64,000 nucleotides of DNA, from IMG/VR virus record IMGVR_UViG_3300025126_000016, positions 10,264-74,263 of that record, one strand, 5' to 3'. How positions within the stretch are numbered: position 1 is the stretch's first letter; every line of letters begins with the position of its first letter. The DNA comes from a virus. Its lineage: Duplodnaviria > Caudoviricetes. The position numbers and the translations under genes were made by a program. The notes beneath the pieces were generated by a model. It ran no database searches, had not been told where the DNA came from, and saw only the letters and a list, made by a program, of their open reading frames with translations. Positions 1 through 64,000 of the stretch are shown one piece after another.

Positions 1-305
1 AGAATCTCGTTCCCACCCAAGAAGACAATCAGATGGTTTGGAGTTGAACCTCCCACGGTGCAGACCAAGAGGTCCGCAGGACGGGGTGGCCAGTTCTCGT
101 CTACGTCCAGCTTTTTGAATCCAGCGATTGGCCAGTATTCAGCAATTAAATCATCCTCGTCAGCGATCCAGTCATTCGGGCGAGCGAAGTCAGGCATCTC
201 AATGCCGAAGTTGACCTCGTAGAAATCTCGGACAGTAGTAAAGCAATCCTGCTTACCAAGATTAAATAGCTTACCTTCAAATTGTTTAGTCTCAAAGTTT
301 GACAT
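1..305 (-). CDS. NlpC/P60 tail-tip assembly protein (lambda gpK-like), partial, runs off window
   Basis: Hand translation MSNFETKQFEGKLFNLGKQDCFTTVRDFY...PNHLIVFLGG shows catalytic Cys (QDC) and His; follows gpL/gpM-like genes. Confidence 0.85.
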   Translation of the reverse strand, partial: MSNFETKQFEGKLFNLGKQDCFTTVRDFYEVNFGIEMPDFARPNDWIADEDDLIAEYWPIAGFKKLDVDENWPPRPADLLVCTVGGSTPNHLIVFLGGNEI

Positions 306-777
306 GAGGATAGGCCGGTCTAGTGTACTTGACGTACGGGATGGTAGTTGAAGAGTTAGGACTAAAGCGACCCAACACTAGGTTAATGCTGAATCGGTTG
401 TAATCTTTTACCTGTTTAATACTGTACTTAGTGACAATCTTATTGTTTACATTGTTGAGCATATCTTCTAGCTCAACAGTGTATTTGATCAGCGTTCCCC
501 CATCGACCTGACCAGAAAAGAGGGCGGGCTTAAGAGCAGCTAGATCAACATCATCACCACCAATGGTGAGCGATGGGCGCTCTGGGCTACCGTCTGCTGT
601 CCGCTTTTCCCCGCTTAATGCACAAGGTACGGATTCGTAGAGGTCCCCGAGATAACTCTGCTCTGGACCGGATTTGAAGAACACGGTTGCACCCGTCCGA
701 GTGGTCAACTCAAACAGGACAATTTCTGCGTCGGGTGCTAGCTCTTGCGAGCTTTCGATATTAGTTTGATCTACCAT
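292..777 (-). CDS. Minor tail-tip protein (lambda gpL-like)
   Basis: 161 aa, N-terminal QELAPDAEIVLFEL motif, position between distal tail gene and NlpC/P60. Confidence 0.7.
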   Translation of the reverse strand: MVDQTNIESSQELAPDAEIVLFELTTRTGATVFFKSGPEQSYLGDLYESVPCALSGEKRTADGSPERPSLTIGGDDVDLAALKPALFSGQVDGGTLIKYTVELEDMLNNVNNKIVTKYSIKQVKDYNRFSINLVLGRFSPNSSTTIPYVKYTRPAYPHVKL

Positions 778-1184
778 TAGTCATTATATGTAGGATTGTG
801 GTGAACGGTCATGATTTCTAGTTCTTCAATCAGGCCACCGGAATTGGGAATGGCTTTCGGAACACTCACAGGATTTTCAAAACGGAGTTCAATTGAACCC
901 ATCCATTCATGTTCGTACCCAAACTCTTTCCACTTCCGGTGGTCCCTGTAGAACTTCTCAAGTCTACCGGCGTTATAGCTTGGGTTGGTAAGATAGTCGA
1001 TGGTCCCGTTGTCATTAAAATACCAGCGGAGTCCTCCTAGCAGGATTTTAAACTTACGACGATAGGGAACCACGGGGCGTGGCGTATAGTCCCAACCGTT
1101 GAAGTCCTTGATCGAAGGTTCCTCTGGAGCGATGGTCTCAGCGACTCTAGTGTCTGGGCAAAAGTCAAATAGGAACTCAGCCAT
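777..1184 (-). CDS. Distal/minor tail protein (lambda gpM-like)
   Basis: 135 aa directly after tape measure, LEKFYRDHRKWKEF motif typical of gpM-like proteins. Confidence 0.65.
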   Translation of the reverse strand: MAEFLFDFCPDTRVAETIAPEEPSIKDFNGWDYTPRPVVPYRRKFKILLGGLRWYFNDNGTIDYLTNPSYNAGRLEKFYRDHRKWKEFGYEHEWMGSIELRFENPVSVPKAIPNSGGLIEELEIMTVHHNPTYND

Positions 1185-4100
1185 TACGAGCCACCTGTTG
1201 AATTAGTTTCTTAGTCACACCGCCCTTTAGCACATCATTACTGAATGTTGCAAGGACATCATTCGGTCCCATCGTAGGCTTCTCTTCAGGAGCCACGACG
1301 TACACGTTGACGGGAGGAGCAGCACTGGCCTGCATGATGTTCATCTGAGGACCGGCATCCTTGAGAGCGTGAGCGCCTCTGGCATTGATAGCGTCAAGGA
1401 AGCCCTTACCGATACTCTGAGCAGCGGGGCGACGGATTACATACTCACCTTGAGCCGCGTTAATAAGTGTGCTGTCCCGAGTAGGCAGACCACTGCTGAT
1501 GGAACCACCACCATAGTAGCCCTTTGGTTGCTTCGGAGCAGGGACTTCCCCGCCTCTCCAGAGACCCCACGAGGCCAAGCTATCAGTAGCACTACCGAAC
1601 TTTGAGGACAGTCCACTCATGTTAGGCCCACCAATGGCACCAGCCAGAATAGAGAAGAACTGGTTGGCCAGCGCGACAGCTACCATTTCGAGCATCGCAT
1701 CGATGATGGTTGCAGCCATGTTCTTGAAGGCACCGCCGAGGGTTACGGTCCCGCTGACAACATCGGAGAAGAAGCCCTTGAAAGAAGAATGAAGGGCACG
1801 AAGCGGCTGGTCAAGGTTCTTGATAAGCTCCTGACCTAGGCCATCTGCGGCACCAATCTCGAGCTTCATAGCTTCCAGAGCCATCCTCATTCCACCGCCG
1901 AAAGTCATCGGGACTTCTCGAAGCACTCCATAGCTTGCCATGAGTGCTGCGTTAGCATCGATCAGGTCTTCGGTTCTGGTGTCAATGTTGCCGAGTTCTT
2001 CTTCGATTCCTCTGAGCGTGATTCGGCTTTCTTCCAGTTGGCCTCTGACCACAATGGCTTCGCCCTCTTTCACACCTTCCTGTGCAACGAACTCTTCCAT
2101 TCGGCTGAGGTCTTGTTCGATACGGCGCTTCTGCTCTGCAACCTCGGCAGCAAGCTCGGTAAGCTGACGGATACGTTCTTCATTAGCAGCCACACTGGCA
2201 AACTGATTGTTTCTTTCAGCAATGTCAGAACGGTTCTGCACCACCGTCTTCATGTATTCAGGGGTGTTCTCATTCCCGAGAGGATTGTTCAGTCCTTGAA
2301 CACGAGCCTGTGCGATAGCAAGAGCTTGCTCTGTTGGTCGCATAGCCTGCTTGAAATCATCGTCGATAGCTTCAACGCTTGTATCGATGAAGTTCTTAAG
2401 CACAGCCGCGAGGGTATCAGCCATTCTCTTGACTTCTTCGACCCGCATCTGTTCGATCTTACGACCGGCGGTAGCCATCATTTTGGCTCGCTGTTCCCGA
2501 GAAGGGTTAAGAGCTTCAATCTGTTGCATGGATAGCTCGGCTTCGCCCGTCAGCCAGCTGTCAAGTTGATCGTCCAGATCATCCAGTACGTCAGGAAGGT
2601 CATCTAGCTTAGGTGCATTCTTGAAAGTATCAAGAGTATTATTGTATAGCTCCTGACGGTACTCAAGTTCTTCCTTCGCAATGCGAGCATCGATACGTTC
2701 TAGTTCTTCCTCTCTGCGACGAGCTTCTCGTTCGGCTTTGCTGGCTGCTCTTTCAGCATCTTTAGCAGCTTCCTTGTCAACCGGAGGAGCCATGCGGTTG
2801 CGAGCAGCACGGGTGCTGGCACGAGCCTGCTCAAGGAGCGTAGCGGCATAAGGATTGTCGGCAACCTCTGATTCAATCTCGTCGTAGCGACGTTCTCTTT
2901 GGGTAAACTGCGCCTCTAGCTGCGCTCGGTTCATTCCACCAGAGTTTCCCTGCGAGGCGGCACGAGTTGAACGACCCGTATCTTCCTGCATAGAACGGAT
3001 CAGTTCTTGACCCTGGTCCGTCAGGGCGAACTCGGCAGTTCCCAAGCGTTCTGTATAAAGATCAGTATCCTGTCTAGCTCTAGTATAGCTATCAAGCGCA
3101 GTAGTCAGGCTGGCATAAGTCGTAGGATAACGCTGCTGCAGGGCAGGGTTTTTAAGTAGTAGCGAGTGAGCCTGCTGAAGACTTGACGTAGTATTACTAC
3201 GCATTAGGGTCTGCAGTCTTTCAGTGTCCCTCACTAGTTGTGGATTTTCTCTACGAGTTCTCGGAGTAAAGCTTACTCTGCTATCCCTACTAAATTTTCC
3301 GCTTACTCCACCAAGTTCTTGCAGAGCATTCTTGCGTTCCATATCGGCCTGAGCCAGTGCGGTCTGGGCAAGATTACGTAGCGTTTCCTGAGCCTTGCGA
3401 TCAAGGTTCACCAGTGACTGAATGAGTCCTGCGATTCCGCCTTGAGTCTTACTGAACTCATCACGAAGACCGGGGAAGCGAGAAGAAAGCTGGCTAACCG
3501 CAGAAGAAACACCGGTGGTTGTTTCGTTGAGATTACCGTTTGCTCCTGCGAGTTCTTCCTCACGCATGATCAGCTTCTGAGTTTCATCACGAAGACTCAG
3601 CTGATCCATTTCGAGCGAGGCCATCTGGGCAGAGGTGTCCTTGAGAGCGGTGGTAACATCCCCCAAGCTGTCACCCATCTGTGCCGCCCGGACTGCTGCT
3701 TCTTCTGCGGAGTAGCCTGCCGCTTCGAAAGAAGCTGCTGCCTCTTTCAGACTCACGCTTGAGTAATTGGCTTCTTGAGTAAGCAGCCCGAAAGCCTTTA
3801 GAGGTCTAGTTATTAGCTCGGCAATTGCGCCGATTGAAACAACGATACCTTCAAGCAGTACTAGCAACAGCTTTAGCACGGGAATAAGATTCTCACCGAT
3901 CCCTGCTCCGAACTCAGCCATAGTGTTCCATAGGCGCTGCCAACGGGCTTCGAGTGAATCGACACGAACGGCAGCAGCTTCTTGTGCTGCCCCTTCCTTT
4001 TCAGAAAGGACTAGGAGACGTTCGGTGTTTTCAATGTTGCGGCTAGCGGCAACATATGCAGCGGCAGCACGAGTTTCCATAGCACCATAGGCTTCGAAAC

Positions 4101-5928
4101 CTGCTGAGCGAAGGCGGCGAAGAACTTCATTCAGCCCCAAAACCTTAACGTCGATATCCGAGGTGCTTAAACCAATTCTTTGAAGCTGATCGATTAGCTT
4201 CTGCGAAGGGTTCATAAGATCGACCAGCATCTGACGAAGACCTGTGGCAGCGGTCGAGCCTCTAACACCGGCGTCGGCCAGCGAGGCGGTCGTGGCAACG
4301 AGTTCTTCAATCGTTACGTTGTTGGCAGCAGCGGTGTTACCAAGGTACTGCAAAGATTGCTGAACTTGGCTAACGCCCAGCTTCGATTCGTTCAGTGTCG
4401 TAACCAAGATATCGGTCACACGGCTGGCTTCACTCGCAGACATCTGGAAGGCACCCAGGGCCGAGGTAAGAATGTCAACGGACTCGGCGGGAGTCGAGCC
4501 GGAAGCGGCAGAAAGATTAACGACGCTCTGTAGCATCATCTTAAGTTCTTCACCGGCGAAACCTGCCTGAGCGATAATAGTGGCTGACTTGGTAAGCTCC
4601 ATCACACTATCAGCACTGTTCTTCGAGACCTCGAAGATGCCTGCGCTCAGTCGTTCCATTTCGGTAGTCGTGGAAGCAGACACGGCTTGCAACTGAGCAA
4701 GAGCATCTTCAAACTGAATAGCAAAGCTGATACCCTGTTGGATGCTGGAAATCAGGCCATAGATGGCCCCTGCAGCGACAGCGTAACTGGCGACACGACC
4801 GACGAGGGCACCTGCTCCGTAGGCTCCCCCACCTTTTTCAGTAAGGAAGTTACCTGGAGCAGCCTTTATTCCTGAGAAGAAACCACCCTTATATTCAGGG
4901 GTCTTGGGTGCAGCACTCTGCTCCCGATTACGCATCGCAATCGTCTCACCAATCTCTCTCTGGAGAAGCTTGTAGCGAGCGATAAGCTGATCAATACGAG
5001 CAGCGTTCTGCTGTTCAACCGGCTTGGCTAGCTCGGCGTTAAGCTGTCTCTTGGCTGTGATCAGGAAGTTGGTTTGGTTGGCGAGGCGCTGCTGTGAGTC
5101 GGCGATGCGGCGATAAGCCGAAGCTTCCCCGATAAGCTCGCGGTTCTTGAGACTACGTTCACCCTTGCGAGTAGCATCCGCAAGCAGAGCTTCTCTCTGC
5201 AACCGGGAATTAGTCAGAATCTGACGACCCTCTTCGCGCAGGGCTTCAATATTCAGACGAGTCTTTGCTTCGATCTTTTCTCTGGCACGAAGCTGATCCC
5301 CCATTGCGCCGAGTGCTTGTCTGGTGCTAGCGATCTGAGTAGAGTAGTCAGTCTTGAAACCGCCAGTTGCAAATGCTTTGGCGTTGGCCTTATCCAGCCG
5401 CTCAAACTGGTCAAGCATAGGAGCGAAGGCCTTTTGACCATCGCGGCTAAGCATCTGGATACGAGTGCGATAGTCGTCCGCAGTTCTGCTTAACTTAGCG
5501 TAAGCTTGAGCATTGTTTTGTAGATTGGCGTAGGCTCTCTGGTGAAAATCAGTAACCTCAACGCCGCGACGAGCCATCTTACCAAAGCTGGTATCTAAGT
5601 CTCGGATACGACCGCGAAGAACATCCACGGAGCGACCGTACTGATTGGTGGCGTTTCCTAATTCTGCGTAGGCACGGGCACGTTTACCGAGGGCCTGCAG
5701 AGATTCGGCCCCACCCATTCTTCTATTGGCATTGAAATTGGCTACAGCATCCAAGTTCTTGGAGGTCATCGCCAATGTTTTAATCTGTTGGGCAGCGACA
5801 GCACCAGCCTTATTCATCTTAGCAATAGTGTTATCCAAGCGCTTGTTCAGAACAGACAGCGCGTTTTCCATCCCCTTCGGGGTTAAATTAATGCCTACTT
5901 GAGCATTGATTTCATTATTAGCTGCCAT
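1177..5928 (-). CDS. Tail tape measure protein
   Basis: 1583 aa, Ala-rich helical; TP901-type core (FEDALAQLQAVS...GSTAATGLRQML); C-terminal GGG...GEYVIR motif. Confidence 0.95.
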   Translation of the reverse strand: MAANNEINAQVGINLTPKGMENALSVLNKRLDNTIAKMNKAGAVAAQQIKTLAMTSKNLDAVANFNANRRMGGAESLQALGKRARAYAELGNATNQYGRSVDVLRGRIRDLDTSFGKMARRGVEVTDFHQRAYANLQNNAQAYAKLSRTADDYRTRIQMLSRDGQKAFAPMLDQFERLDKANAKAFATGGFKTDYSTQIASTRQALGAMGDQLRAREKIEAKTRLNIEALREEGRQILTNSRLQREALLADATRKGERSLKNRELIGEASAYRRIADSQQRLANQTNFLITAKRQLNAELAKPVEQQNAARIDQLIARYKLLQREIGETIAMRNREQSAAPKTPEYKGGFFSGIKAAPGNFLTEKGGGAYGAGALVGRVASYAVAAGAIYGLISSIQQGISFAIQFEDALAQLQAVSASTTTEMERLSAGIFEVSKNSADSVMELTKSATIIAQAGFAGEELKMMLQSVVNLSAASGSTPAESVDILTSALGAFQMSASEASRVTDILVTTLNESKLGVSQVQQSLQYLGNTAAANNVTIEELVATTASLADAGVRGSTAATGLRQMLVDLMNPSQKLIDQLQRIGLSTSDIDVKVLGLNEVLRRLRSAGFEAYGAMETRAAAAYVAASRNIENTERLLVLSEKEGAAQEAAAVRVDSLEARWQRLWNTMAEFGAGIGENLIPVLKLLLVLLEGIVVSIGAIAELITRPLKAFGLLTQEANYSSVSLKEAAASFEAAGYSAEEAAVRAAQMGDSLGDVTTALKDTSAQMASLEMDQLSLRDETQKLIMREEELAGANGNLNETTTGVSSAVSQLSSRFPGLRDEFSKTQGGIAGLIQSLVNLDRKAQETLRNLAQTALAQADMERKNALQELGGVSGKFSRDSRVSFTPRTRRENPQLVRDTERLQTLMRSNTTSSLQQAHSLLLKNPALQQRYPTTYASLTTALDSYTRARQDTDLYTERLGTAEFALTDQGQELIRSMQEDTGRSTRAASQGNSGGMNRAQLEAQFTQRERRYDEIESEVADNPYAATLLEQARASTRAARNRMAPPVDKEAAKDAERAASKAEREARRREEELERIDARIAKEELEYRQELYNNTLDTFKNAPKLDDLPDVLDDLDDQLDSWLTGEAELSMQQIEALNPSREQRAKMMATAGRKIEQMRVEEVKRMADTLAAVLKNFIDTSVEAIDDDFKQAMRPTEQALAIAQARVQGLNNPLGNENTPEYMKTVVQNRSDIAERNNQFASVAANEERIRQLTELAAEVAEQKRRIEQDLSRMEEFVAQEGVKEGEAIVVRGQLEESRITLRGIEEELGNIDTRTEDLIDANAALMASYGVLREVPMTFGGGMRMALEAMKLEIGAADGLGQELIKNLDQPLRALHSSFKGFFSDVVSGTVTLGGAFKNMAATIIDAMLEMVAVALANQFFSILAGAIGGPNMSGLSSKFGSATDSLASWGLWRGGEVPAPKQPKGYYGGGSISSGLPTRDSTLINAAQGEYVIRRPAAQSIGKGFLDAINARGAHALKDAGPQMNIMQASAAPPVNVYVVAPEEKPTMGPNDVLATFSNDVLKGGVTKKLIQQVARNG

Positions 5929-5942
5929 TGTTACTCACTACC

Positions 5943-5987
5943 AAAAGAAAAGGCCCCCGTAGCTATACAGGGGCCTTCTTACTTTTT
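5943..5987. terminator. Intrinsic terminator hairpin after major tail gene
   Basis: AAGGCCCC/GGGGCCTT stem flanked by A- and T-tracts. Confidence 0.7.
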
Positions 5988-6002
5988 CAAGGGTGGAAGG
6001 GA

Positions 6003-6848
6003 TTAACCGCCAGCGTAAGCCTTGGCCAACATACGGGCGAATCCGGCGTAGCGAGGGCTGGTCAGAACCTTAGCCGCTTCTTCAGCCTTCGTCATAACGA
6101 TAGGCGAAAGCTCGAACGGCAGGTTGCTGTAATCCGTTTCGCTGAACGCGAGGTTGAAACCACGAGTAATTTTCAGCTTCGGAATGACAACCACGATAGG
6201 CTCATTGTTAGCCGACAGGGTTCCGGCGATCTTCGCGCAGAAGTAATCGTCCTGCTCAAACGAACCGGCTGCGATTTCATTCACAATCCAGACAGTCCAA
6301 CCAGCGCCTACGGCAACAGGAAGTTTTTCCGTAGTCAACGTGTAGGGACCAGTGCCCAAGTTGTCAGTAGTAGCAGCAGTCGTGGCAACGACATAGACTT
6401 CATCAGGTTGGTCAGGATTCTGGATCAGAACCGTAGCGCCTGAGGGGATGTCACCAACATCATCGATACCAGTAGTGGTGTCACCGGCGATGGGGTCGGA
6501 AGCAATTGTCAACGTAGTCGCGGCAGCAGCAGCAGCAGCATCTACCATACCACGGAGACGAACTACAGTCGATCCAGCCACACCGAGGGCGTACGACAGG
6601 TTCTTCGCGTCGAATTCATATCCTTCAAAGGTCGTCGTCATGTTGACGTTCGACTTCTGGGTATCAACAGTAAGCTGCTGGATACCATTCTTGAGCATGA
6701 TCTGGTCAGCCTGCTGCTCCATAGTAACCGACTTTACCATCCCTACTGAGTGGTCGTCAGGGTTCAGAGCAAATGCATCCTCCGAATACGGAGCAATCAT
6801 CACTGTGGCGTTACCGATCACAAATTTCGGGTTCTTAACGTCAGCCAT
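6003..6848 (-). CDS. Major tail tube protein
   Basis: 281 aa beta-rich protein upstream of TMP, followed by terminator; LAFSETDYSNLPFE motif. Confidence 0.8.
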   Translation of the reverse strand: MADVKNPKFVIGNATVMIAPYSEDAFALNPDDHSVGMVKSVTMEQQADQIMLKNGIQQLTVDTQKSNVNMTTTFEGYEFDAKNLSYALGVAGSTVVRLRGMVDAAAAAAATTLTIASDPIAGDTTTGIDDVGDIPSGATVLIQNPDQPDEVYVVATTAATTDNLGTGPYTLTTEKLPVAVGAGWTVWIVNEIAAGSFEQDDYFCAKIAGTLSANNEPIVVVIPKLKITRGFNLAFSETDYSNLPFELSPIVMTKAEEAAKVLTSPRYAGFARMLAKAYAGG

Positions 6849-6921
6849 TGAAACTTCCTATATAGTTAAACTCTGCAATTTATGCTTGACTTGTATAGGA
6901 TAAAATGCGAAGAGACGCAAC

Positions 6922-7164
6922 ATGAACCACGACAAACCAAAGCAGCGGGTAAAGACACTTAGTATCCGCATCCCCGAAGCTCTATACCTCACTGTTTCCC
7001 AATACGCAATCGATAATGATATGCCTTCCATGAATGCTGCTATCATTTCTCTGATTACCAATGGGCTTCATGCAGTTAGTAGCAAGGATGATACCATTAC
7101 TCAATTCATCCTTGAGTTAATCCCACGAGAAAAATTGGAAGAACTTATCAATGGCAAAGACTAA
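6922..7164 (+). CDS. Arc-like ribbon-helix-helix DNA-binding protein
   Basis: KTLSIRIPEALY...SMNAAIISLI matches the Arc/RHH pattern. Confidence 0.8.
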   Translation: MNHDKPKQRVKTLSIRIPEALYLTVSQYAIDNDMPSMNAAIISLITNGLHAVSSKDDTITQFILELIPREKLEELINGKD

Positions 7165-7597
7165 GCCTAATCGTCCCGAGAAACAGCTTGAACTGCCCGA
7201 GACCGGTCGTACCCTGACCATGACCTACCTGATGATGAACGACATTATGAGGTACGTCGGTGGTCCCGACGAGGCGATGGAACAGATCATGATGAATCAG
7301 TCCACTCGTGATGTCATCATTCGTCGTCTCTTCACCGATAACAACAAGCCCATTGAAAAGCTAGAGGACCTTGATCCTATCGAAGACATCAACATTGATA
7401 TCTTCGAAATGGATGATGTTCTCTCTTGGACGTTGGAACATGTCGCGTATTTTTTTATGAAAACCGCCGAGAAGATTCAGGCGGTAGTGGCAAAGTATCC
7501 CGAAATCAGCGGGGAGAAGACGACGTCCTCAAGCCCTTCCGAGAGTGGTTCGACACCCTCTCAGACCAAGACCAAGTCTGCTGGGCCTACGGAGTAA
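7151..7597 (+). CDS. Tail assembly chaperone (G-like)
   Basis: 148 aa acidic helical protein with overlapping -1 frame ORF, near TMP and tail tube. Confidence 0.65.
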   Translation: MAKTKPNRPEKQLELPETGRTLTMTYLMMNDIMRYVGGPDEAMEQIMMNQSTRDVIIRRLFTDNNKPIEKLEDLDPIEDINIDIFEMDDVLSWTLEHVAYFFMKTAEKIQAVVAKYPEISGEKTTSSSPSESGSTPSQTKTKSAGPTE

Positions 7598-7830
7598 AAC
7601 CCAGCGAATACATTGACCTCGCCGCGACTGAAATCTGGTACGATGTTACGTACAAATTAAGGGTTCGTCTCGGTGAGGCTACTGTCGGTCATTTACAGCA
7701 ACACTACACTATGGTAAAGATTCTGTCACAGGCCTTTGGCGGTGATGGTAAATCCGACACGATCAACGTGAACGAGATGAAATCTTCTGCTGAGGCGGTT
7801 ACAAGTTTGAACCAATTCTTCGGTGGATGA
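7450..7830 (+). CDS. Tail assembly chaperone C-terminal extension (GT-like), probably via -1 frameshift
   Basis: -1 frame open to 7830 with no good start; T TTT TTT slippery heptamer at 7450-7456 in phase with the upstream ORF. Confidence 0.55.
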   Translation, partial: FFYENRREDSGGSGKVSRNQRGEDDVLKPFREWFDTLSDQDQVCWAYGVKPSEYIDLAATEIWYDVTYKLRVRLGEATVGHLQQHYTMVKILSQAFGGDGKSDTINVNEMKSSAEAVTSLNQFFGG

Positions 7831-8372
7831 TGAGAAGCACAAGATCAAAATTTGACATCCAGTTTGATGTTATCGACAAGGGCAGCGGAAGTTTTTTCGG
7901 TGCCCTTGAAGATATTAACTTGTCCTCTGGTTCTACACTGGAATGGGCTGCTCCCCGTCGTATTTTGAAGGTGCCTGTTGATCTGCCTCTTAAAGGCGGA
8001 ATGGTGGTCCAAAGTCCTCAAGGCATGAAGTACATGGTGGCTTGGTATTCTCCAAGTGAGACCTCTCAAGGTGATCCATTCCGAGCCTTCAAACTATACC
8101 AAGCTACGGTAGTGGCCTCTCTCAAGAGAAGAAGTCAAGGCACTATTGATCCTCGCACCAATCTTCCCAAAGAGGGTGGTATGGGTGACCCTATTGATAT
8201 TTACGCCAGCTACGAGCCATTGCAAGAAGCCTTTGACCGTGAGCTTCGTATTCCCAACGAGAAAGGTCGTCTGATTACGAACGAGCCTATCTTCCGTGGA
8301 GATATTATCAACGGCGAAACGGTAATTGAAGTCCATGAATTTCAGGGACTTTGGGGTGCTGTTCTAGGTTAA
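7827..8372 (+). CDS. Putative head closure / head-tail adaptor
   Basis: 181 aa beta-rich protein within the neck gene block; function from context only. Confidence 0.45.
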   Translation: MMRSTRSKFDIQFDVIDKGSGSFFGALEDINLSSGSTLEWAAPRRILKVPVDLPLKGGMVVQSPQGMKYMVAWYSPSETSQGDPFRAFKLYQATVVASLKRRSQGTIDPRTNLPKEGGMGDPIDIYASYEPLQEAFDRELRIPNEKGRLITNEPIFRGDIINGETVIEVHEFQGLWGAVLG

Positions 8373-9164
8373 ACTTTTTTCCAACTTGCGGTACACCGCG
8401 TTAGGAATCTTTCTTCCCATGTAATAGCTGAGGAACGGCTCGATTACCGGACGGTACTTCTTCCGGCCCGTCAGCTTACGCTCAATCGAGTCGGCCAACG
8501 GGGCCAGAAGGTTGCGATTGTATTCAGCCTTTTGACCGATCCCTGGTAGGTCACCCATCCGCAGTCTACGAAGGGGCTTTACGTTCAGGGTTCCCAGCAT
8601 GATCTTATTGGACTGCCCACCAGCGGAGCGTCCCAAAGATGATGCCATACCCCCTCGGGTAATGCCATTTGGTTTGAAGGTGATGCTGATGGGACCATAG
8701 GCGCTACGGTACGTACTGACCTTACCTAGCTGATCCTGCAGCCGACCAGTGTTCTTGAACCATTTACGAGTGCCATACTTCTTGTACTTCCACCGCATAT
8801 AGGACTGAGTCCTTGCGGCCCATTCCCCCGTCATTGATGAGATACTCATCGGCCCTGATTGACCCTGCATGATGCTGGCGACGGCCCCATCGATACTGAG
8901 GACACCATCGGGTGGGTTTCGGTAGTTGGCGATCCCTACTCCCATTCGGGCAACGTCACGAGCCATTTTCTGTAGCTCTCGTTCTACAATGGGCGCGAAA
9001 TCTCTTTGTAGGTTAGCCTGTAGCTTACGCTGACGATTCTTTGCGGCACGAAATCCCACACCTGAGATTGCCATACCAATGGCTTGACGGCTTTCTCTTT
9101 TGGCATCACTCTTTCCCTTGAAGGTGAAGTTGATGTTGAGACGGATGTTCTCGTTACTTGGCAA
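8364..9164 (-). CDS. Putative neck/tail completion protein
   Basis: 266 aa basic protein between head-tail genes, TGRLQDQL motif reminiscent of HK97 gp10-like proteins. Confidence 0.5.
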   Translation of the reverse strand: MPSNENIRLNINFTFKGKSDAKRESRQAIGMAISGVGFRAAKNRQRKLQANLQRDFAPIVERELQKMARDVARMGVGIANYRNPPDGVLSIDGAVASIMQGQSGPMSISSMTGEWAARTQSYMRWKYKKYGTRKWFKNTGRLQDQLGKVSTYRSAYGPISITFKPNGITRGGMASSLGRSAGGQSNKIMLGTLNVKPLRRLRMGDLPGIGQKAEYNRNLLAPLADSIERKLTGRKKYRPVIEPFLSYYMGRKIPNAVYRKLEKSLT

Positions 9165-9630
9165 GGTCCGCTCGTTTCACACTGATGCCTACAGTACGTA
9201 CAGTTCTGGCTTCGGACTGACCGGCGGGCATGATGGTGAACGAAGTCACTTGTAGCTGAGCAAAAGGATTATTATCGTCGTCGTAGACGGTCCATACCTT
9301 GTAGCGAGGAGTGGCACCGCTATCCACAACGCATCTCTTTCTAATAAGATCGAGGATTTCTGCTTCTCGGAACAGGTTGGTATCGTGAACAACAGACAGC
9401 ACTACCGCGAACTCAATCTCTGGGCGGTGATCCTCAGTTTCATCATAAGCCCAATCAGCTACACCGATTAGATCGTGGTTAGGAAGTTCGTTCACTTCTT
9501 GACGAGCATCCCAAGCAATGTATTCCAAGTCGGGGCTAATACCCGCAGCCTTGGCATCGGAGATTACACCAGTAATCTGACCAACTAGGTTAGCGTAAAC
9601 TGTGGGTAGGTCGAAACGGCTATCTGCCAT
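9154..9630 (-). CDS. Putative tail terminator
   Basis: 158 aa acidic, position in neck block. Confidence 0.45.
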   Translation of the reverse strand: MADSRFDLPTVYANLVGQITGVISDAKAAGISPDLEYIAWDARQEVNELPNHDLIGVADWAYDETEDHRPEIEFAVVLSVVHDTNLFREAEILDLIRKRCVVDSGATPRYKVWTVYDDDNNPFAQLQVTSFTIMPAGQSEARTVRTVGISVKRADLAK

Positions 9631-9632
9631 TA

Positions 9633-10337
9633 TTAGGCTCCTGTAATTGCGTCAGGACCTCTATCAGATAGAACGAAAATGTCAACCAGCGGGAAGAACT
9701 CCGCGTCGGGATCAATCATTTCCAGAGCAGAGGTCAAGTGACCTTCAAGAGCCAACCTCATGCTTTCCCAATCTACGGAAGTCCAGCGTTCGTAGCTGCT
9801 GGTCCCGCTGTCATACTTCTTAGGCAGACGAATTTGAATGGTGTTGAACACCGATAGTGCCGTAGCTGCTTCGATAGCTTTCTTGATCTTGTAAGCATCG
9901 AAGCTACCATTGGTTTCATAAGGTGTCAGATCGACCGACTCGCCAATGTATTTGCGGAAGGCCATGTAGCCTTCAAAGAGATTGATTTCGTTGTCAGGCA
10001 ACTCATCTTCGTTCACGCCGAGAAGTTCTCGCACTCCTGCTTTGGTTACGGGGAATACGATGTCAGCGTGAATGATGTAGGAGAGCGACTCGTCGATTGC
10101 CTTGTCAGCAGTCGTGTAGCTCCAATCAAGGGTAAGTTCCTCGAACAGCGGGGCAACGAGAGAGTTGCTTCCTGCGGGGATGTCGATTACGTAACTTAGC
10201 TGACCCTGACTGATTGGAACCGTCTCCGTAAGGATAATGGTTCCGTCAGCCCGAGTCAGCGTATAGATAAGATCACTGGTAGGCGCACCAGAATCGAATT
10301 GCACCATATGTCTAAAACGCGTACCAGCTTCAATCAC
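9633..10337 (-). CDS. Putative head-tail connector/adaptor
   Basis: 234 aa downstream of capsid gene; beta-rich N-terminus and helical C-terminus. Confidence 0.5.
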   Translation of the reverse strand: MIEAGTRFRHMVQFDSGAPTSDLIYTLTRADGTIILTETVPISQGQLSYVIDIPAGSNSLVAPLFEELTLDWSYTTADKAIDESLSYIIHADIVFPVTKAGVRELLGVNEDELPDNEINLFEGYMAFRKYIGESVDLTPYETNGSFDAYKIKKAIEAATALSVFNTIQIRLPKKYDSGTSSYERWTSVDWESMRLALEGHLTSALEMIDPDAEFFPLVDIFVLSDRGPDAITGA

Positions 10338-10340
10338 GGA

Positions 10341-10592
10341 TTAGGCCTTCTTGAGGTTCTTACGTTCCATGTGAGTCTTCACGAAGGGATCACCTTCACG
10401 GACTTCAACAGCATCATCCTTGGTATACCGATTGCGGGTGCGAACGTCATAAAGCTCGAAATCTCCGGTCGTCTTGACCTTGATCATGTTCGGCTCTTCC
10501 TGGATGTAGGTAGCCACTTCCTTTTCTACCTGAGCAGGAGCTTCCTGCTTAGTTTCTTCCTGCTTAGTTTCTTTGTTTGCATTCTTAATCAT
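10341..10592 (-). CDS. Hypothetical virion-module protein
   Basis: 83 aa, AGGAG RBS, immediately after capsid terminator. Confidence 0.6.
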   Translation of the reverse strand: MIKNANKETKQEETKQEAPAQVEKEVATYIQEEPNMIKVKTTGDFELYDVRTRNRYTKDDAVEVREGDPFVKTHMERKNLKKA

Positions 10593-10610
10593 GCTTGCTC
10601 TCCTGATAGA

Positions 10611-10640
10611 AAAAGGGCGGGGACTAGCCCCGCCCTCTTA
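10611..10640 (-). terminator. Intrinsic terminator after major capsid gene
   Basis: AGGGCGGGG/CCCCGCCCT stem with T-tract on minus strand. Confidence 0.75.
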
Positions 10641-10650
10641 TTGTTGGGGA

Positions 10651-11856
10651 TTAAACTACTGCGTCGAGGTTAAGAATTTGGCGAGTGTCGCCGAAGATCA
10701 GGCGGTAACCTGCGTTCTTCGTGCTGTAGAGATTCACTCGCTGGTTCTTAATTACTCGTTCGCTCTCTTCGATGTCCGAACCGTTTTCAATCAGTTCTTC
10801 CAACGTGTCGTTCTTCGAGAAGCCCAGAAGCTGGTTCGGGGCTGCGTCGGAAACGAGAGCGAAGTTGATGTTGAAGTCAAGCTGCGGGTTAGCCTGAGCA
10901 GCCGAAACACCTGCGCGCTGCAGGACTTCGCTCTGGCTCATGCCTTCGGCGATGCTCGGCTTAGCGAACATCAGACGCCACTGGAGATAAGTATCCCAGT
11001 TACCGGCAACCGTATCAATCGGCGCACCAGCCTTGGCACGTTCAACGAGCCAAGCGGTCAGGATTTCCCAGTTGATCTTACCGGCGGCTACACCAGTTAC
11101 ACCAAGCGTGTTATCCGTGTTGATGCCCGAAGCGGCACGGGTAGCAGCAGGACCATGAACACCGTCACCGTTGACCATGAGAGCGTAAGCGGTCGAAACC
11201 TGAGCAATCTTGGTCTGCTTTTCAGCGCGCATAACATACGGAGTAACAAGGTCGAGGCTAGCACGACGCGAGAACTCGTAAGTCCATTCAAGTCCAACAC
11301 CGAACTTGAAGATTTTGACCGACTGGTCGCTGGCCTTGATGCTCCACACCGGGATGCGGGCACCTTCCGCGATCATGCCGTAACGGCCATAATCTTCTTC
11401 GCTGTCCTGAACAACAGTGGTAATCAGTTCCGTACCATTGATGGTGCGGCTCTGGGCGACGAGAGCTTCGGGAGTTTCAAACTCCGTCTGACGGTACTTC
11501 CACTGAACAACGTCGTCAATGACCTCAGGGAAGAGGGCACGAACACCGCGATACGAAGCAAACGCGTCGGCAGCAGCCTGCAGCGTTACCGCATTACGGT
11601 AGTCATTCTTGGTGGGAAGGCCAAGGAAAACCTTGGTAGCTTCGTAGCCATCCATGCCGAGTTCGGCGACTGCGCCTTCTGGCTGAACAGCCAAACGGAG
11701 ATAGTCAGCGGTGTTGAGTCCGTAGTCCTTGGCCTCAGCAAGCAGCTTAAGACCGGCTTCCTGAGACTCAGCGCCGTTGTCGCTCTTGAGCGCACCGACA
11801 ACCTCAGCTACAGGGCGACGGTTAGCAGTAAGCTCTGTAGTGGGCTTAAAGTTCAT
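10651..11856 (-). CDS. Major capsid protein (HK97-like fold)
   Basis: 401 aa after protease and decoration genes; KFGVGLEWTYEFSRRASLDLV...KIAQV pattern; strong RBS and terminator. Confidence 0.85.
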   Translation of the reverse strand: MNFKPTTELTANRRPVAEVVGALKSDNGAESQEAGLKLLAEAKDYGLNTADYLRLAVQPEGAVAELGMDGYEATKVFLGLPTKNDYRNAVTLQAAADAFASYRGVRALFPEVIDDVVQWKYRQTEFETPEALVAQSRTINGTELITTVVQDSEEDYGRYGMIAEGARIPVWSIKASDQSVKIFKFGVGLEWTYEFSRRASLDLVTPYVMRAEKQTKIAQVSTAYALMVNGDGVHGPAATRAASGINTDNTLGVTGVAAGKINWEILTAWLVERAKAGAPIDTVAGNWDTYLQWRLMFAKPSIAEGMSQSEVLQRAGVSAAQANPQLDFNINFALVSDAAPNQLLGFSKNDTLEELIENGSDIEESERVIKNQRVNLYSTKNAGYRLIFGDTRQILNLDAVV

Positions 11857-11887
11857 TTCAATATTCTCCTGTTATCTTTTCTAGTTC

Positions 11888-12292
11888 TTACTGTTCAACG
11901 ATTACATATTCGCCGGAAACGGCAAGAACAACGTTCTTGGCCGGGTCGGCGGCAAGAGCTGCCTTAACGAGACCAGCGCCTGCACCAACAACCGTGTTGC
12001 CACGGTTGACTACAGTACCGGTGCCCTTCTTGAGACGCTTACGGAAACGAGTTTCCACGGTTACCGTGACAACACCTTCCTGCGAGCGATCTTCGACCTG
12101 GAAAACTCGACCGTAAATTGCTTCATCAGCAGCGGCGAGCTTAACAGTAGCGTCAGCACTCGTGTCCAGCGACACGCAGCGACCGATGATTTCATCATCA
12201 GTCAGACCACCGTCTGCCGCGAGGAACATCGTGAATGCAAAGTCGTGCTGTGTGAAACCATCAAGCACTACCTGATTCGGATTGAAAGCCAT
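11888..12292 (-). CDS. Capsid decoration/auxiliary protein
   Basis: 134 aa Gly/Ala/Val-rich between protease and MCP. Confidence 0.65.
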   Translation of the reverse strand: MAFNPNQVVLDGFTQHDFAFTMFLAADGGLTDDEIIGRCVSLDTSADATVKLAAADEAIYGRVFQVEDRSQEGVVTVTVETRFRKRLKKGTGTVVNRGNTVVGAGAGLVKAALAADPAKNVVLAVSGEYVIVEQ

Positions 12293-12312
12293 ATTCTATT
12301 ACTCCTTAATTC

Positions 12313-13494
12313 TTACGAACGGAAGCTGTCGGCCTGAGCCTTGAGCTTTGTTTCTGCTTCACGCTTAGCGCGATCTTCGTCGGATTCGTCAGAACCTGCA
12401 CCCTGCGAGGCACCGCCTGCGGGGATAAGGGCACTGAGGCGAGTTTCGTTGCCCGTGATGAAGTCGACCATAGCCGGAACATCTTCGAGAACTTTCGCGT
12501 CAGTATCACCGTCGAGCGCCTTAAGAGCCACGTACTGCTTACCGATCAGGGTATTCAGAGCGGTCGTCTGGTCTTCGTTCAGCCCACCTTCGTCGTTATT
12601 GGCAGCTTCAAGCTGCGTCTTGAGGTCATCACGTTCAGTTGTCAGGGTCGTGATGGTTTCATCACGAGCCGAGAGGTCTGCCGTGAGGCGCTCATTCTCG
12701 CTGGTTGCTGCATTAAGCTTCGTCGAAAGGTCGATCTTGTCGTCCGTAAGTGCGGCGAGCTTAGTGCTTAGTTCCTTAAAATCCACTTTTTCTTCTCCTG
12801 GGTCACTAGCTGTTGCTGTGCAGTAAAAATTATTCAACTCAACACCCGCCGCAGCAAGTCTCTGAGCTTCTTGGCCCAACTTAGCATCAGATGGCGCAAT
12901 AATCTTGGAGTTTTTCGCTGCACCACGACTCACCAAGCTTAATTCCATTACTTCTTCTACACCAATTAGATTAGTGTGTACTCCTTCTTCGCCAATTTTA
13001 TGCCCTTCACCGCACTCGAGCGTAATGAAAGGCATGTAATCATCATTGGCTGCAGCTTCCATGTAGTCGTAACCACATTCTGAGCAAAGCATCTTCTCAG
13101 AAAGAAACTGAATTGATACTTCGTCAATAGAACCTGCGTTTAGTTTCGTGATGATCTTCTCTTCCGAGTTATCTACATAGAGATAACCGCGCAACTCGGT
13201 CTCGCCGTTCTCCATGGGAATGGCTTCACCGTAGAAGAACTTGCCGTAAGGCGTTCCACGCATATCGTGGTCCATCATCAAGGGGATGGGTTCTTCGTTT
13301 ACTCGGCGAGCAAGCTGAGCAATGGTATTCGGGCTGATCTTAGCCTTATGGAAAACAGTTCCCTGCTTGCCACGAAGAGCTACCGTGCTGGTTGCCCTTA
13401 CTTCGTACACGCGAAGACTAGACGTATCAACGCCTACACCAACGGTGGCTTGTAGAAGCGCGTTGATAAATGGAGTCTTTGTCAATTCTTTCAT
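12313..13494 (-). CDS. Prohead protease with C-terminal scaffold
   Basis: PLMMDHD His motif, SIQF and ELSLVSRGA Ser motif, coiled-coil acidic C-terminus. Confidence 0.85.
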   Translation of the reverse strand: MKELTKTPFINALLQATVGVGVDTSSLRVYEVRATSTVALRGKQGTVFHKAKISPNTIAQLARRVNEEPIPLMMDHDMRGTPYGKFFYGEAIPMENGETELRGYLYVDNSEEKIITKLNAGSIDEVSIQFLSEKMLCSECGYDYMEAAANDDYMPFITLECGEGHKIGEEGVHTNLIGVEEVMELSLVSRGAAKNSKIIAPSDAKLGQEAQRLAAAGVELNNFYCTATASDPGEEKVDFKELSTKLAALTDDKIDLSTKLNAATSENERLTADLSARDETITTLTTERDDLKTQLEAANNDEGGLNEDQTTALNTLIGKQYVALKALDGDTDAKVLEDVPAMVDFITGNETRLSALIPAGGASQGAGSDESDEDRAKREAETKLKAQADSFRS

Positions 13495-13533
13495 TTCAAT
13501 TACTCCGTAGTATCTTCTGTGCCAGTTTGCAAC

Positions 13534-15006
13534 TTAACCATTCTGAACCTCTCCTTGGCGTGTTCGGTTTGACTTAGCGTTTTGACCGCCCTCACTTACT
13601 TGACCTCTACCATTAGGATCATCGTTCGGGCTGATGTCTTCGGCGTTTACTTCGACGGTGGACTGATCAAGGAAGCCAGTGCCTGAAAGAACTGGCGCTC
13701 CCTCAGGTGGCAAACGACCATACATGTCGAGGTAATACTGTTCGTCGGTGATAAGACCGAGTGAGAGGTCTTGCTTAAGTCTCGAAGCCTTCATCGTGTA
13801 GTGCGGCTCAAGCTCTAAGATTGGACGCAGTTCAATTGGAGTGAAGTAGCACTCGACATGACCTTGGAATCCGGCGATACGAACTGCCAGCGTGAGAGCT
13901 TCACTCATCAGGGAAGCGACCGTCTCATTGAGGCTGTCGCAGTTCATGGCAAACAGTCGGCTCTCGGTGGATGCTGTATCTCCGGTTCCGCCCTTGCCTA
14001 CAACCGAAGGCATAGTCTTGAGAGCAGCTTGGTTCTGAGCGTCCAACGTTTCAATGACTTCGCTAATCTGCAGGCTGGCACCCGGATTCTTGTCGTTCAC
14101 CATACCAGCGGTGACTGCGTCCGTGTGAACGAAGGCTTGGTCAGGGCGAATGTTGGCGAAGGTAGAACGAACAGCAGCGATCTGAGTGTTGACAAATTCC
14201 TGACGCTTCTTGGCATCGTTGCGTAGACCGACAGGGGCATTAGCCATGAGGACGCTCTCAAGCACCGTGACGTCGATGCGAGGATAACCCGTCATACGCA
14301 TGATGTTGTAGAGTTCTTCAATCACCTGAGTACGAGCCGCAATCGTGTTGATACTCGACACAAACATTGAATAGCTGTAGACGCTCGAAGGATTCTGATG
14401 GAAGCTGGTCGAGAAGAACGTAGGAATGTTCAAGTTGATCAGGTCCTGTGAACCCGTCACCTTTTGCAAGGGGACGTATTGCCCCGGCTTGGTTTCTTCC
14501 CATTCAATGCTGGCCATGTCCACGTTACGAAGCTCGTAAGGCTCCATAGCCTTATCGTAAACTAGCTCGCAGCCAATAGCGCCGCGAAGCATAGTGCTGT
14601 AACGAAGATCGTCAAAGAACTTCTTCTTGGCTGACTTGGCATTGTAACCGAGAGTATAGTCGTTGCCGGTGAAAAGGCGGGTTAGAATATTGTTCGCCAA
14701 GGCGATTCCGTCTCTACTTAGCTGACCATTCAGATCGAACGCAGTTACTACCAAGTCTGCTGAGCTTGAGATAGTACCGTAGACGAAGATGGCTGAGGAT
14801 ACGTCGGGGTCGTGACGGGTAAGTCTATCAAGAAGTGTACGACTGTCGTCAGCGAGCCTAGAGTCAAAGAGACTAGTACGGTGTTCATCGTAACCCGGAA
14901 CCGAGATAGCTGTTTCGTTAGGATTAAATCCTGGAGTTGCTGCTGCACCTCCTGCTTTGTTCTTCTTCTTCGGAAGAATAAACTGGAAGCTATCTGCCAA
15001 AGCCAT
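13534..15006 (-). CDS. Portal protein
   Basis: 490 aa between terminase and protease. Confidence 0.8.
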   Translation of the reverse strand: MALADSFQFILPKKKNKAGGAAATPGFNPNETAISVPGYDEHRTSLFDSRLADDSRTLLDRLTRHDPDVSSAIFVYGTISSSADLVVTAFDLNGQLSRDGIALANNILTRLFTGNDYTLGYNAKSAKKKFFDDLRYSTMLRGAIGCELVYDKAMEPYELRNVDMASIEWEETKPGQYVPLQKVTGSQDLINLNIPTFFSTSFHQNPSSVYSYSMFVSSINTIAARTQVIEELYNIMRMTGYPRIDVTVLESVLMANAPVGLRNDAKKRQEFVNTQIAAVRSTFANIRPDQAFVHTDAVTAGMVNDKNPGASLQISEVIETLDAQNQAALKTMPSVVGKGGTGDTASTESRLFAMNCDSLNETVASLMSEALTLAVRIAGFQGHVECYFTPIELRPILELEPHYTMKASRLKQDLSLGLITDEQYYLDMYGRLPPEGAPVLSGTGFLDQSTVEVNAEDISPNDDPNGRGQVSEGGQNAKSNRTRQGEVQNG

Positions 15007-16720
15007 ACTTTTCTACGTCCTTATTTCTAAACCGGTCTCTTGGATCGTTCTGTTTACCCATATCCAGCCCAAGAATTGATAGTGTCATAGCAGTATCATT
15101 CAAATTATGCAAAAAGATATGCTCCGCAACTCGACGCGCCAATAAGGCAAAAGCCATACTATGGAAAAAGTGATCGTTTCCGTTCAACTTGACCCATTTC
15201 GGCTCCTTTTCGGGCGTTTCTTCACGCACCATATCCCTCAAGTGTGCCATTAAAGTGTCTTTATGGGAAGTGTAACCACCAATAACCGCAGCATTATTAA
15301 CTATCGAAGTTCGCACCATGTCGAGTGCGAAGGTACGATTGGCTGCGTAATAGATGAGATTACCCGCCTCGTCCTTCTTGGGTGCGAGGATAGCCTTGCC
15401 TTCATATGCGACAGGCATCATCACACCGCTGGTGTTCTCACGCAGCGAGTCTACCTCGGGAGTATAGGGATATCGGTCAGCACACATTTGCACGACGTTG
15501 TACTGCTTGGTGATTTCTGCCAGAGCAGTATGAAGCTGAGAGGAGTGGCAAGTCCTGAACAGGAACCAAGGGTCTTTCCCTTCATCTGGCTCTCCCACCA
15601 CCGTGATGTGGCATATAGCGCCCATATCGACTCCGACGAAAGCAGCAGCACTGGTCTCTACCTGACGCCCATTGGAGGCGAGGCAGGACTTGATTGCGTC
15701 TTCTGGAATCTGTGCGGAAGCGGGGCTGTAAGGCTCGCCCAACACAGTGTTGTGGAAGCCCTTCTCGTTTTCGTTCAACTTGTACTTGGCAAGCTGCTTG
15801 AAGATATACTCCAGAGAAATACGATCCGTCGAGAACGGATTAACCTTGTAGCCTCTGAAATTGTCTCTGCTCGGATGCTTGGCAACCCACTCTCTCAGGT
15901 CAGGATTATGGAGGTCCAGTCGGGAGCTACACTTGCTACACTTAACGTAAGCCTTCTTGAGATTAAGCCCCGTGATCTGCTCAGGGGTCATGTCCACCAA
16001 CTTGTCTACCTCGAAGCTGAGGTCAGGAATATGAACCCAATCGTGTTCGAACAGGGGGACTTGGTGATGGTTGCATGACTCGCAGCGTACCAAGTACATG
16101 TGCTGATCGGTCAAGGCAAAGTTCTTGTCTACGCCATATCCCATGTAGGTCGGGGTAGAGAAAGCTTGAGTGATCTTGTAGTCAGAGTTCTGCAGACGAG
16201 ACTGGAACAGACCGATCATGGCCTCGTCGGAAAGATCGAGTTCGTCGTGGAACAGGATGTCAGCGGGAATAGAGGTAGCGGGACCTTCATTACAGCCTGT
16301 GATGTAGCCCCAACTGTCTCCGATCTGGATGAGGTCCTGACGACGTACTGGCTTCTCTACCATTGGTGGGTTGAAGACATGATCGTTCTTTAGGATGGGA
16401 GAGATACGAGTCGTATAGACACGCTTGTACATGTCTTCCGTGGGCAGCGTGAAGATGCCTGATACACCGTTCATGCGGCGAAGGAAGGCAAGGAACTTGC
16501 GAACCTGAACTTCGGTCAGACCAATCTGAGAACACTTGATGACCGACATGTTCGGATGCATGTCGTTCGCAATCTGCTCTTGGAATGGATAGCGGTCGAA
16601 GTTGAAAGGCTTGCGATTGAGCGTGGTATGCTCTTTAAGCCAGTCGCCCAATGGGACTTCGTCGCCTGCGGCGAGGAACTTCGTACTGGCTTGTTTATGT
16701 AGTTCGGAAAACAGCTTCAT
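14990..16720 (-). CDS. terL: Terminase large subunit (lambda gpA-like)
   Basis: YPFQEQI motif, Walker A KCSQIGLTE, Walker B LFHDELD, Zn-ribbon CxxC pairs, nuclease GVDMG and NDHFFHS. Confidence 0.93.
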   Translation of the reverse strand: MKLFSELHKQASTKFLAAGDEVPLGDWLKEHTTLNRKPFNFDRYPFQEQIANDMHPNMSVIKCSQIGLTEVQVRKFLAFLRRMNGVSGIFTLPTEDMYKRVYTTRISPILKNDHVFNPPMVEKPVRRQDLIQIGDSWGYITGCNEGPATSIPADILFHDELDLSDEAMIGLFQSRLQNSDYKITQAFSTPTYMGYGVDKNFALTDQHMYLVRCESCNHHQVPLFEHDWVHIPDLSFEVDKLVDMTPEQITGLNLKKAYVKCSKCSSRLDLHNPDLREWVAKHPSRDNFRGYKVNPFSTDRISLEYIFKQLAKYKLNENEKGFHNTVLGEPYSPASAQIPEDAIKSCLASNGRQVETSAAAFVGVDMGAICHITVVGEPDEGKDPWFLFRTCHSSQLHTALAEITKQYNVVQMCADRYPYTPEVDSLRENTSGVMMPVAYEGKAILAPKKDEAGNLIYYAANRTFALDMVRTSIVNNAAVIGGYTSHKDTLMAHLRDMVREETPEKEPKWVKLNGNDHFFHSMAFALLARRVAEHIFLHNLNDTAMTLSILGLDMGKQNDPRDRFRNKDVEKYGFGR

Positions 16721-16760
16721 TTAACTAAGTTTGCAACTTGACCTATTTTTCATGCGCGGG

Positions 16761-16789
16761 TTGACGGCTGGATTTCGGCTGTGTATATC
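16761..16789 (+). promoter_or_regulatory. Sigma70-like promoter for the terS/primase operon
   Basis: TTGACG-17 nt-TATATC. Confidence 0.6.
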
Positions 16790-16825
16790 GCCTATCAGTC
16801 AATCACGCAAGGAATTAGAACCGGT

Positions 16826-17329
16826 ATGGAAAAATACCCAGCCATCAGCCTGACTGAGCTACAGAAGATCAAGAATGTAGTTGAGCAGGCAGAGAACGAT
16901 CCGAAATATCTCGACGGGCGAATCGCCCCTTACGACAAGCAAACTAGAGAGTTGCTAAAGAGCTTCTTCCCCGATCCCGTCGTAGCTGCTACTATAGAGG
17001 GTGGTGAGGAGAAAGGCAAGGTTGGTCGCCCGAAGAAAGGACCAGTCATTCCCATGTCTGAACTCGAAGGAGAGTTCGACGACCTTCGAAAGGAAATCCA
17101 ATCTCTCAAGACCGACGCCAAAGGGTTGGAGCCTCACGAGCGTATTCAGGTTGTAAAGACGAGAGCCGCATTGATTGAGAAAATCCTGTCCATGAAGGAA
17201 CGGATTGGTAATATCAACAGAGTAAACAAGTTCATGGCCTTAGTCATGGAGATTCTCGAAGCTGAACTTCCGCAAGAGTCGCGGCTTCGTATTATTGAGA
17301 AACTCGCCGAGTATAAAGAAGAGGAATAA
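16826..17329 (+). CDS. Putative terminase small subunit
   Basis: Helical protein divergent from terL with GRPKK and coiled-coil; assignment by context. Confidence 0.4.
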   Translation: MEKYPAISLTELQKIKNVVEQAENDPKYLDGRIAPYDKQTRELLKSFFPDPVVAATIEGGEEKGKVGRPKKGPVIPMSELEGEFDDLRKEIQSLKTDAKGLEPHERIQVVKTRAALIEKILSMKERIGNINRVNKFMALVMEILEAELPQESRLRIIEKLAEYKEEE

Positions 17330-17331
17330 TT

Positions 17332-19794
17332 GTGACAGTTTTTGGAACACACGCACCCCAGTATTGGGCAGTAGGACTGCCTGTCATTCCGCTAAAACCA
17401 TTTGACTCTCCAGAGAAGGGTGCCGGTAAGGCTCCCATTCTTCCTGACTGGACTCGCTACGGCACTCAGCAGCCAAGCCAGCTTGAGAAGGCCATGTGGG
17501 TCAAGGCATACCCTAACCACAACATCGGACTTCCTTTTGGTGCTGCCTCTGGTCTTTGTGCTATCGATATCGATACCGAAGACGAGGACCTGATCGCTGC
17601 CATTCTGGAGGTGCTGCCTCCTACGCCGTGGACCCGTATTGGTGCCAAGGGTATGGGCTTGATCTACAAGTGGTCTGGACAACGTAACTTCAAGCTGCGT
17701 GGCGAGGAAGGCGGGATGATTCTCGAATTCCTCGGCATGGGCAACCAGATGGTTGTACCACCTTCGATCCACCCTGATACGAAGAAGCCTTACACTGCCG
17801 ACAACAACCTCTATGATGTCATGGATCAAATCCAACCGCTGCCTAACGACATCGATCAGAAGCTCCGTGAGCTTCTCGGGGACAAGGGCTTCAAGGTAAA
17901 CAAGGGTACTCGCTCTGGTCCTGTGGATGTCGTGCCGGAAGGTGAACGTGATGTCCAGATGATCCGTCATGCTGGCTATCTTGCTCGTGTCGTTCTTGGC
18001 ATGGACAAGTCTGCTCAGTTCAGTCTTGCCGATGCTATTGAGCAGATGACCCACTGGGTTCGCACGTACACTGCCTCAGTGTCTGGCGATGACATGGACC
18101 CCGGGAAAGGCGTAGCCAAGCTGCTTGAGTTCTTGGTCAAGGACCTTGAAAAGGGCAAGTCTCTTCCAGAAGGTTGGGATGCTGACCTTGATGAGAAGTG
18201 GGAAGAGAATGACACGATCAAACTTATCCGTGAGAAAAATCAGGTCTCACGTTGGACCGTTACGAAGGCTCGTGAATGGCTCAGCGGTAAGATCGCCGAA
18301 CGACCGAATGACGACGATTGGGCTATGGCTCGTGTTCAGGAGCTTCTCTCGCTTGTTGCGAAGGATGATAAATTTTCTGAAATGGATTTTCGTGCACTGA
18401 TCGGCTTCATCCAGAAGTCGGCTGGCAATGATAACCTTAAGTTTGGTAAAGCTGATCTTCTGCAGGGCTACAAGACAGCCAAGCGTGAGGCCGAGGGTGG
18501 TGAGGATTGGGAAGACCATGAAACCATTGCTCGTGCCGTGCTTGAACAGATTGAACGAATTGGCGAGCTACGTTTCGACAAGGATCGTTTTTGGCAGTGG
18601 AATGGCTCGTGTTTCAAGCACATGCCTCACGAAGATATTTACATGGAGATTGCTAACAATGTTAAAGGGTCGAAACTTGTTCAACGACATAACGATTACG
18701 CCAGTATCACGAAGGTCCTCGAACGTATGTGTCGTAAGCCACTCGGTGAAGCCTACGAGACTGGTATCAATTTTGCTAATGGTTGGGTTGGGGAAGACCT
18801 TGTGGTCTTGGATCACTCGGCGAAATACGGAGCTACATTCACCCTTCCGTTTGAATACAAACCCGAGCTTGCATCGCGGGCTAATCGATTCTTCGAGTTC
18901 CTCGGCGACTGTTGGGGCAACGAAGATGATTTCCAAGACAGGGTCAAATGTCTCCAAGAGGCATTTGCCGCAACCCTGTTCGGAATCGCTACGGAGTATC
19001 AGAGAGCATTCCTCCTCGTAGGCAAGGCAGGCACGGGTAAGACCGTGATGCTGGACATCCTGGAGGCTCTGGTTCCACCCGAGGGGGTAGCTTCGCTATC
19101 ACCCGAAGTCTGGGGCAAGCAGTTCTCTCAGGTCAGCTTGATCGGCAAGGTGGTAAACATCTGCCCCGAGCTTCCCGAGAACGGGGTGATCGCCGGTAAC
19201 TCGTTCAAGGCCGTGGTTGAAGGTTCTCCGCAGGAGACTGAATACAAGGGTCGTGACAAGTTTCGCTATCGTCCCAAGTCTGCTCACTGGTTCGGCTCTA
19301 ACTTCATGCCGATCAGTCGTGATACCAGTCGTGGTTTTACTCGTCGCTGGATCATGCTGGACTTCCATAACGTCGTGCCAGAGAAGCAGCGTATCAAGAA
19401 CCTTGCTGACAGCATCATTGCCGATGAGCGTGAGGCTATCGTGGCTTGGGCACTTGAAGGTCTGGAACGGTTGCGTAAGCAGGGTGATTATACCAAGCCT
19501 GCTTCGCACAAGAGACGTATGGAGCAGTTGCGCCGCATCAATAACTCGGTCAAGGCTTTCCTTGATGCAAACACCAACGTCATCATGAACGAAGGTGGAG
19601 TGACGATGATGCGTGAACTCTATGACCAGTACAACTTCCATCAGAAGGATATTGGTCGTGGTACACCTGTGTCATACGAGCGGTTCGGGCAGATGCTCGA
19701 AGACCTCGACTTTGCAGTTGAAATGGAGCCTGATGGCATGGGTCACAGGGATTGGGTAGTCAAAGGCGTGAGCCTCAAGCGTGGAGCAGATTGA
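17332..19794 (+). CDS. Bifunctional primase-polymerase fused to D5-like SF3 helicase
   Basis: N-terminal Prim-Pol (NIGLPFG...AIDID, VVPPSIHP); Walker A GKAGTGKT; D5 motifs. Confidence 0.92.
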   Translation: MTVFGTHAPQYWAVGLPVIPLKPFDSPEKGAGKAPILPDWTRYGTQQPSQLEKAMWVKAYPNHNIGLPFGAASGLCAIDIDTEDEDLIAAILEVLPPTPWTRIGAKGMGLIYKWSGQRNFKLRGEEGGMILEFLGMGNQMVVPPSIHPDTKKPYTADNNLYDVMDQIQPLPNDIDQKLRELLGDKGFKVNKGTRSGPVDVVPEGERDVQMIRHAGYLARVVLGMDKSAQFSLADAIEQMTHWVRTYTASVSGDDMDPGKGVAKLLEFLVKDLEKGKSLPEGWDADLDEKWEENDTIKLIREKNQVSRWTVTKAREWLSGKIAERPNDDDWAMARVQELLSLVAKDDKFSEMDFRALIGFIQKSAGNDNLKFGKADLLQGYKTAKREAEGGEDWEDHETIARAVLEQIERIGELRFDKDRFWQWNGSCFKHMPHEDIYMEIANNVKGSKLVQRHNDYASITKVLERMCRKPLGEAYETGINFANGWVGEDLVVLDHSAKYGATFTLPFEYKPELASRANRFFEFLGDCWGNEDDFQDRVKCLQEAFAATLFGIATEYQRAFLLVGKAGTGKTVMLDILEALVPPEGVASLSPEVWGKQFSQVSLIGKVVNICPELPENGVIAGNSFKAVVEGSPQETEYKGRDKFRYRPKSAHWFGSNFMPISRDTSRGFTRRWIMLDFHNVVPEKQRIKNLADSIIADEREAIVAWALEGLERLRKQGDYTKPASHKRRMEQLRRINNSVKAFLDANTNVIMNEGGVTMMRELYDQYNFHQKDIGRGTPVSYERFGQMLEDLDFAVEMEPDGMGHRDWVVKGVSLKRGAD

Positions 19795-20233
19795 TATGGC
19801 TGATGTAAAATGGGATAACCGCATGATGGCGCTTGCGGAGCATGTGGCTGAATGGAGCAAGGACCCCTCGACGAAAGTCGGGGCGGTCATCATGAGGGGT
19901 GATAGGACTGTCGCCTCTATGGGCTACAATGGTTTTCCTCGTGGGGTCATGGATCAGATTGATCGCTATGCCAACCGTGAGGTCAAGTACACTATGGTAG
20001 TCCACGCAGAGGCCAATGCTATTGTTGCAGCTGCTGGCTCTGTCTCGGGTATGACGATCTACTGCACTCTGTTTCCCTGCTGTGAGTGTGCGAAGCTCAT
20101 TATACAGTCAGGCTTGAGGGAGGTGGTGGTCAAGTCTCTGGAGAAGAACGAGAGATACTACGACAGCATGACCACTTCTCAGAAGATGTTCAGGGAAGCT
20201 GGAGTTATCCTTCGGGAAGTCGGAAAGCCTTAA
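19781..20233 (+). CDS. dCMP deaminase
   Basis: SKDPSTKVGA, HAEANA and PCCEC zinc motifs. Confidence 0.95.
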   Translation: MEQIDMADVKWDNRMMALAEHVAEWSKDPSTKVGAVIMRGDRTVASMGYNGFPRGVMDQIDRYANREVKYTMVVHAEANAIVAAAGSVSGMTIYCTLFPCCECAKLIIQSGLREVVVKSLEKNERYYDSMTTSQKMFREAGVILREVGKP

Positions 20234-20406
20234 GTGCGGGATAAAACTTGAAGGACAACTGACGGGGGTCGGACTTAGGTTCGGCCCCCATTTCTATGTA
20301 GAGAACATCACCCTTTTCTACCTTGAAGCTGGCCAGAGCATCTATCTCTTGTCGAGCTTCAATCATTGCTTCGATGGTGGTAACTTTAGCGGTTCCCCCG
20401 AGAGGG

Positions 20407-20940
20407 TTAATCTCTATCTGCATAAATCCTCTTGCTTAGTTGCTGGAAGAAGCTCCACGACTTCCTGTTCACCCAACGGGCGCAGTGAGCGAAGCAGCGG
20501 AACACGGTGAATGCGGGCCAGTAGAAAAACCAGCACATGATACGAGTACGAAACTCATATGGATCAGGAGGAAGCGTCATCATGTCCTCGGCATTCATCG
20601 GTTTGAATGCTTGCTGAGCCATATGGCGTAGCTCATACTCGGATTCCGTGTAAGGCCCGATGGTCTTGACAAAGAACCCGATACGGTAGACCAAGTTGAT
20701 CCACTTGGCAGTTGTGAAGATCGCTGCAAAAAGGAAGTAGGCCACAATCGCCATGCCGAATGTGATTGGTTCGGGAGAGTAAGTGGTAAACCCGAACACA
20801 TAGGTCCAGGTGGCGATAGCCCAAAGAGTGGGAGTGGTCAGTCCTTCACGGCGTTCGGCGTAAACACTAGTTACGATACAGAAAAACAAAAGGAGGAGCC
20901 AATAGATGGCTTCTCCATAAATGATTAGCGGAGTAATCAC
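20407..20940 (-). CDS. Multi-pass membrane protein
   Basis: 177 aa with several hydrophobic segments. Confidence 0.65.
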   Translation of the reverse strand: MITPLIIYGEAIYWLLLLFFCIVTSVYAERREGLTTPTLWAIATWTYVFGFTTYSPEPITFGMAIVAYFLFAAIFTTAKWINLVYRIGFFVKTIGPYTESEYELRHMAQQAFKPMNAEDMMTLPPDPYEFRTRIMCWFFYWPAFTVFRCFAHCARWVNRKSWSFFQQLSKRIYADRD

Positions 20941-21047
20941 CGGTCCCTCTTGGGAGGGACTTCGTAGACATCAGGCTTACGCTTTAGTTCTCTACGAACA
21001 AAATAAAGTGCGGCACCGACAATCACGATCCCAATTACTATCTCCAT
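20937..21047 (-). CDS. Small membrane protein (36 aa)
   Basis: Hand translation MEIVIGIVIVGAALYFVRRELKRKPDVYEVPPKRDR, GAGGAG RBS. Confidence 0.6.
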   Translation of the reverse strand: MEIVIGIVIVGAALYFVRRELKRKPDVYEVPPKRDR

Positions 21048-21049
21048 AC

Positions 21050-21334
21050 TTACTCCTCATAGAAGGTTGATTCATCCTTCGCTCGCTGTCGGTCGATAGA
21101 CTCGATAGCAGCTACAGCGATACTGGCAACCTTCACCATACACTTGCGAAACTCATCTGTCACGGTGGTTTCGAGTGGTAGGAACGTGCCCTTCATCCAT
21201 CGGGTAGCGTACTGCCCGATGTAAGCGGCCCACATCCAAGGGGTGTTCTTGGTATCATCCGTCTCGGTGCCCCACTTTTCGTTCTGGTAGTCACGCTCGG
21301 CGTTGATTTCGTTGTAAATGTCCATTCGGTTCAT
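21050..21334 (-). CDS. Hypothetical phage protein
   Basis: 94 aa, ERDYQNEKWG motif common in phage helical proteins. Confidence 0.6.
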   Translation of the reverse strand: MNRMDIYNEINAERDYQNEKWGTETDDTKNTPWMWAAYIGQYATRWMKGTFLPLETTVTDEFRKCMVKVASIAVAAIESIDRQRAKDESTFYEE

Positions 21335-21335
21335 A

Positions 21336-21578
21336 TCAAAACTCCAATCCTGATTTGTCGAATGAAATAGCCAGCCAGCCTTTTGAGGGAATGTGGGCTA
21401 CTCCTGCAGAATCGATCACTCGGTGTGAATCTGGGTCTGACTCTTTCACGTAGAGTGTCTCGGGGCCGTAGATAGTGTAGACCACACCGTCTGGATAATG
21501 GTACCTCCGATTTACTTCTTGATAGATGTTGTGCATCTTGAAGCCATCGAGGTTCTTATCGTCGCTAAACATCAGCAT
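21336..21578 (-). CDS. Hypothetical protein
   Basis: 80 aa in tightly coupled gene run. Confidence 0.55.
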   Translation of the reverse strand: MLMFSDDKNLDGFKMHNIYQEVNRRYHYPDGVVYTIYGPETLYVKESDPDSHRVIDSAGVAHIPSKGWLAISFDKSGLEF

Positions 21579-22111
21579 TTCTTCCCGTCAGCTTTGAGCC
21601 GGTTTTCGACTTTGTGATCGGCTCTCTTTGCGTTGTAATCCTTCTTCGCATTGATAACTTCCATGAGGTCAAAGTCGTAGACCTCGGCAATGCGGAAAAG
21701 GGTGGCGTAGGCGTCCTGAACTGCCTCGTGGTATTTCTCGGTGTTGCTCTTGCGGTATCCCTCAAGGGCGTGACCGGAAATCAGGACTACGACCGTCATG
21801 AGGTCGTTCAGCGGATTGCCGACAACAGCCTGAGACTCGCCTACGTCTAGATCAATTTGGTCTGCGCCAGCCAAATCCAGAATTCGGATGGCTGCGTCAG
21901 CAATTTCGACATGGAATGCAGGGTAGTCAGGAAGATGGCCATCGGGGTCAAATCCGTCTGTGTATGCCTCGACTAGCTCGCTTGTAATCAGGCATAGCAT
22001 TTCGGGGCGGTTACGGGTCTCAAGAATCGAAGTGTTGGTCTTGAGGTCTGTCCACCAGCCTGCCGTAACATTAGCTTGGTGGGTTTCGTCGCGTAGTAGA
22101 TTATGGTTCAT
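21572..22111 (-). CDS. MazG-like nucleotide pyrophosphohydrolase
   Basis: LITSELVEA...EIADAAIRILD and KKDYNAKRADH motifs. Confidence 0.75.
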   Translation of the reverse strand: MNHNLLRDETHQANVTAGWWTDLKTNTSILETRNRPEMLCLITSELVEAYTDGFDPDGHLPDYPAFHVEIADAAIRILDLAGADQIDLDVGESQAVVGNPLNDLMTVVVLISGHALEGYRKSNTEKYHEAVQDAYATLFRIAEVYDFDLMEVINAKKDYNAKRADHKVENRLKADGKKC

Positions 22112-22160
22112 AGGGGTTCCTTTCCATCTATGGAGGAACCCCCTATGTCAGATGATGGGG

Positions 22161-22985
22161 TCAGTTGTCAAGATACTGATTGGCTACAAAGCCCACTTTA
22201 TTTTTGTACTTGACCTTGTCCCAGCCCGGATAGATGTTGTGATCCAGTACCTGCACGTTGTATCCGACGTAGAGGTGGGTCAGAATCTTCGAGGTGTAGC
22301 TGGCTCGCTCACGAAGTCGTAGTCCATTCGCGGTGACTTTCGCTGTTCCTTCTGCGGGAGCCTTTTTGGTGGGCGTGGGAGTGGGGGACGAAACTGCGAC
22401 TTCGTTGACATACTTCTCCTTCATCTTTGCCATGAACTCGTCGAGGGCAGGGCCGGGGTCCTGCTTACGACCGGGTGCTACATCTTCGTGCCCGACGATA
22501 TCCTTGATGTCGTACTCGGCGCAAATGGCTGCGATCACTTCCTCGGTAGCCTCAAGCTGAGGGACCTTGTAGGTTTCCCAATGTGACAGACCATTGCGGT
22601 CGCCGTGGAAAATGTGCTCGGAAGGTACTGTAGTTCCAGCGTGGGTCTTGCCGTTTTTCAGCCAGCCCCAATTGTCGATTTCAATTCCGATGGAGAACGC
22701 GTTTACATTCTTGCGTCCATTGTAGTTCGAAGAACCTGCATGCCACGCCCGACGGTTGAAAGGCACGATCTGGTGGATCGATCCGTTACGTCCAGTCACG
22801 ACATGAGCGGATGCTCGGCTTGAGGCACGGCTCAGGTAAGAGGCGTCTCCCTCTCCATCTTCCCCTCCTGAGGCGGTGTAGTGAAGCACGATAATCTCGG
22901 GCTTGATTGTTCCACTGCTCACGTTCGGAGACTGGATGGAAGTGTCGACCTTTGGGTCGCTAAGCATGTGGTTCTGAATCTTCAT
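22161..22985 (-). CDS. Endolysin: N-acetylmuramoyl-L-alanine amidase (Amidase_2) with C-terminal SH3b domain
   Basis: IVLHYT, SAHVV, RAWHAG, SIGIEI, GHEDVAPGRKQDPG; SH3b LRLRE...GFVANQYL; likely start MKIQNH at 22985. Confidence 0.92.
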   Translation of the reverse strand: MKIQNHMLSDPKVDTSIQSPNVSSGTIKPEIIVLHYTASGGEDGEGDASYLSRASSRASAHVVTGRNGSIHQIVPFNRRAWHAGSSNYNGRKNVNAFSIGIEIDNWGWLKNGKTHAGTTVPSEHIFHGDRNGLSHWETYKVPQLEATEEVIAAICAEYDIKDIVGHEDVAPGRKQDPGPALDEFMAKMKEKYVNEVAVSSPTPTPTKKAPAEGTAKVTANGLRLRERASYTSKILTHLYVGYNVQVLDHNIYPGWDKVKYKNKVGFVANQYLDN

Positions 22986-22998
22986 GGGGGCCGATATA

Positions 22999-23264
22999 CT
23001 ACTCTTCTGACTTCGAGTCAATAATTCTAAGCAAACCGCCCATAGTTGCATCAAGCTTTTCATGTAATCGTTCCTCTCGGGGTTCTTCTGCTCTAAAAAT
23101 TGCTTGTGCCAGTACCATTGCTCCACCAGCCAATACGGCATCGTACCAAGTCTTCGGATCGGTATAAATCCAATAAGCCGTGAGGCGATTGCTGCCCACA
23201 TCGCAAAAGGTGACGCTAATGCGTGTACCACCTTTTCGGTTATCGGATGAAAGGCTCGACTCAT
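22999..23264 (-). pseudogene. Holin-like membrane protein split by a -1 frame discontinuity near 23185
   Basis: MSRAF...FAMWAAIA (frame A) joined to LTAYW...LHEKLD (frame B) gives a two-TM protein resembling Fet4/DUF1003-type proteins. Confidence 0.5.
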
Positions 23265-23335
23265 CGCATTTCCCTTGGGTTAACGTACTTGGCTCTGTAT
23301 CTGGCTCGATCCTTCAACAGTAACAGGAGTTAGGT

Positions 23336-23659
23336 TTGACTGACAGTGACGTAAAAGAATTAGCAAATGTAATATACCACGAGGCCCGAGGAGAGTCTAG
23401 GCAAGGCCAGATCGCTGTAGGGCAGGTTGTTATGAACCGCGTGGCCGATCCCAGATACCCGAACACGATCCGAGGGGTGATCTGGCAACCGAAACAGTTT
23501 TCGAATATGCGTTATCACGGCAATTGGAGACGCTGTGAGGGGGTCGCTCGGGAGGTTTTGAGCGGCGAATGCGAAGCAGTGGTCGGAAATTCGTTGAGTT
23601 TTCGGTCATTTCGGCCCAAAAATTACCGATATCGGGTCGGAAATCACTATTTTTTCTGA
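23336..23659 (+). CDS. SleB-like cell wall hydrolase (Hydrolase_2)
   Basis: LANVIYHEARGE, VGQVVMNRV, YPNTIRGVIWQPKQFS, VGNHYF motifs; TTG start with AGGAG. Confidence 0.9.
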   Translation: MTDSDVKELANVIYHEARGESRQGQIAVGQVVMNRVADPRYPNTIRGVIWQPKQFSNMRYHGNWRRCEGVAREVLSGECEAVVGNSLSFRSFRPKNYRYRVGNHYFF

Positions 23660-23673
23660 TTTTCAACAATTTA

Positions 23674-23713
23674 GGCCCTAATGACGCGTGTATTGGTCAT
23701 TAGGGCCTTTTTT
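23674..23713 (+). terminator. Intrinsic terminator between convergent sleB-like gene and tRNA cluster
   Basis: 12-bp stem GGCCCTAATGAC/GTCATTAGGGCC plus T-tract. Confidence 0.75.
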
Positions 23714-23801
23714 GACTCATGCATGAGTCAATGTTCCCGTTCGGGGTAATTTTAGGGGTTTGGGCCTGAATCTGGCTCTTTTGTTCCCGTTCGGGAAAAA
23801 T

Positions 23802-23887
23802 TGGTGCGTCTGGGAGGACTCGAACCTCCAAAGGTATCTGTGTTTGAAACAGTGCCGTATTCCAGTTCCGACTTAGCCCACAGACGC
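23802..23887 (-). tRNA. trnL: tRNA-Leu(CAA), expanded D region and shortened variable arm
   Basis: GCGTCTG/CAGACGC acceptor, A73-CCA, loop TTCAAAC, T-arm GGAGG-TTCGAGT-CCTCC. Confidence 0.8.
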
Positions 23888-23892
23888 GAAAA

Positions 23893-23978
23893 TGGTAGGA
23901 GCGGCGAGACTCGAACTCGCAAAGGTCACCGCTTCTAAGGCGGCGGGGTATTCCATTTTCCACTTAGCCCACGCTCCC
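23893..23978 (-). tRNA. trnL: tRNA-Leu(TAG), expanded D region and shortened variable arm
   Basis: GGGAGCG/CGCTCCT acceptor, loop CTTAGAA, A73-CCA. Confidence 0.85.
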
Positions 23979-23992
23979 ACATGGTTTTGGAT

Positions 23993-24077
23993 TGGTCCGT
24001 GGGTGTGGACTCGAACCACTCCCGTTTCCGGTCACGTTTTACAGACGATCTGCTGGAACCCCCAGCTTTACCCACGG
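23993..24077 (-). tRNA. trnY: tRNA-Tyr(GTA), atypical (C1-G72)
   Basis: CCGTGGG/CCCACGG acceptor, loop CTGTAAA, variable stem CCG-GAAA-CGG, A73-CCA. Confidence 0.75.
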
Positions 24078-24081
24078 ATTT

Positions 24082-24172
24082 TGGAGGAAGCAGCTGGTCC
24101 CTATCCAGATGCCATATCTCAGGCACGTACGGATTAGCAATCCGTCCCAGACAGGTGTCTGGTTCTGCTTCC
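24082..24172 (-). tRNA. trnS: tRNA-Ser(GCT), atypical T-loop and D-arm
   Basis: GGAAGCA/TGCTTCC acceptor, ACGGA-TTGCTAA-TCCGT anticodon arm, long variable arm, T-loop ATAGGGA, U73-CCA. Confidence 0.7.
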
Positions 24173-24182
24173 GTGTCAATGT

Positions 24183-24239
24183 TGGAGGAGGGTAGAGGAA
24201 TCGAACCCCTAGGGATTTCAAGACCCGTTTGCACCCTCC
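24183..24239 (-). tRNA. 57-nt tRNA-Ser(TGA)-like RNA lacking D-arm and variable arm
   Basis: GGAGGGT/ACCCTCC acceptor, loop CTTGAAA, T-arm AGGGG-TTCGATT-CCTCT, U73-CCA; only about 5 nt between acceptor and anticodon stems. Confidence 0.75.
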
Positions 24240-24264
24240 TTCGAGGGCAGACACATGCCCTCGG

Positions 24265-24318
24265 TCAGTCTAGGAGACTGAGTCGATAGGACGATAAAGG
24301 TGACAGGTTGTTTCTCAT
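24265..24318 (-). CDS. Leader peptide MRNNLSPLSSYRLSLLD (candidate attenuator uORF, probably leaderless)
   Basis: 17 codons, 10 Leu/Ser/Tyr; ATG 5 nt after the -10 box; stop 25 nt before the Ser/Ser/Tyr/Leu/Leu tRNA run. Confidence 0.7.
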   Translation of the reverse strand: MRNNLSPLSSYRLSLLD

Positions 24319-24323
24319 GGGGG

Positions 24324-24352
24324 TCAATTAGACGTTGATGGTTTCGTTGTCA
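24324..24352 (-). promoter_or_regulatory. Sigma70-like promoter for leader plus class II tRNA operon
   Basis: TTGACA-17 nt-TAATTG on minus strand, predicted +1 at or next to the leader AUG. Confidence 0.65.
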
Positions 24353-24849
24353 AGAGGGTACTTGACTGGTGTGCTTGGAATCCGCTTGATCCTCAAGGAC
24401 AGGAGCTTGACTAGGCGACTGAGCCAGTATCTCGATTCCAGTTCTTCCACGGTTACTCGGCGACGGGCAGCTTCCATGATGGTGTACCGTCTGTCTCCTA
24501 CCCAATAGCATTCTGCTGCGTGACCGAAGAGGTCGAAGTCATCAGAGTCCACCTTGCGAACGAAGACTGCACTCAGTCCCCAAGCAAGTAGCCCCAGTGC
24601 CGGATGCACGAACAGGGCAATGATCAATGCAGGGATAAAGCCGGGCACCCAAGTGATCCAGCTTTCGAAAATCTCATGGGCTGCGGTAGCCTGCCTGTCT
24701 TGGTTTCTTTCTCGGAACCAGTCCTCGTCTGCCAGCCAGAACCAGAATGGGTTGTTCGTACCCGAGGCTCCTTGGCGAAACTTGAATGGCCAGATGCCAA
24801 GCATTGGGCCGATGAGGAGGATGAAGGCAGTGAGGAAGAAATATGTCAT
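24328..24849 (-). CDS. Membrane protein
   Basis: Start MTYFFL; N-terminal and central hydrophobic segments. Confidence 0.6.
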   Translation of the reverse strand: MTYFFLTAFILLIGPMLGIWPFKFRQGASGTNNPFWFWLADEDWFRERNQDRQATAAHEIFESWITWVPGFIPALIIALFVHPALGLLAWGLSAVFVRKVDSDDFDLFGHAAECYWVGDRRYTIMEAARRRVTVEELESRYWLSRLVKLLSLRIKRIPSTPVKYPLDNETINV

Positions 24850-24902
24850 GAGCGCCTTATACCACTCAATATGCGATCTGCCAATAGGGGTGATTTTTGT
24901 AT

Positions 24903-24960
24903 CAAGTTGCAAACTTATTATATTTTTTTACTTTTCCTAGAGACTCTAAAATATATAATA
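24903..24960 (+). repeat. AT-rich 58-bp element, copy 1 of 3
   Basis: CAAGTTGCAAACTTATTATATTTT...GAGACTCTAAAATATATAATA; recurs at 28199 and 48427. Confidence 0.85.
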
Positions 24961-25074
24961 GAACCTAAATGTCATTCATCCTGAGTCAAGGTAAAGATGC
25001 TAAGGACTGATTTCCCGAGGCGTTTCCTTTCCGCCTTGAAGACCCAGAGACAATTGCGTGTCCTCTTTGGGTGT

Positions 25075-25160
25075 GAGAGCCAGGTCCAGATGCCTAAGGT
25101 CTTTTCGTCTTCACCTTGAGGTTGACACTGACACTGACACTGACACTGGACCTGGCTCTC
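25075..25160. repeat. 15-bp inverted repeat enclosing a (TGACAC)4 tandem repeat
   Basis: GAGAGCCAGGTCCAG 25075-25089 / CTGGACCTGGCTCTC 25146-25160; tandem 25123-25148. Confidence 0.85.
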
Positions 25161-25289
25161 CTCGATACGCAATCACATATATGCTGTGATGTATTTTCAG
25201 ATTTTCCAAAAATTATAATAAATCGGGACCTACCCCAGTATTGCGGGCGCACGCCTACGCGCACGCGAAAGGGTCCTACCCTTTCCCTT

Positions 25290-25645
25290 TATTTTTCAAC
25301 GACTTACGAGCAGAACCAGACCCACAGCCCGGCTAAGCCACTGAAAACAAAGGAGAAAACAAGACTTTACGGGGCAACCGCCGGTCAGCGCCACCAGAGG
25401 CAGAAAAGAAAAGCCTTATTTATCAATAGCTTACGCCTTTCGTTCATCTTGACCACGGCGAATTATGAACAGAAAAAAGCGTTTGTTTTCAGAGGCTTAT
25501 CATCGTTCATAAAACTCTAGGTTTTCCTGAACAGAATTAAAAGCGTTTGTTTTCAGAGGCTTAGAAGAGGGGCAATTACTGAACGGATTAAGGGAAAGCG
25601 TTCACTAACCCCAAAGAAAAATCAATGAAAACAAGCACTTGTCGA
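25290..25645. promoter_or_regulatory. Cluster of IHF-like sites with 25-bp direct repeat; candidate genome end/packaging region
   Basis: TATCAATAGCTTA (25421) fits WATCAANNNNTTR; variants near 25293, 25334 (minus), 25487, 25551, 25629; AAAAGCGTTTGTTTTCAGAGGCTTA at 25475 and 25539. Confidence 0.5.
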
Positions 25646-25807
25646 TTTAGTTTGCAATTTGCTTCCGCTCTGCTAGTTTCCAAACTCCAATTGAGACAAG
25701 CCACAGCGGGACGCTCCGCAAGGGCCTTGCCTCTCCATCGCCCGCAAGGGCAAACCAACTAGAAGCCTAGCTTCTGGAAGCGGGCAAGCTATGCCCAAAA
25801 CGAAAAT

Positions 25808-25824
25808 ATCGCATATTATGCGAT
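25808..25824. promoter_or_regulatory. Palindromic operator ATCGCATA-W-TATGCGAT, copy 1
   Basis: Same palindrome recurs within 26595-26627 and 26868-26892. Confidence 0.7.
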
Positions 25825-25844
25825 TTTGAATAGGGAATGAAAAA

Positions 25845-26585
25845 ATGACTGACTTTAATACGACACTCGCAAGTCTCGCAACCGCTGCAAAGAAAGCGGG
25901 TGAGGCTGAAAACAAGGTTGCAGAGAAAGCAACCGCACACGCACCGTTCGCTCTGGAAGCTATGCTCTCCGGCACAATGTCACTTGAGGGTTGGATCAAT
26001 GCCGCTTGTGACGCGGCAGGAGTGAAAAGCACTAAGGGCAAGCGCAATGCCGCCGCCCTACGGGAGAAAGGTTTCGGTGGCCTTTACAATATGGCAACCG
26101 CCCTCAAGTGGGTTGATGATAACCGCCTTCGGGAAACTGAAAATCAGACAACCGGCAACATTGCGGTTGACATTCTGGCCTATCAATTCTGCCGCATTGA
26201 TTGGAACGGTGACGTTGCAAGGGATTACCTTGTCTCGAAAGGTGAATTGCCTGCCGTAGCTAAGGGCATGGATGCTGAAACCGCCATTGCAACCGCCGCC
26301 GAAACCGGTGAGGAAAGCGAACGGCTCCAGCATAGCGTCGACTATCACGTGGCGATTAAAGCCCCTAGCACGTTCGCCGCTTTCTTGAAAGCCGCGAAGG
26401 CCGCTTGCAAGGTGGAAAGCACCTTTGCTGACAGGCTCGAAAAAATGGCGACGAAAATTGCCGAATTGGAAGCGGGTGACATTGCTGCAAGCCAAGCGGC
26501 ACTTGCCAAGCTATCCGATGCAATCGCAACCGCCGTTGCATCGCTGGCAACCGCCGAAACTGAAGCGGAAGTAGTCAACGGCTAA
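25845..26585 (+). CDS. Ala-rich hypothetical early protein
   Basis: 246 aa with RBS, first gene of the rightward early block. Confidence 0.75.
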   Translation: MTDFNTTLASLATAAKKAGEAENKVAEKATAHAPFALEAMLSGTMSLEGWINAACDAAGVKSTKGKRNAAALREKGFGGLYNMATALKWVDDNRLRETENQTTGNIAVDILAYQFCRIDWNGDVARDYLVSKGELPAVAKGMDAETAIATAAETGEESERLQHSVDYHVAIKAPSTFAAFLKAAKAACKVESTFADRLEKMATKIAELEAGDIAASQAALAKLSDAIATAVASLATAETEAEVVNG

Positions 26586-26594
26586 ACCTTGGAC

Positions 26595-26627
26595 GGGGAA
26601 AAATCGCATATTATGCGATTTTTCCCC
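26595..26627. promoter_or_regulatory. Palindromic operator copy 2 (16-bp-arm inverted repeat; may also terminate transcription)
   Basis: GGGGAAAAATCGCATA-T-TATGCGATTTTTCCCC. Confidence 0.7.
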
Positions 26628-26707
26628 TTCCCTTTTCGGGATTTTTCTTTCGCGCTCGCGTGTGGCGAGGGCGGCAGCAAATTCCTGGAGCCTAACGGAG
26701 AATCCGC

Positions 26708-27214
26708 ATGAAAAACAATTTCCAGCAATTTGCCAACTTTGGCAGTCCGTGGATCACGCCTGAGCAATACCGCGATGAAGAGCGGGATGCTGCCGATTTC
26801 ATGTGTGCGCCCGGTCGCCGCCGATCGGCCCGTCAATTCGTCGAGATACGGCAGCGGGACCAGATGCAAAAATCGCATAATATGCGATTTTCGGAAACCA
26901 AACCCCAAGTAGAAAAGAGCCAGAGCCAGTGCGCCCGAGTGCTATCAATCCGCAATCGCCTCGCCAGTCATGCGCCTGAACCGGCTGCACTGGCAGACTG
27001 GCAGCTTCAGAGCCGTGTGTTCGTCTCCACTAAGCGGGATGAGGCCGATGTGGCAACTGCGAAAAAACCCAAAGTGTTTCATGCGTATGATCGCAAGTTT
27101 CTTGCGCCGTTCAGGCGAGTGCTGAACCAGAGCCTGAAAGCACATATTATGTTTACGTATTATACGGACATTGTGCGTGAATTTGGCTCTGTCTCTGAAT
27201 TTTCTCAAGGTTGA
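26708..27214 (+). CDS. Hypothetical early protein (contains operator copy 3)
   Basis: 168 aa, GGAG RBS. Confidence 0.6.
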   Translation: MKNNFQQFANFGSPWITPEQYRDEERDAADFMCAPGRRRSARQFVEIRQRDQMQKSHNMRFSETKPQVEKSQSQCARVLSIRNRLASHAPEPAALADWQLQSRVFVSTKRDEADVATAKKPKVFHAYDRKFLAPFRRVLNQSLKAHIMFTYYTDIVREFGSVSEFSQG

Positions 27215-27227
27215 AAGGTAAGTTGTG

Positions 27228-27377
27228 ATGTGGAAAGTGTTTCTGCCTCTGTGTGTGGTTGCCGGTCTGTATCAGACTGACGGTCAATGGGATATTTTTG
27301 ACATAGCGTTCATTGGATTCGCTCTGTTTTCGGCTCTGGCTTGGGCTATGGATAGCGAGCGGCATCTGCCGCACTAG
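27228..27377 (+). CDS. Small membrane protein (49 aa)
   Basis: Hand translation MWKVFLPLCVVAGLYQTDGQWDIFDIAFIGFALFSALAWAMDSERHLPH. Confidence 0.5.
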   Translation: MWKVFLPLCVVAGLYQTDGQWDIFDIAFIGFALFSALAWAMDSERHLPH

Positions 27378-27504
27378 GGCATAAATGCCAAATGTTGGGA
27401 CAATTCACCGCATTGTGGTGGAAATTCCCAACTATTGGTAAAACCTGGATTTTTCACCTAGGGCCATAGGTCCGAAGCTTCAATAACTTTCTGGAGTAAC
27501 TATT

Positions 27505-27795
27505 ATGCGTAATTACAAACTGAAAATCGCCCTGCGTTCGGCTCTCACCAAGAAGATTGAGGCCATCAAGTATTTCCGTGACTTCACCGGCTGTGGTCTG
27601 GTGCAGGCCAAGGAGGTGGTCGAACGGTTCGGAGAGAATAATTTCGAGATTATTCTGACCGAGCAGCAATTGGGCCGGTTAATGTATCTGCGGGACCATT
27701 CGAACAAGACCGGATACCCCCACGTATGGGGTTCGATCTATGAGTGTGAACCCTACGGCTCGAACGATATACTCGACATGCGGAATCCGGGATGA
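27505..27795 (+). CDS. Ribosomal protein bL12 (L7/L12) C-terminal-domain-like protein
   Basis: KKIEAIKYFRDFTGCGLVQAKEVVE matches the KIxxIKxxRxxTGxGLxEAKxxVE signature. Confidence 0.75.
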   Translation: MRNYKLKIALRSALTKKIEAIKYFRDFTGCGLVQAKEVVERFGENNFEIILTEQQLGRLMYLRDHSNKTGYPHVWGSIYECEPYGSNDILDMRNPG

Positions 27796-27935
27796 AACGG
27801 TCCCGCTTCAAGCACATCCTGTGCAATTCGCAATGGTGGCTGGTATTCGTCAACTCTCGGGGGGACGAATACTGGCTGCGGCCTGTGGCCGAGCAAGGCC
27901 AACGTTTCCGCTAACCGGAGTAATTCCAATGTTCG

Positions 27936-28184
27936 ATGATCTTGCAGAGCAATCTGAATATCCAACCGAGGAGGACGAAGATGTGTGCGATACCCCAACC
28001 AACTGAGGATTGGCCATGTTCGGCCATGTATCATGAGGACGAGAACTCAGGCGCAATGTCCCTGATGTTCGAGAGACCCCTATCAGCCAATGAGAGATAC
28101 AGAGTCCGCCACCAAATCACCACCAATAGCCATTGGTTGGACGAGCAGACGCTTTTCATACCTGATCTGGCATTCACCGAATAG
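27936..28184 (+). CDS. Hypothetical early protein
   Basis: 82 aa ORF; start uncertain. Confidence 0.4.
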   Translation: MILQSNLNIQPRRTKMCAIPQPTEDWPCSAMYHEDENSGAMSLMFERPLSANERYRVRHQITTNSHWLDEQTLFIPDLAFTE

Positions 28185-28198
28185 GGTAATTTTTTATA

Positions 28199-28257
28199 CA
28201 AGTTGCAAACTTATTATATTTTTTTTAATTTCCGAGAGAGTCTAAAAATATATAATA
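28199..28257 (+). repeat. AT-rich 58-bp element, copy 2
   Basis: Near-identical to 24903-24960. Confidence 0.85.
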
Positions 28258-28438
28258 AGGACCAAAACTTGTTCAGCACTGGTTAAGAGACAGAGCCAGA
28301 TTCACCCTCAGATGCTGGGCGTGGGTCTGGCTCTCGTCAATGCAGCCTTCGCTAAACCATCCACCATATCGACCGTCAGGTGTTTGTGACCGAGAAACTG
28401 GACGCATTCGCCATGCTCGTACTACTGGAGAAAATCAT

Positions 28439-28627
28439 ATGTACTACGTGTTTGCAATAGACCCAGAGCTGGGCGAAGAATCTGGTTCCCAAGTGATCCA
28501 GACCAACAACACTACCGAACTCAACGATGCTGTGGCCAGTCTATTGTCCGACGGGTTCGGACTCGAAACAATTCGCGTGGTCGAAGCATCCAACGCCAAG
28601 GGAGTATCTTTCAATGTCAACTCTTAA
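28439..28627 (+). CDS. Hypothetical early protein
   Basis: MYYVFAIDPELG..., GGAG RBS. Confidence 0.55.
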   Translation: MYYVFAIDPELGEESGSQVIQTNNTTELNDAVASLLSDGFGLETIRVVEASNAKGVSFNVNS

Positions 28628-28804
28628 ATACCAAGCCGTATCGGGCCTGAACGAACAAAAGGGATATTCGCGGGAAGGTTATAGCTGCCGATACCGTGCC
28701 CAGAACGGTAACAAGTGCGCCGTGGGTATGCTCATCAAGGACGAGGACTACACTCCCGAAAGAGGAAGCACTTCGTTTCTTCAAACGATACAAGGAGTAC
28801 GTTA

Positions 28805-29098
28805 ATGAACAGCCAGTTACAGAAAAAACTAATGGCCGCGTTTCCTGATAGCGTCTACATAGCAAGTCACACTTCCACTGACTGGTCGAGCGTTCAATTC
28901 GACGGTCAGCGGCACCAAATCTGTCTGGGCGTTGAATTCGATATCAGTGTCGCTTGTGCGATTGTGTCACAAATCAAGAACGAGACGCTGGACCTAGGTA
29001 TCGACGGATATGTGGTTGGTCACCCGACAATTACGGAAGTGGCTCCTATTCACGACACGACATTCATAACAGTGGAGGTCGTGACCCTTAACGATTAA
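28805..29098 (+). CDS. Hypothetical protein
   Basis: MNSQLQKK..., AAGGAG RBS; WSSVQFDGQRHQI motif recalls a sphingomonad-associated small protein family (unverified). Confidence 0.6.
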   Translation: MNSQLQKKLMAAFPDSVYIASHTSTDWSSVQFDGQRHQICLGVEFDISVACAIVSQIKNETLDLGIDGYVVGHPTITEVAPIHDTTFITVEVVTLND

Positions 29099-29114
29099 CG
29101 AAAGGTATGCTATC

Positions 29115-29414
29115 ATGACGCAAGCAGGACCAACACCCCGACAGGCGATCTTCGATGCGATCAAGGCCGAGGTACTCATTGAAGACAAGGGCCTCGACGT
29201 TGTTGCTCTCAAGACCGATTGGGGCATGACCCTCAAGTTCCAGAGACAGAACAAGACCCTGCCGTGGAGGGTTACTTTCAACTCAAATGGTGAGAGCGGA
29301 ATCTACAAACCGGAAACCGCCTCGCTCCCGAGAGTACAGCAGAGTTACGGTCCCAACCAACTATTGGAACTGCGGGACCAGATCATTACTTATATCCGTA
29401 ATGGTTACATTTAA
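29115..29414 (+). CDS. Hypothetical early protein
   Basis: 99 aa with RBS. Confidence 0.6.
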   Translation: MTQAGPTPRQAIFDAIKAEVLIEDKGLDVVALKTDWGMTLKFQRQNKTLPWRVTFNSNGESGIYKPETASLPRVQQSYGPNQLLELRDQIITYIRNGYI

Positions 29415-29576
29415 AATCTAGGAGATTTACTATGTCTGATTCGAAATTCATTCCTGTTCAGGAATTCTTCGACAATCCTCCATCCAAGGCAGATCAGCCA
29501 TACAAGCTGACCATGTTCCATATAGATGGAACCCAATCCGAGACCGTGATCGAGCATGGCACGAAGGAGAACGCTA

Positions 29577-29732
29577 ATGGGTGCAAGTGACTTCCAGCTA
29601 GGCTATCAGGCCTACTACCGAGACGAACCATTCGACACGGCTCGAACCGAGCAATGGAAGGAGGGTTGGATAACTGCCGAAAATGAAGATTTCGCCGGTG
29701 AATACGAAGAAGATATGGATTACGGAGAATAA
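29577..29732 (+). CDS. Ribosome modulation factor (RMF)-like small protein, 51 aa
   Basis: Hand translation MGASDFQLGYQAYYRDEPFDTARTEQWKEGWITAENEDF...; shares QxGYQA, P[YF]xT, QWxxGWxxA with E. coli RMF; AAGGAG RBS. Confidence 0.55.
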   Translation: MGASDFQLGYQAYYRDEPFDTARTEQWKEGWITAENEDFAGEYEEDMDYGE

Positions 29733-29734
29733 TT

Positions 29735-30070
29735 ATGACCACGATTACCTATAAGGACCGCCGCCCCGAGACCGATCACGCAACTCGTATGCGAGTTCGC
29801 CGCGCTCGTCAGAATGCATGGACGCCAGGTTTTACTCCTGTCACTAACCAGAAAATTCTGGCTCGCATCAATGCCATGCAAACCCTGCTGACCGCAGGTT
29901 ACAAGCAGCGTTTCGAGGACGGAAAGATCAAGAAGATGCCGAGTGACAGCGCAATCCGGCAGGAAGCCGAGAATACTGTGGCCAAGACCTTGGCACAGAC
30001 CCCTGTCGGTGTTCGAACCCGCCCGTTCCGTGGAACCGGCAAAGATTATCGGGTGCAGGCAAATGGGTAA
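29735..30070 (+). CDS. Hypothetical basic early protein
   Basis: 111 aa, GGAG RBS. Confidence 0.6.
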   Translation: MTTITYKDRRPETDHATRMRVRRARQNAWTPGFTPVTNQKILARINAMQTLLTAGYKQRFEDGKIKKMPSDSAIRQEAENTVAKTLAQTPVGVRTRPFRGTGKDYRVQANG

Positions 30071-30290
30071 GCTCAACACTCGAATTCATGAACAGGAAGA
30101 CCAACCAGAACAACTGTGGTTCCGGCTCAAGAGCACAGGTGTGCTCTACCGTCGAGGTCTGGACGGATTATGTATAAGTAGAGGAGGACGCATCACCTCC
30201 TTAAATTACTCTGGAGAAGTGTACAAGACTTTCGAGTCCGACAGTTATGAACCACTTCCAGAAGGAACAGTGATTGAAATCACTCTGTAG
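30063..30290 (+). CDS. Hypothetical protein
   Basis: Start MGKLNT overlapping the previous stop. Confidence 0.55.
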   Translation: MGKLNTRIHEQEDQPEQLWFRLKSTGVLYRRGLDGLCISRGGRITSLNYSGEVYKTFESDSYEPLPEGTVIEITL

Positions 30291-30301
30291 AGGAAAGTAA
30301 G

Positions 30302-30802
30302 ATGAACAAGAAGAATCTACGCAAACTCGCCAAGTACCTGATGGCCCTGCCGAAGGATTATCGGGCATTTGAAATGCGGAGCTTTATGGAAAAGGCTACC
30401 GCCGATGAAGTTCGTGACTATATCGCCAAGAATGGCAATATGTGCGGCAGTTGTGCTTGTGCTGTAGGGCATGGGCCACATGCTGGAATTACCCTTGAAA
30501 TCTCGGATGATGATTGGGATAATTTCTTTATCTGCAATGATGATGGAGGAGTGGCCAGCATCTGGGCGTTCTATTGCGAACATGCTTTTGACATCACGTT
30601 CGGTAACCGAGATTTCGAATGGTTCTTCGGCGGTGAGTGGGATAAGGTAGACAACACCCCGCAAGGGGCCGCTGCTCGAATCCTGTATGTGCTGGATGGA
30701 AACGAAATCCCTGACGATTTTGAGGACTCTCTTGAATTGTCCGTAAGTTCGGATGAGGCCCAACTGGTGATGTGCCAACGCTATATGAGGTATATGAAAT
30801 GA
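30302..30802 (+). CDS. Hypothetical Cys-motif phage protein
   Basis: FEMRSF...CGSCACAVGH motif. Confidence 0.7.
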   Translation: MNKKNLRKLAKYLMALPKDYRAFEMRSFMEKATADEVRDYIAKNGNMCGSCACAVGHGPHAGITLEISDDDWDNFFICNDDGGVASIWAFYCEHAFDITFGNRDFEWFFGGEWDKVDNTPQGAAARILYVLDGNEIPDDFEDSLELSVSSDEAQLVMCQRYMRYMK

Positions 30803-30910
30803 ACGTCCCGCAGATTTCAAAAGCGAATCCGAGACTTCGGACAAGCAGCGACAGTGTCTGGCCCCTTCGGGGGCCGGATGGCCGGACGTTTGCAGAAAGG
30901 AAAGCAGACA

Positions 30911-31177
30911 ATGAGAAAGGCGATAATCCACGTTAACCGCCAGCATATTGGAATGAACGCCAAAGACGGGGGCGACCGTCCCGTCTACACAATCAAGAAA
31001 ACCCCAAGCGCCAAGGCTCTGTATGCTCGTGAGGTCAACATCAATGGACCGAGCAAACTGATCTATAACGGCGACCAGCTTAATTGCGGGGCCAGAGCTT
31101 GGATTGAGTGTGATTACAAGGACATAGAACCCATAGGAGGTTGGTATGACTTTAAGGAAGCCCGTAGGGCAGCATAG
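30911..31177 (+). CDS. Conserved hypothetical phage protein
   Basis: IIHVNRQHI...GPSKLIY...CGARAWIE motif. Confidence 0.7.
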   Translation: MRKAIIHVNRQHIGMNAKDGGDRPVYTIKKTPSAKALYAREVNINGPSKLIYNGDQLNCGARAWIECDYKDIEPIGGWYDFKEARRAA

Positions 31178-31200
31178 ACTGTTGCCGAACCACGATTGGT

Positions 31201-31863
31201 GTGATACCTGCGGTGGTGAAGGAATCGTTTGGGTCGGGAACGGCCCGAGCGAACGAGAAGAACAGTGCGAGGAATGTGATGGGGAAGGCCAATCCGAAAC
31301 TCAATGTGAAGAAGCATAAGATACTGTGGGTTGATCGCAACCGACTGGTCCTGTGCGGCCTGTTGGATAAATATCCCACAATGTCTAGTGTAACTCGCAG
31401 GATTCTGACTCCTTCAACTCATAGGTACACGGCAGCACAGCGCATGCATATTGTCGCCACGTACTGGACTCCCGAACTTCCCCGCTCTTGGGTGTTCTAT
31501 CAATTTGAACGCATGGGGGGTAGTTTTACTGCTGCCAAGAAAGTATTCGAACACCAAGCTTACCAAGAACCTGGCCGAAGCAAGTATTCTTTTCTAGGGA
31601 CCAACAACTTGGCCTTTATAGGTCATGAGGAAATAGAAAGGTATTACTTACGAAGAGATAGGAACGCGATCATGTCTCATCCGAGTTGGGCGATACCTTA
31701 CTTCAACGATGCTCGCAAACAGGGTGTCAAGTTACAGGAGATAGCTGACCGTCTGGAACTGACGATGAATCAAGTAAAGCATATGGTCTATGATGTTGCC
31801 CCTCGGGGTATATTCAGACCAAATGTGAAGAATCCAAATCTAGGAAATCCTTGGAAACATTGA
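31201..31863 (+). CDS. Putative DNA-binding protein with C-terminal HTH
   Basis: GVKLQEIADRLELTMNQVKHMV; start uncertain. Confidence 0.55.
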   Translation: MIPAVVKESFGSGTARANEKNSARNVMGKANPKLNVKKHKILWVDRNRLVLCGLLDKYPTMSSVTRRILTPSTHRYTAAQRMHIVATYWTPELPRSWVFYQFERMGGSFTAAKKVFEHQAYQEPGRSKYSFLGTNNLAFIGHEEIERYYLRRDRNAIMSHPSWAIPYFNDARKQGVKLQEIADRLELTMNQVKHMVYDVAPRGIFRPNVKNPNLGNPWKH

Positions 31864-31875
31864 AAGGAAATCTAA

Positions 31876-33948
31876 ATGCGTACTCTGAAAGAGGCAACCC
31901 CCGTTACCAAGAGTAATGTGGGCGAAACCAAGAGGGCGACTATTAAAGCGTCCGCTAAAATCTTCAACTTCTTCTCCGAGCAAATCTATTCGGACAAGTA
32001 TACGGCAATCTGGCGCGAACTGGTGGCTAACGCTATCGACGCTCAGAAGATGAACGGTGAAACCCGGCCACCTATTGTGACCGCACCGTCAATGCTTGAG
32101 CCTTACGCCAAGGTTCGGGACTTCGGGTGCAGCATGGACCACGAGTTCATGATGGACAAGTTCATGGCATTTACGGATGCCTCGACCAAAGAGCATTCGG
32201 ATGATTTCATCGGTGGGTTCGGAATTGGTTCGAAAGCACCGCTGGCTTACACTCAGCAGTATTCAATCAAGTGCTACCTAGGCGGAATCGTTCGGGTCTA
32301 CTCCATCTTCAAGGATGAGGAAGATTGCCCGAGCATTGCATTCCTATCCGAAGATAGCACCGACGAGCCTGATGGTGTAGAGGTAGGATTTCCTGTACGT
32401 CAGGACGATGTTCAGCGTTTCACTGATACATTGGTCAAGACGCTCCAGTATTTCAATCCTCTGCCAATTCTGGAAGGCACAGAGCTTGAACTCAAGGCTA
32501 TCGAATATGATGTTCGGGGCGACAAGTGGGGTATCCGTTTCTTCAAACCGAACGGTAACCGCAATGGCCGTATCATTGTAGGTGGTGTGTCATATCCTCT
32601 GGATAGTAGTGCGATCACTTACACATACAAGAACCTTCGAAAGTTCATGAACATGGGCCTCGACATTTTCCTCGACATTGGGGAAGTGAATATCGCCCTG
32701 TCTCGTGAGCATGTCACTCATGATGAGGAATTGCTGACGAAGATCGAAAGCATCCTCGAAGGCATTGCCGAGGAATACGGCAAGCAGCTATCTGCCAAGT
32801 TTGCTGGAGCTAAGACGCTCTGGGAAGCCAAGGCATTGCTCAATGATCTGATCGAAGATGCCGACTACTCGCTGCGGGAAATCCTGCAAAATTATGCGGT
32901 GTGGGACGGAGACAAGATCACGGGCAACATCATGGCCCCGAAGCTTCCGTTGCTCTATGTCGCCTATGGTAACTTCGGTTACAACTATAAGGGTAGGCAG
33001 CACGGCCATTACGGCATCCCGACCACAGAGGCGGTCAATCCCCGCTTCCGTGCTTGGACCGACAACTGCCGGTTCCAGCCTCATACGTTCGACATGATCG
33101 TATGGGACGATGATACCGACAAGTCCACGTTAAGGATGCGTACCTGCGTTGAAGCCAACTCGGGTAAGCGAATCCTGATCGTTCGCAATAATGCTCCTGA
33201 TGATAAGGACGATGTGACGCTCAAGCAATTCCTTGAGGCGATCGGCAATCCACCGGGCGCATTGGTCACAAAGTTGAGCAGCTACAAACCTGCAAAGGTG
33301 CATCGCAATGCGCCAGGTTCAGTGGCTACTCGTCCGTTCAGTTGCTACGTTCGGGACACCAACCCGTATGTAAACAGCAGTCGGGACCATGCCCTGCCTT
33401 CGGACGGTGGCATGTATATTGTGATGAACAACTTTGCTGCCAAGTCCAGCAGCAATGATATTCAGATTGCTCGTCGTAGCAAGCCTGAAAACATCGTGTG
33501 GCTCAACCTCACTGACTTCAAGGCAAGTGGGATTGAGAACGACCCGAAGTGGTACTCTGTCGAAGAGGGTGTCAAGAAGGTCAAGGAAGAATATCGCAAG
33601 GAATACAAAGACTTGCCAGAAGCCACTGGCTGGCACATGGCTCGTCAGGATTATTCCATGAACGATGTTCTCCTGCATATCGACGAGTTGGCTGAGTTGG
33701 ACAACTTCCCGAAGCGAGGTCCTTTGTTGCAAATTTTGCGCTTGCATGAGAAGCACAAGGACGTTACCACCACCGAGCATCAGGCAGTTCGTAGAGAACT
33801 ACTCAAGGTGGACGGAACGGGTCATTTTGCCCGTATCCGTAAGTTGGTCGAAGATGTAAAGGCCAAGCATCCGCTAATTGCGGAGTTGTGCGATGATTCA
33901 ATGCTGTTTCGTCGTTCATCGAATGAAATGAAAAATCGGTTGTTCTAA
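31876..33948 (+). CDS. rIIA: rIIA-like protein (GHKL ATPase domain)
   Basis: IYSDKYTAIWRELVANAIDA, VRDFGCSM, STK...GGFGIGSKAPLAY, LSRE motifs; followed by rIIB. Confidence 0.9.
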   Translation: MRTLKEATPVTKSNVGETKRATIKASAKIFNFFSEQIYSDKYTAIWRELVANAIDAQKMNGETRPPIVTAPSMLEPYAKVRDFGCSMDHEFMMDKFMAFTDASTKEHSDDFIGGFGIGSKAPLAYTQQYSIKCYLGGIVRVYSIFKDEEDCPSIAFLSEDSTDEPDGVEVGFPVRQDDVQRFTDTLVKTLQYFNPLPILEGTELELKAIEYDVRGDKWGIRFFKPNGNRNGRIIVGGVSYPLDSSAITYTYKNLRKFMNMGLDIFLDIGEVNIALSREHVTHDEELLTKIESILEGIAEEYGKQLSAKFAGAKTLWEAKALLNDLIEDADYSLREILQNYAVWDGDKITGNIMAPKLPLLYVAYGNFGYNYKGRQHGHYGIPTTEAVNPRFRAWTDNCRFQPHTFDMIVWDDDTDKSTLRMRTCVEANSGKRILIVRNNAPDDKDDVTLKQFLEAIGNPPGALVTKLSSYKPAKVHRNAPGSVATRPFSCYVRDTNPYVNSSRDHALPSDGGMYIVMNNFAAKSSSNDIQIARRSKPENIVWLNLTDFKASGIENDPKWYSVEEGVKKVKEEYRKEYKDLPEATGWHMARQDYSMNDVLLHIDELAELDNFPKRGPLLQILRLHEKHKDVTTTEHQAVRRELLKVDGTGHFARIRKLVEDVKAKHPLIAELCDDSMLFRRSSNEMKNRLF

Positions 33949-33962
33949 AGGAAGGAAGTAAA

Positions 33963-35120
33963 ATGAGTACTTTTAATGCAGGTGATAAGGTCCGTGTCTT
34001 GGTCAATGATTTTGGACAAATCGGGCCGGCTGATGACGATTACATCGAAGAAGGTGAAATCGGCACCGTCGTAAGCTTCAATAGTGAGTCTAATATCTAT
34101 TACGTTACTGGTGAAAACGCCAAGAGCAATTGGAGTTATTACGACTACGAACTCGAAGCAGTGAAAGGAAATAACATGCACGTTGCTATGATTACCAATA
34201 CCACTGGTGCTACGATTGTTATCGGGACGAATGTCCATACGATTGCTAACGATCATCCGAATTTCGAGACCATCAAGGATGCCTATGCTGACCCAAGTCG
34301 GCACGAGGAACTTGAGGACCTGATTTCGGTGACGAAGGCCATCAACAAGCATTCGGCCAGCACCAATATCCGTGTCGAAAACGGCAAGCTGTTCTACGGC
34401 GACCGTGAAATGCGAACCGGTCTTGCTCGTCGCATCATCCAGATGGTGAGCGAAGGCAAGGAAGGGCAGGCCGCTCCGCTTGTCAACTTCATGGGGAACG
34501 TGATGCTCAACCCGAGCTATCGCGCCGTGGAAGGTCTGTACGAGTGGCTCGAACGTTCGAACCTGCCCATCACCCCTGACGGTTGCTTCATTGCATGGAA
34601 GATGGTCCGTGATGATTACAAGGACATCTATTCCGGCAAGTTCGACAATTCGGTTGGTTGCGTGGTTGAAATTCCTCGCAATCAGGTGGACGAAAACCCT
34701 GACCGCACCTCTTCGAGTGGCCTTCACTTCTGCTCGAATGACTATCTGTCCAGCGGTTACGCTCGTGGTGGCCGCACGATGATGGTCAAGGTCAATCCTC
34801 GTGATGTTGGTGCCTTCCCGCACGACTACAACATCAGCAAGGGCCGTTGCTGCCGCTATGAAGTGATCGAAGAGGTCACTCATGAAGAAGCACAGACCCG
34901 CTTCACTCGGACGCCGACTGCCGTGTATCGCGGCGGAACGCAAGCCCGCAAGATTGTCGAACGTCTCGACACTCGGGGCGACCGTGCCGAAATCACTCTC
35001 GTCTTTACTGACGGGTCTCGGCAGACCACGAAGAATCGCCTCGGTGATACTACTTCGTATGAACAGAAGGGCGATACCGTGACGCTGCTGCCTTCGGGCC
35101 GTACGATCACCCTCGACTAA
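33963..35120 (+). CDS. rIIB: rIIB-like protein with N-terminal SH3-like extension
   Basis: LPITPDGCFIAWKMV, MPRNQVDENPDRTSSSGLHF-type motif, RCCRYEV; second strong RBS and ATG at 34176. Confidence 0.88.
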   Translation: MSTFNAGDKVRVLVNDFGQIGPADDDYIEEGEIGTVVSFNSESNIYYVTGENAKSNWSYYDYELEAVKGNNMHVAMITNTTGATIVIGTNVHTIANDHPNFETIKDAYADPSRHEELEDLISVTKAINKHSASTNIRVENGKLFYGDREMRTGLARRIIQMVSEGKEGQAAPLVNFMGNVMLNPSYRAVEGLYEWLERSNLPITPDGCFIAWKMVRDDYKDIYSGKFDNSVGCVVEIPRNQVDENPDRTSSSGLHFCSNDYLSSGYARGGRTMMVKVNPRDVGAFPHDYNISKGRCCRYEVIEEVTHEEAQTRFTRTPTAVYRGGTQARKIVERLDTRGDRAEITLVFTDGSRQTTKNRLGDTTSYEQKGDTVTLLPSGRTITLD

Positions 35121-35132
35121 TCTGATCGACTA

Positions 35133-35178
35133 GAGACTGGCAGGACTTCCCTATTCGTCCTGTCAGTCTCACCTTTTT
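35133..35178 (+). terminator. Intrinsic terminator after rIIB
   Basis: GAGACTGGCAGGAC/GTCCTGTCAGTCTC stem plus T-tract. Confidence 0.8.
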
Positions 35179-35190
35179 GGAGTATCTGAA

Positions 35191-35658
35191 ATGACTGATG
35201 CAGAACGAGAAGAACTTGAAACTCTTCGTGCCAAAGTGGCCAATATGGAGAGAATACAAGCAGACTATCAAAACCCTGATGTGCTACTTCTACAAGGTAG
35301 ATTAGGTCACTACGAAGGAGAATACTCTGCGATTTCAGTAAAGACCCAAACCGGTCTAGTGTATCTGGCCGAAGCCGTAGAAGATATGGTGTCTTGGCAA
35401 GGTTCCATCATGACTATTCAATTTCACATAGCGACTGAACCTCTCAACTTCTATGAGCTTGAGGAAAATCTAGTTAAAACCGCTATGGGCAACACCACTG
35501 CGAAGTATTCTCACGCTTATTCTGACCTGACGGGCTGCTTGTGGACTAACGAAGAAGTCAAAGTCGATAAGCACGACATTCTGAGAGAAATCTGCTCTAT
35601 TATGAGTTCAATGAAGGGGGACAAATACATTGCCTTTAGGGCCGAGAAGAAGTCATGA
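35191..35658 (+). CDS. Hypothetical protein
   Basis: 155 aa, GGAG RBS. Confidence 0.65.
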   Translation: MTDAEREELETLRAKVANMERIQADYQNPDVLLLQGRLGHYEGEYSAISVKTQTGLVYLAEAVEDMVSWQGSIMTIQFHIATEPLNFYELEENLVKTAMGNTTAKYSHAYSDLTGCLWTNEEVKVDKHDILREICSIMSSMKGDKYIAFRAEKKS

Positions 35659-36039
35659 TTTCTTTTTTTATTTGGGGTTATCGTAGGTCTGGTGATAATT
35701 GCTTGGGGATGGAGAAAGGAAGCTAAATCCTCCAAGCGACTCTACCAGTGGAGACAAGAGCAGGTTGGAAATCTTCTCGTAAAGATTAATAAAAAACCTT
35801 CTATCCCCACAGGCGGGGGCGGTGGGTTCAATCCCGCTCCGCAGCAGACCAGGATTTTTGGGAATGCCAAGACCGAAGTTATGATCGCCGAATGGCTGGA
35901 GCAGCAGTGGTCGCCGCTTGGGGACGACATCACAGACATGGAAAATTCAAGACAAATCGCCGCTCGTATTCGTAGAGGAGAATATCTCAATGAACTTGTA
36001 TCGACTGAAAGACGGGACCTTTGTAGGGACGCAGGCTGA
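35655..36039 (+). pseudogene. Membrane-anchored protein with apparent extra T in a T7 run near 35663
   Basis: Removing one T joins ATG 35655 to the 35692 frame, giving MISFLFGVIVGLVIIAWGWRK. Confidence 0.5.
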
Positions 36040-36340
36040 TGCCAAGCAGTCAGGACAAGAATGGGAACCCTTCGACTTCCCAATCAACCCCAAATCCGAC
36101 ACCATCCAAGCGCTCAACCGACTTGTTGCGGAAGAGGCACCACAAGCGCCGCAACCAGCAGAGCCGACGACGGACGAGGTAACCTTCGCCGAACGCATGG
36201 TGACACAAACCGCTGATGGAAAGCAGACAGTGGAAGGTGCTGTCGAACTCATTATGACATGTAGCTCCATCACGTTGGGCCGACTCTCAAAGGCGGTCGC
36301 AATCCGCTTTGGAGAATTAGCGAAAAGGAAACGGAAATGA
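35990..36340 (+). CDS. Hypothetical protein
   Basis: Start MNLYRLKDG with GAGGAG RBS. Confidence 0.7.
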   Translation: MNLYRLKDGTFVGTQADAKQSGQEWEPFDFPINPKSDTIQALNRLVAEEAPQAPQPAEPTTDEVTFAERMVTQTADGKQTVEGAVELIMTCSSITLGRLSKAVAIRFGELAKRKRK

Positions 36341-36528
36341 CCTACTATACCCTCGGGTCCAAAGAACGACCCATGTACAATCCTGAGGATGATCCGCAGC
36401 ATTGCTTCATCACTCTGGAAGAGAGGCTGAGGAAGTTGGAGTTTCTGGAAAAGGAACTACCCGAGGCGAAGTTGACCCATGTGTGGTACATTCAGGGTCT
36501 GTTCCACGCCTATAGATGTGGAGAGTAA
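36337..36528 (+). CDS. Hypothetical protein
   Basis: 63 aa, coupled start/stop overlap. Confidence 0.55.
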   Translation: MTYYTLGSKERPMYNPEDDPQHCFITLEERLRKLEFLEKELPEAKLTHVWYIQGLFHAYRCGE

Positions 36529-36529
36529 A

Positions 36530-37225
36530 ATGGTTACTGTAGTAAGCCTGTTCGACGAGAGCGGAAACATGGGCCGACCGTGGGCCGAGAGAGGCGCGGC
36601 GGTATATTGTTTCGACACTCAGAACAAGAACACGGTAAAGCACACTGACGGTGGCGGCATCATGTTCTTCTTCGATAATGATCTTAACGACGATGCTGTA
36701 ATCCAGAACATTCACGAAATTGTCCGGCCCGACATCATCTTTGGTTTCCCGCCCTGCACTGATCTTGCAGTCTCGGGTGCTGCTCACTTTGAGAATAAAC
36801 GTATCAAGGATGTCAACTTCCAGATCAATGCTGTATCACTTGCTCGTCAGGTTGAAAAGCTAGGTAATCTGACAGGCAAACCTTGGTTCGCAGAGAATCC
36901 GGTATCGGTCCTCTCGACCATGTGGCGCAAGCCCGATCACATGTTTCACCCTTATGAGTATGGCGGGTATCTGCCGGAAGATGATGTTCACCCTCGTTGG
37001 CCCGACTATATTGCGCCGCGAGACAAATACCGCAAGAAAACCTGCCTATGGACCGGCAATGGTTTCATCATGCCCCTGAAGAAATCTGTGGGCGACCCTG
37101 GTGCAGATTCGGCTCAACACAGTAAGTTGGGCGGCAAGTCTGCCAAGACGAAACAAATTCGTAGTGAGACCCCTCGTGGTTTCGCTCAAGCAGTAATGGA
37201 GGTTAATTATGCAGCTGCCAGTTGA
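36530..37225 (+). CDS. Orphan DNA cytosine-C5 methyltransferase
   Basis: VVSLFD motif I, GFPPCTDL catalytic PC, ENPVS, RSETPRGF. Confidence 0.85.
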   Translation: MVTVVSLFDESGNMGRPWAERGAAVYCFDTQNKNTVKHTDGGGIMFFFDNDLNDDAVIQNIHEIVRPDIIFGFPPCTDLAVSGAAHFENKRIKDVNFQINAVSLARQVEKLGNLTGKPWFAENPVSVLSTMWRKPDHMFHPYEYGGYLPEDDVHPRWPDYIAPRDKYRKKTCLWTGNGFIMPLKKSVGDPGADSAQHSKLGGKSAKTKQIRSETPRGFAQAVMEVNYAAAS

Positions 37226-37566
37226 AGGATACCGCCCTGCCCCCGGAATTTGGGGGTTATGTCCGAGAAATCACTCTCTTGGATTCCAAAAATGTTATCG
37301 CCATTAGTGTGAGGGCAAACCAGAGTAAGAAAGGCACTGGAAAAATCTGGCGTAAAGCGATCTATGTCTTGGATGAAAAATCCAATGATTGGGACTTTCT
37401 ATGCGAGGTAAGAAAAACCACTACTTGGAGAGGACCATCATTCAAGGTTGATTACTTTCCAAACGGAGCAAACGGCAGAGCCGCAGGGAAATGGTGTGAC
37501 TCTTGGTTTAACGACGAGGCAGACGCCGAGAAATTTATGGACCTGACATGGGAGTTCTTTGTATGA
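37222..37566 (+). CDS. Hypothetical protein
   Basis: 114 aa, coupled to upstream gene. Confidence 0.6.
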   Translation: MKDTALPPEFGGYVREITLLDSKNVIAISVRANQSKKGTGKIWRKAIYVLDEKSNDWDFLCEVRKTTTWRGPSFKVDYFPNGANGRAAGKWCDSWFNDEADAEKFMDLTWEFFV

Positions 37567-37799
37567 CATGGCAACCCATCGAGGAAATGGTCCCTGACTC
37601 AGCTATCTGGGTGATTAAGTACACGCTCTATACTGACGACTTGGGAAATTTCGTTGATGCCGATCACCATGAGGCAGAGCCTTTCACCGACTGTCATGGC
37701 TGGTATGAAACCGAGGCAGAGGCCCTAAAGGTGATGAACCACTTCCCAAAACCCAACAGCTACAGAGTAGAACGGGTTCACAAAAGGAGACTAAAATGA
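37563..37799 (+). CDS. Hypothetical protein
   Basis: Start MTWQPIE, coupled. Confidence 0.55.
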   Translation: MTWQPIEEMVPDSAIWVIKYTLYTDDLGNFVDADHHEAEPFTDCHGWYETEAEALKVMNHFPKPNSYRVERVHKRRLK

Positions 37800-38563
37800 C
37801 CCAACCATCTAATCTAACTCAACTAAAGAAGCATCTGGGCGTCAACTCCCTGCTTTCCGGCGAGGGCACCAATCCAAAGGTTGCCAAGAACGAAAAGCTA
37901 GGGGTTCTCGGTGCAGTGCTTCACCTTGCACCTGCCGACTTGTCTGGCTTTGAGGTCTGTCCGATGCGTTCGGCAGGCTGTACGGCAGCATGTCTGCACA
38001 CCGCAGGAAACCCGGCATATCTCAAGAACAAGAACGAGGCTCGTATCAAACGGACCAAGGCGTTCTTTGCTGACCGTGAGGCCTTCATGAACCTTCTGGT
38101 TCTGGAGATTGCCAAGATGAAGAAGTCTGCGGACGATCAGAAGCTCGACCTTGCTGTGAGACTGAATGGGACCAGCGATATTCGTTGGGAAACCGTGAAG
38201 TTTACGGTATGGGATTGGGTGCGAGAGCGGGCCGGAATCCTTGGTGGCAAAGGCACGATTTTGGAGCAGTTCTATGACATTCAGTTCTACGACTACACCA
38301 AAATCCACAACCGTAAGCGCATCCCTCACAATTACCACTTGACGTTCAGTTTGAACGAGACTAATCGTAAGTTTGCAACTAAGCAGGACCGAAACATTGC
38401 TGTCGTGTTCTCTGGCAAACTCCCCGACGAGTATCTCGGTCGGCCTGTGATTGACGGGGACGAGACTGATTACCGACCCGAGGACCCCGAGGGTGTGGTA
38501 GTTGGCCTCAAGGTAAAGGGTAAAGGTCGTCAGGACGAGACTGGCTTCGTAATTCATCTTTAA
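37796..38563 (+). CDS. GP88-family Fe-S/radical-SAM-like phage protein
   Basis: CPMRSAGCTAACL, VRLNGTSD, FYDYTK, YHLTFS, DGDETDYRPED...VVGLKVKG. Confidence 0.8.
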   Translation: MTQPSNLTQLKKHLGVNSLLSGEGTNPKVAKNEKLGVLGAVLHLAPADLSGFEVCPMRSAGCTAACLHTAGNPAYLKNKNEARIKRTKAFFADREAFMNLLVLEIAKMKKSADDQKLDLAVRLNGTSDIRWETVKFTVWDWVRERAGILGGKGTILEQFYDIQFYDYTKIHNRKRIPHNYHLTFSLNETNRKFATKQDRNIAVVFSGKLPDEYLGRPVIDGDETDYRPEDPEGVVVGLKVKGKGRQDETGFVIHL

Positions 38564-38578
38564 TTGAAAGGAAAAATA

Positions 38579-39145
38579 ATGTCTGATTTCAAAGAAGGCG
38601 ACAAGGTTCGCGTAGTATCCAGCATATACACCTCGATCATTGAAGGAGAGGTTGGAGAAATCATCAAGATTTACTCGAATATCCAAGTCCCAAGTGGCCA
38701 AAGGTATGTTGTGCAGGTAGCTGACAAGATACCTCTGCGCTTCTTTGCACGAGAACTCGAACTGGTCGATCAACCCCTCATTGGGGCAGGAGCGAGAGTC
38801 CGATGCATCAAGGAAGGACGGTACTTCGGTAAGGAAGGAACAGTAGTTTCCGTCCGCACTGATGCCACTGCTCCCTACAACATTAAATGGGACGGGGCGA
38901 GCTTGGACAGCGTGAATGGCGGTCACTGGACTCGTGGTGCTGTTGAAGAAATCACTCAGCAACAGGACGACTCTCAAGATGAGGAAATCGCTCAACTTAA
39001 GGGTCTGCTCTACGATTGCCACTGGTTGTTCAGCTATTATGCAAAGCAGCATGCTTCCAAGGGGACCAATGAAGCCATGTACAAGGCTCTGATGAACCAG
39101 ATGATGACTGACCGGATTAGTGATGTTATCGAAACTGATAGCTGA
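38579..39145 (+). CDS. Protein with two SH3/KOW-like GDKVRV modules
   Basis: FKEGDKVRVV...RELELV and IGAGARVRCI repeats; strong RBS at 38579. Confidence 0.65.
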   Translation: MSDFKEGDKVRVVSSIYTSIIEGEVGEIIKIYSNIQVPSGQRYVVQVADKIPLRFFARELELVDQPLIGAGARVRCIKEGRYFGKEGTVVSVRTDATAPYNIKWDGASLDSVNGGHWTRGAVEEITQQQDDSQDEEIAQLKGLLYDCHWLFSYYAKQHASKGTNEAMYKALMNQMMTDRISDVIETDS

Positions 39146-39509
39146 TCGGGTCCACCCCGAGGATATTGCAGTGATCTGCGGCAGACATGCTGTCGCAGTT
39201 CGCCGCATGTTACCCAAGGGGTATCAACCCAAGGCGAGGCTGAAAACTCCCTACGGACTAACCGATGAAACCGCAGGCCTTAGGGCCAGGCTCGGAGGCA
39301 TTATTGCCGCTATGAGCGAAAAGGGATTGACTCGGGAAAGGATAGGGGAGTTGACAGGTCTCAATAAACGTGAGAGCTATAGAGCAGAGCGTCGTCCGTT
39401 CGCTCACGACTGGACGCTCTCACAAATCGAAAGGACATTATCTTATGAAGCTGGAACAGGACGCATTCACATTCTGGACGCTGATGCGGAGGATGAGGAA
39501 CAGTCCTAA
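39120..39509 (+). CDS. Putative HTH DNA-binding protein
   Basis: GLTRERIGELTGLNKRESYRAE. Confidence 0.55.
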   Translation: MMLSKLIADRVHPEDIAVICGRHAVAVRRMLPKGYQPKARLKTPYGLTDETAGLRARLGGIIAAMSEKGLTRERIGELTGLNKRESYRAERRPFAHDWTLSQIERTLSYEAGTGRIHILDADAEDEEQS

Positions 39510-39643
39510 TCTTATTGTCCGAAAGTTTGCTCGTGAGAATGAGCTACCCACCCTTGCAGCGACCACCAATTCGCCGAAACTGGCCGCTCGCATTCATCGT
39601 GAAATCGGCACCTAACTAACCGCTTAATCTAAAGGAAATCGAA

Positions 39644-39973
39644 ATGAATACTCAAACTACACTCGCCGCCCAGATCGCAATGCTCGACGCTCGCATCAAG
39701 GCACAGAACGAAGAACTGGCCCAACTCAAGGCCGACCTGATAGCAGAAGTCGGTGATGCGGGTGCTACTATCGAAACTTCGATTGCCACCGTTACGGTGA
39801 CGAAGCAGACCGAAGACCGCAACACTGGTCAGGTCGTATTCTCTCTGGATGTCAACACCTTCCTCGCTCAGGACGAGCGTGTGCAGGCCAACCTTGTGAA
39901 GCAGGGCGTGGTATCCAAGCAGCAGAAGATCACCCGAGGACAGGCCCCAAGCGTTCGCGTTAAGGCCAAGTAA
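39644..39973 (+). CDS. Hypothetical protein
   Basis: 109 aa, AAAGGAAAT RBS, followed by terminator. Confidence 0.75.
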   Translation: MNTQTTLAAQIAMLDARIKAQNEELAQLKADLIAEVGDAGATIETSIATVTVTKQTEDRNTGQVVFSLDVNTFLAQDERVQANLVKQGVVSKQQKITRGQAPSVRVKAK

Positions 39974-39981
39974 TAGAGGGA

Positions 39982-40018
39982 GAGGCGTTCTGGATTTGTT
40001 CCAGAACGCCTCATTTTT
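39982..40018 (+). terminator. Intrinsic terminator
   Basis: GAGGCGTTCTGGA/TCCAGAACGCCTC stem plus T-tract. Confidence 0.8.
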
Positions 40019-40038
40019 GAAAATAAATGGAGGTCAGT

Positions 40039-40278
40039 ATGACCATCACTCGCGTATTCAAACCTCTGGAAGAAAAGACCAGAGAAGGACTGATTGAACA
40101 AATCAAGCGGATGCAGGACCGCGCTCATATGCAGAGAGCCACGCAAAACGCAGTGGAAAAGGCGTACCTGACCCGTCTGGCCAATTATCGTAAGGCTAAA
40201 GCTCTGGCCAATGAGAGAGCAGACAGGGCCGAGGCCGCAATGCGAGCCATGCTCGACAACTTTGGAGATATCGGATGA
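40039..40278 (+). CDS. Hypothetical coiled-coil protein
   Basis: GGAGG RBS before MTITRV. Confidence 0.6.
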   Translation: MTITRVFKPLEEKTREGLIEQIKRMQDRAHMQRATQNAVEKAYLTRLANYRKAKALANERADRAEAAMRAMLDNFGDIG

Positions 40279-41399
40279 TCGTACACCCCACAATCTACAA
40301 GTATGACACGAAAGGAAATTGCCGTGTCTGGCGAATGGAAATCGACGGAGCAAAATATAGGACCGTGGCGGGTATCGAAGGGGGAAGTTTGGTTGAATCT
40401 AAGTGGACCACTGCTAAGGGTAAGAACGTGGGACGAGCGAACGAAACTTCGCCCGAAGAACAGGCCGAGCTTGAGGTAGCCAGCAAGTACGAGAACAAGC
40501 TGAGCCGAGAGTATTCTGAAACGAAGGAAGCTGCCAAGTCTGGTGCTCACTTCTTCAAGCCGATGCTTGCCCAACCCTACAAGGGCCTACCCCTGTGGCA
40601 GGACCTTTATGTTCAGCCTAAGTTGGATGGAATGCGCTGCATCGCTACGAAGGATGGACTATTCTCTCGTCAGGGTAAGCCAATCCTTGGCTGTCCTCAC
40701 ATCTTTGAGGCGCTGGAAGCAGCCTTCAAGAAAGACCCGATGCTTATCATCGACGGTGAGCTTTACAACCATCACCTCAAGGACGACTTCCCTCGTCTCA
40801 TGAGCCTGTGCAAGAAGCAGGACCCAACTGACGAGCAGCTTGCTGAATCCGCAGAGCTTGTGGAATACTACGTATATGATTGCCCATCCAAAGCAGACTT
40901 CAAGTTTAGCACCAGGATGGTGTTTCTCTCACAAGCATTACAAGATGCTGGCATCAATACTGTAGATGATTATGGTCCTATTGTTCCGACCGCTACTTTG
41001 AAGATTACTTCGGACGACCCCGTGAAATTCTTCAATGACTTCCACGGCAAGTGCGTGGCCGCAGGACATGAAGGTTCGATGCTTCGACTCGACAAGCCTT
41101 ATGAACAGAAGCGGAGCAAGCATCTACTCAAGCGAAAGGATTTTCTGGATGATGAATTCGAAGTGGTTCGACTCGTTGAGGGCGAAGGCAACTGGTCTGG
41201 TGCTGTCAAGAGCGTACTCTGCCGAGCCAAGAACGGAAAAGAGTTTGGCTCAGGAGTTAAGGGAAGCCGAGAGTATGCCGAGTCTCTCATGGGAAGAGAT
41301 TTTAGCACTGCCAAGGTCCGATATTTTGAACTAACACCAGACGGTGTGCCGCGATTCGGCATCTGTCTTGAACTTTATGAAGGAGAACGTGATGATTAA
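40275..41399 (+). CDS. ATP-dependent DNA ligase
   Basis: KPMLA, QPKLDGMRC, IIDGELY, EGSML, KRSKHLLKRKDF, OB domain GVPRF. Confidence 0.93.
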   Translation: MIVHPTIYKYDTKGNCRVWRMEIDGAKYRTVAGIEGGSLVESKWTTAKGKNVGRANETSPEEQAELEVASKYENKLSREYSETKEAAKSGAHFFKPMLAQPYKGLPLWQDLYVQPKLDGMRCIATKDGLFSRQGKPILGCPHIFEALEAAFKKDPMLIIDGELYNHHLKDDFPRLMSLCKKQDPTDEQLAESAELVEYYVYDCPSKADFKFSTRMVFLSQALQDAGINTVDDYGPIVPTATLKITSDDPVKFFNDFHGKCVAAGHEGSMLRLDKPYEQKRSKHLLKRKDFLDDEFEVVRLVEGEGNWSGAVKSVLCRAKNGKEFGSGVKGSREYAESLMGRDFSTAKVRYFELTPDGVPRFGICLELYEGERDD

Positions 41400-41601
41400 G
41401 AACGTCATAACAGTAGCACTGGCTCTGGGACTAGCAGCCTGTGCAACCACCGTGGTCCAGAAACCCGGAGCAAGTCCATCGCAGACTAATCGAGATATTC
41501 AGGAGTGTGAATACGAGGGGATGAAAGCCTCTCCGATGAACGCCCTGATTGCTCGTCAGATCACAGCAAAATGTCTCAAGATGAAAGGATACACATTCTA
41601 A
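41389..41601 (+). CDS. Small lipoprotein
   Basis: Start MIKNVIT, lipobox LAAC. Confidence 0.7.
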   Translation: MMIKNVITVALALGLAACATTVVQKPGASPSQTNRDIQECEYEGMKASPMNALIARQITAKCLKMKGYTF

Positions 41602-42020
41602 TGATTGACCCAGACAAGCCACTTGAAGCGTACCACCCGCAGCACGGGACGGTTCCTCTGAAAATTCGGCACACAAATAACGATCCCGTTAGTCCGAAAA
41701 GCGGGTATTACCAGACGGATAAATCTCCTCATGGCCGCTCGAATGAGTATTGGAGGAAGGACTGGACTTGTTGCTGCGGAAGCGAGTGGGTTATTCGTAA
41801 CTTACCCGATTTCTCGCAAGAAAGCATCCGAGAAATGTGGAAACTGGTTCAGCAAGCTAGTGATGGTATTTCTGTCATGCATCGTGCCCAAGCGTTTATT
41901 CTCAACCACCGTCAAGACCCTGTCGCCCTGCTGGCTAACTCGGTAGACCTGACACCGGAGGAACTTGAGAAGATTCTCGAAGAGAGGGGTCTGGAGATTA
42001 GTTATGAAGAAGATTCCTGA
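41571..42020 (+). CDS. Hypothetical protein
   Basis: 149 aa in continuous gene run. Confidence 0.55.
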   Translation: MSQDERIHILMIDPDKPLEAYHPQHGTVPLKIRHTNNDPVSPKSGYYQTDKSPHGRSNEYWRKDWTCCCGSEWVIRNLPDFSQESIREMWKLVQQASDGISVMHRAQAFILNHRQDPVALLANSVDLTPEELEKILEERGLEISYEEDS

Positions 42021-42590
42021 CACTTGGAAACAGGTGCTGGAAGATATTCAGAAAGTGTGTCCCTCTGCCGTACTGGCAGGGGGCGCACTCCGAGACCTAG
42101 TGTTTGATGTCGAGGTCAAGGACTTGGATATCTTCATCGAAGCTGGCAATGAGAACGAAGCTTGGGGCAGTTTCAAAGCCTTGGGCGGGAAGATTCCTGA
42201 GCCTCAGAAAATTATGGGTGGCTTGTCCTGCATTGATGAGAGGGTGTCTACCCTCAGAGTATGCAGGAAGTTATCCTAGTCGAGGACTACGCAGGAGACA
42301 ACCCAACAGGTATCCCTATACAGTTGATCTTCGTTAACTGGAAAACGGAGCGCAGTCACGAACGGTTCGACATCGGCATCTGCCGTATCAGTTACGATGG
42401 AAGGGATGTCAGTATCTCCCGTGATTTCGAGCAAGATTCCTCGGATCAAGTGATCAACATCAGGCGGTGCGAAAATAAGTGGATGCTTGGTGCCACTATC
42501 AACAGGTATCTGAGATTGAAGAAGAAATATCCCGATTGGGAGATAAAATTGGATGGAGTAGACCTCAAGGAGGTTGACACTCATATCTGA
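42004..42590 (+). pseudogene. tRNA nucleotidyltransferase/poly(A) polymerase head-domain-like protein split into two overlapping frames
   Basis: GGALRD...KDLDIF in 42004-42279; RFDIGICRI and RYLRLKKKY in 42261-42590; -1 frame open from 42240. Confidence 0.7.
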
Positions 42591-42602
42591 TAGGCGTATA
42601 TG
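42574..42602 (+). promoter_or_regulatory. Sigma70-like promoter for tmRNA operon
   Basis: TTGACA-17 nt-TATATG. Confidence 0.75.
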
Positions 42603-42608
42603 CGCCGA

Positions 42609-42938
42609 ACCAGTCGCTTGAAGCGGCTTTGAAGTGAGGGCAAGACGCGGGGGCAGTACCCGCCGCCTCCACCAGATTGACTGATATGAGACCAATTGGA
42701 AAGTCTCTGCTAGGTCAAACCGGCGGGACGCAGGTTCAATTCCTGCTTTCAGTCAATCTGATGGGGGCGAACCAGGATCGATTGCCAAGCGGACGAGTTG
42801 TTAGGCTGTGAGCGTGGCTGCTTTGAAAAGCCAAGTTTGATAAATGCAAACGACAATGACATGCCAGTCATGAAAATGGCAATTGCGGCCTAATTAGGCA
42901 AAGCGGGGTCCAAAGGAACCTGTCAACAGAATCCCTTT
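42609..42938 (+). ncRNA. ssrA: Circularly permuted two-piece tmRNA (acceptor piece to 42674, coding piece from 42763), tag ANDNDMPVMKMAIAA
   Basis: GCGGG-GGCAGTA-CCCGC T-arm, CGCCTCC-ACCA; GGGGGCG with G3.U70; tag frame 42846-42893; alpha-type 3' element GCGGGGTCC...GGAACCTGTCAACAGAATCC. Confidence 0.92.
42680..42753 (+). ncRNA. tRNA-like cloverleaf within the tmRNA intervening segment
   Basis: ACTGATA/TTTCAGT stem, D-arm AGAC-CAATTGGAAA-GTCT, T-arm GCAGG-TTCAATT-CCTGC; imperfect anticodon arm, no CCA. Confidence 0.75.
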
Positions 42939-42966
42939 TAGTTTAACCAAGAGAAGGAATACCATT

Positions 42967-43113
42967 ATGAATCGTAAGTACGCAGTCCTTGGAGCAGCCG
43001 CTCTGGCCTTTGCCGTAGCAGCTTGTGAACCTGCTGAGGAGCAGGAAGAAGAAGTAGTAGTTGAAGCCGGTGGACCGGTTGACGCTGATGGAGCAGACGA
43101 AAATGCGAACTAA
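42967..43113 (+). CDS. Small acidic lipoprotein (48 aa)
   Basis: Hand translation MNRKYAVLGAAALAFAVAACEPAEEQEEEVVVEAGGPVDADGADENAN; lipobox VAAC; AAGGA RBS. Confidence 0.75.
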   Translation: MNRKYAVLGAAALAFAVAACEPAEEQEEEVVVEAGGPVDADGADENAN

Positions 43114-43579
43114 GATTGCCCTCATCGCTGGTGCCCTCGCCCTTGGCGTAGCTGCACCGGCCTCGGCCAATGAGTTTGGTGGCCTGTATGCCTCGGCAAC
43201 TGCCGGTGTGCAGGACGTAACTCAGGTTCCGACTGCTGACGACATCGTTTACGGTGCCAACGCCGGTGTCAACATTCCTCTGGGCGATGCAATCGTCGGC
43301 CTTGAGGCAACTGCTGACAACGTCTTCGAAGACAGCCGCGAAATCGGAGCCTCGGCCCGTCTCGGTTATACCTTCGACGACGTAATGCTGTATGGTGAAG
43401 CAGGCTACACCAACTACCGTGACGTATTCAGTCGTGAACTGGATGGTCTGCGTGTAGGTGCTGGCCTCGAATACAACATCAGCAACAACACTTTTGTGTC
43501 GGCTGAATACAGGTACACGGACTTCGAAGCTGGCGTTGGAAAACACGCTGGACTTGTTGGCCTCGGTATCCGCTTTTAA
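43103..43579 (+). CDS. Outer-membrane beta-barrel protein (OmpA/OmpW-like transmembrane domain)
   Basis: Signal peptide to APASA; amphipathic strands ARLGY, LYGEAGY, VGAGLEY, AEYRYTDF; C-terminal Phe. Confidence 0.88.
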   Translation: MRTKIALIAGALALGVAAPASANEFGGLYASATAGVQDVTQVPTADDIVYGANAGVNIPLGDAIVGLEATADNVFEDSREIGASARLGYTFDDVMLYGEAGYTNYRDVFSRELDGLRVGAGLEYNISNNTFVSAEYRYTDFEAGVGKHAGLVGLGIRF

Positions 43580-43601
43580 GTCGGCAACGACTTGTGTGTG
43601 G

Positions 43602-43631
43602 GAAAGGGGGCTTTTCAGCCCCCTTTCTTTT
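43602..43631 (+). terminator. Intrinsic terminator after OMP gene
   Basis: GAAAGGGGGCT/AGCCCCCTTTC stem plus T-tract. Confidence 0.8.
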
Positions 43632-43638
43632 GTCCAAT

Positions 43639-43720
43639 ACCCTCGTAACCAGTTCGGTCTTCTACACCGCTATCTGTAATGGAGTTGAAAATGTGGGTTC
43701 GAGTCGCACCTAGGGTTCCA
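43639..43720 (+). ncRNA. tRNA-like RNA with undetermined anticodon
   Basis: ACCCTCG/CTAGGGT acceptor, T-arm GTGGG-TTCGAGT-CGCAC, U73-CCA; core region non-canonical. Confidence 0.65.
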
Positions 43721-43743
43721 TTCTAATCTAAAAGGAAATATCT

Positions 43744-43914
43744 ATGAAGTTTGTTCTAGTCTGTGTCGCAGAAGAAGATGAAACCGGTCACGTTACCCAT
43801 GTACAGGACAGCGGAGGTTACGGTTACATGCTCTCAAACGGAGACGTTCTCGAAATCGACCTAGCCAAGGGTGAAAGTATCGACATCATTCATAGTGACG
43901 AAGAAGTAAATTAA
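43744..43914 (+). CDS. Small acidic protein (56 aa) ending 1 nt before tRNA-Thr
   Basis: MKFVLVCVAEEDETG...DEEVN, AAGGAAAT RBS. Confidence 0.65.
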   Translation: MKFVLVCVAEEDETGHVTHVQDSGGYGYMLSNGDVLEIDLAKGESIDIIHSDEEVN

Positions 43915-43915
43915 C

Positions 43916-43991
43916 GCCGGATTAGCTCAGATGGCAGAGCAGCTGATTTGTAACCAGAAGGTCGTGGGTTCGATGCCTACATCCGGCACCA
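43916..43991 (+). tRNA. trnT: tRNA-Thr(TGT)
   Basis: Canonical cloverleaf, loop TTTGTAA, CCA. Confidence 0.93.
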
Positions 43992-43995
43992 GATT

Positions 43996-44070
43996 GCGGA
44001 AGTAGCTCAGTGGTAGAGCAGGTGGTTGAAGTTCACCGTGTCAGCGGTTCGATTCCATTCTTCTGCACCA
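43996..44070 (+). tRNA. trnF: tRNA-Phe(GAA)
   Basis: Loop TTGAAGT, A73-CCA. Confidence 0.85.
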
Positions 44071-44075
44071 GATAC

Positions 44076-44150
44076 GGGCCTGTAGCTTAATGGGAGAGCA
44101 GCATCCTTGCAAGATGTTAGGTGAGAGTTCGAATCTCTCTAGGTCCACCA
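44076..44150 (+). tRNA. trnA: tRNA-Ala(TGC)
   Basis: G3.U70, loop CTTGCAA, CCA. Confidence 0.93.
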
Positions 44151-44155
44151 GACAT

Positions 44156-44233
44156 GGCCCCGAGGTCCGAAGAGTCGAGGCCTCGCACTGTCTATGCGAG
44201 TTCAAGCGGGTTCGAGTCCCGCCGGGGTCGCCA
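44156..44233 (+). tRNA. trnD: tRNA-Asp(GTC)
   Basis: Loop CTGTCTA, G73-CCA. Confidence 0.88.
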
Positions 44234-44240
44234 TGTTTGA

Positions 44241-44313
44241 GCGGGTGTGGCTATGCTAGCCAGCTGGCCTTCCAAGCCATGCCAAGAGGGTTGGATTCCC
44301 TCCATCCGCTCCA
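44241..44313 (+). tRNA. trnG: tRNA-Gly(TCC), reduced D-loop
   Basis: Loop CTTCCAA, U73-CCA; D-arm GGCTA-TGC-TAGCC; T-loop TTGGATT. Confidence 0.8.
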
Positions 44314-44317
44314 ATGT

Positions 44318-44392
44318 TGCACGGTCGTCTAATCGGTAAGACGCTCGACTCTGACTCCTGAAACGTAGGTTCGAACCCTGCCCGTGCATCCA
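44318..44392 (+). tRNA. trnQ: tRNA-Gln(CTG)
   Basis: U1-A72, loop CTCTGAC, CCA. Confidence 0.85.
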
Positions 44393-44393
44393 C

Positions 44394-44467
44394 TGCCCCT
44401 TCGTCTAGTGGTAGGACCGGAGCCTTTGAAGCTTTTAACGCTGGTTCGAATCAAGCAGGGGCATCCA
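44394..44467 (+). tRNA. trnQ: tRNA-Gln(TTG)
   Basis: U1-A72, loop CTTTGAA, CCA. Confidence 0.85.
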
Positions 44468-44530
44468 GATTTTTACGAAAATTTTTCAGAAGATTTTGGG
44501 TCGAGTTTTAGAAAGGCAAAAGTTAGAGGG

Positions 44531-44559
44531 TTGACACCTAAAAAGACCTCGTCTATATG
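44531..44559 (+). promoter_or_regulatory. Sigma70-like promoter for leader plus Met/Asn/Pro/Trp/His tRNA operon
   Basis: TTGACA-17 nt-TATATG preceded by an AT-rich tract. Confidence 0.78.
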
Positions 44560-44635
44560 ACCCTCCACGGGCCGAGGGGATTCCCATCTCCTTAATGCGG
44601 TTTAACCACCCTCGGCCCACCTATTGGAGTTAGAA

Positions 44636-44722
44636 ATGCGTTACATGAATGTAAATCATTGGCGACCCAATACACACGCATGGGTGCGACATCCCATGCG
44701 TGAACAAGCTGTCGGCGGCTAA
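44636..44722 (+). CDS. Leader peptide MRYMNVNHWRPNTHAWVRHPMREQAVGG (candidate attenuator uORF)
   Basis: GGAG RBS at 44626; 28 codons, 13 Met/Asn/His/Trp/Pro; stop inside hairpin 22 nt before tRNA-Met. Confidence 0.7.
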   Translation: MRYMNVNHWRPNTHAWVRHPMREQAVGG

Positions 44723-44744
44723 CTAACTCCCGCCGATACTCTGT

Positions 44745-44820
44745 TGCAGAGTAGAGAAGCGGCATCTCACCACCCTCATAAGGTCGGAAACCGTGGGTTC
44801 GAGTCCCACCTCTGCAACCA
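44745..44820 (+). tRNA. trnM: tRNA-Met(CAT), initiator-like D-arm
   Basis: Loop CTCATAA, TGCAGAG/CTCTGCA acceptor, A73-CCA. Confidence 0.85.
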
Positions 44821-44837
44821 TTTCCCAAAATATATGT

Positions 44838-44912
44838 TGATGCGTAGCATAATGGCAATGTACGTCACTGTTAATGACGGGGATGCAGGTTCGAGTCCTG
44901 CCGTATCAGCCA
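44838..44912 (+). tRNA. trnN: tRNA-Asn(GTT)
   Basis: U1-A72, loop CTGTTAA, G73-CCA. Confidence 0.9.
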
Positions 44913-44913
44913 T

Positions 44914-44991
44914 CTAGGAGTAGCTCAGTCTGGCCAGAGCATCCCGTTTGGGGCGGGAGGGCCGAAGGTTCGAATCCTTCCTTCTAGACCA
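44914..44991 (+). tRNA. trnP: tRNA-Pro(TGG)
   Basis: C1-G72, loop TTTGGGG, A73-CCA. Confidence 0.92.
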
Positions 44992-44992
44992 C

Positions 44993-45067
44993 AGGTCGGA
45001 GCATACGGGTTATGCCTCTTGGACTCCAAATCCGAGAGAGAGGGTTCGATTCCCTCCCCTCCTGCCA
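44993..45067 (+). tRNA. trnW: tRNA-Trp(CCA)
   Basis: Loop CTCCAAA, G73-CCA; two acceptor-stem mismatches. Confidence 0.85.
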
Positions 45068-45074
45068 TTTTCTT

Positions 45075-45281
45075 CGAGCCTTTTCCGAGGGGCTGGGAGT
45101 GCCAGAGTAGCCTTGTAGACCAGAGGAGTAGTTATCCTGCTGCCGAATAGGTTCTGGTTCGTTGGTTGTAGACCGACATTGGAATGACGAGTAGAGCCTA
45201 AGAGCCTAACTAGCTTGGAAGCGAACTCGGGGTTCAGTGCCGCCAACGAGGTAAGACTCCCAGTCACGCGGAAAGGGCTTG
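45075..45281 (+). ncRNA. Unassigned structured RNA (about 210 nt) between tRNA-Trp and tRNA-His
   Basis: Closing stems GAGCCTTTTCCG/CGGAAAGGGCTT and GGCTGGGAGT/ACTCCCAGTC; inner helices ACCAGA/TCTGGT and TCGTTGG/CCAACGA; no useful ORF. Confidence 0.65.
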
Positions 45282-45291
45282 ATCACACGGT

Positions 45292-45363
45292 GTTGTTGGT
45301 GTTAATGGTAGCATGGCCGGATGTGACCCGGCAGGTGAGGGTTCGATTCCCCACTTCAACCCA
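45292..45363 (+). tRNA. trnH: tRNA-His(GTG), G-1:C73 type, imperfect acceptor
   Basis: GCCGG-ATGTGAC-CCGGC anticodon arm, T-loop TTCGATT, C73-CCA. Confidence 0.78.
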
Positions 45364-45386
45364 ATCTTTAATCTGAAAGGAATCCT

Positions 45387-45545
45387 ATGAAACACGTTCT
45401 GATCCTGAACCCGAGTGAGGACGGGAGCTACGTCGGGGAGGCTAAGGTGCCTCTGGATAATCCCGCAGGTTTCAATGTCTCTCTGAAAGTGTGCAAGGCC
45501 ACGAAGAAAGCTATCGTGGTGTTAGACGAGAAGGTGAACCGGTGA
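45387..45545 (+). CDS. Hypothetical protein (52 aa)
   Basis: MKHVLILNPSEDG..., AAAGGA RBS. Confidence 0.65.
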   Translation: MKHVLILNPSEDGSYVGEAKVPLDNPAGFNVSLKVCKATKKAIVVLDEKVNR

Positions 45546-45818
45546 TGTTCATAATCGCAACTGACGATCTTGAGTATTACATCCCTTGGTCCCGCAAAAC
45601 TTGTGGACACACAGCCGTAGATGTGGCAAAGAAAGGTAGCCGGGGGCAACGTGCCTCGGCTATTTGATAATGAGCTTAGTGCAAAACTGGCTCTAGGCAA
45701 GTGGCTGTCTGGGCCACTCAGAGGAGTCTTTGAGGAAGACTACGGATGGTACCCTGAATCTGACACTGACCCCAATCGAAAGATAGAATGGGAGGGCAAG
45801 CTTGCCCCCGAGAAATAG
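45545..45818 (+). pseudogene. Small phage protein interrupted by two apparent +1 indels
   Basis: MFIIATDDL / SYYIPWSRKTCGHT / GGNVPRLFDNELSAKLALGKWLSG lie in three successive frames. Confidence 0.4.
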
Positions 45819-45842
45819 AACTTAATCTAATCTAAAGGAAAT

Positions 45843-47225
45843 ATGATGATTGCCCTTCGTGACTATCAGGTAAACGACCTCGCTGTTGCGATCAAGAATC
45901 CCCGCAGCTTTAACTTCTCTGAACCAGGCACTGGTAAGACGCCAGTGTTCTGTGCCCTGTCGTGGTACTACTGGACGAAGAAGGGCAAGAAGACTATCAT
46001 CGTTCAGCCCAACCACCTTCGTAACAAGAATCGTCTCGAAGTTATTCGCTTCTCGGGATTCGAACCCCATGAAGTGAAAGTGATTGAGCGTCTGGACGAG
46101 ACCCTCGGACCTCGCAAGCGCAAGAGTGTGCCCGAGGCCAACCAACAGACTGGTTACATCAACTACATCGACGATCCTGAAATCAAAGTGTTCGTCGTTG
46201 GCTTTACGTTCCTGAAAAACTATTGGAAAGAGCTAGTAGAGAAGCACCCCGAGATTGATCTGGTAGTGATCGACGAAGGCCATGAAGGCTACAAGACCTA
46301 CAACAGTAAGGCCAGCCGTGAACTCTATGCTCTCATGGATAGGACGGAAGGCTTTTACTATTGCACGGGTACGCCTATTGATGGTCGCCTCGACTCTTGC
46401 TTCACTGCTATCCATATTGTCTGCCCTCAATACTACGGCAGCTACCTTGGATTCAGGGCGCAGCATGCTGGTTTCATCGACGACTACGACAAGGTGGTGT
46501 TCTGGCAGAACGAGGAGAAAGTGACAGAAATCTTCAATCGTCACGGTGTCATTCATACGTGGGAAGAAGTCCACGGTGAAGAGAAGCGCCATGTTGAAAT
46601 CGTGGACGACATCAAGATGAATGAGAAGATGCTGGAAGCTTATACCGAGTTCGAAGAAATGGCCTGTGTCGAGCTTGAGGGTATGTTCCTCGACGGAAGT
46701 AATCCCGGAGTTGCAACGATGCGAGCGAGGCAGATCATTAACTGCCCACATATCTTTGACATCAAGGAACGCACAGCCAAGCATGATTACCTTGAAGGGT
46801 TGGCTCAGCCGGGTATGGTTGTGTTCGGGTCGATGCCTGAGGAAGTTGAAGCCAACGCCGAAATCCTGCGAGAGCTAGGATTGTCGGTCGGGGTAATGCA
46901 CGGAGGGGTGAGCAATGCCAAGCGCGTAGAGATTGATCGTGCCTACGTAGCTGGTGAGCTTGACGTTATCTGTGCAACCCCGGCCGTGGCCGCGACTGGT
47001 TGGAACTGGCAGCGGACCAAGATCATCGTGTTCACTTCGCTGTCCTACAGCGACTCCAATGTTGAACAGGCTATCAAGCGAGGAGAGCGAGAGGCTCGGG
47101 ATGAACATCTGCAAGTCTACTTCCTTGAGTATCTAAAGAGTGTGGACCAGAAGGTCCGTAAGATCGTGGTGAAGAAAGAAAACCTGAGCCATACGGTTAT
47201 GGAAAATGTGAAAGGATTGAGCTAA
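45843..47225 (+). CDS. SF2 (SNF2-like) DNA helicase
   Basis: EPGTGKT Walker A, VIDEGH, TGTP, ATGWNWQ and EQAIKRGER motifs. Confidence 0.92.
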   Translation: MMIALRDYQVNDLAVAIKNPRSFNFSEPGTGKTPVFCALSWYYWTKKGKKTIIVQPNHLRNKNRLEVIRFSGFEPHEVKVIERLDETLGPRKRKSVPEANQQTGYINYIDDPEIKVFVVGFTFLKNYWKELVEKHPEIDLVVIDEGHEGYKTYNSKASRELYALMDRTEGFYYCTGTPIDGRLDSCFTAIHIVCPQYYGSYLGFRAQHAGFIDDYDKVVFWQNEEKVTEIFNRHGVIHTWEEVHGEEKRHVEIVDDIKMNEKMLEAYTEFEEMACVELEGMFLDGSNPGVATMRARQIINCPHIFDIKERTAKHDYLEGLAQPGMVVFGSMPEEVEANAEILRELGLSVGVMHGGVSNAKRVEIDRAYVAGELDVICATPAVAATGWNWQRTKIIVFTSLSYSDSNVEQAIKRGEREARDEHLQVYFLEYLKSVDQKVRKIVVKKENLSHTVMENVKGLS

Positions 47226-48436
47226 TGCTACCTGATTGGTTGATCACTCTGGTTCAGGAGAATGAGTTCGCGCAGGGGGCGTTGATAGCGGCCCCTGCTA
47301 CGGCTCTGACGTATACTGCTCGGAATGTTCCATTGAAAATTTGGGATAGTATGAGGCACTTTGTGAGTTACGATCTTACGTTTCGTTCTGATAAGGACGA
47401 ATATTATTACGTGAACAAGATCGTTACGGAGCAAATGATTTCTACTAAGTGGTCTCGTGAGTTCACCTACGAGAACATTTCAATGTGGGATGAGGCCGAA
47501 GCGAAGGACAAGGAAATCTATTCCGGTATGGCCATCGGTTACGGTCGCCATTGGGGTAAGTATAAAGGCAAGCCTGTCATTGTCCACCGGCACATGGAAG
47601 AGAGTAGTGCCACTGAGGTCTTCAAGGAACTACTGACGGTCACGTTCCTTGGCTTTGGGACCAAGGGTGTTGCACAATTTTGTGATGAGGTAGCTGATAC
47701 GATGAGAAAAGAGAGCCAGGAACAGAGGCTTAAGCTGCGACGGAACGGTCGTAACTGCTGGTCTTCGCATGGGTATTTGCCTCTGCGACCGATGAGTAGC
47801 GTGTTCACTAGTGGTAATCTGAAAGAAAACTTGAGTGAGGCTATTCAAAACTTTCATGATAGCGAAGCAGAGTATCGTGAGAAGGGTATCCCATACCACT
47901 TGGGCATGTTGCTCAAGGGACCACCGGGTACTGGCAAGACCAGTCTGATCCATGCGCTCGCCTCGAAGCTCAAGAGAGATATCCTGTTCCTTAACCTGTC
48001 GGGGGTTGAGGACGAGAACGAACTGATGGAGCTTATTGGGTGCCGTTGTGACTGGCACAAGAGCATCCTCGTGATCGAAGACATCGACGCGGTGAAAGCT
48101 AACGTGGCAAGAGACTCGGACTCAGATGGTATCTCCCTGTCTACTCTGCTCAATGTGCTGGACGGTTTCCTCACCCCTCATGGTCTGGTCACGATTGCGA
48201 CCACGAACCATCCTGAGAAACTGGACCCGGCTCTGATCCGCAGCGGTCGATTTGACATTGTGGCAGAAATGGGGCCGCTTGATTGGGCAGAGGCGGAGCA
48301 AATGGCAAGCCTGCTGATGGGTGAAAAGAACCATTTTGGTGAGTTTCGTGAAATCTATACACCAAAAGTAGGTGCTGAGCTACGGGAAGCGATGTTGAAC
48401 CGGTCTCTTTCGAGGCTTTTTCTCTCTAAGTTGTAA
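47225..48436 (+). CDS. BCS1-like AAA+ ATPase
   Basis: N-terminal TM segment, RPMSSVF, YREKGIPYHLGMLLKGPPGTGKTS, IEDID, TTNHPEKLDPALIRSGRFD. Confidence 0.88.
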   Translation: MLPDWLITLVQENEFAQGALIAAPATALTYTARNVPLKIWDSMRHFVSYDLTFRSDKDEYYYVNKIVTEQMISTKWSREFTYENISMWDEAEAKDKEIYSGMAIGYGRHWGKYKGKPVIVHRHMEESSATEVFKELLTVTFLGFGTKGVAQFCDEVADTMRKESQEQRLKLRRNGRNCWSSHGYLPLRPMSSVFTSGNLKENLSEAIQNFHDSEAEYREKGIPYHLGMLLKGPPGTGKTSLIHALASKLKRDILFLNLSGVEDENELMELIGCRCDWHKSILVIEDIDAVKANVARDSDSDGISLSTLLNVLDGFLTPHGLVTIATTNHPEKLDPALIRSGRFDIVAEMGPLDWAEAEQMASLLMGEKNHFGEFREIYTPKVGAELREAMLNRSLSRLFLSKL

Positions 48437-48484
48437 ACTTGTTATATATTTTTAGATTCCCGAGAGATTCTAAAATATATAATA
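48427..48484 (+). repeat. AT-rich 58-bp element, copy 3
   Basis: TAAGTTGTAAACTTGTTATATATTTTTAGA...TCTAAAATATATAATA with near-perfect internal inverted repeat. Confidence 0.8.
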
Positions 48485-48522
48485 CACTATAAGGATAGTT
48501 ACAAACGTAACCAAGTTAACTC

Positions 48523-48551
48523 TTGACAAGACCTAGAGCCAAACTCTATAG
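48523..48551 (+). promoter_or_regulatory. Sigma70-like promoter
   Basis: TTGACA-17 nt-CTATAG. Confidence 0.6.
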
Positions 48552-48574
48552 GCCCTGACCCGAAAGGAAATCTG

Positions 48575-49186
48575 ATGTTGAATCTGAATACCTATTGTAC
48601 CCACAGCTACCATGAGTTGCCGAACGTGAACCTGTTCGACTTCGATGGAGTGCTGGCGTATCCTCTAGAGGAAGGGCTTTTCCAGCTACCTCTTGGGCCT
48701 CACGATGTTGAGTTCGTGTCGAAGATGGCTTACAGGCACGACCTGAACCTGAGCCGTGAGAGCTTCAAGTCCTCTCGCTACATCTGCATCCAGGCTGCCT
48801 TGTATGACGCAGGCATCCCCATCAAGCGGGGGCCAGCCTTCCAACATATTCTGGAAGGTCCATATCATATCATCACCGCTCGGAGCGATCGGTTCGCAGT
48901 GGCTCGTGTGCAGGAGTTCATCGAAAACAACATGCACAGCCATGAGCGTCCGATCAAGGTCATGCATGTGGACCACCTCCCCAAGGGACAAATGATTCAG
49001 ATGCTGCTTGACAGACATCAGGACAATCGCTATTCATTCTACGACGACAGGGAGAAGCACGTTGTTTCCGCTCGGTCGTTAAAAAATCCTCGTCTGGATG
49101 TTTATCATATTGACAACGATATGACTGACGTCTATGTAGAGGCTTCGAAATTCTATAACGAAACAATCTTGGAACTAGCTCTGTGA
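48575..49186 (+). CDS. HAD-superfamily phosphatase
   Basis: LFDFDGVL motif I, IITAR motif II, FYDD motif IV. Confidence 0.8.
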   Translation: MLNLNTYCTHSYHELPNVNLFDFDGVLAYPLEEGLFQLPLGPHDVEFVSKMAYRHDLNLSRESFKSSRYICIQAALYDAGIPIKRGPAFQHILEGPYHIITARSDRFAVARVQEFIENNMHSHERPIKVMHVDHLPKGQMIQMLLDRHQDNRYSFYDDREKHVVSARSLKNPRLDVYHIDNDMTDVYVEASKFYNETILELAL

Positions 49187-49608
49187 CAAAAACTGGCCGT
49201 GTGATAATTGTCGAACGATACACACGCGAAATCATTACAACCAATCCTGATGTCCTCTTCGTCTTCGGAGATAACCTAGCTCGTGTGGGCTACGGTGGTC
49301 AGGCTCGGGAAGCCAGAGGTTGCAAGAACGCTGTGGGGATACCTACCAAGGTGTCTCCTATGCAAAAGATTACGGACGAACTCGTCCAACTGAATCCTGC
49401 TAGGTACTGTGTGCCTGTCAGGGAAGCCTTCGACAAGCTTCATGCTCACCTGAAAGAGGGCAAGCATGTGGTCTGGCCGAAGGACGGAGTGGGAACAGGC
49501 TTAGCTGCCCTACCTACTCATGCACCGAGGTTCCTTGAGGGCATTGAGGCTCACAAGGAACGGTTGTTCAACCAAGCAAGTATGGTTGTGCGGCATAACT
49601 TCAACTAA
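49183..49608 (+). CDS. Conserved phage protein (FVFGDN...GGQA family)
   Basis: LFVFGDNLARVGYGGQAREARG...GIPTK and GVGTGLA motifs. Confidence 0.75.
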   Translation: MTKTGRVIIVERYTREIITTNPDVLFVFGDNLARVGYGGQAREARGCKNAVGIPTKVSPMQKITDELVQLNPARYCVPVREAFDKLHAHLKEGKHVVWPKDGVGTGLAALPTHAPRFLEGIEAHKERLFNQASMVVRHNFN

Positions 49609-49629
49609 TCGAATAAGGAAATATCTACT

Positions 49630-50319
49630 ATGAGCAATCAGATTGACGACGCCATCGCCGCAGCCGAAGCCAAGGCAGCAGAAACCACCGGTACTGACGT
49701 AGCTACTACGCAGTCGGGTGGAGAGCTTGCTCAGGCCCCACAGGGTGGTGCACTCGATATGTCGCTCACGGGCTTCCTCAAGTCGGGTGGTCTTAGCCCT
49801 GACAAGTGGGTGCAAGTGAAGGACACGGGCTTCCGTCTCGACAAGAACGAGAAGGCGCTCATCGAAGAGGTCGAAGTTGATATCGACTTCATCAACGTCA
49901 AGCTGTTCCAGGGTCTGCGTATCGCACTCCTCGGCAACAAGTACGAGTACATCAAGACCTATGATGGCCGTACCGAAGCAAAGACTGGTCAGGCTTGGGG
50001 CGCAGCCGTAGCGGAAGCTAACGGTCGCAGCATCAGCCCGCAGAACCCGTATCGTGGTGCTGACATCCTTATGGTCAACACCTCGGAGGTTACTCAGGGT
50101 AAGAGCAAGATTGAAGCAGGCACGAAGCTCGGTTACACGACTTCGATCACCGGCTTTGCTCCTTTCCAGAGCTTCCTCGCTGGCCTCATTGAGGCAGGCA
50201 AGGTCACGGTAGGTGCCGACGGTCAGACCCTTAGCGGAACCGTACGTACCAAGGTCACGCATGAAGCCAAGAGCAATGCTGACTACGAGTGGGGTATTCT
50301 GAACTTCGAAGAAGCGTAA
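49630..50319 (+). CDS. Putative single-stranded DNA-binding protein
   Basis: 229 aa, strong RBS, beta-rich core, followed by hairpin; in replication block; function inferred. Confidence 0.4.
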   Translation: MSNQIDDAIAAAEAKAAETTGTDVATTQSGGELAQAPQGGALDMSLTGFLKSGGLSPDKWVQVKDTGFRLDKNEKALIEEVEVDIDFINVKLFQGLRIALLGNKYEYIKTYDGRTEAKTGQAWGAAVAEANGRSISPQNPYRGADILMVNTSEVTQGKSKIEAGTKLGYTTSITGFAPFQSFLAGLIEAGKVTVGADGQTLSGTVRTKVTHEAKSNADYEWGILNFEEA

Positions 50320-50408
50320 TCACCCCTTATCACCGCTTGACTGAGGGGAGCCTTGAGGTTTATACCTTGGGGTTCCCCCTCAACCATTTTACGATAAGGA
50401 AAATATCA

Positions 50409-52229
50409 ATGACAATTACCTCGGTCCCTAGCCGTGATACCCTGCTGACCCCCTTCGGAAAAGAAACTCTCTCGGACCGATACCTTCTAAAAGACGAAAC
50501 ATATCAAGACCTTTTTGTACGTGTTGCCGAAGCATACGGTGACGATGAAGCTCACTCACAGCGCATGTACGACTACATGAGCCAACTGTGGTTCATGCCA
50601 GCTACTCCTGTGCTGTCCAATGGAGGAACAACTCGTGGACTTCCTATCAGTTGTTATCTTAACAGCGTTGACGATTCTCTTGACGGAATTGTTAATACGT
50701 GGAACGAGAACGTCTGGCTGGCCTCGCGTGGTGGCGGGATCGGTACTTACTGGGGCAATGTGCGTGGTATTGGTGAACCCGTGGGGCTTAACGGCACTAC
50801 AAGCGGTATCATTCCCTTCATCAATGTTATGGATAGCCTCACTCTGGCTATTAGTCAGGGGTCTCTTCGCAGAGGGTCCGCTGCTGTTTACATCGACGTC
50901 AGCCACCCCGAAATCGAAGAGTTCCTTGAAATCCGCAAGCCTTCCGGTGACTTCAATCGAAAGAGCCTTAACCTCCACCACGGAGTCCTCATCACCGACG
51001 AGTTCATGAGAGCGGTCAAGGCAGGAGAGAAGTTTCAGCTTCGTTCTCCCAAGACTAACGAGGTACGTGGAGAGGTAGATGCCCGTTCGCTGTTCCAGAA
51101 ACTGGTCGAGACTCGTCTCGCAACTGGGGAACCTTACATGGTGTTCGTGGATCATGTTAATAAGGCGATGCCTCTGCACCACCGCAAGCTAGGTCTCAAG
51201 GTCACAACCTCGAACCTCTGTGCCGAGATTACGTTGCCTACTGGCTTCGACCATTTGGGTAATGATCGCACTGCGGTGTGCTGTCTTTCCTCGCTGAATT
51301 TGGAGACATGGGATGAGTGGAAAGACAATGGCGATTTCATTGCCGATGTCATGCGGTTTCTGGACAACGTTCTGCAAGACTATATCGACCGTGCCCCTGA
51401 TAGCATGGCTCGTGCCAAGTATGCTGCTATGCGTGAGCGTAGCGTTGGCCTTGGTGTTATGGGATTCCACAGTTACCTACAGTCCAAAAAGATCGCTTTC
51501 GAAGGTCCTATGGCGAAAGCTCTCAACCTTCGTTTCTTCACTCATATCCAGGAGCAAGTAAATAACGCCAGCAAATGCCTTGCAGACGAAAGAGGGCCTT
51601 GTCCCGACGCAGCTGACGCAGGGGAACATGAGCGTTTCTCCTGCAAAACTTCTGTCGCGCCAACTGCTTCCATTAGCATCATCGCTGGAGGAACGTCAGC
51701 ATGCATTGAACCCATCCCGGCAAACATCTACACCCACAAAACCCTGAGTGGCAGTCATGTTGTCAAGAACAAGTATCTTGATGAAGTCATTTGGGAACAT
51801 GTAAATGGCAAGTGTGGCATCGAGGACATGCATCAGAGAGACTATGATAGTATCTGGAATAGTATCCTCGAACAAGGTGGCTCGGTTCAGCACCTTGACT
51901 GGATGGACGACCACCTAAAGAGGGTGTTCAAGACCAGCTTTGAGATTGATCAGCGTTGGATTCTTGAGTTTGCAGGAGACCGTGCCCCGATGATCGATCA
52001 GGCACAGTCAATCAACCTGTTCATCCCTGCGGATATTGATAAGTGGGACCTTACTATGCTGCACTATGATGCATGGCGTCGAGGTATCAAGAGCCTCTAC
52101 TACCTACGGTCCAAGTCCATTCAACGCGCAGGCTTTGCAGGTGGTGTGGATTCTGATAACAAGATGGAACGAGAACACGTATACGTCGAGTCCGTCACTA
52201 ACTACGAGGAGTGTTTGGCATGTCAATAA
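50409..52229 (+). CDS. nrdA: Ribonucleotide reductase class Ia alpha subunit
   Basis: FMPATPVL, PISCYL, RRGS, SNLCAEI, VCCLSSLNL, APTASISII, KSLYYLRS, C-terminal ECLACQ. Confidence 0.97.
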   Translation: MTITSVPSRDTLLTPFGKETLSDRYLLKDETYQDLFVRVAEAYGDDEAHSQRMYDYMSQLWFMPATPVLSNGGTTRGLPISCYLNSVDDSLDGIVNTWNENVWLASRGGGIGTYWGNVRGIGEPVGLNGTTSGIIPFINVMDSLTLAISQGSLRRGSAAVYIDVSHPEIEEFLEIRKPSGDFNRKSLNLHHGVLITDEFMRAVKAGEKFQLRSPKTNEVRGEVDARSLFQKLVETRLATGEPYMVFVDHVNKAMPLHHRKLGLKVTTSNLCAEITLPTGFDHLGNDRTAVCCLSSLNLETWDEWKDNGDFIADVMRFLDNVLQDYIDRAPDSMARAKYAAMRERSVGLGVMGFHSYLQSKKIAFEGPMAKALNLRFFTHIQEQVNNASKCLADERGPCPDAADAGEHERFSCKTSVAPTASISIIAGGTSACIEPIPANIYTHKTLSGSHVVKNKYLDEVIWEHVNGKCGIEDMHQRDYDSIWNSILEQGGSVQHLDWMDDHLKRVFKTSFEIDQRWILEFAGDRAPMIDQAQSINLFIPADIDKWDLTMLHYDAWRRGIKSLYYLRSKSIQRAGFAGGVDSDNKMEREHVYVESVTNYEECLACQ

Positions 52230-52534
52230 GGATCATCCAGAACCAGGTCGAGTGTCTGAAATGTGGAGACCGTCCGTTCAGCGCCCATCGCCACGACTAC
52301 AGAGAGTGTAAGTGTGGAGCCATCGCAGTAGACGGTGGTCTTGAGTATCTACGTAGAGTAGGAGACCTGAGTAGTTTCAAGGAACTGTCTATTTCTCTTC
52401 CCGAGGAAGCAGTTGAAGCCGCAGTAGTAGAAATAGCAAAAGCAGACATAGATGGTAGAAACAGCTTTGGACTATTCTGTGCAGCAATGAGGTCTCTAAG
52501 AGATAATGGAGTTACTTTTAATGAGTCTACTTAA
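52220..52534 (+). CDS. Zinc-ribbon protein
   Basis: CLKCGD...CKCGAIAVDGG motif. Confidence 0.75.
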   Translation: MSIRIIQNQVECLKCGDRPFSAHRHDYRECKCGAIAVDGGLEYLRRVGDLSSFKELSISLPEEAVEAAVVEIAKADIDGRNSFGLFCAAMRSLRDNGVTFNEST

Positions 52535-53495
52535 ACCCACCCTGACATATAAGCCGTTCTCCCACCCTTGGGCGTACGAGTATTGGAAGTTGCAGCAACA
52601 GGTTCACTGGATGCCAGAGGAAGTGCCTCTAGGACCAGACATTGCTGACTGGAATGGCAAGCTCACGCCCGAGGAAAAGAACCTACTGACGCAAATCTTT
52701 AGGTTCTTCACTCAGGCTGATGTCGAAGTCCAGGATTGCTACCACGATAAGTACGGTCGCGTGTTCAAGCCTACCGAAGTCAAGATGATGCTGACTGCGT
52801 TCTCGAATATGGAGACGATTCATATCGCAGCGTACTCTCACCTTCTCGACACCATCGGCATGGATGAGAGCGAGTATAGTGCGTTCCTTGAGTATGATGC
52901 CATGCGAGACAAGCACGACTACATGAGTCAGTTTGGTGTCGACAACGACGAGGACATTGCATGCACCCTAGCCATGTTCGGTGGCTTCACGGAAGGTGTG
53001 CAGTTGTTCGCTTCGTTTGCTATGTTGATGAACTTCCCACGCTTCAACAAGATGAAGGGCATGGGACAGATCGTAAGCTGGTCTGTGCGTGATGAGTCTC
53101 TCCACTGTGAGGGTATCATCCGTCTCTTCCATGAGTTCTGCAGGGAGAGGCAGTGCCTGACCCCGCTGGTGAAGGAACGTATCATGGCCCAAGCAGAGAA
53201 GGTCATCATGCTTGAGGATAACTTCATCGACTTGGCCTTTGAAATGGGACCTATTCATGGCATGACTCCGCAAGGGATCAAGCGGTACATCCGCTACATC
53301 ATGGACTGGCGCTTGAGGCAGCTTAAGCTTGAACCCATCTATAACATCGAAGAACACCCACTACCGTGGCTGTCTCCGCTGTTGAACGGCGTAGAACATG
53401 CTAACTTCTTCGAGCAGAGGGCAACCGAATACTCGAAGGGAGCCACGCGTGGCAGCTGGCAGAATGTGTGGAGTAGATTTGATGCGTATAATTGA
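52521..53495 (+). CDS. nrdB: Ribonucleotide reductase class Ia beta subunit
   Basis: HWMPEE, FFTQAD, ETIHIAAY, EGVQLF, RDESLH, NFFEQRATEY. Confidence 0.97.
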   Translation: MSLLKPTLTYKPFSHPWAYEYWKLQQQVHWMPEEVPLGPDIADWNGKLTPEEKNLLTQIFRFFTQADVEVQDCYHDKYGRVFKPTEVKMMLTAFSNMETIHIAAYSHLLDTIGMDESEYSAFLEYDAMRDKHDYMSQFGVDNDEDIACTLAMFGGFTEGVQLFASFAMLMNFPRFNKMKGMGQIVSWSVRDESLHCEGIIRLFHEFCRERQCLTPLVKERIMAQAEKVIMLEDNFIDLAFEMGPIHGMTPQGIKRYIRYIMDWRLRQLKLEPIYNIEEHPLPWLSPLLNGVEHANFFEQRATEYSKGATRGSWQNVWSRFDAYN

Positions 53496-54261
53496 CGGTA
53501 ACAACCTGTTGCACCGTCTTGCTATTGACAGGGTGGGCTTCGGAGTCCACCCTGTCAGGCAACTGTTCAATCGATTGTGTAGCCCGGCAGAGACCACAAT
53601 CATTGTCTGGGACGGCCCATACGCCAACAGTAGACGCAAAGCCATCTATGAAAAATACAAGGCTAACCGTAAGCCCAAGGAAGAGTCGAAGGTAGAGTTC
53701 TTCGATGTCGCCAAGGGTGTGCTGTCGTTCACTCCCACCATCCAGATGGAGCTACACGGATGGGAGTCTGATGATGTCATTGGCACTCTCGTCAAGAGGT
53801 ATCACAAGGATCACAACATCACCGTTGAGACCAACGATGGTGACTTCTGGCAGCTAAGCGACAAGTGCCACCTTCCTCTCGTGTCAAAGAAATGGCATAA
53901 ATTCTCACCGGACTCTTGCCTTTTGTTCAAGGCACTGGTAGGCGAGAGCAAGGACAACGTGACTGGTGTAAGGGGCTTCGGCCCCACATCTTGGGAGAAG
54001 ATTCCCGAGATTCAGAGACAGAAACTGGTCGCTTATATCAAGACTGATTCCTTTATTGATTTTCAGGATGAAGTATACGGTCTGTTCCCGCCTGGAGTTA
54101 GGAAGAACTATTCTACCGAAGCTCTCTGGAAGGAAATAAATCTATGCTGGAAGCTTAATAGCTTTTGGGACGTACCACTCGAAGAGATTGATGCCAGCAT
54201 GAAAGTAGGCAAACAGAACTTCGCAGCAGCAGATATCTATATGGAGCAATTCTTAATATGA
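53482..54261 (+). CDS. 5'-3' exonuclease / flap endonuclease
   Basis: IIDGNN, VWDG, YKANR, ESDDVI, TNDGD, KDNVTGVRGFG. Confidence 0.92.
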   Translation: MRIIDGNNLLHRLAIDRVGFGVHPVRQLFNRLCSPAETTIIVWDGPYANSRRKAIYEKYKANRKPKEESKVEFFDVAKGVLSFTPTIQMELHGWESDDVIGTLVKRYHKDHNITVETNDGDFWQLSDKCHLPLVSKKWHKFSPDSCLLFKALVGESKDNVTGVRGFGPTSWEKIPEIQRQKLVAYIKTDSFIDFQDEVYGLFPPGVRKNYSTEALWKEINLCWKLNSFWDVPLEEIDASMKVGKQNFAAADIYMEQFLI

Positions 54262-54446
54262 CACAGGTAAGATGCAAAGTCTGCGCCAATGAGCCGCGTA
54301 GTAGCCAGTTACATTGTCACGAATGCAAGGGAAGCACTTGGGTGGAAGACCCTACCCAAAACAAATGCACCCACCCCAATGAAAGCTACGATCCTATGTG
54401 CGGTGGTTGGGAATGTCCTGACTGCGGTGATAGTGGCCCCCTGTAA
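54258..54446 (+). CDS. Small zinc-finger protein
   Basis: Multiple CxxC motifs in 62 aa. Confidence 0.6.
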   Translation: MTQVRCKVCANEPRSSQLHCHECKGSTWVEDPTQNKCTHPNESYDPMCGGWECPDCGDSGPL

Positions 54447-54456
54447 GGAGAAATCT

Positions 54457-57051
54457 ATGTCTGAACTACCCATCAAGACTGTTCTGATTGATGCCCGTAC
54501 GCCTGAGAGCGTAATCATGGCAGCATTTTCAGAGCTTCGTCAGTGTGAAGTCTACGGTATCGACTGTGAGACTGAGGACAGCCAAGCCCACGATGGCATC
54601 AAGCAACTCAAGAAAAAGAAGCTGATCTTCGATCACCGCAGAGCCACCATCACTGGCTTCTCGTGGTGGGTAGAGGGCAGCGACACTGCTTACTACGTCA
54701 ACCTCGGCCACTTGGACAGCGAGAATCGTCTGCCAGAGAGCTTCGTCTATCAGTTCCTCGACAACGTGCCGAAGGAAGCGATGGGCATTGCTCACAATGC
54801 TCCCTACGAGTTGACTACGTTCAAGCAGCGGTTCAACGTGTGGCTCCCCAACCTAGTCTGCTCCATGCAGATGGCTGTGTCTCACCACGGACCGGACAAC
54901 TACGACCAGAGCAAATTCTACAACACTCCGTTGCTGAACATCAAGCCAATCATAGGTGACATTCAGGAGGAGTTTGCCACCTATGATCCCAAGAAGCACA
55001 AACGTCGTCTGACTGCTAGCCAAGCGTTCGTGTTCGGACAGTGGGCAGGTAAGACCACCAAGGCTGCTCACAGCTACAATGGCTTCGTGGACAAGATCGC
55101 TTGGAGCTACGGACTCAAGAAGCTAGTCAAGCAAATCTTCGGCTACACGATGACCGAGTTCAAGGATGTGGTCGGTGACAAGGACCACATGGGCAACTTG
55201 ACTGGTGACGAGACTGTCCAGTACGGTGCCGAAGATGCCTACTGGTGCGTGAAGGTCTTCCGCTACTTTTATGATAAGATGATGCGTGAGACACCACAGA
55301 CGTTGGTGACGTTCTTCCGTCAAGAGAACCCCATGATCTACGTCTATGCAGAGGCAGCAGTCGAAGGTCTTGAGCTTAACGTCGAGGCCGTTTACGAACG
55401 TCAACAGCTTGAACGCAAGAACGTGGCTCAGTTGCTGCGAGACATCAAGGCTGCTCTAAAAGAGCTACTGCCCTTCGACCAAGAGCCTAACTCTGAAATG
55501 ATGCGTCTGCAGCCATACTACGTCAAGGCGTGGCAGAAGAAGCGTAAGCAGATCGTTGATTGGGTCAACAAGCCTGACAGTGATGATGATTTTGAAATGG
55601 TCACTCAGGTCTCTAATCCCATCGGCAACGAGTGGGCTGGCATCGAAGGCAACGGTCGTCTTAACATCAACTACTGGCAGACTGCCCGAGTGATTTTCTA
55701 CGATCTTCTCGGTCATAAGCCTGTGCGTATCAGCGGCAAGGTAGCCAGCGATGCCGAAGCTCGTGGTCGTGTAGCCATGACCTACGAGCAGGAAGACAAT
55801 CAGAAGGCACTCAAGCTCCTTCATCTTATGGGTAAGATGGGTGGTGTCGAACAGGCAGTGAAGCTATACATCACTCCCTACACCAAGCTTATCGACCCTG
55901 AGACTGGCCGTGTCTACCCTAACATCAACAGCATGCTGGCCACTCGCCGCATGGCCATGCAGAACCCCAACGCTATGCAGTTGGCCAAGTACGGAGACAG
56001 TGCCTATGTTAGGTCGTATTTTGAATCGGATGAAAGAGACCATGTGGTGCTTAGTGCTGACTGGTCTGGTGTTGAGCTTGTGCTTATTGGTGACCTTAGT
56101 GGTGACCCTGAATTTGGTCGTGTGTTCGGTCAAATCCCCTACGACGATCTCCATTCCGGTGCGGCGGCAGATTGCCTTGCAGTTAAAACTCTTCCGGGAC
56201 TGACTCTGGACGAATTTCTTGCCTTTAAGAAAGGTCAGAACCCGAATAATCGTGACTTAAGACATATTGTTTCCGGCGAGCCTATGGACCCACGGAGCTT
56301 CTTCAAGCTAACTCGTGGTACGCCTGTCGGCAAGGGAGCCAACTTCAACTACTGGTACTCTGGCGCTCTCGGTACGGTCGGTGAGAACCTTGGCTGGACC
56401 GAAGAGGAAATGTGGGCTGGTACTGAGCGGTACAGAGAACGCTTCTGGAAGGCAGAAGAGTGGCGCGTGGGGGTCTGTGACGAAATCACCAAGAAGGGCT
56501 TCGTTACCTTGCCTGACGGGCACCGTAGAGTACGTTTCGAGGCTACCTCCGAATGGTGGCTTGCCATGCAACGTAAGTTTGCCCAGATCAGTGCCAACCC
56601 TGCCGTAGGAAACTTCGCAGAGTTGTTCATGAAGGCTACGCAGACCAGAGCCAGAAACCAAGCGGTCAACGCCATGATCCAAGGTTCCTGTGCAGGCATG
56701 GCTAAGCAGGCAATCATCAAGATTCGTGAGACTGCTGACCCACGGTTCTTCCGCTTCATGATGCCTATTCACGACGAACTCGTATTCTCTGTTCATAAAG
56801 ACTACGTGCTTGAATTTATCGTATTGATGAAGGCGGCTATGAATACTCAACCGACCTTCGTCAAGAATTTGCCCTTGCATTGCACTGTTGCTGTTGGTAA
56901 GACTTTCGGTGTTAAGGATCAGATTGAGCTTGACGAAGCAGAACCGATTGAAGGTGTTATTCCAGAATCGTATGCTGGCAAGCCACTGCCCGAAAACATT
57001 GTGCAAGAGGTAGTCAACTACGTAATGGAAAGCAAAAATAATGAACATTGA
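54457..57051 (+). CDS. Family A DNA polymerase with 3'-5' exonuclease
   Basis: IDCETE, AHNAPYE exonuclease motifs; SADWSGVEL motif A; GKGANFNYWY motif B (Phe at 762-equivalent); IHDELV motif C. Confidence 0.96.
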   Translation: MSELPIKTVLIDARTPESVIMAAFSELRQCEVYGIDCETEDSQAHDGIKQLKKKKLIFDHRRATITGFSWWVEGSDTAYYVNLGHLDSENRLPESFVYQFLDNVPKEAMGIAHNAPYELTTFKQRFNVWLPNLVCSMQMAVSHHGPDNYDQSKFYNTPLLNIKPIIGDIQEEFATYDPKKHKRRLTASQAFVFGQWAGKTTKAAHSYNGFVDKIAWSYGLKKLVKQIFGYTMTEFKDVVGDKDHMGNLTGDETVQYGAEDAYWCVKVFRYFYDKMMRETPQTLVTFFRQENPMIYVYAEAAVEGLELNVEAVYERQQLERKNVAQLLRDIKAALKELLPFDQEPNSEMMRLQPYYVKAWQKKRKQIVDWVNKPDSDDDFEMVTQVSNPIGNEWAGIEGNGRLNINYWQTARVIFYDLLGHKPVRISGKVASDAEARGRVAMTYEQEDNQKALKLLHLMGKMGGVEQAVKLYITPYTKLIDPETGRVYPNINSMLATRRMAMQNPNAMQLAKYGDSAYVRSYFESDERDHVVLSADWSGVELVLIGDLSGDPEFGRVFGQIPYDDLHSGAAADCLAVKTLPGLTLDEFLAFKKGQNPNNRDLRHIVSGEPMDPRSFFKLTRGTPVGKGANFNYWYSGALGTVGENLGWTEEEMWAGTERYRERFWKAEEWRVGVCDEITKKGFVTLPDGHRRVRFEATSEWWLAMQRKFAQISANPAVGNFAELFMKATQTRARNQAVNAMIQGSCAGMAKQAIIKIRETADPRFFRFMMPIHDELVFSVHKDYVLEFIVLMKAAMNTQPTFVKNLPLHCTVAVGKTFGVKDQIELDEAEPIEGVIPESYAGKPLPENIVQEVVNYVMESKNNEH

Positions 57052-57397
57052 ATACCTGTCCCACCACGAGGCCGCTCAGTTTCATGATATGATTCACGAA
57101 GACGGGGAGTTAGCTACCCTCTTCGGAACACTCATGGTACAGATGGAAGTGGATACTGACTACGATACCTTCCTTATCTCCTTTGATGATGAAGATACTA
57201 TCCGCATCATGGTTGAGGACTCTCCGTATATTGTAGTCATGGACGAAGATACTTGTACCATTGAGCTTTATCTCCGAAACGATACCGAGGAAGAGCCAGA
57301 GCTAGCTGGTGAGTACGACTTCAATGAGGATGGGGTGATGACTCTGGTTGACACCATTGCCAGTCGAGTCCTCGGAGAAGAGACAGATGGCGCGTAA
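57041..57397 (+). CDS. Highly acidic hypothetical protein
   Basis: 118 aa Asp/Glu-rich. Confidence 0.65.
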   Translation: MNIEYLSHHEAAQFHDMIHEDGELATLFGTLMVQMEVDTDYDTFLISFDDEDTIRIMVEDSPYIVVMDEDTCTIELYLRNDTEEEPELAGEYDFNEDGVMTLVDTIASRVLGEETDGA

Positions 57398-57800
57398 CTC
57401 TGGTAAAAAGAGTGAAGCTATCTTTGAAGATAATGTCTCGGGGTTGGTCTTCCGGCTCCGAGACAAAGCTGATCTTGTAGGATTGAACAAGGGGAAGAAT
57501 GTTGCTGCTTTCGGTAACCCTAGTGATTATATTATTGTTGAGCTTGACCGTGCTTATCTTGCTGAGGTCAAATCGACGACTAGCACGACGAGCTTCTCTC
57601 TTAGCGGGTTTACACCGGCTCAACGATCCGCAATGTACAAGATGCACAAAAGCGGGATGGGACATCACTACCTAGTTTACATCCACTCCCTGCACCACGA
57701 CACATGGCACCTGATCACTGCTGATGAGTATGTTGAAACGATCAAATCAGGAAAGAAATCTATCAAATGGAAAGACCTAACTACCCAGATATCATGGTAG
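57387..57800 (+). CDS. PD-(D/E)xK Holliday-junction resolvase-like nuclease
   Basis: GKKSE, PSDYII, LAEVKST. Confidence 0.8.
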   Translation: MARNSGKKSEAIFEDNVSGLVFRLRDKADLVGLNKGKNVAAFGNPSDYIIVELDRAYLAEVKSTTSTTSFSLSGFTPAQRSAMYKMHKSGMGHHYLVYIHSLHHDTWHLITADEYVETIKSGKKSIKWKDLTTQISW

Positions 57801-58351
57801 ATATCGAAACGACCGGCCTACAGCCGAATGCTTCCGCCATCATCCAGATCGGTGCCGTGCCATTCAACTTCGACACGAAGGAAATCGACACGGATAACAT
57901 GTATTGTCAGAGCTTGACGATGCCGAAGAATCGTTACTGGAACAGTGGCACAGAAGATTTTTGGCTCGGCCAGAACCGTGAGACTTACATGAGCATCATG
58001 GCCAAAGCGCGTCCTTACAAGGAAGTCGTCAAGGAGTTCTATAACTGGTGTATTCAGCGCATGCTGGCTACCGAGGAAGGTGATCTCCGCTGGTGGAGCA
58101 AGGGCTGGATGGATCATGCTACCGTGGATAGTTATTTCCTGGATGCTGGACTCGATATGCCATTCAACTTCCGTCAGGCAAAAGACATGCGTTCGTTTAT
58201 CGCTGGCTTGAGCGGTGAGGCTACTTATGAAGACCCGAAAGTAGAGATGGTTGGAACCCACCACAACGCGCTGCATGATTGCCTCACGCAGCTTCGTATG
58301 TTGTTCAAAGCAAAGGATGAAACATGTCAGAGCGTAGTGATTTCCGCCTAA
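57767..58351 (+). CDS. DEDDh 3'-5' exonuclease
   Basis: VDIETTG, IQIGAV, HHNALHDC. Confidence 0.9.
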   Translation: MERPNYPDIMVDIETTGLQPNASAIIQIGAVPFNFDTKEIDTDNMYCQSLTMPKNRYWNSGTEDFWLGQNRETYMSIMAKARPYKEVVKEFYNWCIQRMLATEEGDLRWWSKGWMDHATVDSYFLDAGLDMPFNFRQAKDMRSFIAGLSGEATYEDPKVEMVGTHHNALHDCLTQLRMLFKAKDETCQSVVISA

Positions 58352-59277
58352 TCGGAGACCCTCACATTACACGCAAGTTCTTGAACAATGTCCCTCTCGC
58401 CCGTCGTGGCGAGAGGGAGAAAGCTTTGTTCGATGATTTCAAATCTCGTCTCTATCAGGGAACGGAGAAGTATGTCATTATGGTAGGGGACCTCTTTGAG
58501 AAGCCTCTTACTACGGTAGCTGACCTTCACGAGACCATGAAGATACTGCTCACTGCTGCTGCTCGTCAGCCTAAGCGTCAGTTTTTCATGATGTGCGGCA
58601 ACCACGATATCTCTCCTCAAAAGAATAATCCCGGCTCGTTCGATGTCCTCGTGATGCTGAACGGCTATTTCGACAATCTGCATTTCGTCGTCAAACCCAC
58701 AGTAATCGACCGCATCGCTTTGTTTCCTTGGGAATGGAGTCGCACAGCCAAAGAGCAACTTGAGGATATAGAAGCAGGAACGTTCGACATGGCTGTGGGT
58801 CATTGGGACTTGGTGGCTTATGATGATATGCACATGGATCACTTTTGTCCTGCTGCCGCACTGACGGAAATGGGAGCGAAGAAAATCTACAGCGGCCACT
58901 GGCACGTAGCAGGAGACTACAAGGTGGAAGGTCACACCGTTCACTGTACTGGCTCCATGCAGCCTATGACTCACGCAGAGGACCCTGATGGGAAGCTGTA
59001 TGTGACTCTGACGCTGGAAGAGTATGAGGAAACTGACAAGGCTAAACTCAAGGACAAGTATGTCCGTGTTATTGCTGATGAAAATGATGTCGTGGACAGG
59101 TTAGAAGACTGTCTCGGCTTCAAGGTTCAGAAGAACAAAGGCCACGAGTATGAGTACGAGCCTGTTGAAGTTGATATGTTCGACTCTAAAGAAGTCGTCA
59201 AGAAAAGTTTGAAGAAGCACAACGTACCGAAAGACGTTGGAGCGTTCATCATGGAGAAACTAGATGTTGATTCTTAA
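58324..59277 (+). CDS. Mre11/SbcD-like metallophosphoesterase nuclease
   Basis: GDPH, VGDLF, GNHD, GHW, SGHWH, TGS motifs. Confidence 0.9.
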   Translation: MSERSDFRLIGDPHITRKFLNNVPLARRGEREKALFDDFKSRLYQGTEKYVIMVGDLFEKPLTTVADLHETMKILLTAAARQPKRQFFMMCGNHDISPQKNNPGSFDVLVMLNGYFDNLHFVVKPTVIDRIALFPWEWSRTAKEQLEDIEAGTFDMAVGHWDLVAYDDMHMDHFCPAAALTEMGAKKIYSGHWHVAGDYKVEGHTVHCTGSMQPMTHAEDPDGKLYVTLTLEEYEETDKAKLKDKYVRVIADENDVVDRLEDCLGFKVQKNKGHEYEYEPVEVDMFDSKEVVKKSLKKHNVPKDVGAFIMEKLDVDS

Positions 59278-59473
59278 TTTTATTCGTGCCCTGCTGATCT
59301 TCTTCGGTATCGGGCTGTACCGTATTTCTCAGATGGACTTCCTGAGCATCAGTGAGGGGATATCGTTGTTCGCTATCATCTTCATTGGTCTGATGCTCAG
59401 GGAAATTATTGAGGACTACGTAGTCAGGCAGTTCAACCCCGAAGACCAAGTAGGTCGAGTTTTCCGGGGCTAG
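59264..59473 (+). CDS. Small two-TM membrane protein
   Basis: 69 aa hydrophobic. Confidence 0.6.
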   Translation: MLILNFIRALLIFFGIGLYRISQMDFLSISEGISLFAIIFIGLMLREIIEDYVVRQFNPEDQVGRVFRG

Positions 59474-59765
59474 CCTTCTCAATGGCCTCACGATCACGTT
59501 CCTCGCAGCGTTCGATAATCTCGATTGCAGCAATACGTTTGTCATCTGAGGTCTCTACCTTGGCAGTCTGACCGATTCCAAAATTGATCCAGTTCTTAAG
59601 GGTGGCGAGAGCATCGTCACCCTTTTCTGGTGCAGGGGTATGCTCTGTAGCTTCCCTGTAGGTGTCAGGAACCAGGCTGCTGCATGTCGTCGTCGGAGCA
59701 TACACCGAAGTTGACACACAAGCCCCTAGCACCAGCGTCATGGGCAGAACCAAAATCTTGTGCAT
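59433..59765 (-). CDS. Outer-membrane spanin (Rz1-like lipoprotein)
   Basis: Start MHKILV, lipobox LGAC, overlaps i-spanin 3' end. Confidence 0.8.
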   Translation of the reverse strand: MHKILVLPMTLVLGACVSTSVYAPTTTCSSLVPDTYREATEHTPAPEKGDDALATLKNWINFGIGQTAKVETSDDKRIAAIEIIERCEERDREAIEKASPGKLDLLGLRG

Positions 59766-60033
59766 TGTTGACTTCCTTCTCAATCGTTCTAACAGTTTCA
59801 TACCGTTCTACTTCACGGCGGTTAATCTCTGTTACCGTATTGACAGCATCCTGTCCACTCTCAATGGCAGCGTCGTTACGTTCTTCGGCTACCTCAGCAG
59901 CAACTTCCTTGTCCTTAGTCATAAGGTCATCAACGAAGTTATATACCAACAGACCGGCAACTGCGACTACGGCCAAAAGACCCAGACGCCAAGCGATGCT
60001 CAAACCATTAGGCCAGCTTTTCATGATGGCCAC
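59665..60033 (-). CDS. Inner-membrane spanin (Rz-like)
   Basis: N-terminal TM plus coiled coil. Confidence 0.8.
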   Translation of the reverse strand: MAIMKSWPNGLSIAWRLGLLAVVAVAGLLVYNFVDDLMTKDKEVAAEVAEERNDAAIESGQDAVNTVTEINRREVERYETVRTIEKEVNNAQDFGSAHDAGARGLCVNFGVCSDDDMQQPGS

Positions 60034-60398
60034 CTTCCAATTGCTCTCAAGAGCTGCTCAAGATCAGCCACCGCCTTGTCTGCAGCATCCGAATCTGGAG
60101 CCTTGACCAAGCGAATAATGTGGTCGATCAGAGTTTCGATACGACCTTCAAGCTGCACCATGCTGGCTTTCAGGGTTCGATTCTCCTCTTGTAGCACTTC
60201 CAGCGCCATTGTCAAAGTTTCCATAGCCTTGGCACCCAGAGTAGTCTCTGAATTGATCTTGGCTACGGTAATATTCCCGTGATTAGTCAGGATACCCTTA
60301 ACGATGAAGCCAAGAATAGCAAAGAAAGCAGCCAAAATGATGGCTCCCAAGGTATTCTGATTGACTACCGTGGCGAAAAATTCAGGTAGCCCTGTCAT
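60021..60398 (-). CDS. Holin/antiholin-like single-TM coiled-coil protein
   Basis: TM LGAIILAAFFAILGFIV then coiled coil; in lysis block. Confidence 0.5.
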   Translation of the reverse strand: MTGLPEFFATVVNQNTLGAIILAAFFAILGFIVKGILTNHGNITVAKINSETTLGAKAMETLTMALEVLQEENRTLKASMVQLEGRIETLIDHIIRLVKAPDSDAADKAVADLEQLLRAIGRWPS

Positions 60399-60879
60399 TG
60401 ACTGCCTTCCTAGCTAGTTCCAGAGCCAGAGTAGTCTCTGCACTTTCGATCACTCCCTTGGTAAAGTTAGTATCTGTTTCATTCATGTGTGCTACTCTCA
60501 CAGCTAAGTCCAGGTTGTCTGTAGTAAACAACCAATAAAATCTCTCAAAGTCTACGATAGCTGCCACCCGTCTACCGATTAGGGCGATGATAGAGCCGAT
60601 CATTAGGGTGCATTGCAGCATCAGAGACCAAGGAATAGTCCATTCTGAGACTTCTCTCCCGCAGAATACCAAGATATTATAGCCGAGTGTTCCTGCCGAG
60701 AAGAAAAATACCACTGACTGATAAAGGGACATGGGGAATGCGTCGCCTTTAAGCAGACTTACAAAGCCCTTGAAAGACCACGACATATTGTACAGGAGCA
60801 ACGGGGTAAGCAGAATACGTAGCACTATCAGTGCGGTAGCTGCCAAACCTAGTGACAGGTACGTATCAAGCAGTTCCAT
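60382..60879 (-). CDS. Multi-TM membrane protein in lysis block
   Basis: Three hydrophobic segments. Confidence 0.6.
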   Translation of the reverse strand: MELLDTYLSLGLAATALIVLRILLTPLLLYNMSWSFKGFVSLLKGDAFPMSLYQSVVFFFSAGTLGYNILVFCGREVSEWTIPWSLMLQCTLMIGSIIALIGRRVAAIVDFERFYWLFTTDNLDLAVRVAHMNETDTNFTKGVIESAETTLALELARKAVNDRAT

Positions 60880-61177
60880 CTGTCTTGCCCTTTACCTTAT
60901 TAACAGAGGCATCGGCAAAATCCTTAGCAATTGCCTGACCAGAACGGCCAAACACATAGGCTGTGAACATGATCTGGATGGTTGCGTAGTAGTTGTCGTC
61001 CATAGCTGCGAAGAACCCTACGAATACCCGCATGGCGCGGTCACCCGCAGTAGGCGCAAACAGCTCAATCAACGCAAAGATGAAGCCCCCGAACACGAGC
61101 AGCCCGACCATCACGGCAAGCGAGCCGGGACGGACTAAGGCAATGAATTTATTCAGCCAAGGAGGGCAATTTTCCAT
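60866..61177 (-). CDS. Putative holin
   Basis: 103 aa, two to three TM, AYVFGRS motif, basic C-terminus. Confidence 0.6.
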   Translation of the reverse strand: MENCPPWLNKFIALVRPGSLAVMVGLLVFGGFIFALIELFAPTAGDRAMRVFVGFFAAMDDNYYATIQIMFTAYVFGRSGQAIAKDFADASVNKVKGKTDGTA

Positions 61178-61214
61178 GTTGACAACGACCTCTGTTGTAT
61201 CTTATGAGGGACTC

Positions 61215-63053
61215 ATGCTAGAATCCATTAGATATGTGGTTACCTTTAATACCACAGGTCGCACCTTAAAAAACGAAATAAGTTTCAAACCGGGCCTCAC
61301 CGTAATCAAGGGTGAGAACGAGTCTGGCAAGAGCTTTGTACTTGAAATGATTAGATATGCTCTTTTCGGATCGGATGCTCTACGTGGTACTCGCGCAGAC
61401 TACGATAAACTAGACGTCACCTTAGTCATTAGCATTAAGGGCAAGAGATATACCATTGTTCGCAAAGGAAATAAAGCCACCGTTAATGGTGATGAAGCCG
61501 TAGGCACCACCGCGAGCAACGATTACATCAAGAAGCAGCTAGGGTTCGGTCTCTCTGTCTTCGATATCTCGGGTCATGCCATGCAGGGAGAGCTTGATAA
61601 GCTGACCAAAGACCTCGGCCCTACGGAACGTCGTCGCATCATTGATGAAGTGACAGGGCTGAACCAGTTTGAGGCCGCAGAAAAAGATTGCAGAACTCAA
61701 GCAAACGAAATGCGTAAGGTAGCTGAGGCTCTGGAAGCGCAGCTAGTTGAACCTGTTGAGCCTGTAAAACCAGACTCTTACGAGGAAAGCTCTGCTTTAA
61801 GATCACGGCTTGATAAAGAACTTCGCAACAAGGCTATCCGAGATAACTTCGAGGAAATGGATGAACCCGTCGAGCCAGAGAAGCCCGAAGGGAACCCTGA
61901 TGCGATTGAGCATGAGGAAGAACGCAGACAGTGGTATCGTCAACGCGATACTCTGGAAACCAAATTAGCCCGTCTACCGGAGATTGATCAGACCTATGAC
62001 AAAGAGCAGCTTAAAGACTTCCTCCGCTTTATCGAACAGGAAGAACAAGGTCCCCTTCCAGAAGGATACAAGAAGTCAGACCTTGCACAGTGGCGGGGCG
62101 ATTGGGCAATTCTCGCCAGAGAATCTGAGCCTCTCAAGTGTCCTGAATGTGATGCAATTGTGCAAGGGAGGGAGCTACCTGCCAAGCCACCACTCACGCG
62201 CTCTGAAATTGACGAGGAAGAATGCCGACAAGCGCGGTGGGAAGGACATCGTTTTGACGATAGACTCCAGCCAAGCCCTCTCAGCAGGAAGGAAGTCGAA
62301 TCTCGACTATCTGCTTACAATGCTGCGCCAGAGAGAGTTATGCTTCAAAAGCAACTCAAAGACCTCGGAGCAGAGCCGAAAGATCGCAGTGAAGAAAGCA
62401 ACGCGTGGAGGGCTTACGAACGAGCTATTGAAAAATATGCCGACCTGAAACATGCCTATGGCAACTACCTGCAGAAGAAGCAGATCGTAGACAATCTCCC
62501 GCAGCCAGAGCCTTTCTTGCAGGAGACCTACGAAATGTCCCTGCGCTATGAGACCTTGCTTGGGAAATATGAGACGACAAAAGACATCTATGAGACTCAA
62601 GTAGCGAAGCTTGAGAAGGTCAAGGAAAGCCATGAGGGTTACAAGCGTGGCTCCGCTGCGCTAAAGGAAGCTCGCAAGGAAGTGAAGCGGTATCTCGTGC
62701 CTTCTCTGAGCAGAGTTGCCTCTGCCCTGCTGGCTGAAATGACAGATGGCGAACGTCGTCATATTTTTATTGATGAAGATTTCAATATTTGGGTTGACAA
62801 ACAACCGGTTCAGACGTTATCTGGGTCAGGTGTTTCGGTGGTGAACCTGGCCCTCCGCGTGGCTTTGGGTCAGGTTCTCACTCAGTCCGTCATTCCAATC
62901 TTCTTGGCTGACGAAATTGATGCAAACATGGCTGAAAAAAGAACACAGGCTACTCATGGTAGTCTACGTCGGCTCAAGAGCAAACTGAAACAGATTTTGG
63001 TAGTAACTCACAAGGACTTTGAGGAAAGTGATCACACCCTATGGATAACCTAG
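61215..63053 (+). CDS. Rad50/SbcC-like ATPase
   Basis: GENESGKS Walker A, CPEC hook, LSGSG signature, LADE, VVTH. Confidence 0.92.
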   Translation: MLESIRYVVTFNTTGRTLKNEISFKPGLTVIKGENESGKSFVLEMIRYALFGSDALRGTRADYDKLDVTLVISIKGKRYTIVRKGNKATVNGDEAVGTTASNDYIKKQLGFGLSVFDISGHAMQGELDKLTKDLGPTERRRIIDEVTGLNQFEAAEKDCRTQANEMRKVAEALEAQLVEPVEPVKPDSYEESSALRSRLDKELRNKAIRDNFEEMDEPVEPEKPEGNPDAIEHEEERRQWYRQRDTLETKLARLPEIDQTYDKEQLKDFLRFIEQEEQGPLPEGYKKSDLAQWRGDWAILARESEPLKCPECDAIVQGRELPAKPPLTRSEIDEEECRQARWEGHRFDDRLQPSPLSRKEVESRLSAYNAAPERVMLQKQLKDLGAEPKDRSEESNAWRAYERAIEKYADLKHAYGNYLQKKQIVDNLPQPEPFLQETYEMSLRYETLLGKYETTKDIYETQVAKLEKVKESHEGYKRGSAALKEARKEVKRYLVPSLSRVASALLAEMTDGERRHIFIDEDFNIWVDKQPVQTLSGSGVSVVNLALRVALGQVLTQSVIPIFLADEIDANMAEKRTQATHGSLRRLKSKLKQILVVTHKDFEESDHTLWIT

Positions 63054-63427
63054 AAAAAGACGTTCGGGAAGAGCTGGCCAAGCACGGTTCAGTGTTCAAG
63101 ACTTGTCGCCACCTCGGTATCGACAACGTCGAGTACGTGTCGAATATCGCTAACGACATGAAGAAAGACATCAAGCCTGACCTGTCTGGTTGTAGCCATG
63201 ATGGGTATGGTAAACCTTCCCTCAGGGAAAACCTTGTTGCTCGTAGCTTGGCGAGCGAGGTATGGGACAATGAGCGACCAGAGGTTGCTGATGCTCGTGC
63301 CAAGTACGAGGCGGGAACGCATGATATGGCAACAGGGAGAGACGGACCGTATGTGCTTCTATATCTCTTTGCTCGCGGTGTGAAGTCTCCTCGCCCCGAC
63401 TATTTTACCCCTACAATCGAAAGGTAA
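63041..63427 (+). CDS. Hypothetical protein
   Basis: 128 aa, coupled. Confidence 0.65.
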   Translation: MDNLEKDVREELAKHGSVFKTCRHLGIDNVEYVSNIANDMKKDIKPDLSGCSHDGYGKPSLRENLVARSLASEVWDNERPEVADARAKYEAGTHDMATGRDGPYVLLYLFARGVKSPRPDYFTPTIER

Positions 63428-63429
63428 TT

Positions 63430-64000
63430 ATGAAAAAGGTAGATGTATTGGACCACGGTTACGTGGAACTCCTTCGTGTGGATGGCAACGATGAATTTCT
63501 CGCACAGACAGCAAGAACATCGACGCAGAGTTCGGGTGATCCGCAGAAGGATGCACGACTCGTTACTCGTCTTGTTCGGGATCGGCACACTAGTCCTATT
63601 GAGTTTGGGGGAGTAGTCCTCGAAATCAAGATGCCAATCTTCGTTGCAAGGCAGTGGATGCGTCACCGCACCGGAGCCTTTAACGAGTTCTCCATGCGGT
63701 ACACCGAGGCACCAAACGAGTATTATGTTCCAGAGCCAGAGCGGTGTCAGGCACAGAGTACCTTCAACAAGCAGGGTTCGGCTGAGCATCTGGGCGACGA
63801 TAACGCAGAGGAAATCCGTAAGGTTATCGTCGGCAACTCTGAATCTGCCTACGAAATGTACCGGCATCTTCTGGAGTTGGGCCTCACTCGCGAGCTTGCC
63901 CGTTCGGTCCTGCCAGTCAACTTCTACACGAAGGTCCGCTGGAAGATCGATATGCATAACCTCATGCATTTCATGAAGTTACGGGAAGATGCTCATGCTC
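63430..64000 (+). CDS. thyX: FAD-dependent thymidylate synthase, partial, runs off window
   Basis: HTSPIEF, RQWMRHRTGAFNEFSMRY signature, ELARSVLP, NLMHF. Confidence 0.96.
   Translation, partial: MKKVDVLDHGYVELLRVDGNDEFLAQTARTSTQSSGDPQKDARLVTRLVRDRHTSPIEFGGVVLEIKMPIFVARQWMRHRTGAFNEFSMRYTEAPNEYYVPEPERCQAQSTFNKQGSAEHLGDDNAEEIRKVIVGNSESAYEMYRHLLELGLTRELARSVLPVNFYTKVRWKIDMHNLMHFMKLREDAHA

Follow-up and report, generated by a model that had tools for sequence, protein, structure and literature searches.

A structured non-coding RNA between tRNA-Trp and tRNA-His in a phage RNA island and its candidate family

Non-coding RNAs beside phage tRNA genes

RNAs C and D of phage T4, also called species 1 and 2 RNAs, were described some 50 years ago and are released from a tRNA precursor transcript; ROOL and GOLLD came to light more recently. 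The T4 genome annotates such a 'small, stable RNA' beside tRNA-Arg. ROOL (RF03087) and GOLLD (RF02032) are phage and prophage RNAs that are often found near tRNA islands and possess conserved kissing loops, and neither their protein partner nor their function is known (10.1101/2024.12.08.627333).

The locus described here lies in a stretch of 64,000 nucleotides (hereafter the window), which corresponds to bases 10264-74263 of the 74-kb IMG/VR virus record of an uncultivated phage. The public runs carrying this stretch are aquifer DNA metagenomes only (a series of them), and no strain variants were seen across four DNA runs, in which the contigs were identical and the depth low. The original prediction, which was made from the sequence of the window, had placed an unassigned multi-branched RNA in the gap between a tRNA-Trp and a tRNA-His gene, and ARAGORN found both tRNAs where it had put them. 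We confirm that positions 45074-45282 of the + strand are a genuine non-coding RNA gene. The gap between the two tRNAs is 221 nt long, and the structured RNA fills about 209 nt of it.

42570-45362, + strand: RNA island, a permuted alpha-type tmRNA plus twelve tRNA genes, all on the + strand
44531-44559, + strand: promoter-like site TTGACA-N17-TATATG that precedes the Met-Asn-Pro-Trp-(RNA)-His operon, read directly
44993-45067, + strand: tRNA-Trp (CCA), upstream neighbour, called by ARAGORN
45074-45282, + strand: structured RNA gene, about 209 nt measured between the outer ends of its closing helix P1, based on the fold z-score and on a match of the covariance model R1 (see below) at 45076-45282 with 253.6 bits
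45289-45362, + strand: tRNA-His (GUG), downstream neighbour, called by ARAGORN

The twelve tRNA genes comprise eleven ARAGORN calls and one Rfam tRNA match (44241-44310). The operon around the RNA has the order Met-Asn-Pro-Trp-(RNA)-His, and in the window the 3' strand of P1 is followed by UCACAC and then by tRNA-His. The TTGACA-N17-TATATG sequence at 44531-44559 may function as a promoter, and its hexamers and their 17-nt spacing are also present in a marine sister lineage (L002); it is absent from the scanner list because the scanner rule requires a T at the end of the second hexamer. No terminator-like sites were found within 43500-46000.

We made several further observations on the island and its surroundings. 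The region 44531-44744 runs from the promoter-like site through a stem-loop and a Shine-Dalgarno-like GGAG to a small ORF (ATG at 44637, stop near 44722) located just before tRNA-Met. All of these leader elements are kept in L002:1349-1600, and when the two peptides are compared, the C-terminal part (RPNT.AWVRHPMRE) is conserved while the N-terminal part is not. The tmRNA gene (42570-42940, 100.6 bits) is of the permuted, two-piece alphaproteobacterial type, which suggests an alphaproteobacterial host. The Rfam tRNA match at 44241-44310 (31.8 bits), located between tRNA-Asp and tRNA-Gln, has no ARAGORN call and may be an unusual or degenerate extra tRNA. Two adjoining weak matches to the tRNA model (30.5 and 34.6 bits, each spanning 83 nt) occur on the - strand at 23805-23978, far from the main array and also without an ARAGORN call. 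The tRNA-His at 45289-45362 reaches 22 bits with the Rfam tRNA model, under the 29-bit cut-off, and its acceptor stem has, by eye, two U.U mismatches that recur in three lineages (the window; L002:2131-2204; L003:3426-3500). Among the window, its relative L095 and L002, identity is 96-100% for tRNA-His and only 68-75% for the adjoining tRNA-Trp. An ATP-dependent DNA-ligase-like gene is found at 40275-41399.

When 45068-45288 was compared with Rfam 15 by cmscan, no match was found at the gathering thresholds, and with permissive filters and E<=10 the sole overlap was the snoRNA sR60 (15 bits, E 5.5). The relatives L322-L325 also gave nothing over the RNA in Rfam 15, down to E<=10. The families left unmatched include tmRNA, riboswitches, YrlA, ROOL, GOLLD, raiA and HEARO, and since the Rfam 15 search gave no family, the earlier reading that this is not a 6S, SRP, RNase P or Y RNA or a self-cleaving ribozyme holds. 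Neither ARAGORN nor Rfam detected a tRNA-like match inside the gap RNA, no ORF is common in frame or strand among the family members, and a full-text literature search for the clamp sequence (see below) returned no relevant paper.

The T4 genes rnaC and rnaD resemble our RNA in being non-coding, in lying on the tRNA strand and in adjoining phage tRNA genes. However, they are shorter (139 and 119 nt), have other folds and lack the clamp and the three-way-junction core, and rnaC bears a tRNA-like T arm. With filters off, R1 scored at most 1.8 bits on rnaC and at most 0.9 bits on rnaD, and its maximum anywhere in the 6-kb T4 region (69000-75000) was 6.8 bits. The T4 RNAs C and D are analogues, not homologues, of the window RNA. 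ROOL and GOLLD differ from it in being 3-4 times larger and in having a different secondary structure, and the window RNA and its relatives have no Rfam match to them. The window's subgroup, with a closing stem, two arms with complementary 7-nt loops and conserved junction strands, is similar in topology only to three-way-junction aptamers with a loop-loop contact (the purine riboswitch architecture); the window RNA is much larger, has no Rfam match and is located between tRNAs rather than in a 5' UTR. It also differs from riboswitch- or terminator-type cis regulators, as it has no expression platform and no terminator follows P1. A bacterial Y RNA acting with Ro (Rsr) was rejected, since PF05731 (TROVE) is absent from the window's record and from the records of three relatives, and there is no YrlA match.

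Sister phages with and without the RNA

Sister phages were recovered using the neighbouring helicase gene (45843-47225) as an anchor, and most of the relatives found in this way lack the RNA. L099 carries an RNA identical to that of the window and L101 one that differs by a single base, while the copy in L095 is 82% identical and occupies the same site between tRNA-Trp and tRNA-His. In the marine L002 lineage, a deeply diverged version of 200 nt is found between the same two tRNAs, and only its ends are seen by BLAST to be in common with the window RNA. This version is identical in L046, L090-L094 and L096, and its folding energy is unexceptional (z -0.03). In the sister phages L003 and L089, tRNA-Trp is directly followed by tRNA-His with no RNA between them. 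The RNA is therefore an accessory insert that is not needed for processing as such.

The L095 sequence (a 42-kb Logan contig) is a mosaic phage in the region 2017-4380. Its helicase clusters at 90% identity or more with that of L002 and its tRNA-His is identical to that of L002, while its RNA and the small ORFs following tRNA-His resemble those of the window, and it has no RtcB. This organization suggests that recombination has taken place inside the tRNA island. A further hint that the region is mobile and variable comes from L089, which lacks the RNA and harbors an ORF for a LAGLIDADG-type homing endonuclease (weak Pfam hit) just upstream of the helicase (L089:4197-4691). In several sister phages, an RtcB RNA ligase gene (PF01139) is located between the tRNA array and the helicase (L002/L090:2221-3733, L086:506-1738). 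An obligate link of the RNA with RtcB was rejected because the window's record is without RtcB, although RtcB follows tRNA-His in the L002 lineage.

Fold, covariation and wider family

The + strand of the RNA gene folds at -89.8 kcal/mol with a z-score of -4.06, and none of 200 shuffles was as good, while the - strand had a z-score of -1.88. The + strand folds better than the - strand because of G.U pairs in P1 and P2. The overall architecture consists of a closing stem of 14 bp plus 10 bp, followed by a three-way junction.

45074-45087, + strand: 5' strand of P1, 14 bp with 45269-45282; the outer part covaries and the inner CCG/CGG is invariant
45088-45090, + strand: internal loop AGG, opposite ACG at 45266-45268 (A.G, G-C, G.A), identical in 6 of 7 aligned rows
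45091-45100, + strand: 5' strand of P2, GGCUGG plus GAGU, 10 bp with 45256-45265; the first six pairs, one of them G.U, do not vary, and the last four covary
45101-45158, + strand: P3 arm, with base GCCAGA/UCUGGU and a variable interior, from alignment and fold
45129-45134, + strand: P3 loop bases UAGUUA, complementary to 45207-45212
45159-45165, + strand: 5' strand of P4, UCGUUGG, which pairs with CCAACGA at 45243-45249; 7 bp in the five core members
45166-45176, + strand: asymmetric junction strand UUGUAGACCGA, family consensus UUGUAG.CCGA
45174-45242, + strand: distal P4 arm, a long irregular hairpin with tip loop CUAACUA (45206-45212); helices 6-8 all paired
45207-45212, + strand: P4 apical loop bases UAACUA, complementary to 45129-45134
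45250-45255, + strand: junction strand J4/2, GGUAAG, from alignment A7 (see below)

The 12-bp closing helix of the original prediction is present and extends to the 14 bp of P1, and the 10-bp and UCGUUGG/CCAACGA helices that it had described are P2 and P4. It had also proposed an ACCAGA/UCUGGU helix; the comparative data favour instead the pairing of GCCAGA (45101-45106) with UCUGGU (45153-45158), since GCCAGA abuts P2 in all relatives and L095 is without ACCAGA. Both of the repeated words to which it had drawn attention occur in the window, with differing conservation: the second copy of TTGTAGACC (45166-45174) falls within the conserved UUGUAG.CCGA strand, but the first is not positionally conserved, and GAGCCTAA is found twice in the window but is not conserved in L095. 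A reading of CCUAAG/CUUGG as an 11-nt tetraloop receptor was dropped, as L095 has CCAAAG.

A hand-drawn structure of 66 pairs that includes the loop-loop helix was placed on an alignment of the RNAs of the window, L101 and L095 (alignment A3). When the window was compared with L095, all 66 pairs were retained (100% paired), with 6 double and 5 single compatible changes and no broken pair, in contrast to controls in which the partners were slid by 1-3 columns, where pairing was 32-47% with at most one double change. The covariance model R1 was built from A3 only, that is, from the window's subgroup, and gave 52 bits on the L002 version. Among the loci retrieved with a loose pattern, GGCTGG-N{150,180}-CCAGTCACGCGG, R1 singled out three more, and no other pattern added members.

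L258:574-366: between tRNA-Trp and tRNA-Ile (R1 92 bits)
L269:678-468: in an array of 20 tRNAs, flanked by tRNA-Ser and tRNA-Gly, with a Trp gene just upstream (R1 62 bits)
L267:6456-6672: between genes of a replication module, with a tmRNA at a distance of 4.5 kb (R1 28 bits)

These loci are on IMG/VR phage contigs unrelated to the window, two of the three lie inside tRNA arrays, and tblastx of the loci against the window found no protein similarity. The L267 RNA is away from any tRNA and shares only the clamp with the family, and we regard it as a relative that is distant or partial; the L267 genome also has a tmRNA, of the standard type. Fold z-scores were -6.85, -5.34 and -6.75 for the three unrelated loci and -3.1 for one of the other relatives. 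The family comprises six distinct sequences in about four lineages. On the strength of these sequence comparisons, we consider the window RNA to be a member of a real family that is outside Rfam 15, a new family of orphan structured RNAs in phage tRNA islands. A blastn search of 50,697 phage records (cultured phages) with the window, L258 and L269 RNAs gave no match. Motif scans with GGCTGGGAGNGCCAGA and CTCCCAGTCACGCGG gave chance matches only, as did GGCTGGGAG-N{140,170}-CCAGTCACG in both viral and genome contigs (for the genome contigs, among the matches listed) and CGAGGGGCTGG-N-CCAGTCAC, also with gap ranges of 181-211 and 119-149, chance matches being judged by manual P2 complementarity or by an absent R1 match.

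A second alignment of seven rows (A7) was fitted to R1, which flatters its pair counts: both-side changes occur in 36 of 60 pairs, and 97.1% of the cells pair, against 34-45% when slid. The outlying members, which were absent from R1 training, supply most of the double changes, and the observed values were reached in none of 500 shuffles. The strong covariation in both A3 and A7 bears out the multi-branched RNA of the original prediction.

In helix 1 of A7, both-side changes are found in 11 of 23 pairs, and the internal loop after P1 is AGG in all rows except L267, which has AGU. P2 is 10 bp long in the window, L095, L002, L258 and L269, and the pair that ends it changes from U-A in the window to A-U in L095 and to C-G in L002. 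P3 directly abuts P2; its base GCC...GGU is invariant in the family, and in the window it ends in the apical hairpin AGGA-GUAGUUA-UCCU (45124-45138). P4 (helix 4) starts immediately after P3 with no linker, and 6 of its 7 pairs covary. The UUGUAG.CCGA junction strand is present in the window, L095, L002, L258 and L269 in A7. In the distal P4 arm, an apical stem pair that is C-G in the window is A-U in L095, and L258 retains the same arm with covarying helices. The junction is closed by J4/2, which is rich in purines and reads GGUAAG in the window, L095 and L258, GGCGAG in L269 and CGCAAG in L002. The invariant clamp reads CCG-AGG-GGCUGG / CCAGUC-ACG-CGG, and the window has the whole set of features that define the family, namely the clamp, a 10-bp P2, the GCC..GGU base of P3, a 7-bp P4, UUGUAG.CCGA and GGUAAG; it has this set in common with the other core members, L095, L002, L258 and L269. 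Phages that are unrelated to one another have kept about 30 nucleotides that are unpaired or invariant. Since helix lengths are fixed between conserved loops, a defined three-dimensional core is implied. In such a core, the AGG/ACG loop, which lies one helical turn under the junction, might receive the loop that ends P4, and the long distal P4 arm could then run back up to the tip of P3.

Invariant internal-loop and junction nucleotides beside covarying helices are the usual signature of a ribozyme or of a ligand-binding RNA, and self-cleaving ribozymes are known between phage genes, which provides a precedent for a new self-cleaving or otherwise catalytic RNA that aids the cutting of the tRNA operon transcript. 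We find this improbable, as no known ribozyme model matches at E<=10 and the cuts that are needed are already supplied by RNase P. The hammerhead, in its type III topology, was rejected in particular: the CUGANGA/GAAA core is absent from the junction, P3 and P4 abut, J4/2 is GGUAAG, and there is no Rfam match.

The presence of the RNA in some phages and its absence from close relatives, as well as closing helices that resemble inverted repeats, would suit a small mobile DNA element with terminal inverted repeats, and 221 nt is about three tRNA lengths, as expected if some three tRNA genes had decayed in the gap. The evidence that this is not an RNA gene at all is nevertheless heavily outweighed, and we regard the idea as very improbable indeed. 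The fold is strand-specific through its G.U pairs, the internal helices covary, the outer part of P1 has another sequence in each member but still pairs, and no tRNA-like match is found inside the stretch. A MITE or other inverted-repeat element was rejected on similar grounds, since there is a single copy in the 74-kb record, the P1 termini differ from member to member, and no target-site duplication is visible when filled and empty sites are compared.

Six Watson-Crick pairs could form between the P3 loop, (G/C)UAGUUA, and the P4 tip, CUAACUA, of the window and L095. This six-base complement is unchanged in L095 even though both supporting stems have changed: the P3 interior is 37% identical between the two RNAs, yet 6 of the 7 nucleotides of its loop are identical, and identity over the P4 domain is 89%. 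L002 has CUACUAA as its P3 loop and UAGUG near the tip of its long arm; the resulting UACUA:UAGUG helix differs from that of the window by in-register swaps of G-C to C-G and of U-A to A-U. By a rough estimate, two random 7-nt loops would match this well in about 2-5 cases per 1000. A loop-loop contact, within one molecule or between molecules, is thus well supported by the sequences for the window's subgroup. L258 and L269 have a GAAG tetraloop at the tip of P4 and are without the complementary loop pair; their P3 loop, NAACUUG, matches J4/2 (UAAGUU or CGAGUU) or the P4/J strand. A family-wide pseudoknot is not claimed, as the P3 loop would pair with the P4 loop in one set of RNAs (window, L095, L002) and with J4/2 or the P4/J strand in another (L258, L269).

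If the tip loops paired between molecules, the RNA alone could assemble into dimers or larger homo-oligomers like those of the much larger ROOL and GOLLD, which are also encoded in phages, often near tRNA islands, and are joined by kissing loops. Indeed, UAGUUA and UAACUA are perfectly complementary and lie at the tips of arms that differ greatly in length (P3 with about 25 nt per strand, P4 with about 40-47), so that a side-by-side kiss within one molecule is less obvious. One ROOL/GOLLD kissing loop was initially taken for a tertiary contact from covariation (10.1101/2024.12.08.627333), and RNAs of less than 200 nt can also build cages and filaments (10.64898/2026.07.01.735769). However, L258 and L269 are without the complementary loop pair, and a bend at the conserved asymmetric loop could return the long arm to the short one within a single molecule; we therefore consider assembly by the RNA alone unlikely.

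Possible roles in the tRNA operon

The best explanation of the whole, and one that we think rather likely, is that of a stable RNA of the tRNA operon that is freed by tRNA processing and acts in trans. The RNA would be transcribed within the Met-Asn-Pro-Trp-(RNA)-His operon. RNase P, cutting at the 5' end of tRNA-His, 6 nt past P1, would set the 3' end of the RNA, and the 3' maturation of tRNA-Trp would set its 5' end, about 6 nt ahead of P1. The 14-bp P1 would then shield both ends from exonucleases, leaving a stable RNA of about 210 nt. Co-transcription and excision fit the locus because it is flanked by tRNAs on the same strand and no terminator-like sites occur within 43500-46000. In the window's subgroup, the tips of the two arms would pair through six bases in a compact three-way junction, and the invariant core could offer a surface on which a factor of tRNA or translation metabolism, from the host or the phage, would bind.

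The setting of the other members is similar. In the window, L095, L002, L258 and L269, the RNA is on the tRNA strand and its P1 ends 3-6 nt ahead of the tRNA that follows. An upstream tRNA-Trp is also found in L095, L002 and L258, and the downstream tRNA differs between members (His, Ile or Gly). Such a tight fit between tRNAs, with linkers of 3-6 nt, could also be that of a structured spacer acting in cis, which would insulate the tRNAs from misfolding or tune the order of the RNase P and RNase E cuts and leave an excised piece with no role of its own, and the closing helices alone would be enough for this. It is doubtful that this is the whole role of the RNA, since some 30 conserved nucleotides and helices of fixed length (10 bp in P2, 7 bp in P4) far exceed the needs of a spacer. 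Moreover, sister phages do without the RNA, its L267 relative is away from any tRNA, and the downstream tRNA varies.

That the RNA is dispensable in sister phages, is followed by different tRNAs and has about 30 invariant nucleotides argues for a role in trans with a specific partner rather than for a spacer. We put forward such a trans-acting binding role as a tentative part of the explanation. No protein neighbour was found to be shared across the lineages carrying the RNA, and given the lack of such a companion gene, a partner encoded by the phage would be less likely than a host factor or than action by the RNA alone.

Phage tRNA islands are increasingly viewed as counter-measures to host attack on translation, and to our knowledge the non-tRNA RNAs found inside them are almost entirely unexplained. 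The family described here is small and well defined, with a length of about 210 nt, a sharply conserved core, covarying helices and a loop-loop contact that can be tested. Its recurrence in unrelated phages, together with its presence or absence among close relatives, is what one would expect if it were an accessory gene related to conflict. It is possible, though we hold this only loosely, that the window RNA is the founding example of a class of compact phage RNAs of about 200 nt in which the invariant clamp and junction are the active or recognition site. If so, the RNA would not be a passive by-product of the tRNA operon, and it might be a decoy or inhibitor that shields phage translation from host defences targeting tRNA or RNA, a self-assembling RNA like ROOL and GOLLD, or a new ribozyme. 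The shortness of the RNA suits chemical probing, cryo-EM and pull-downs, and the family would thus provide a concrete handle on the role of such RNAs.
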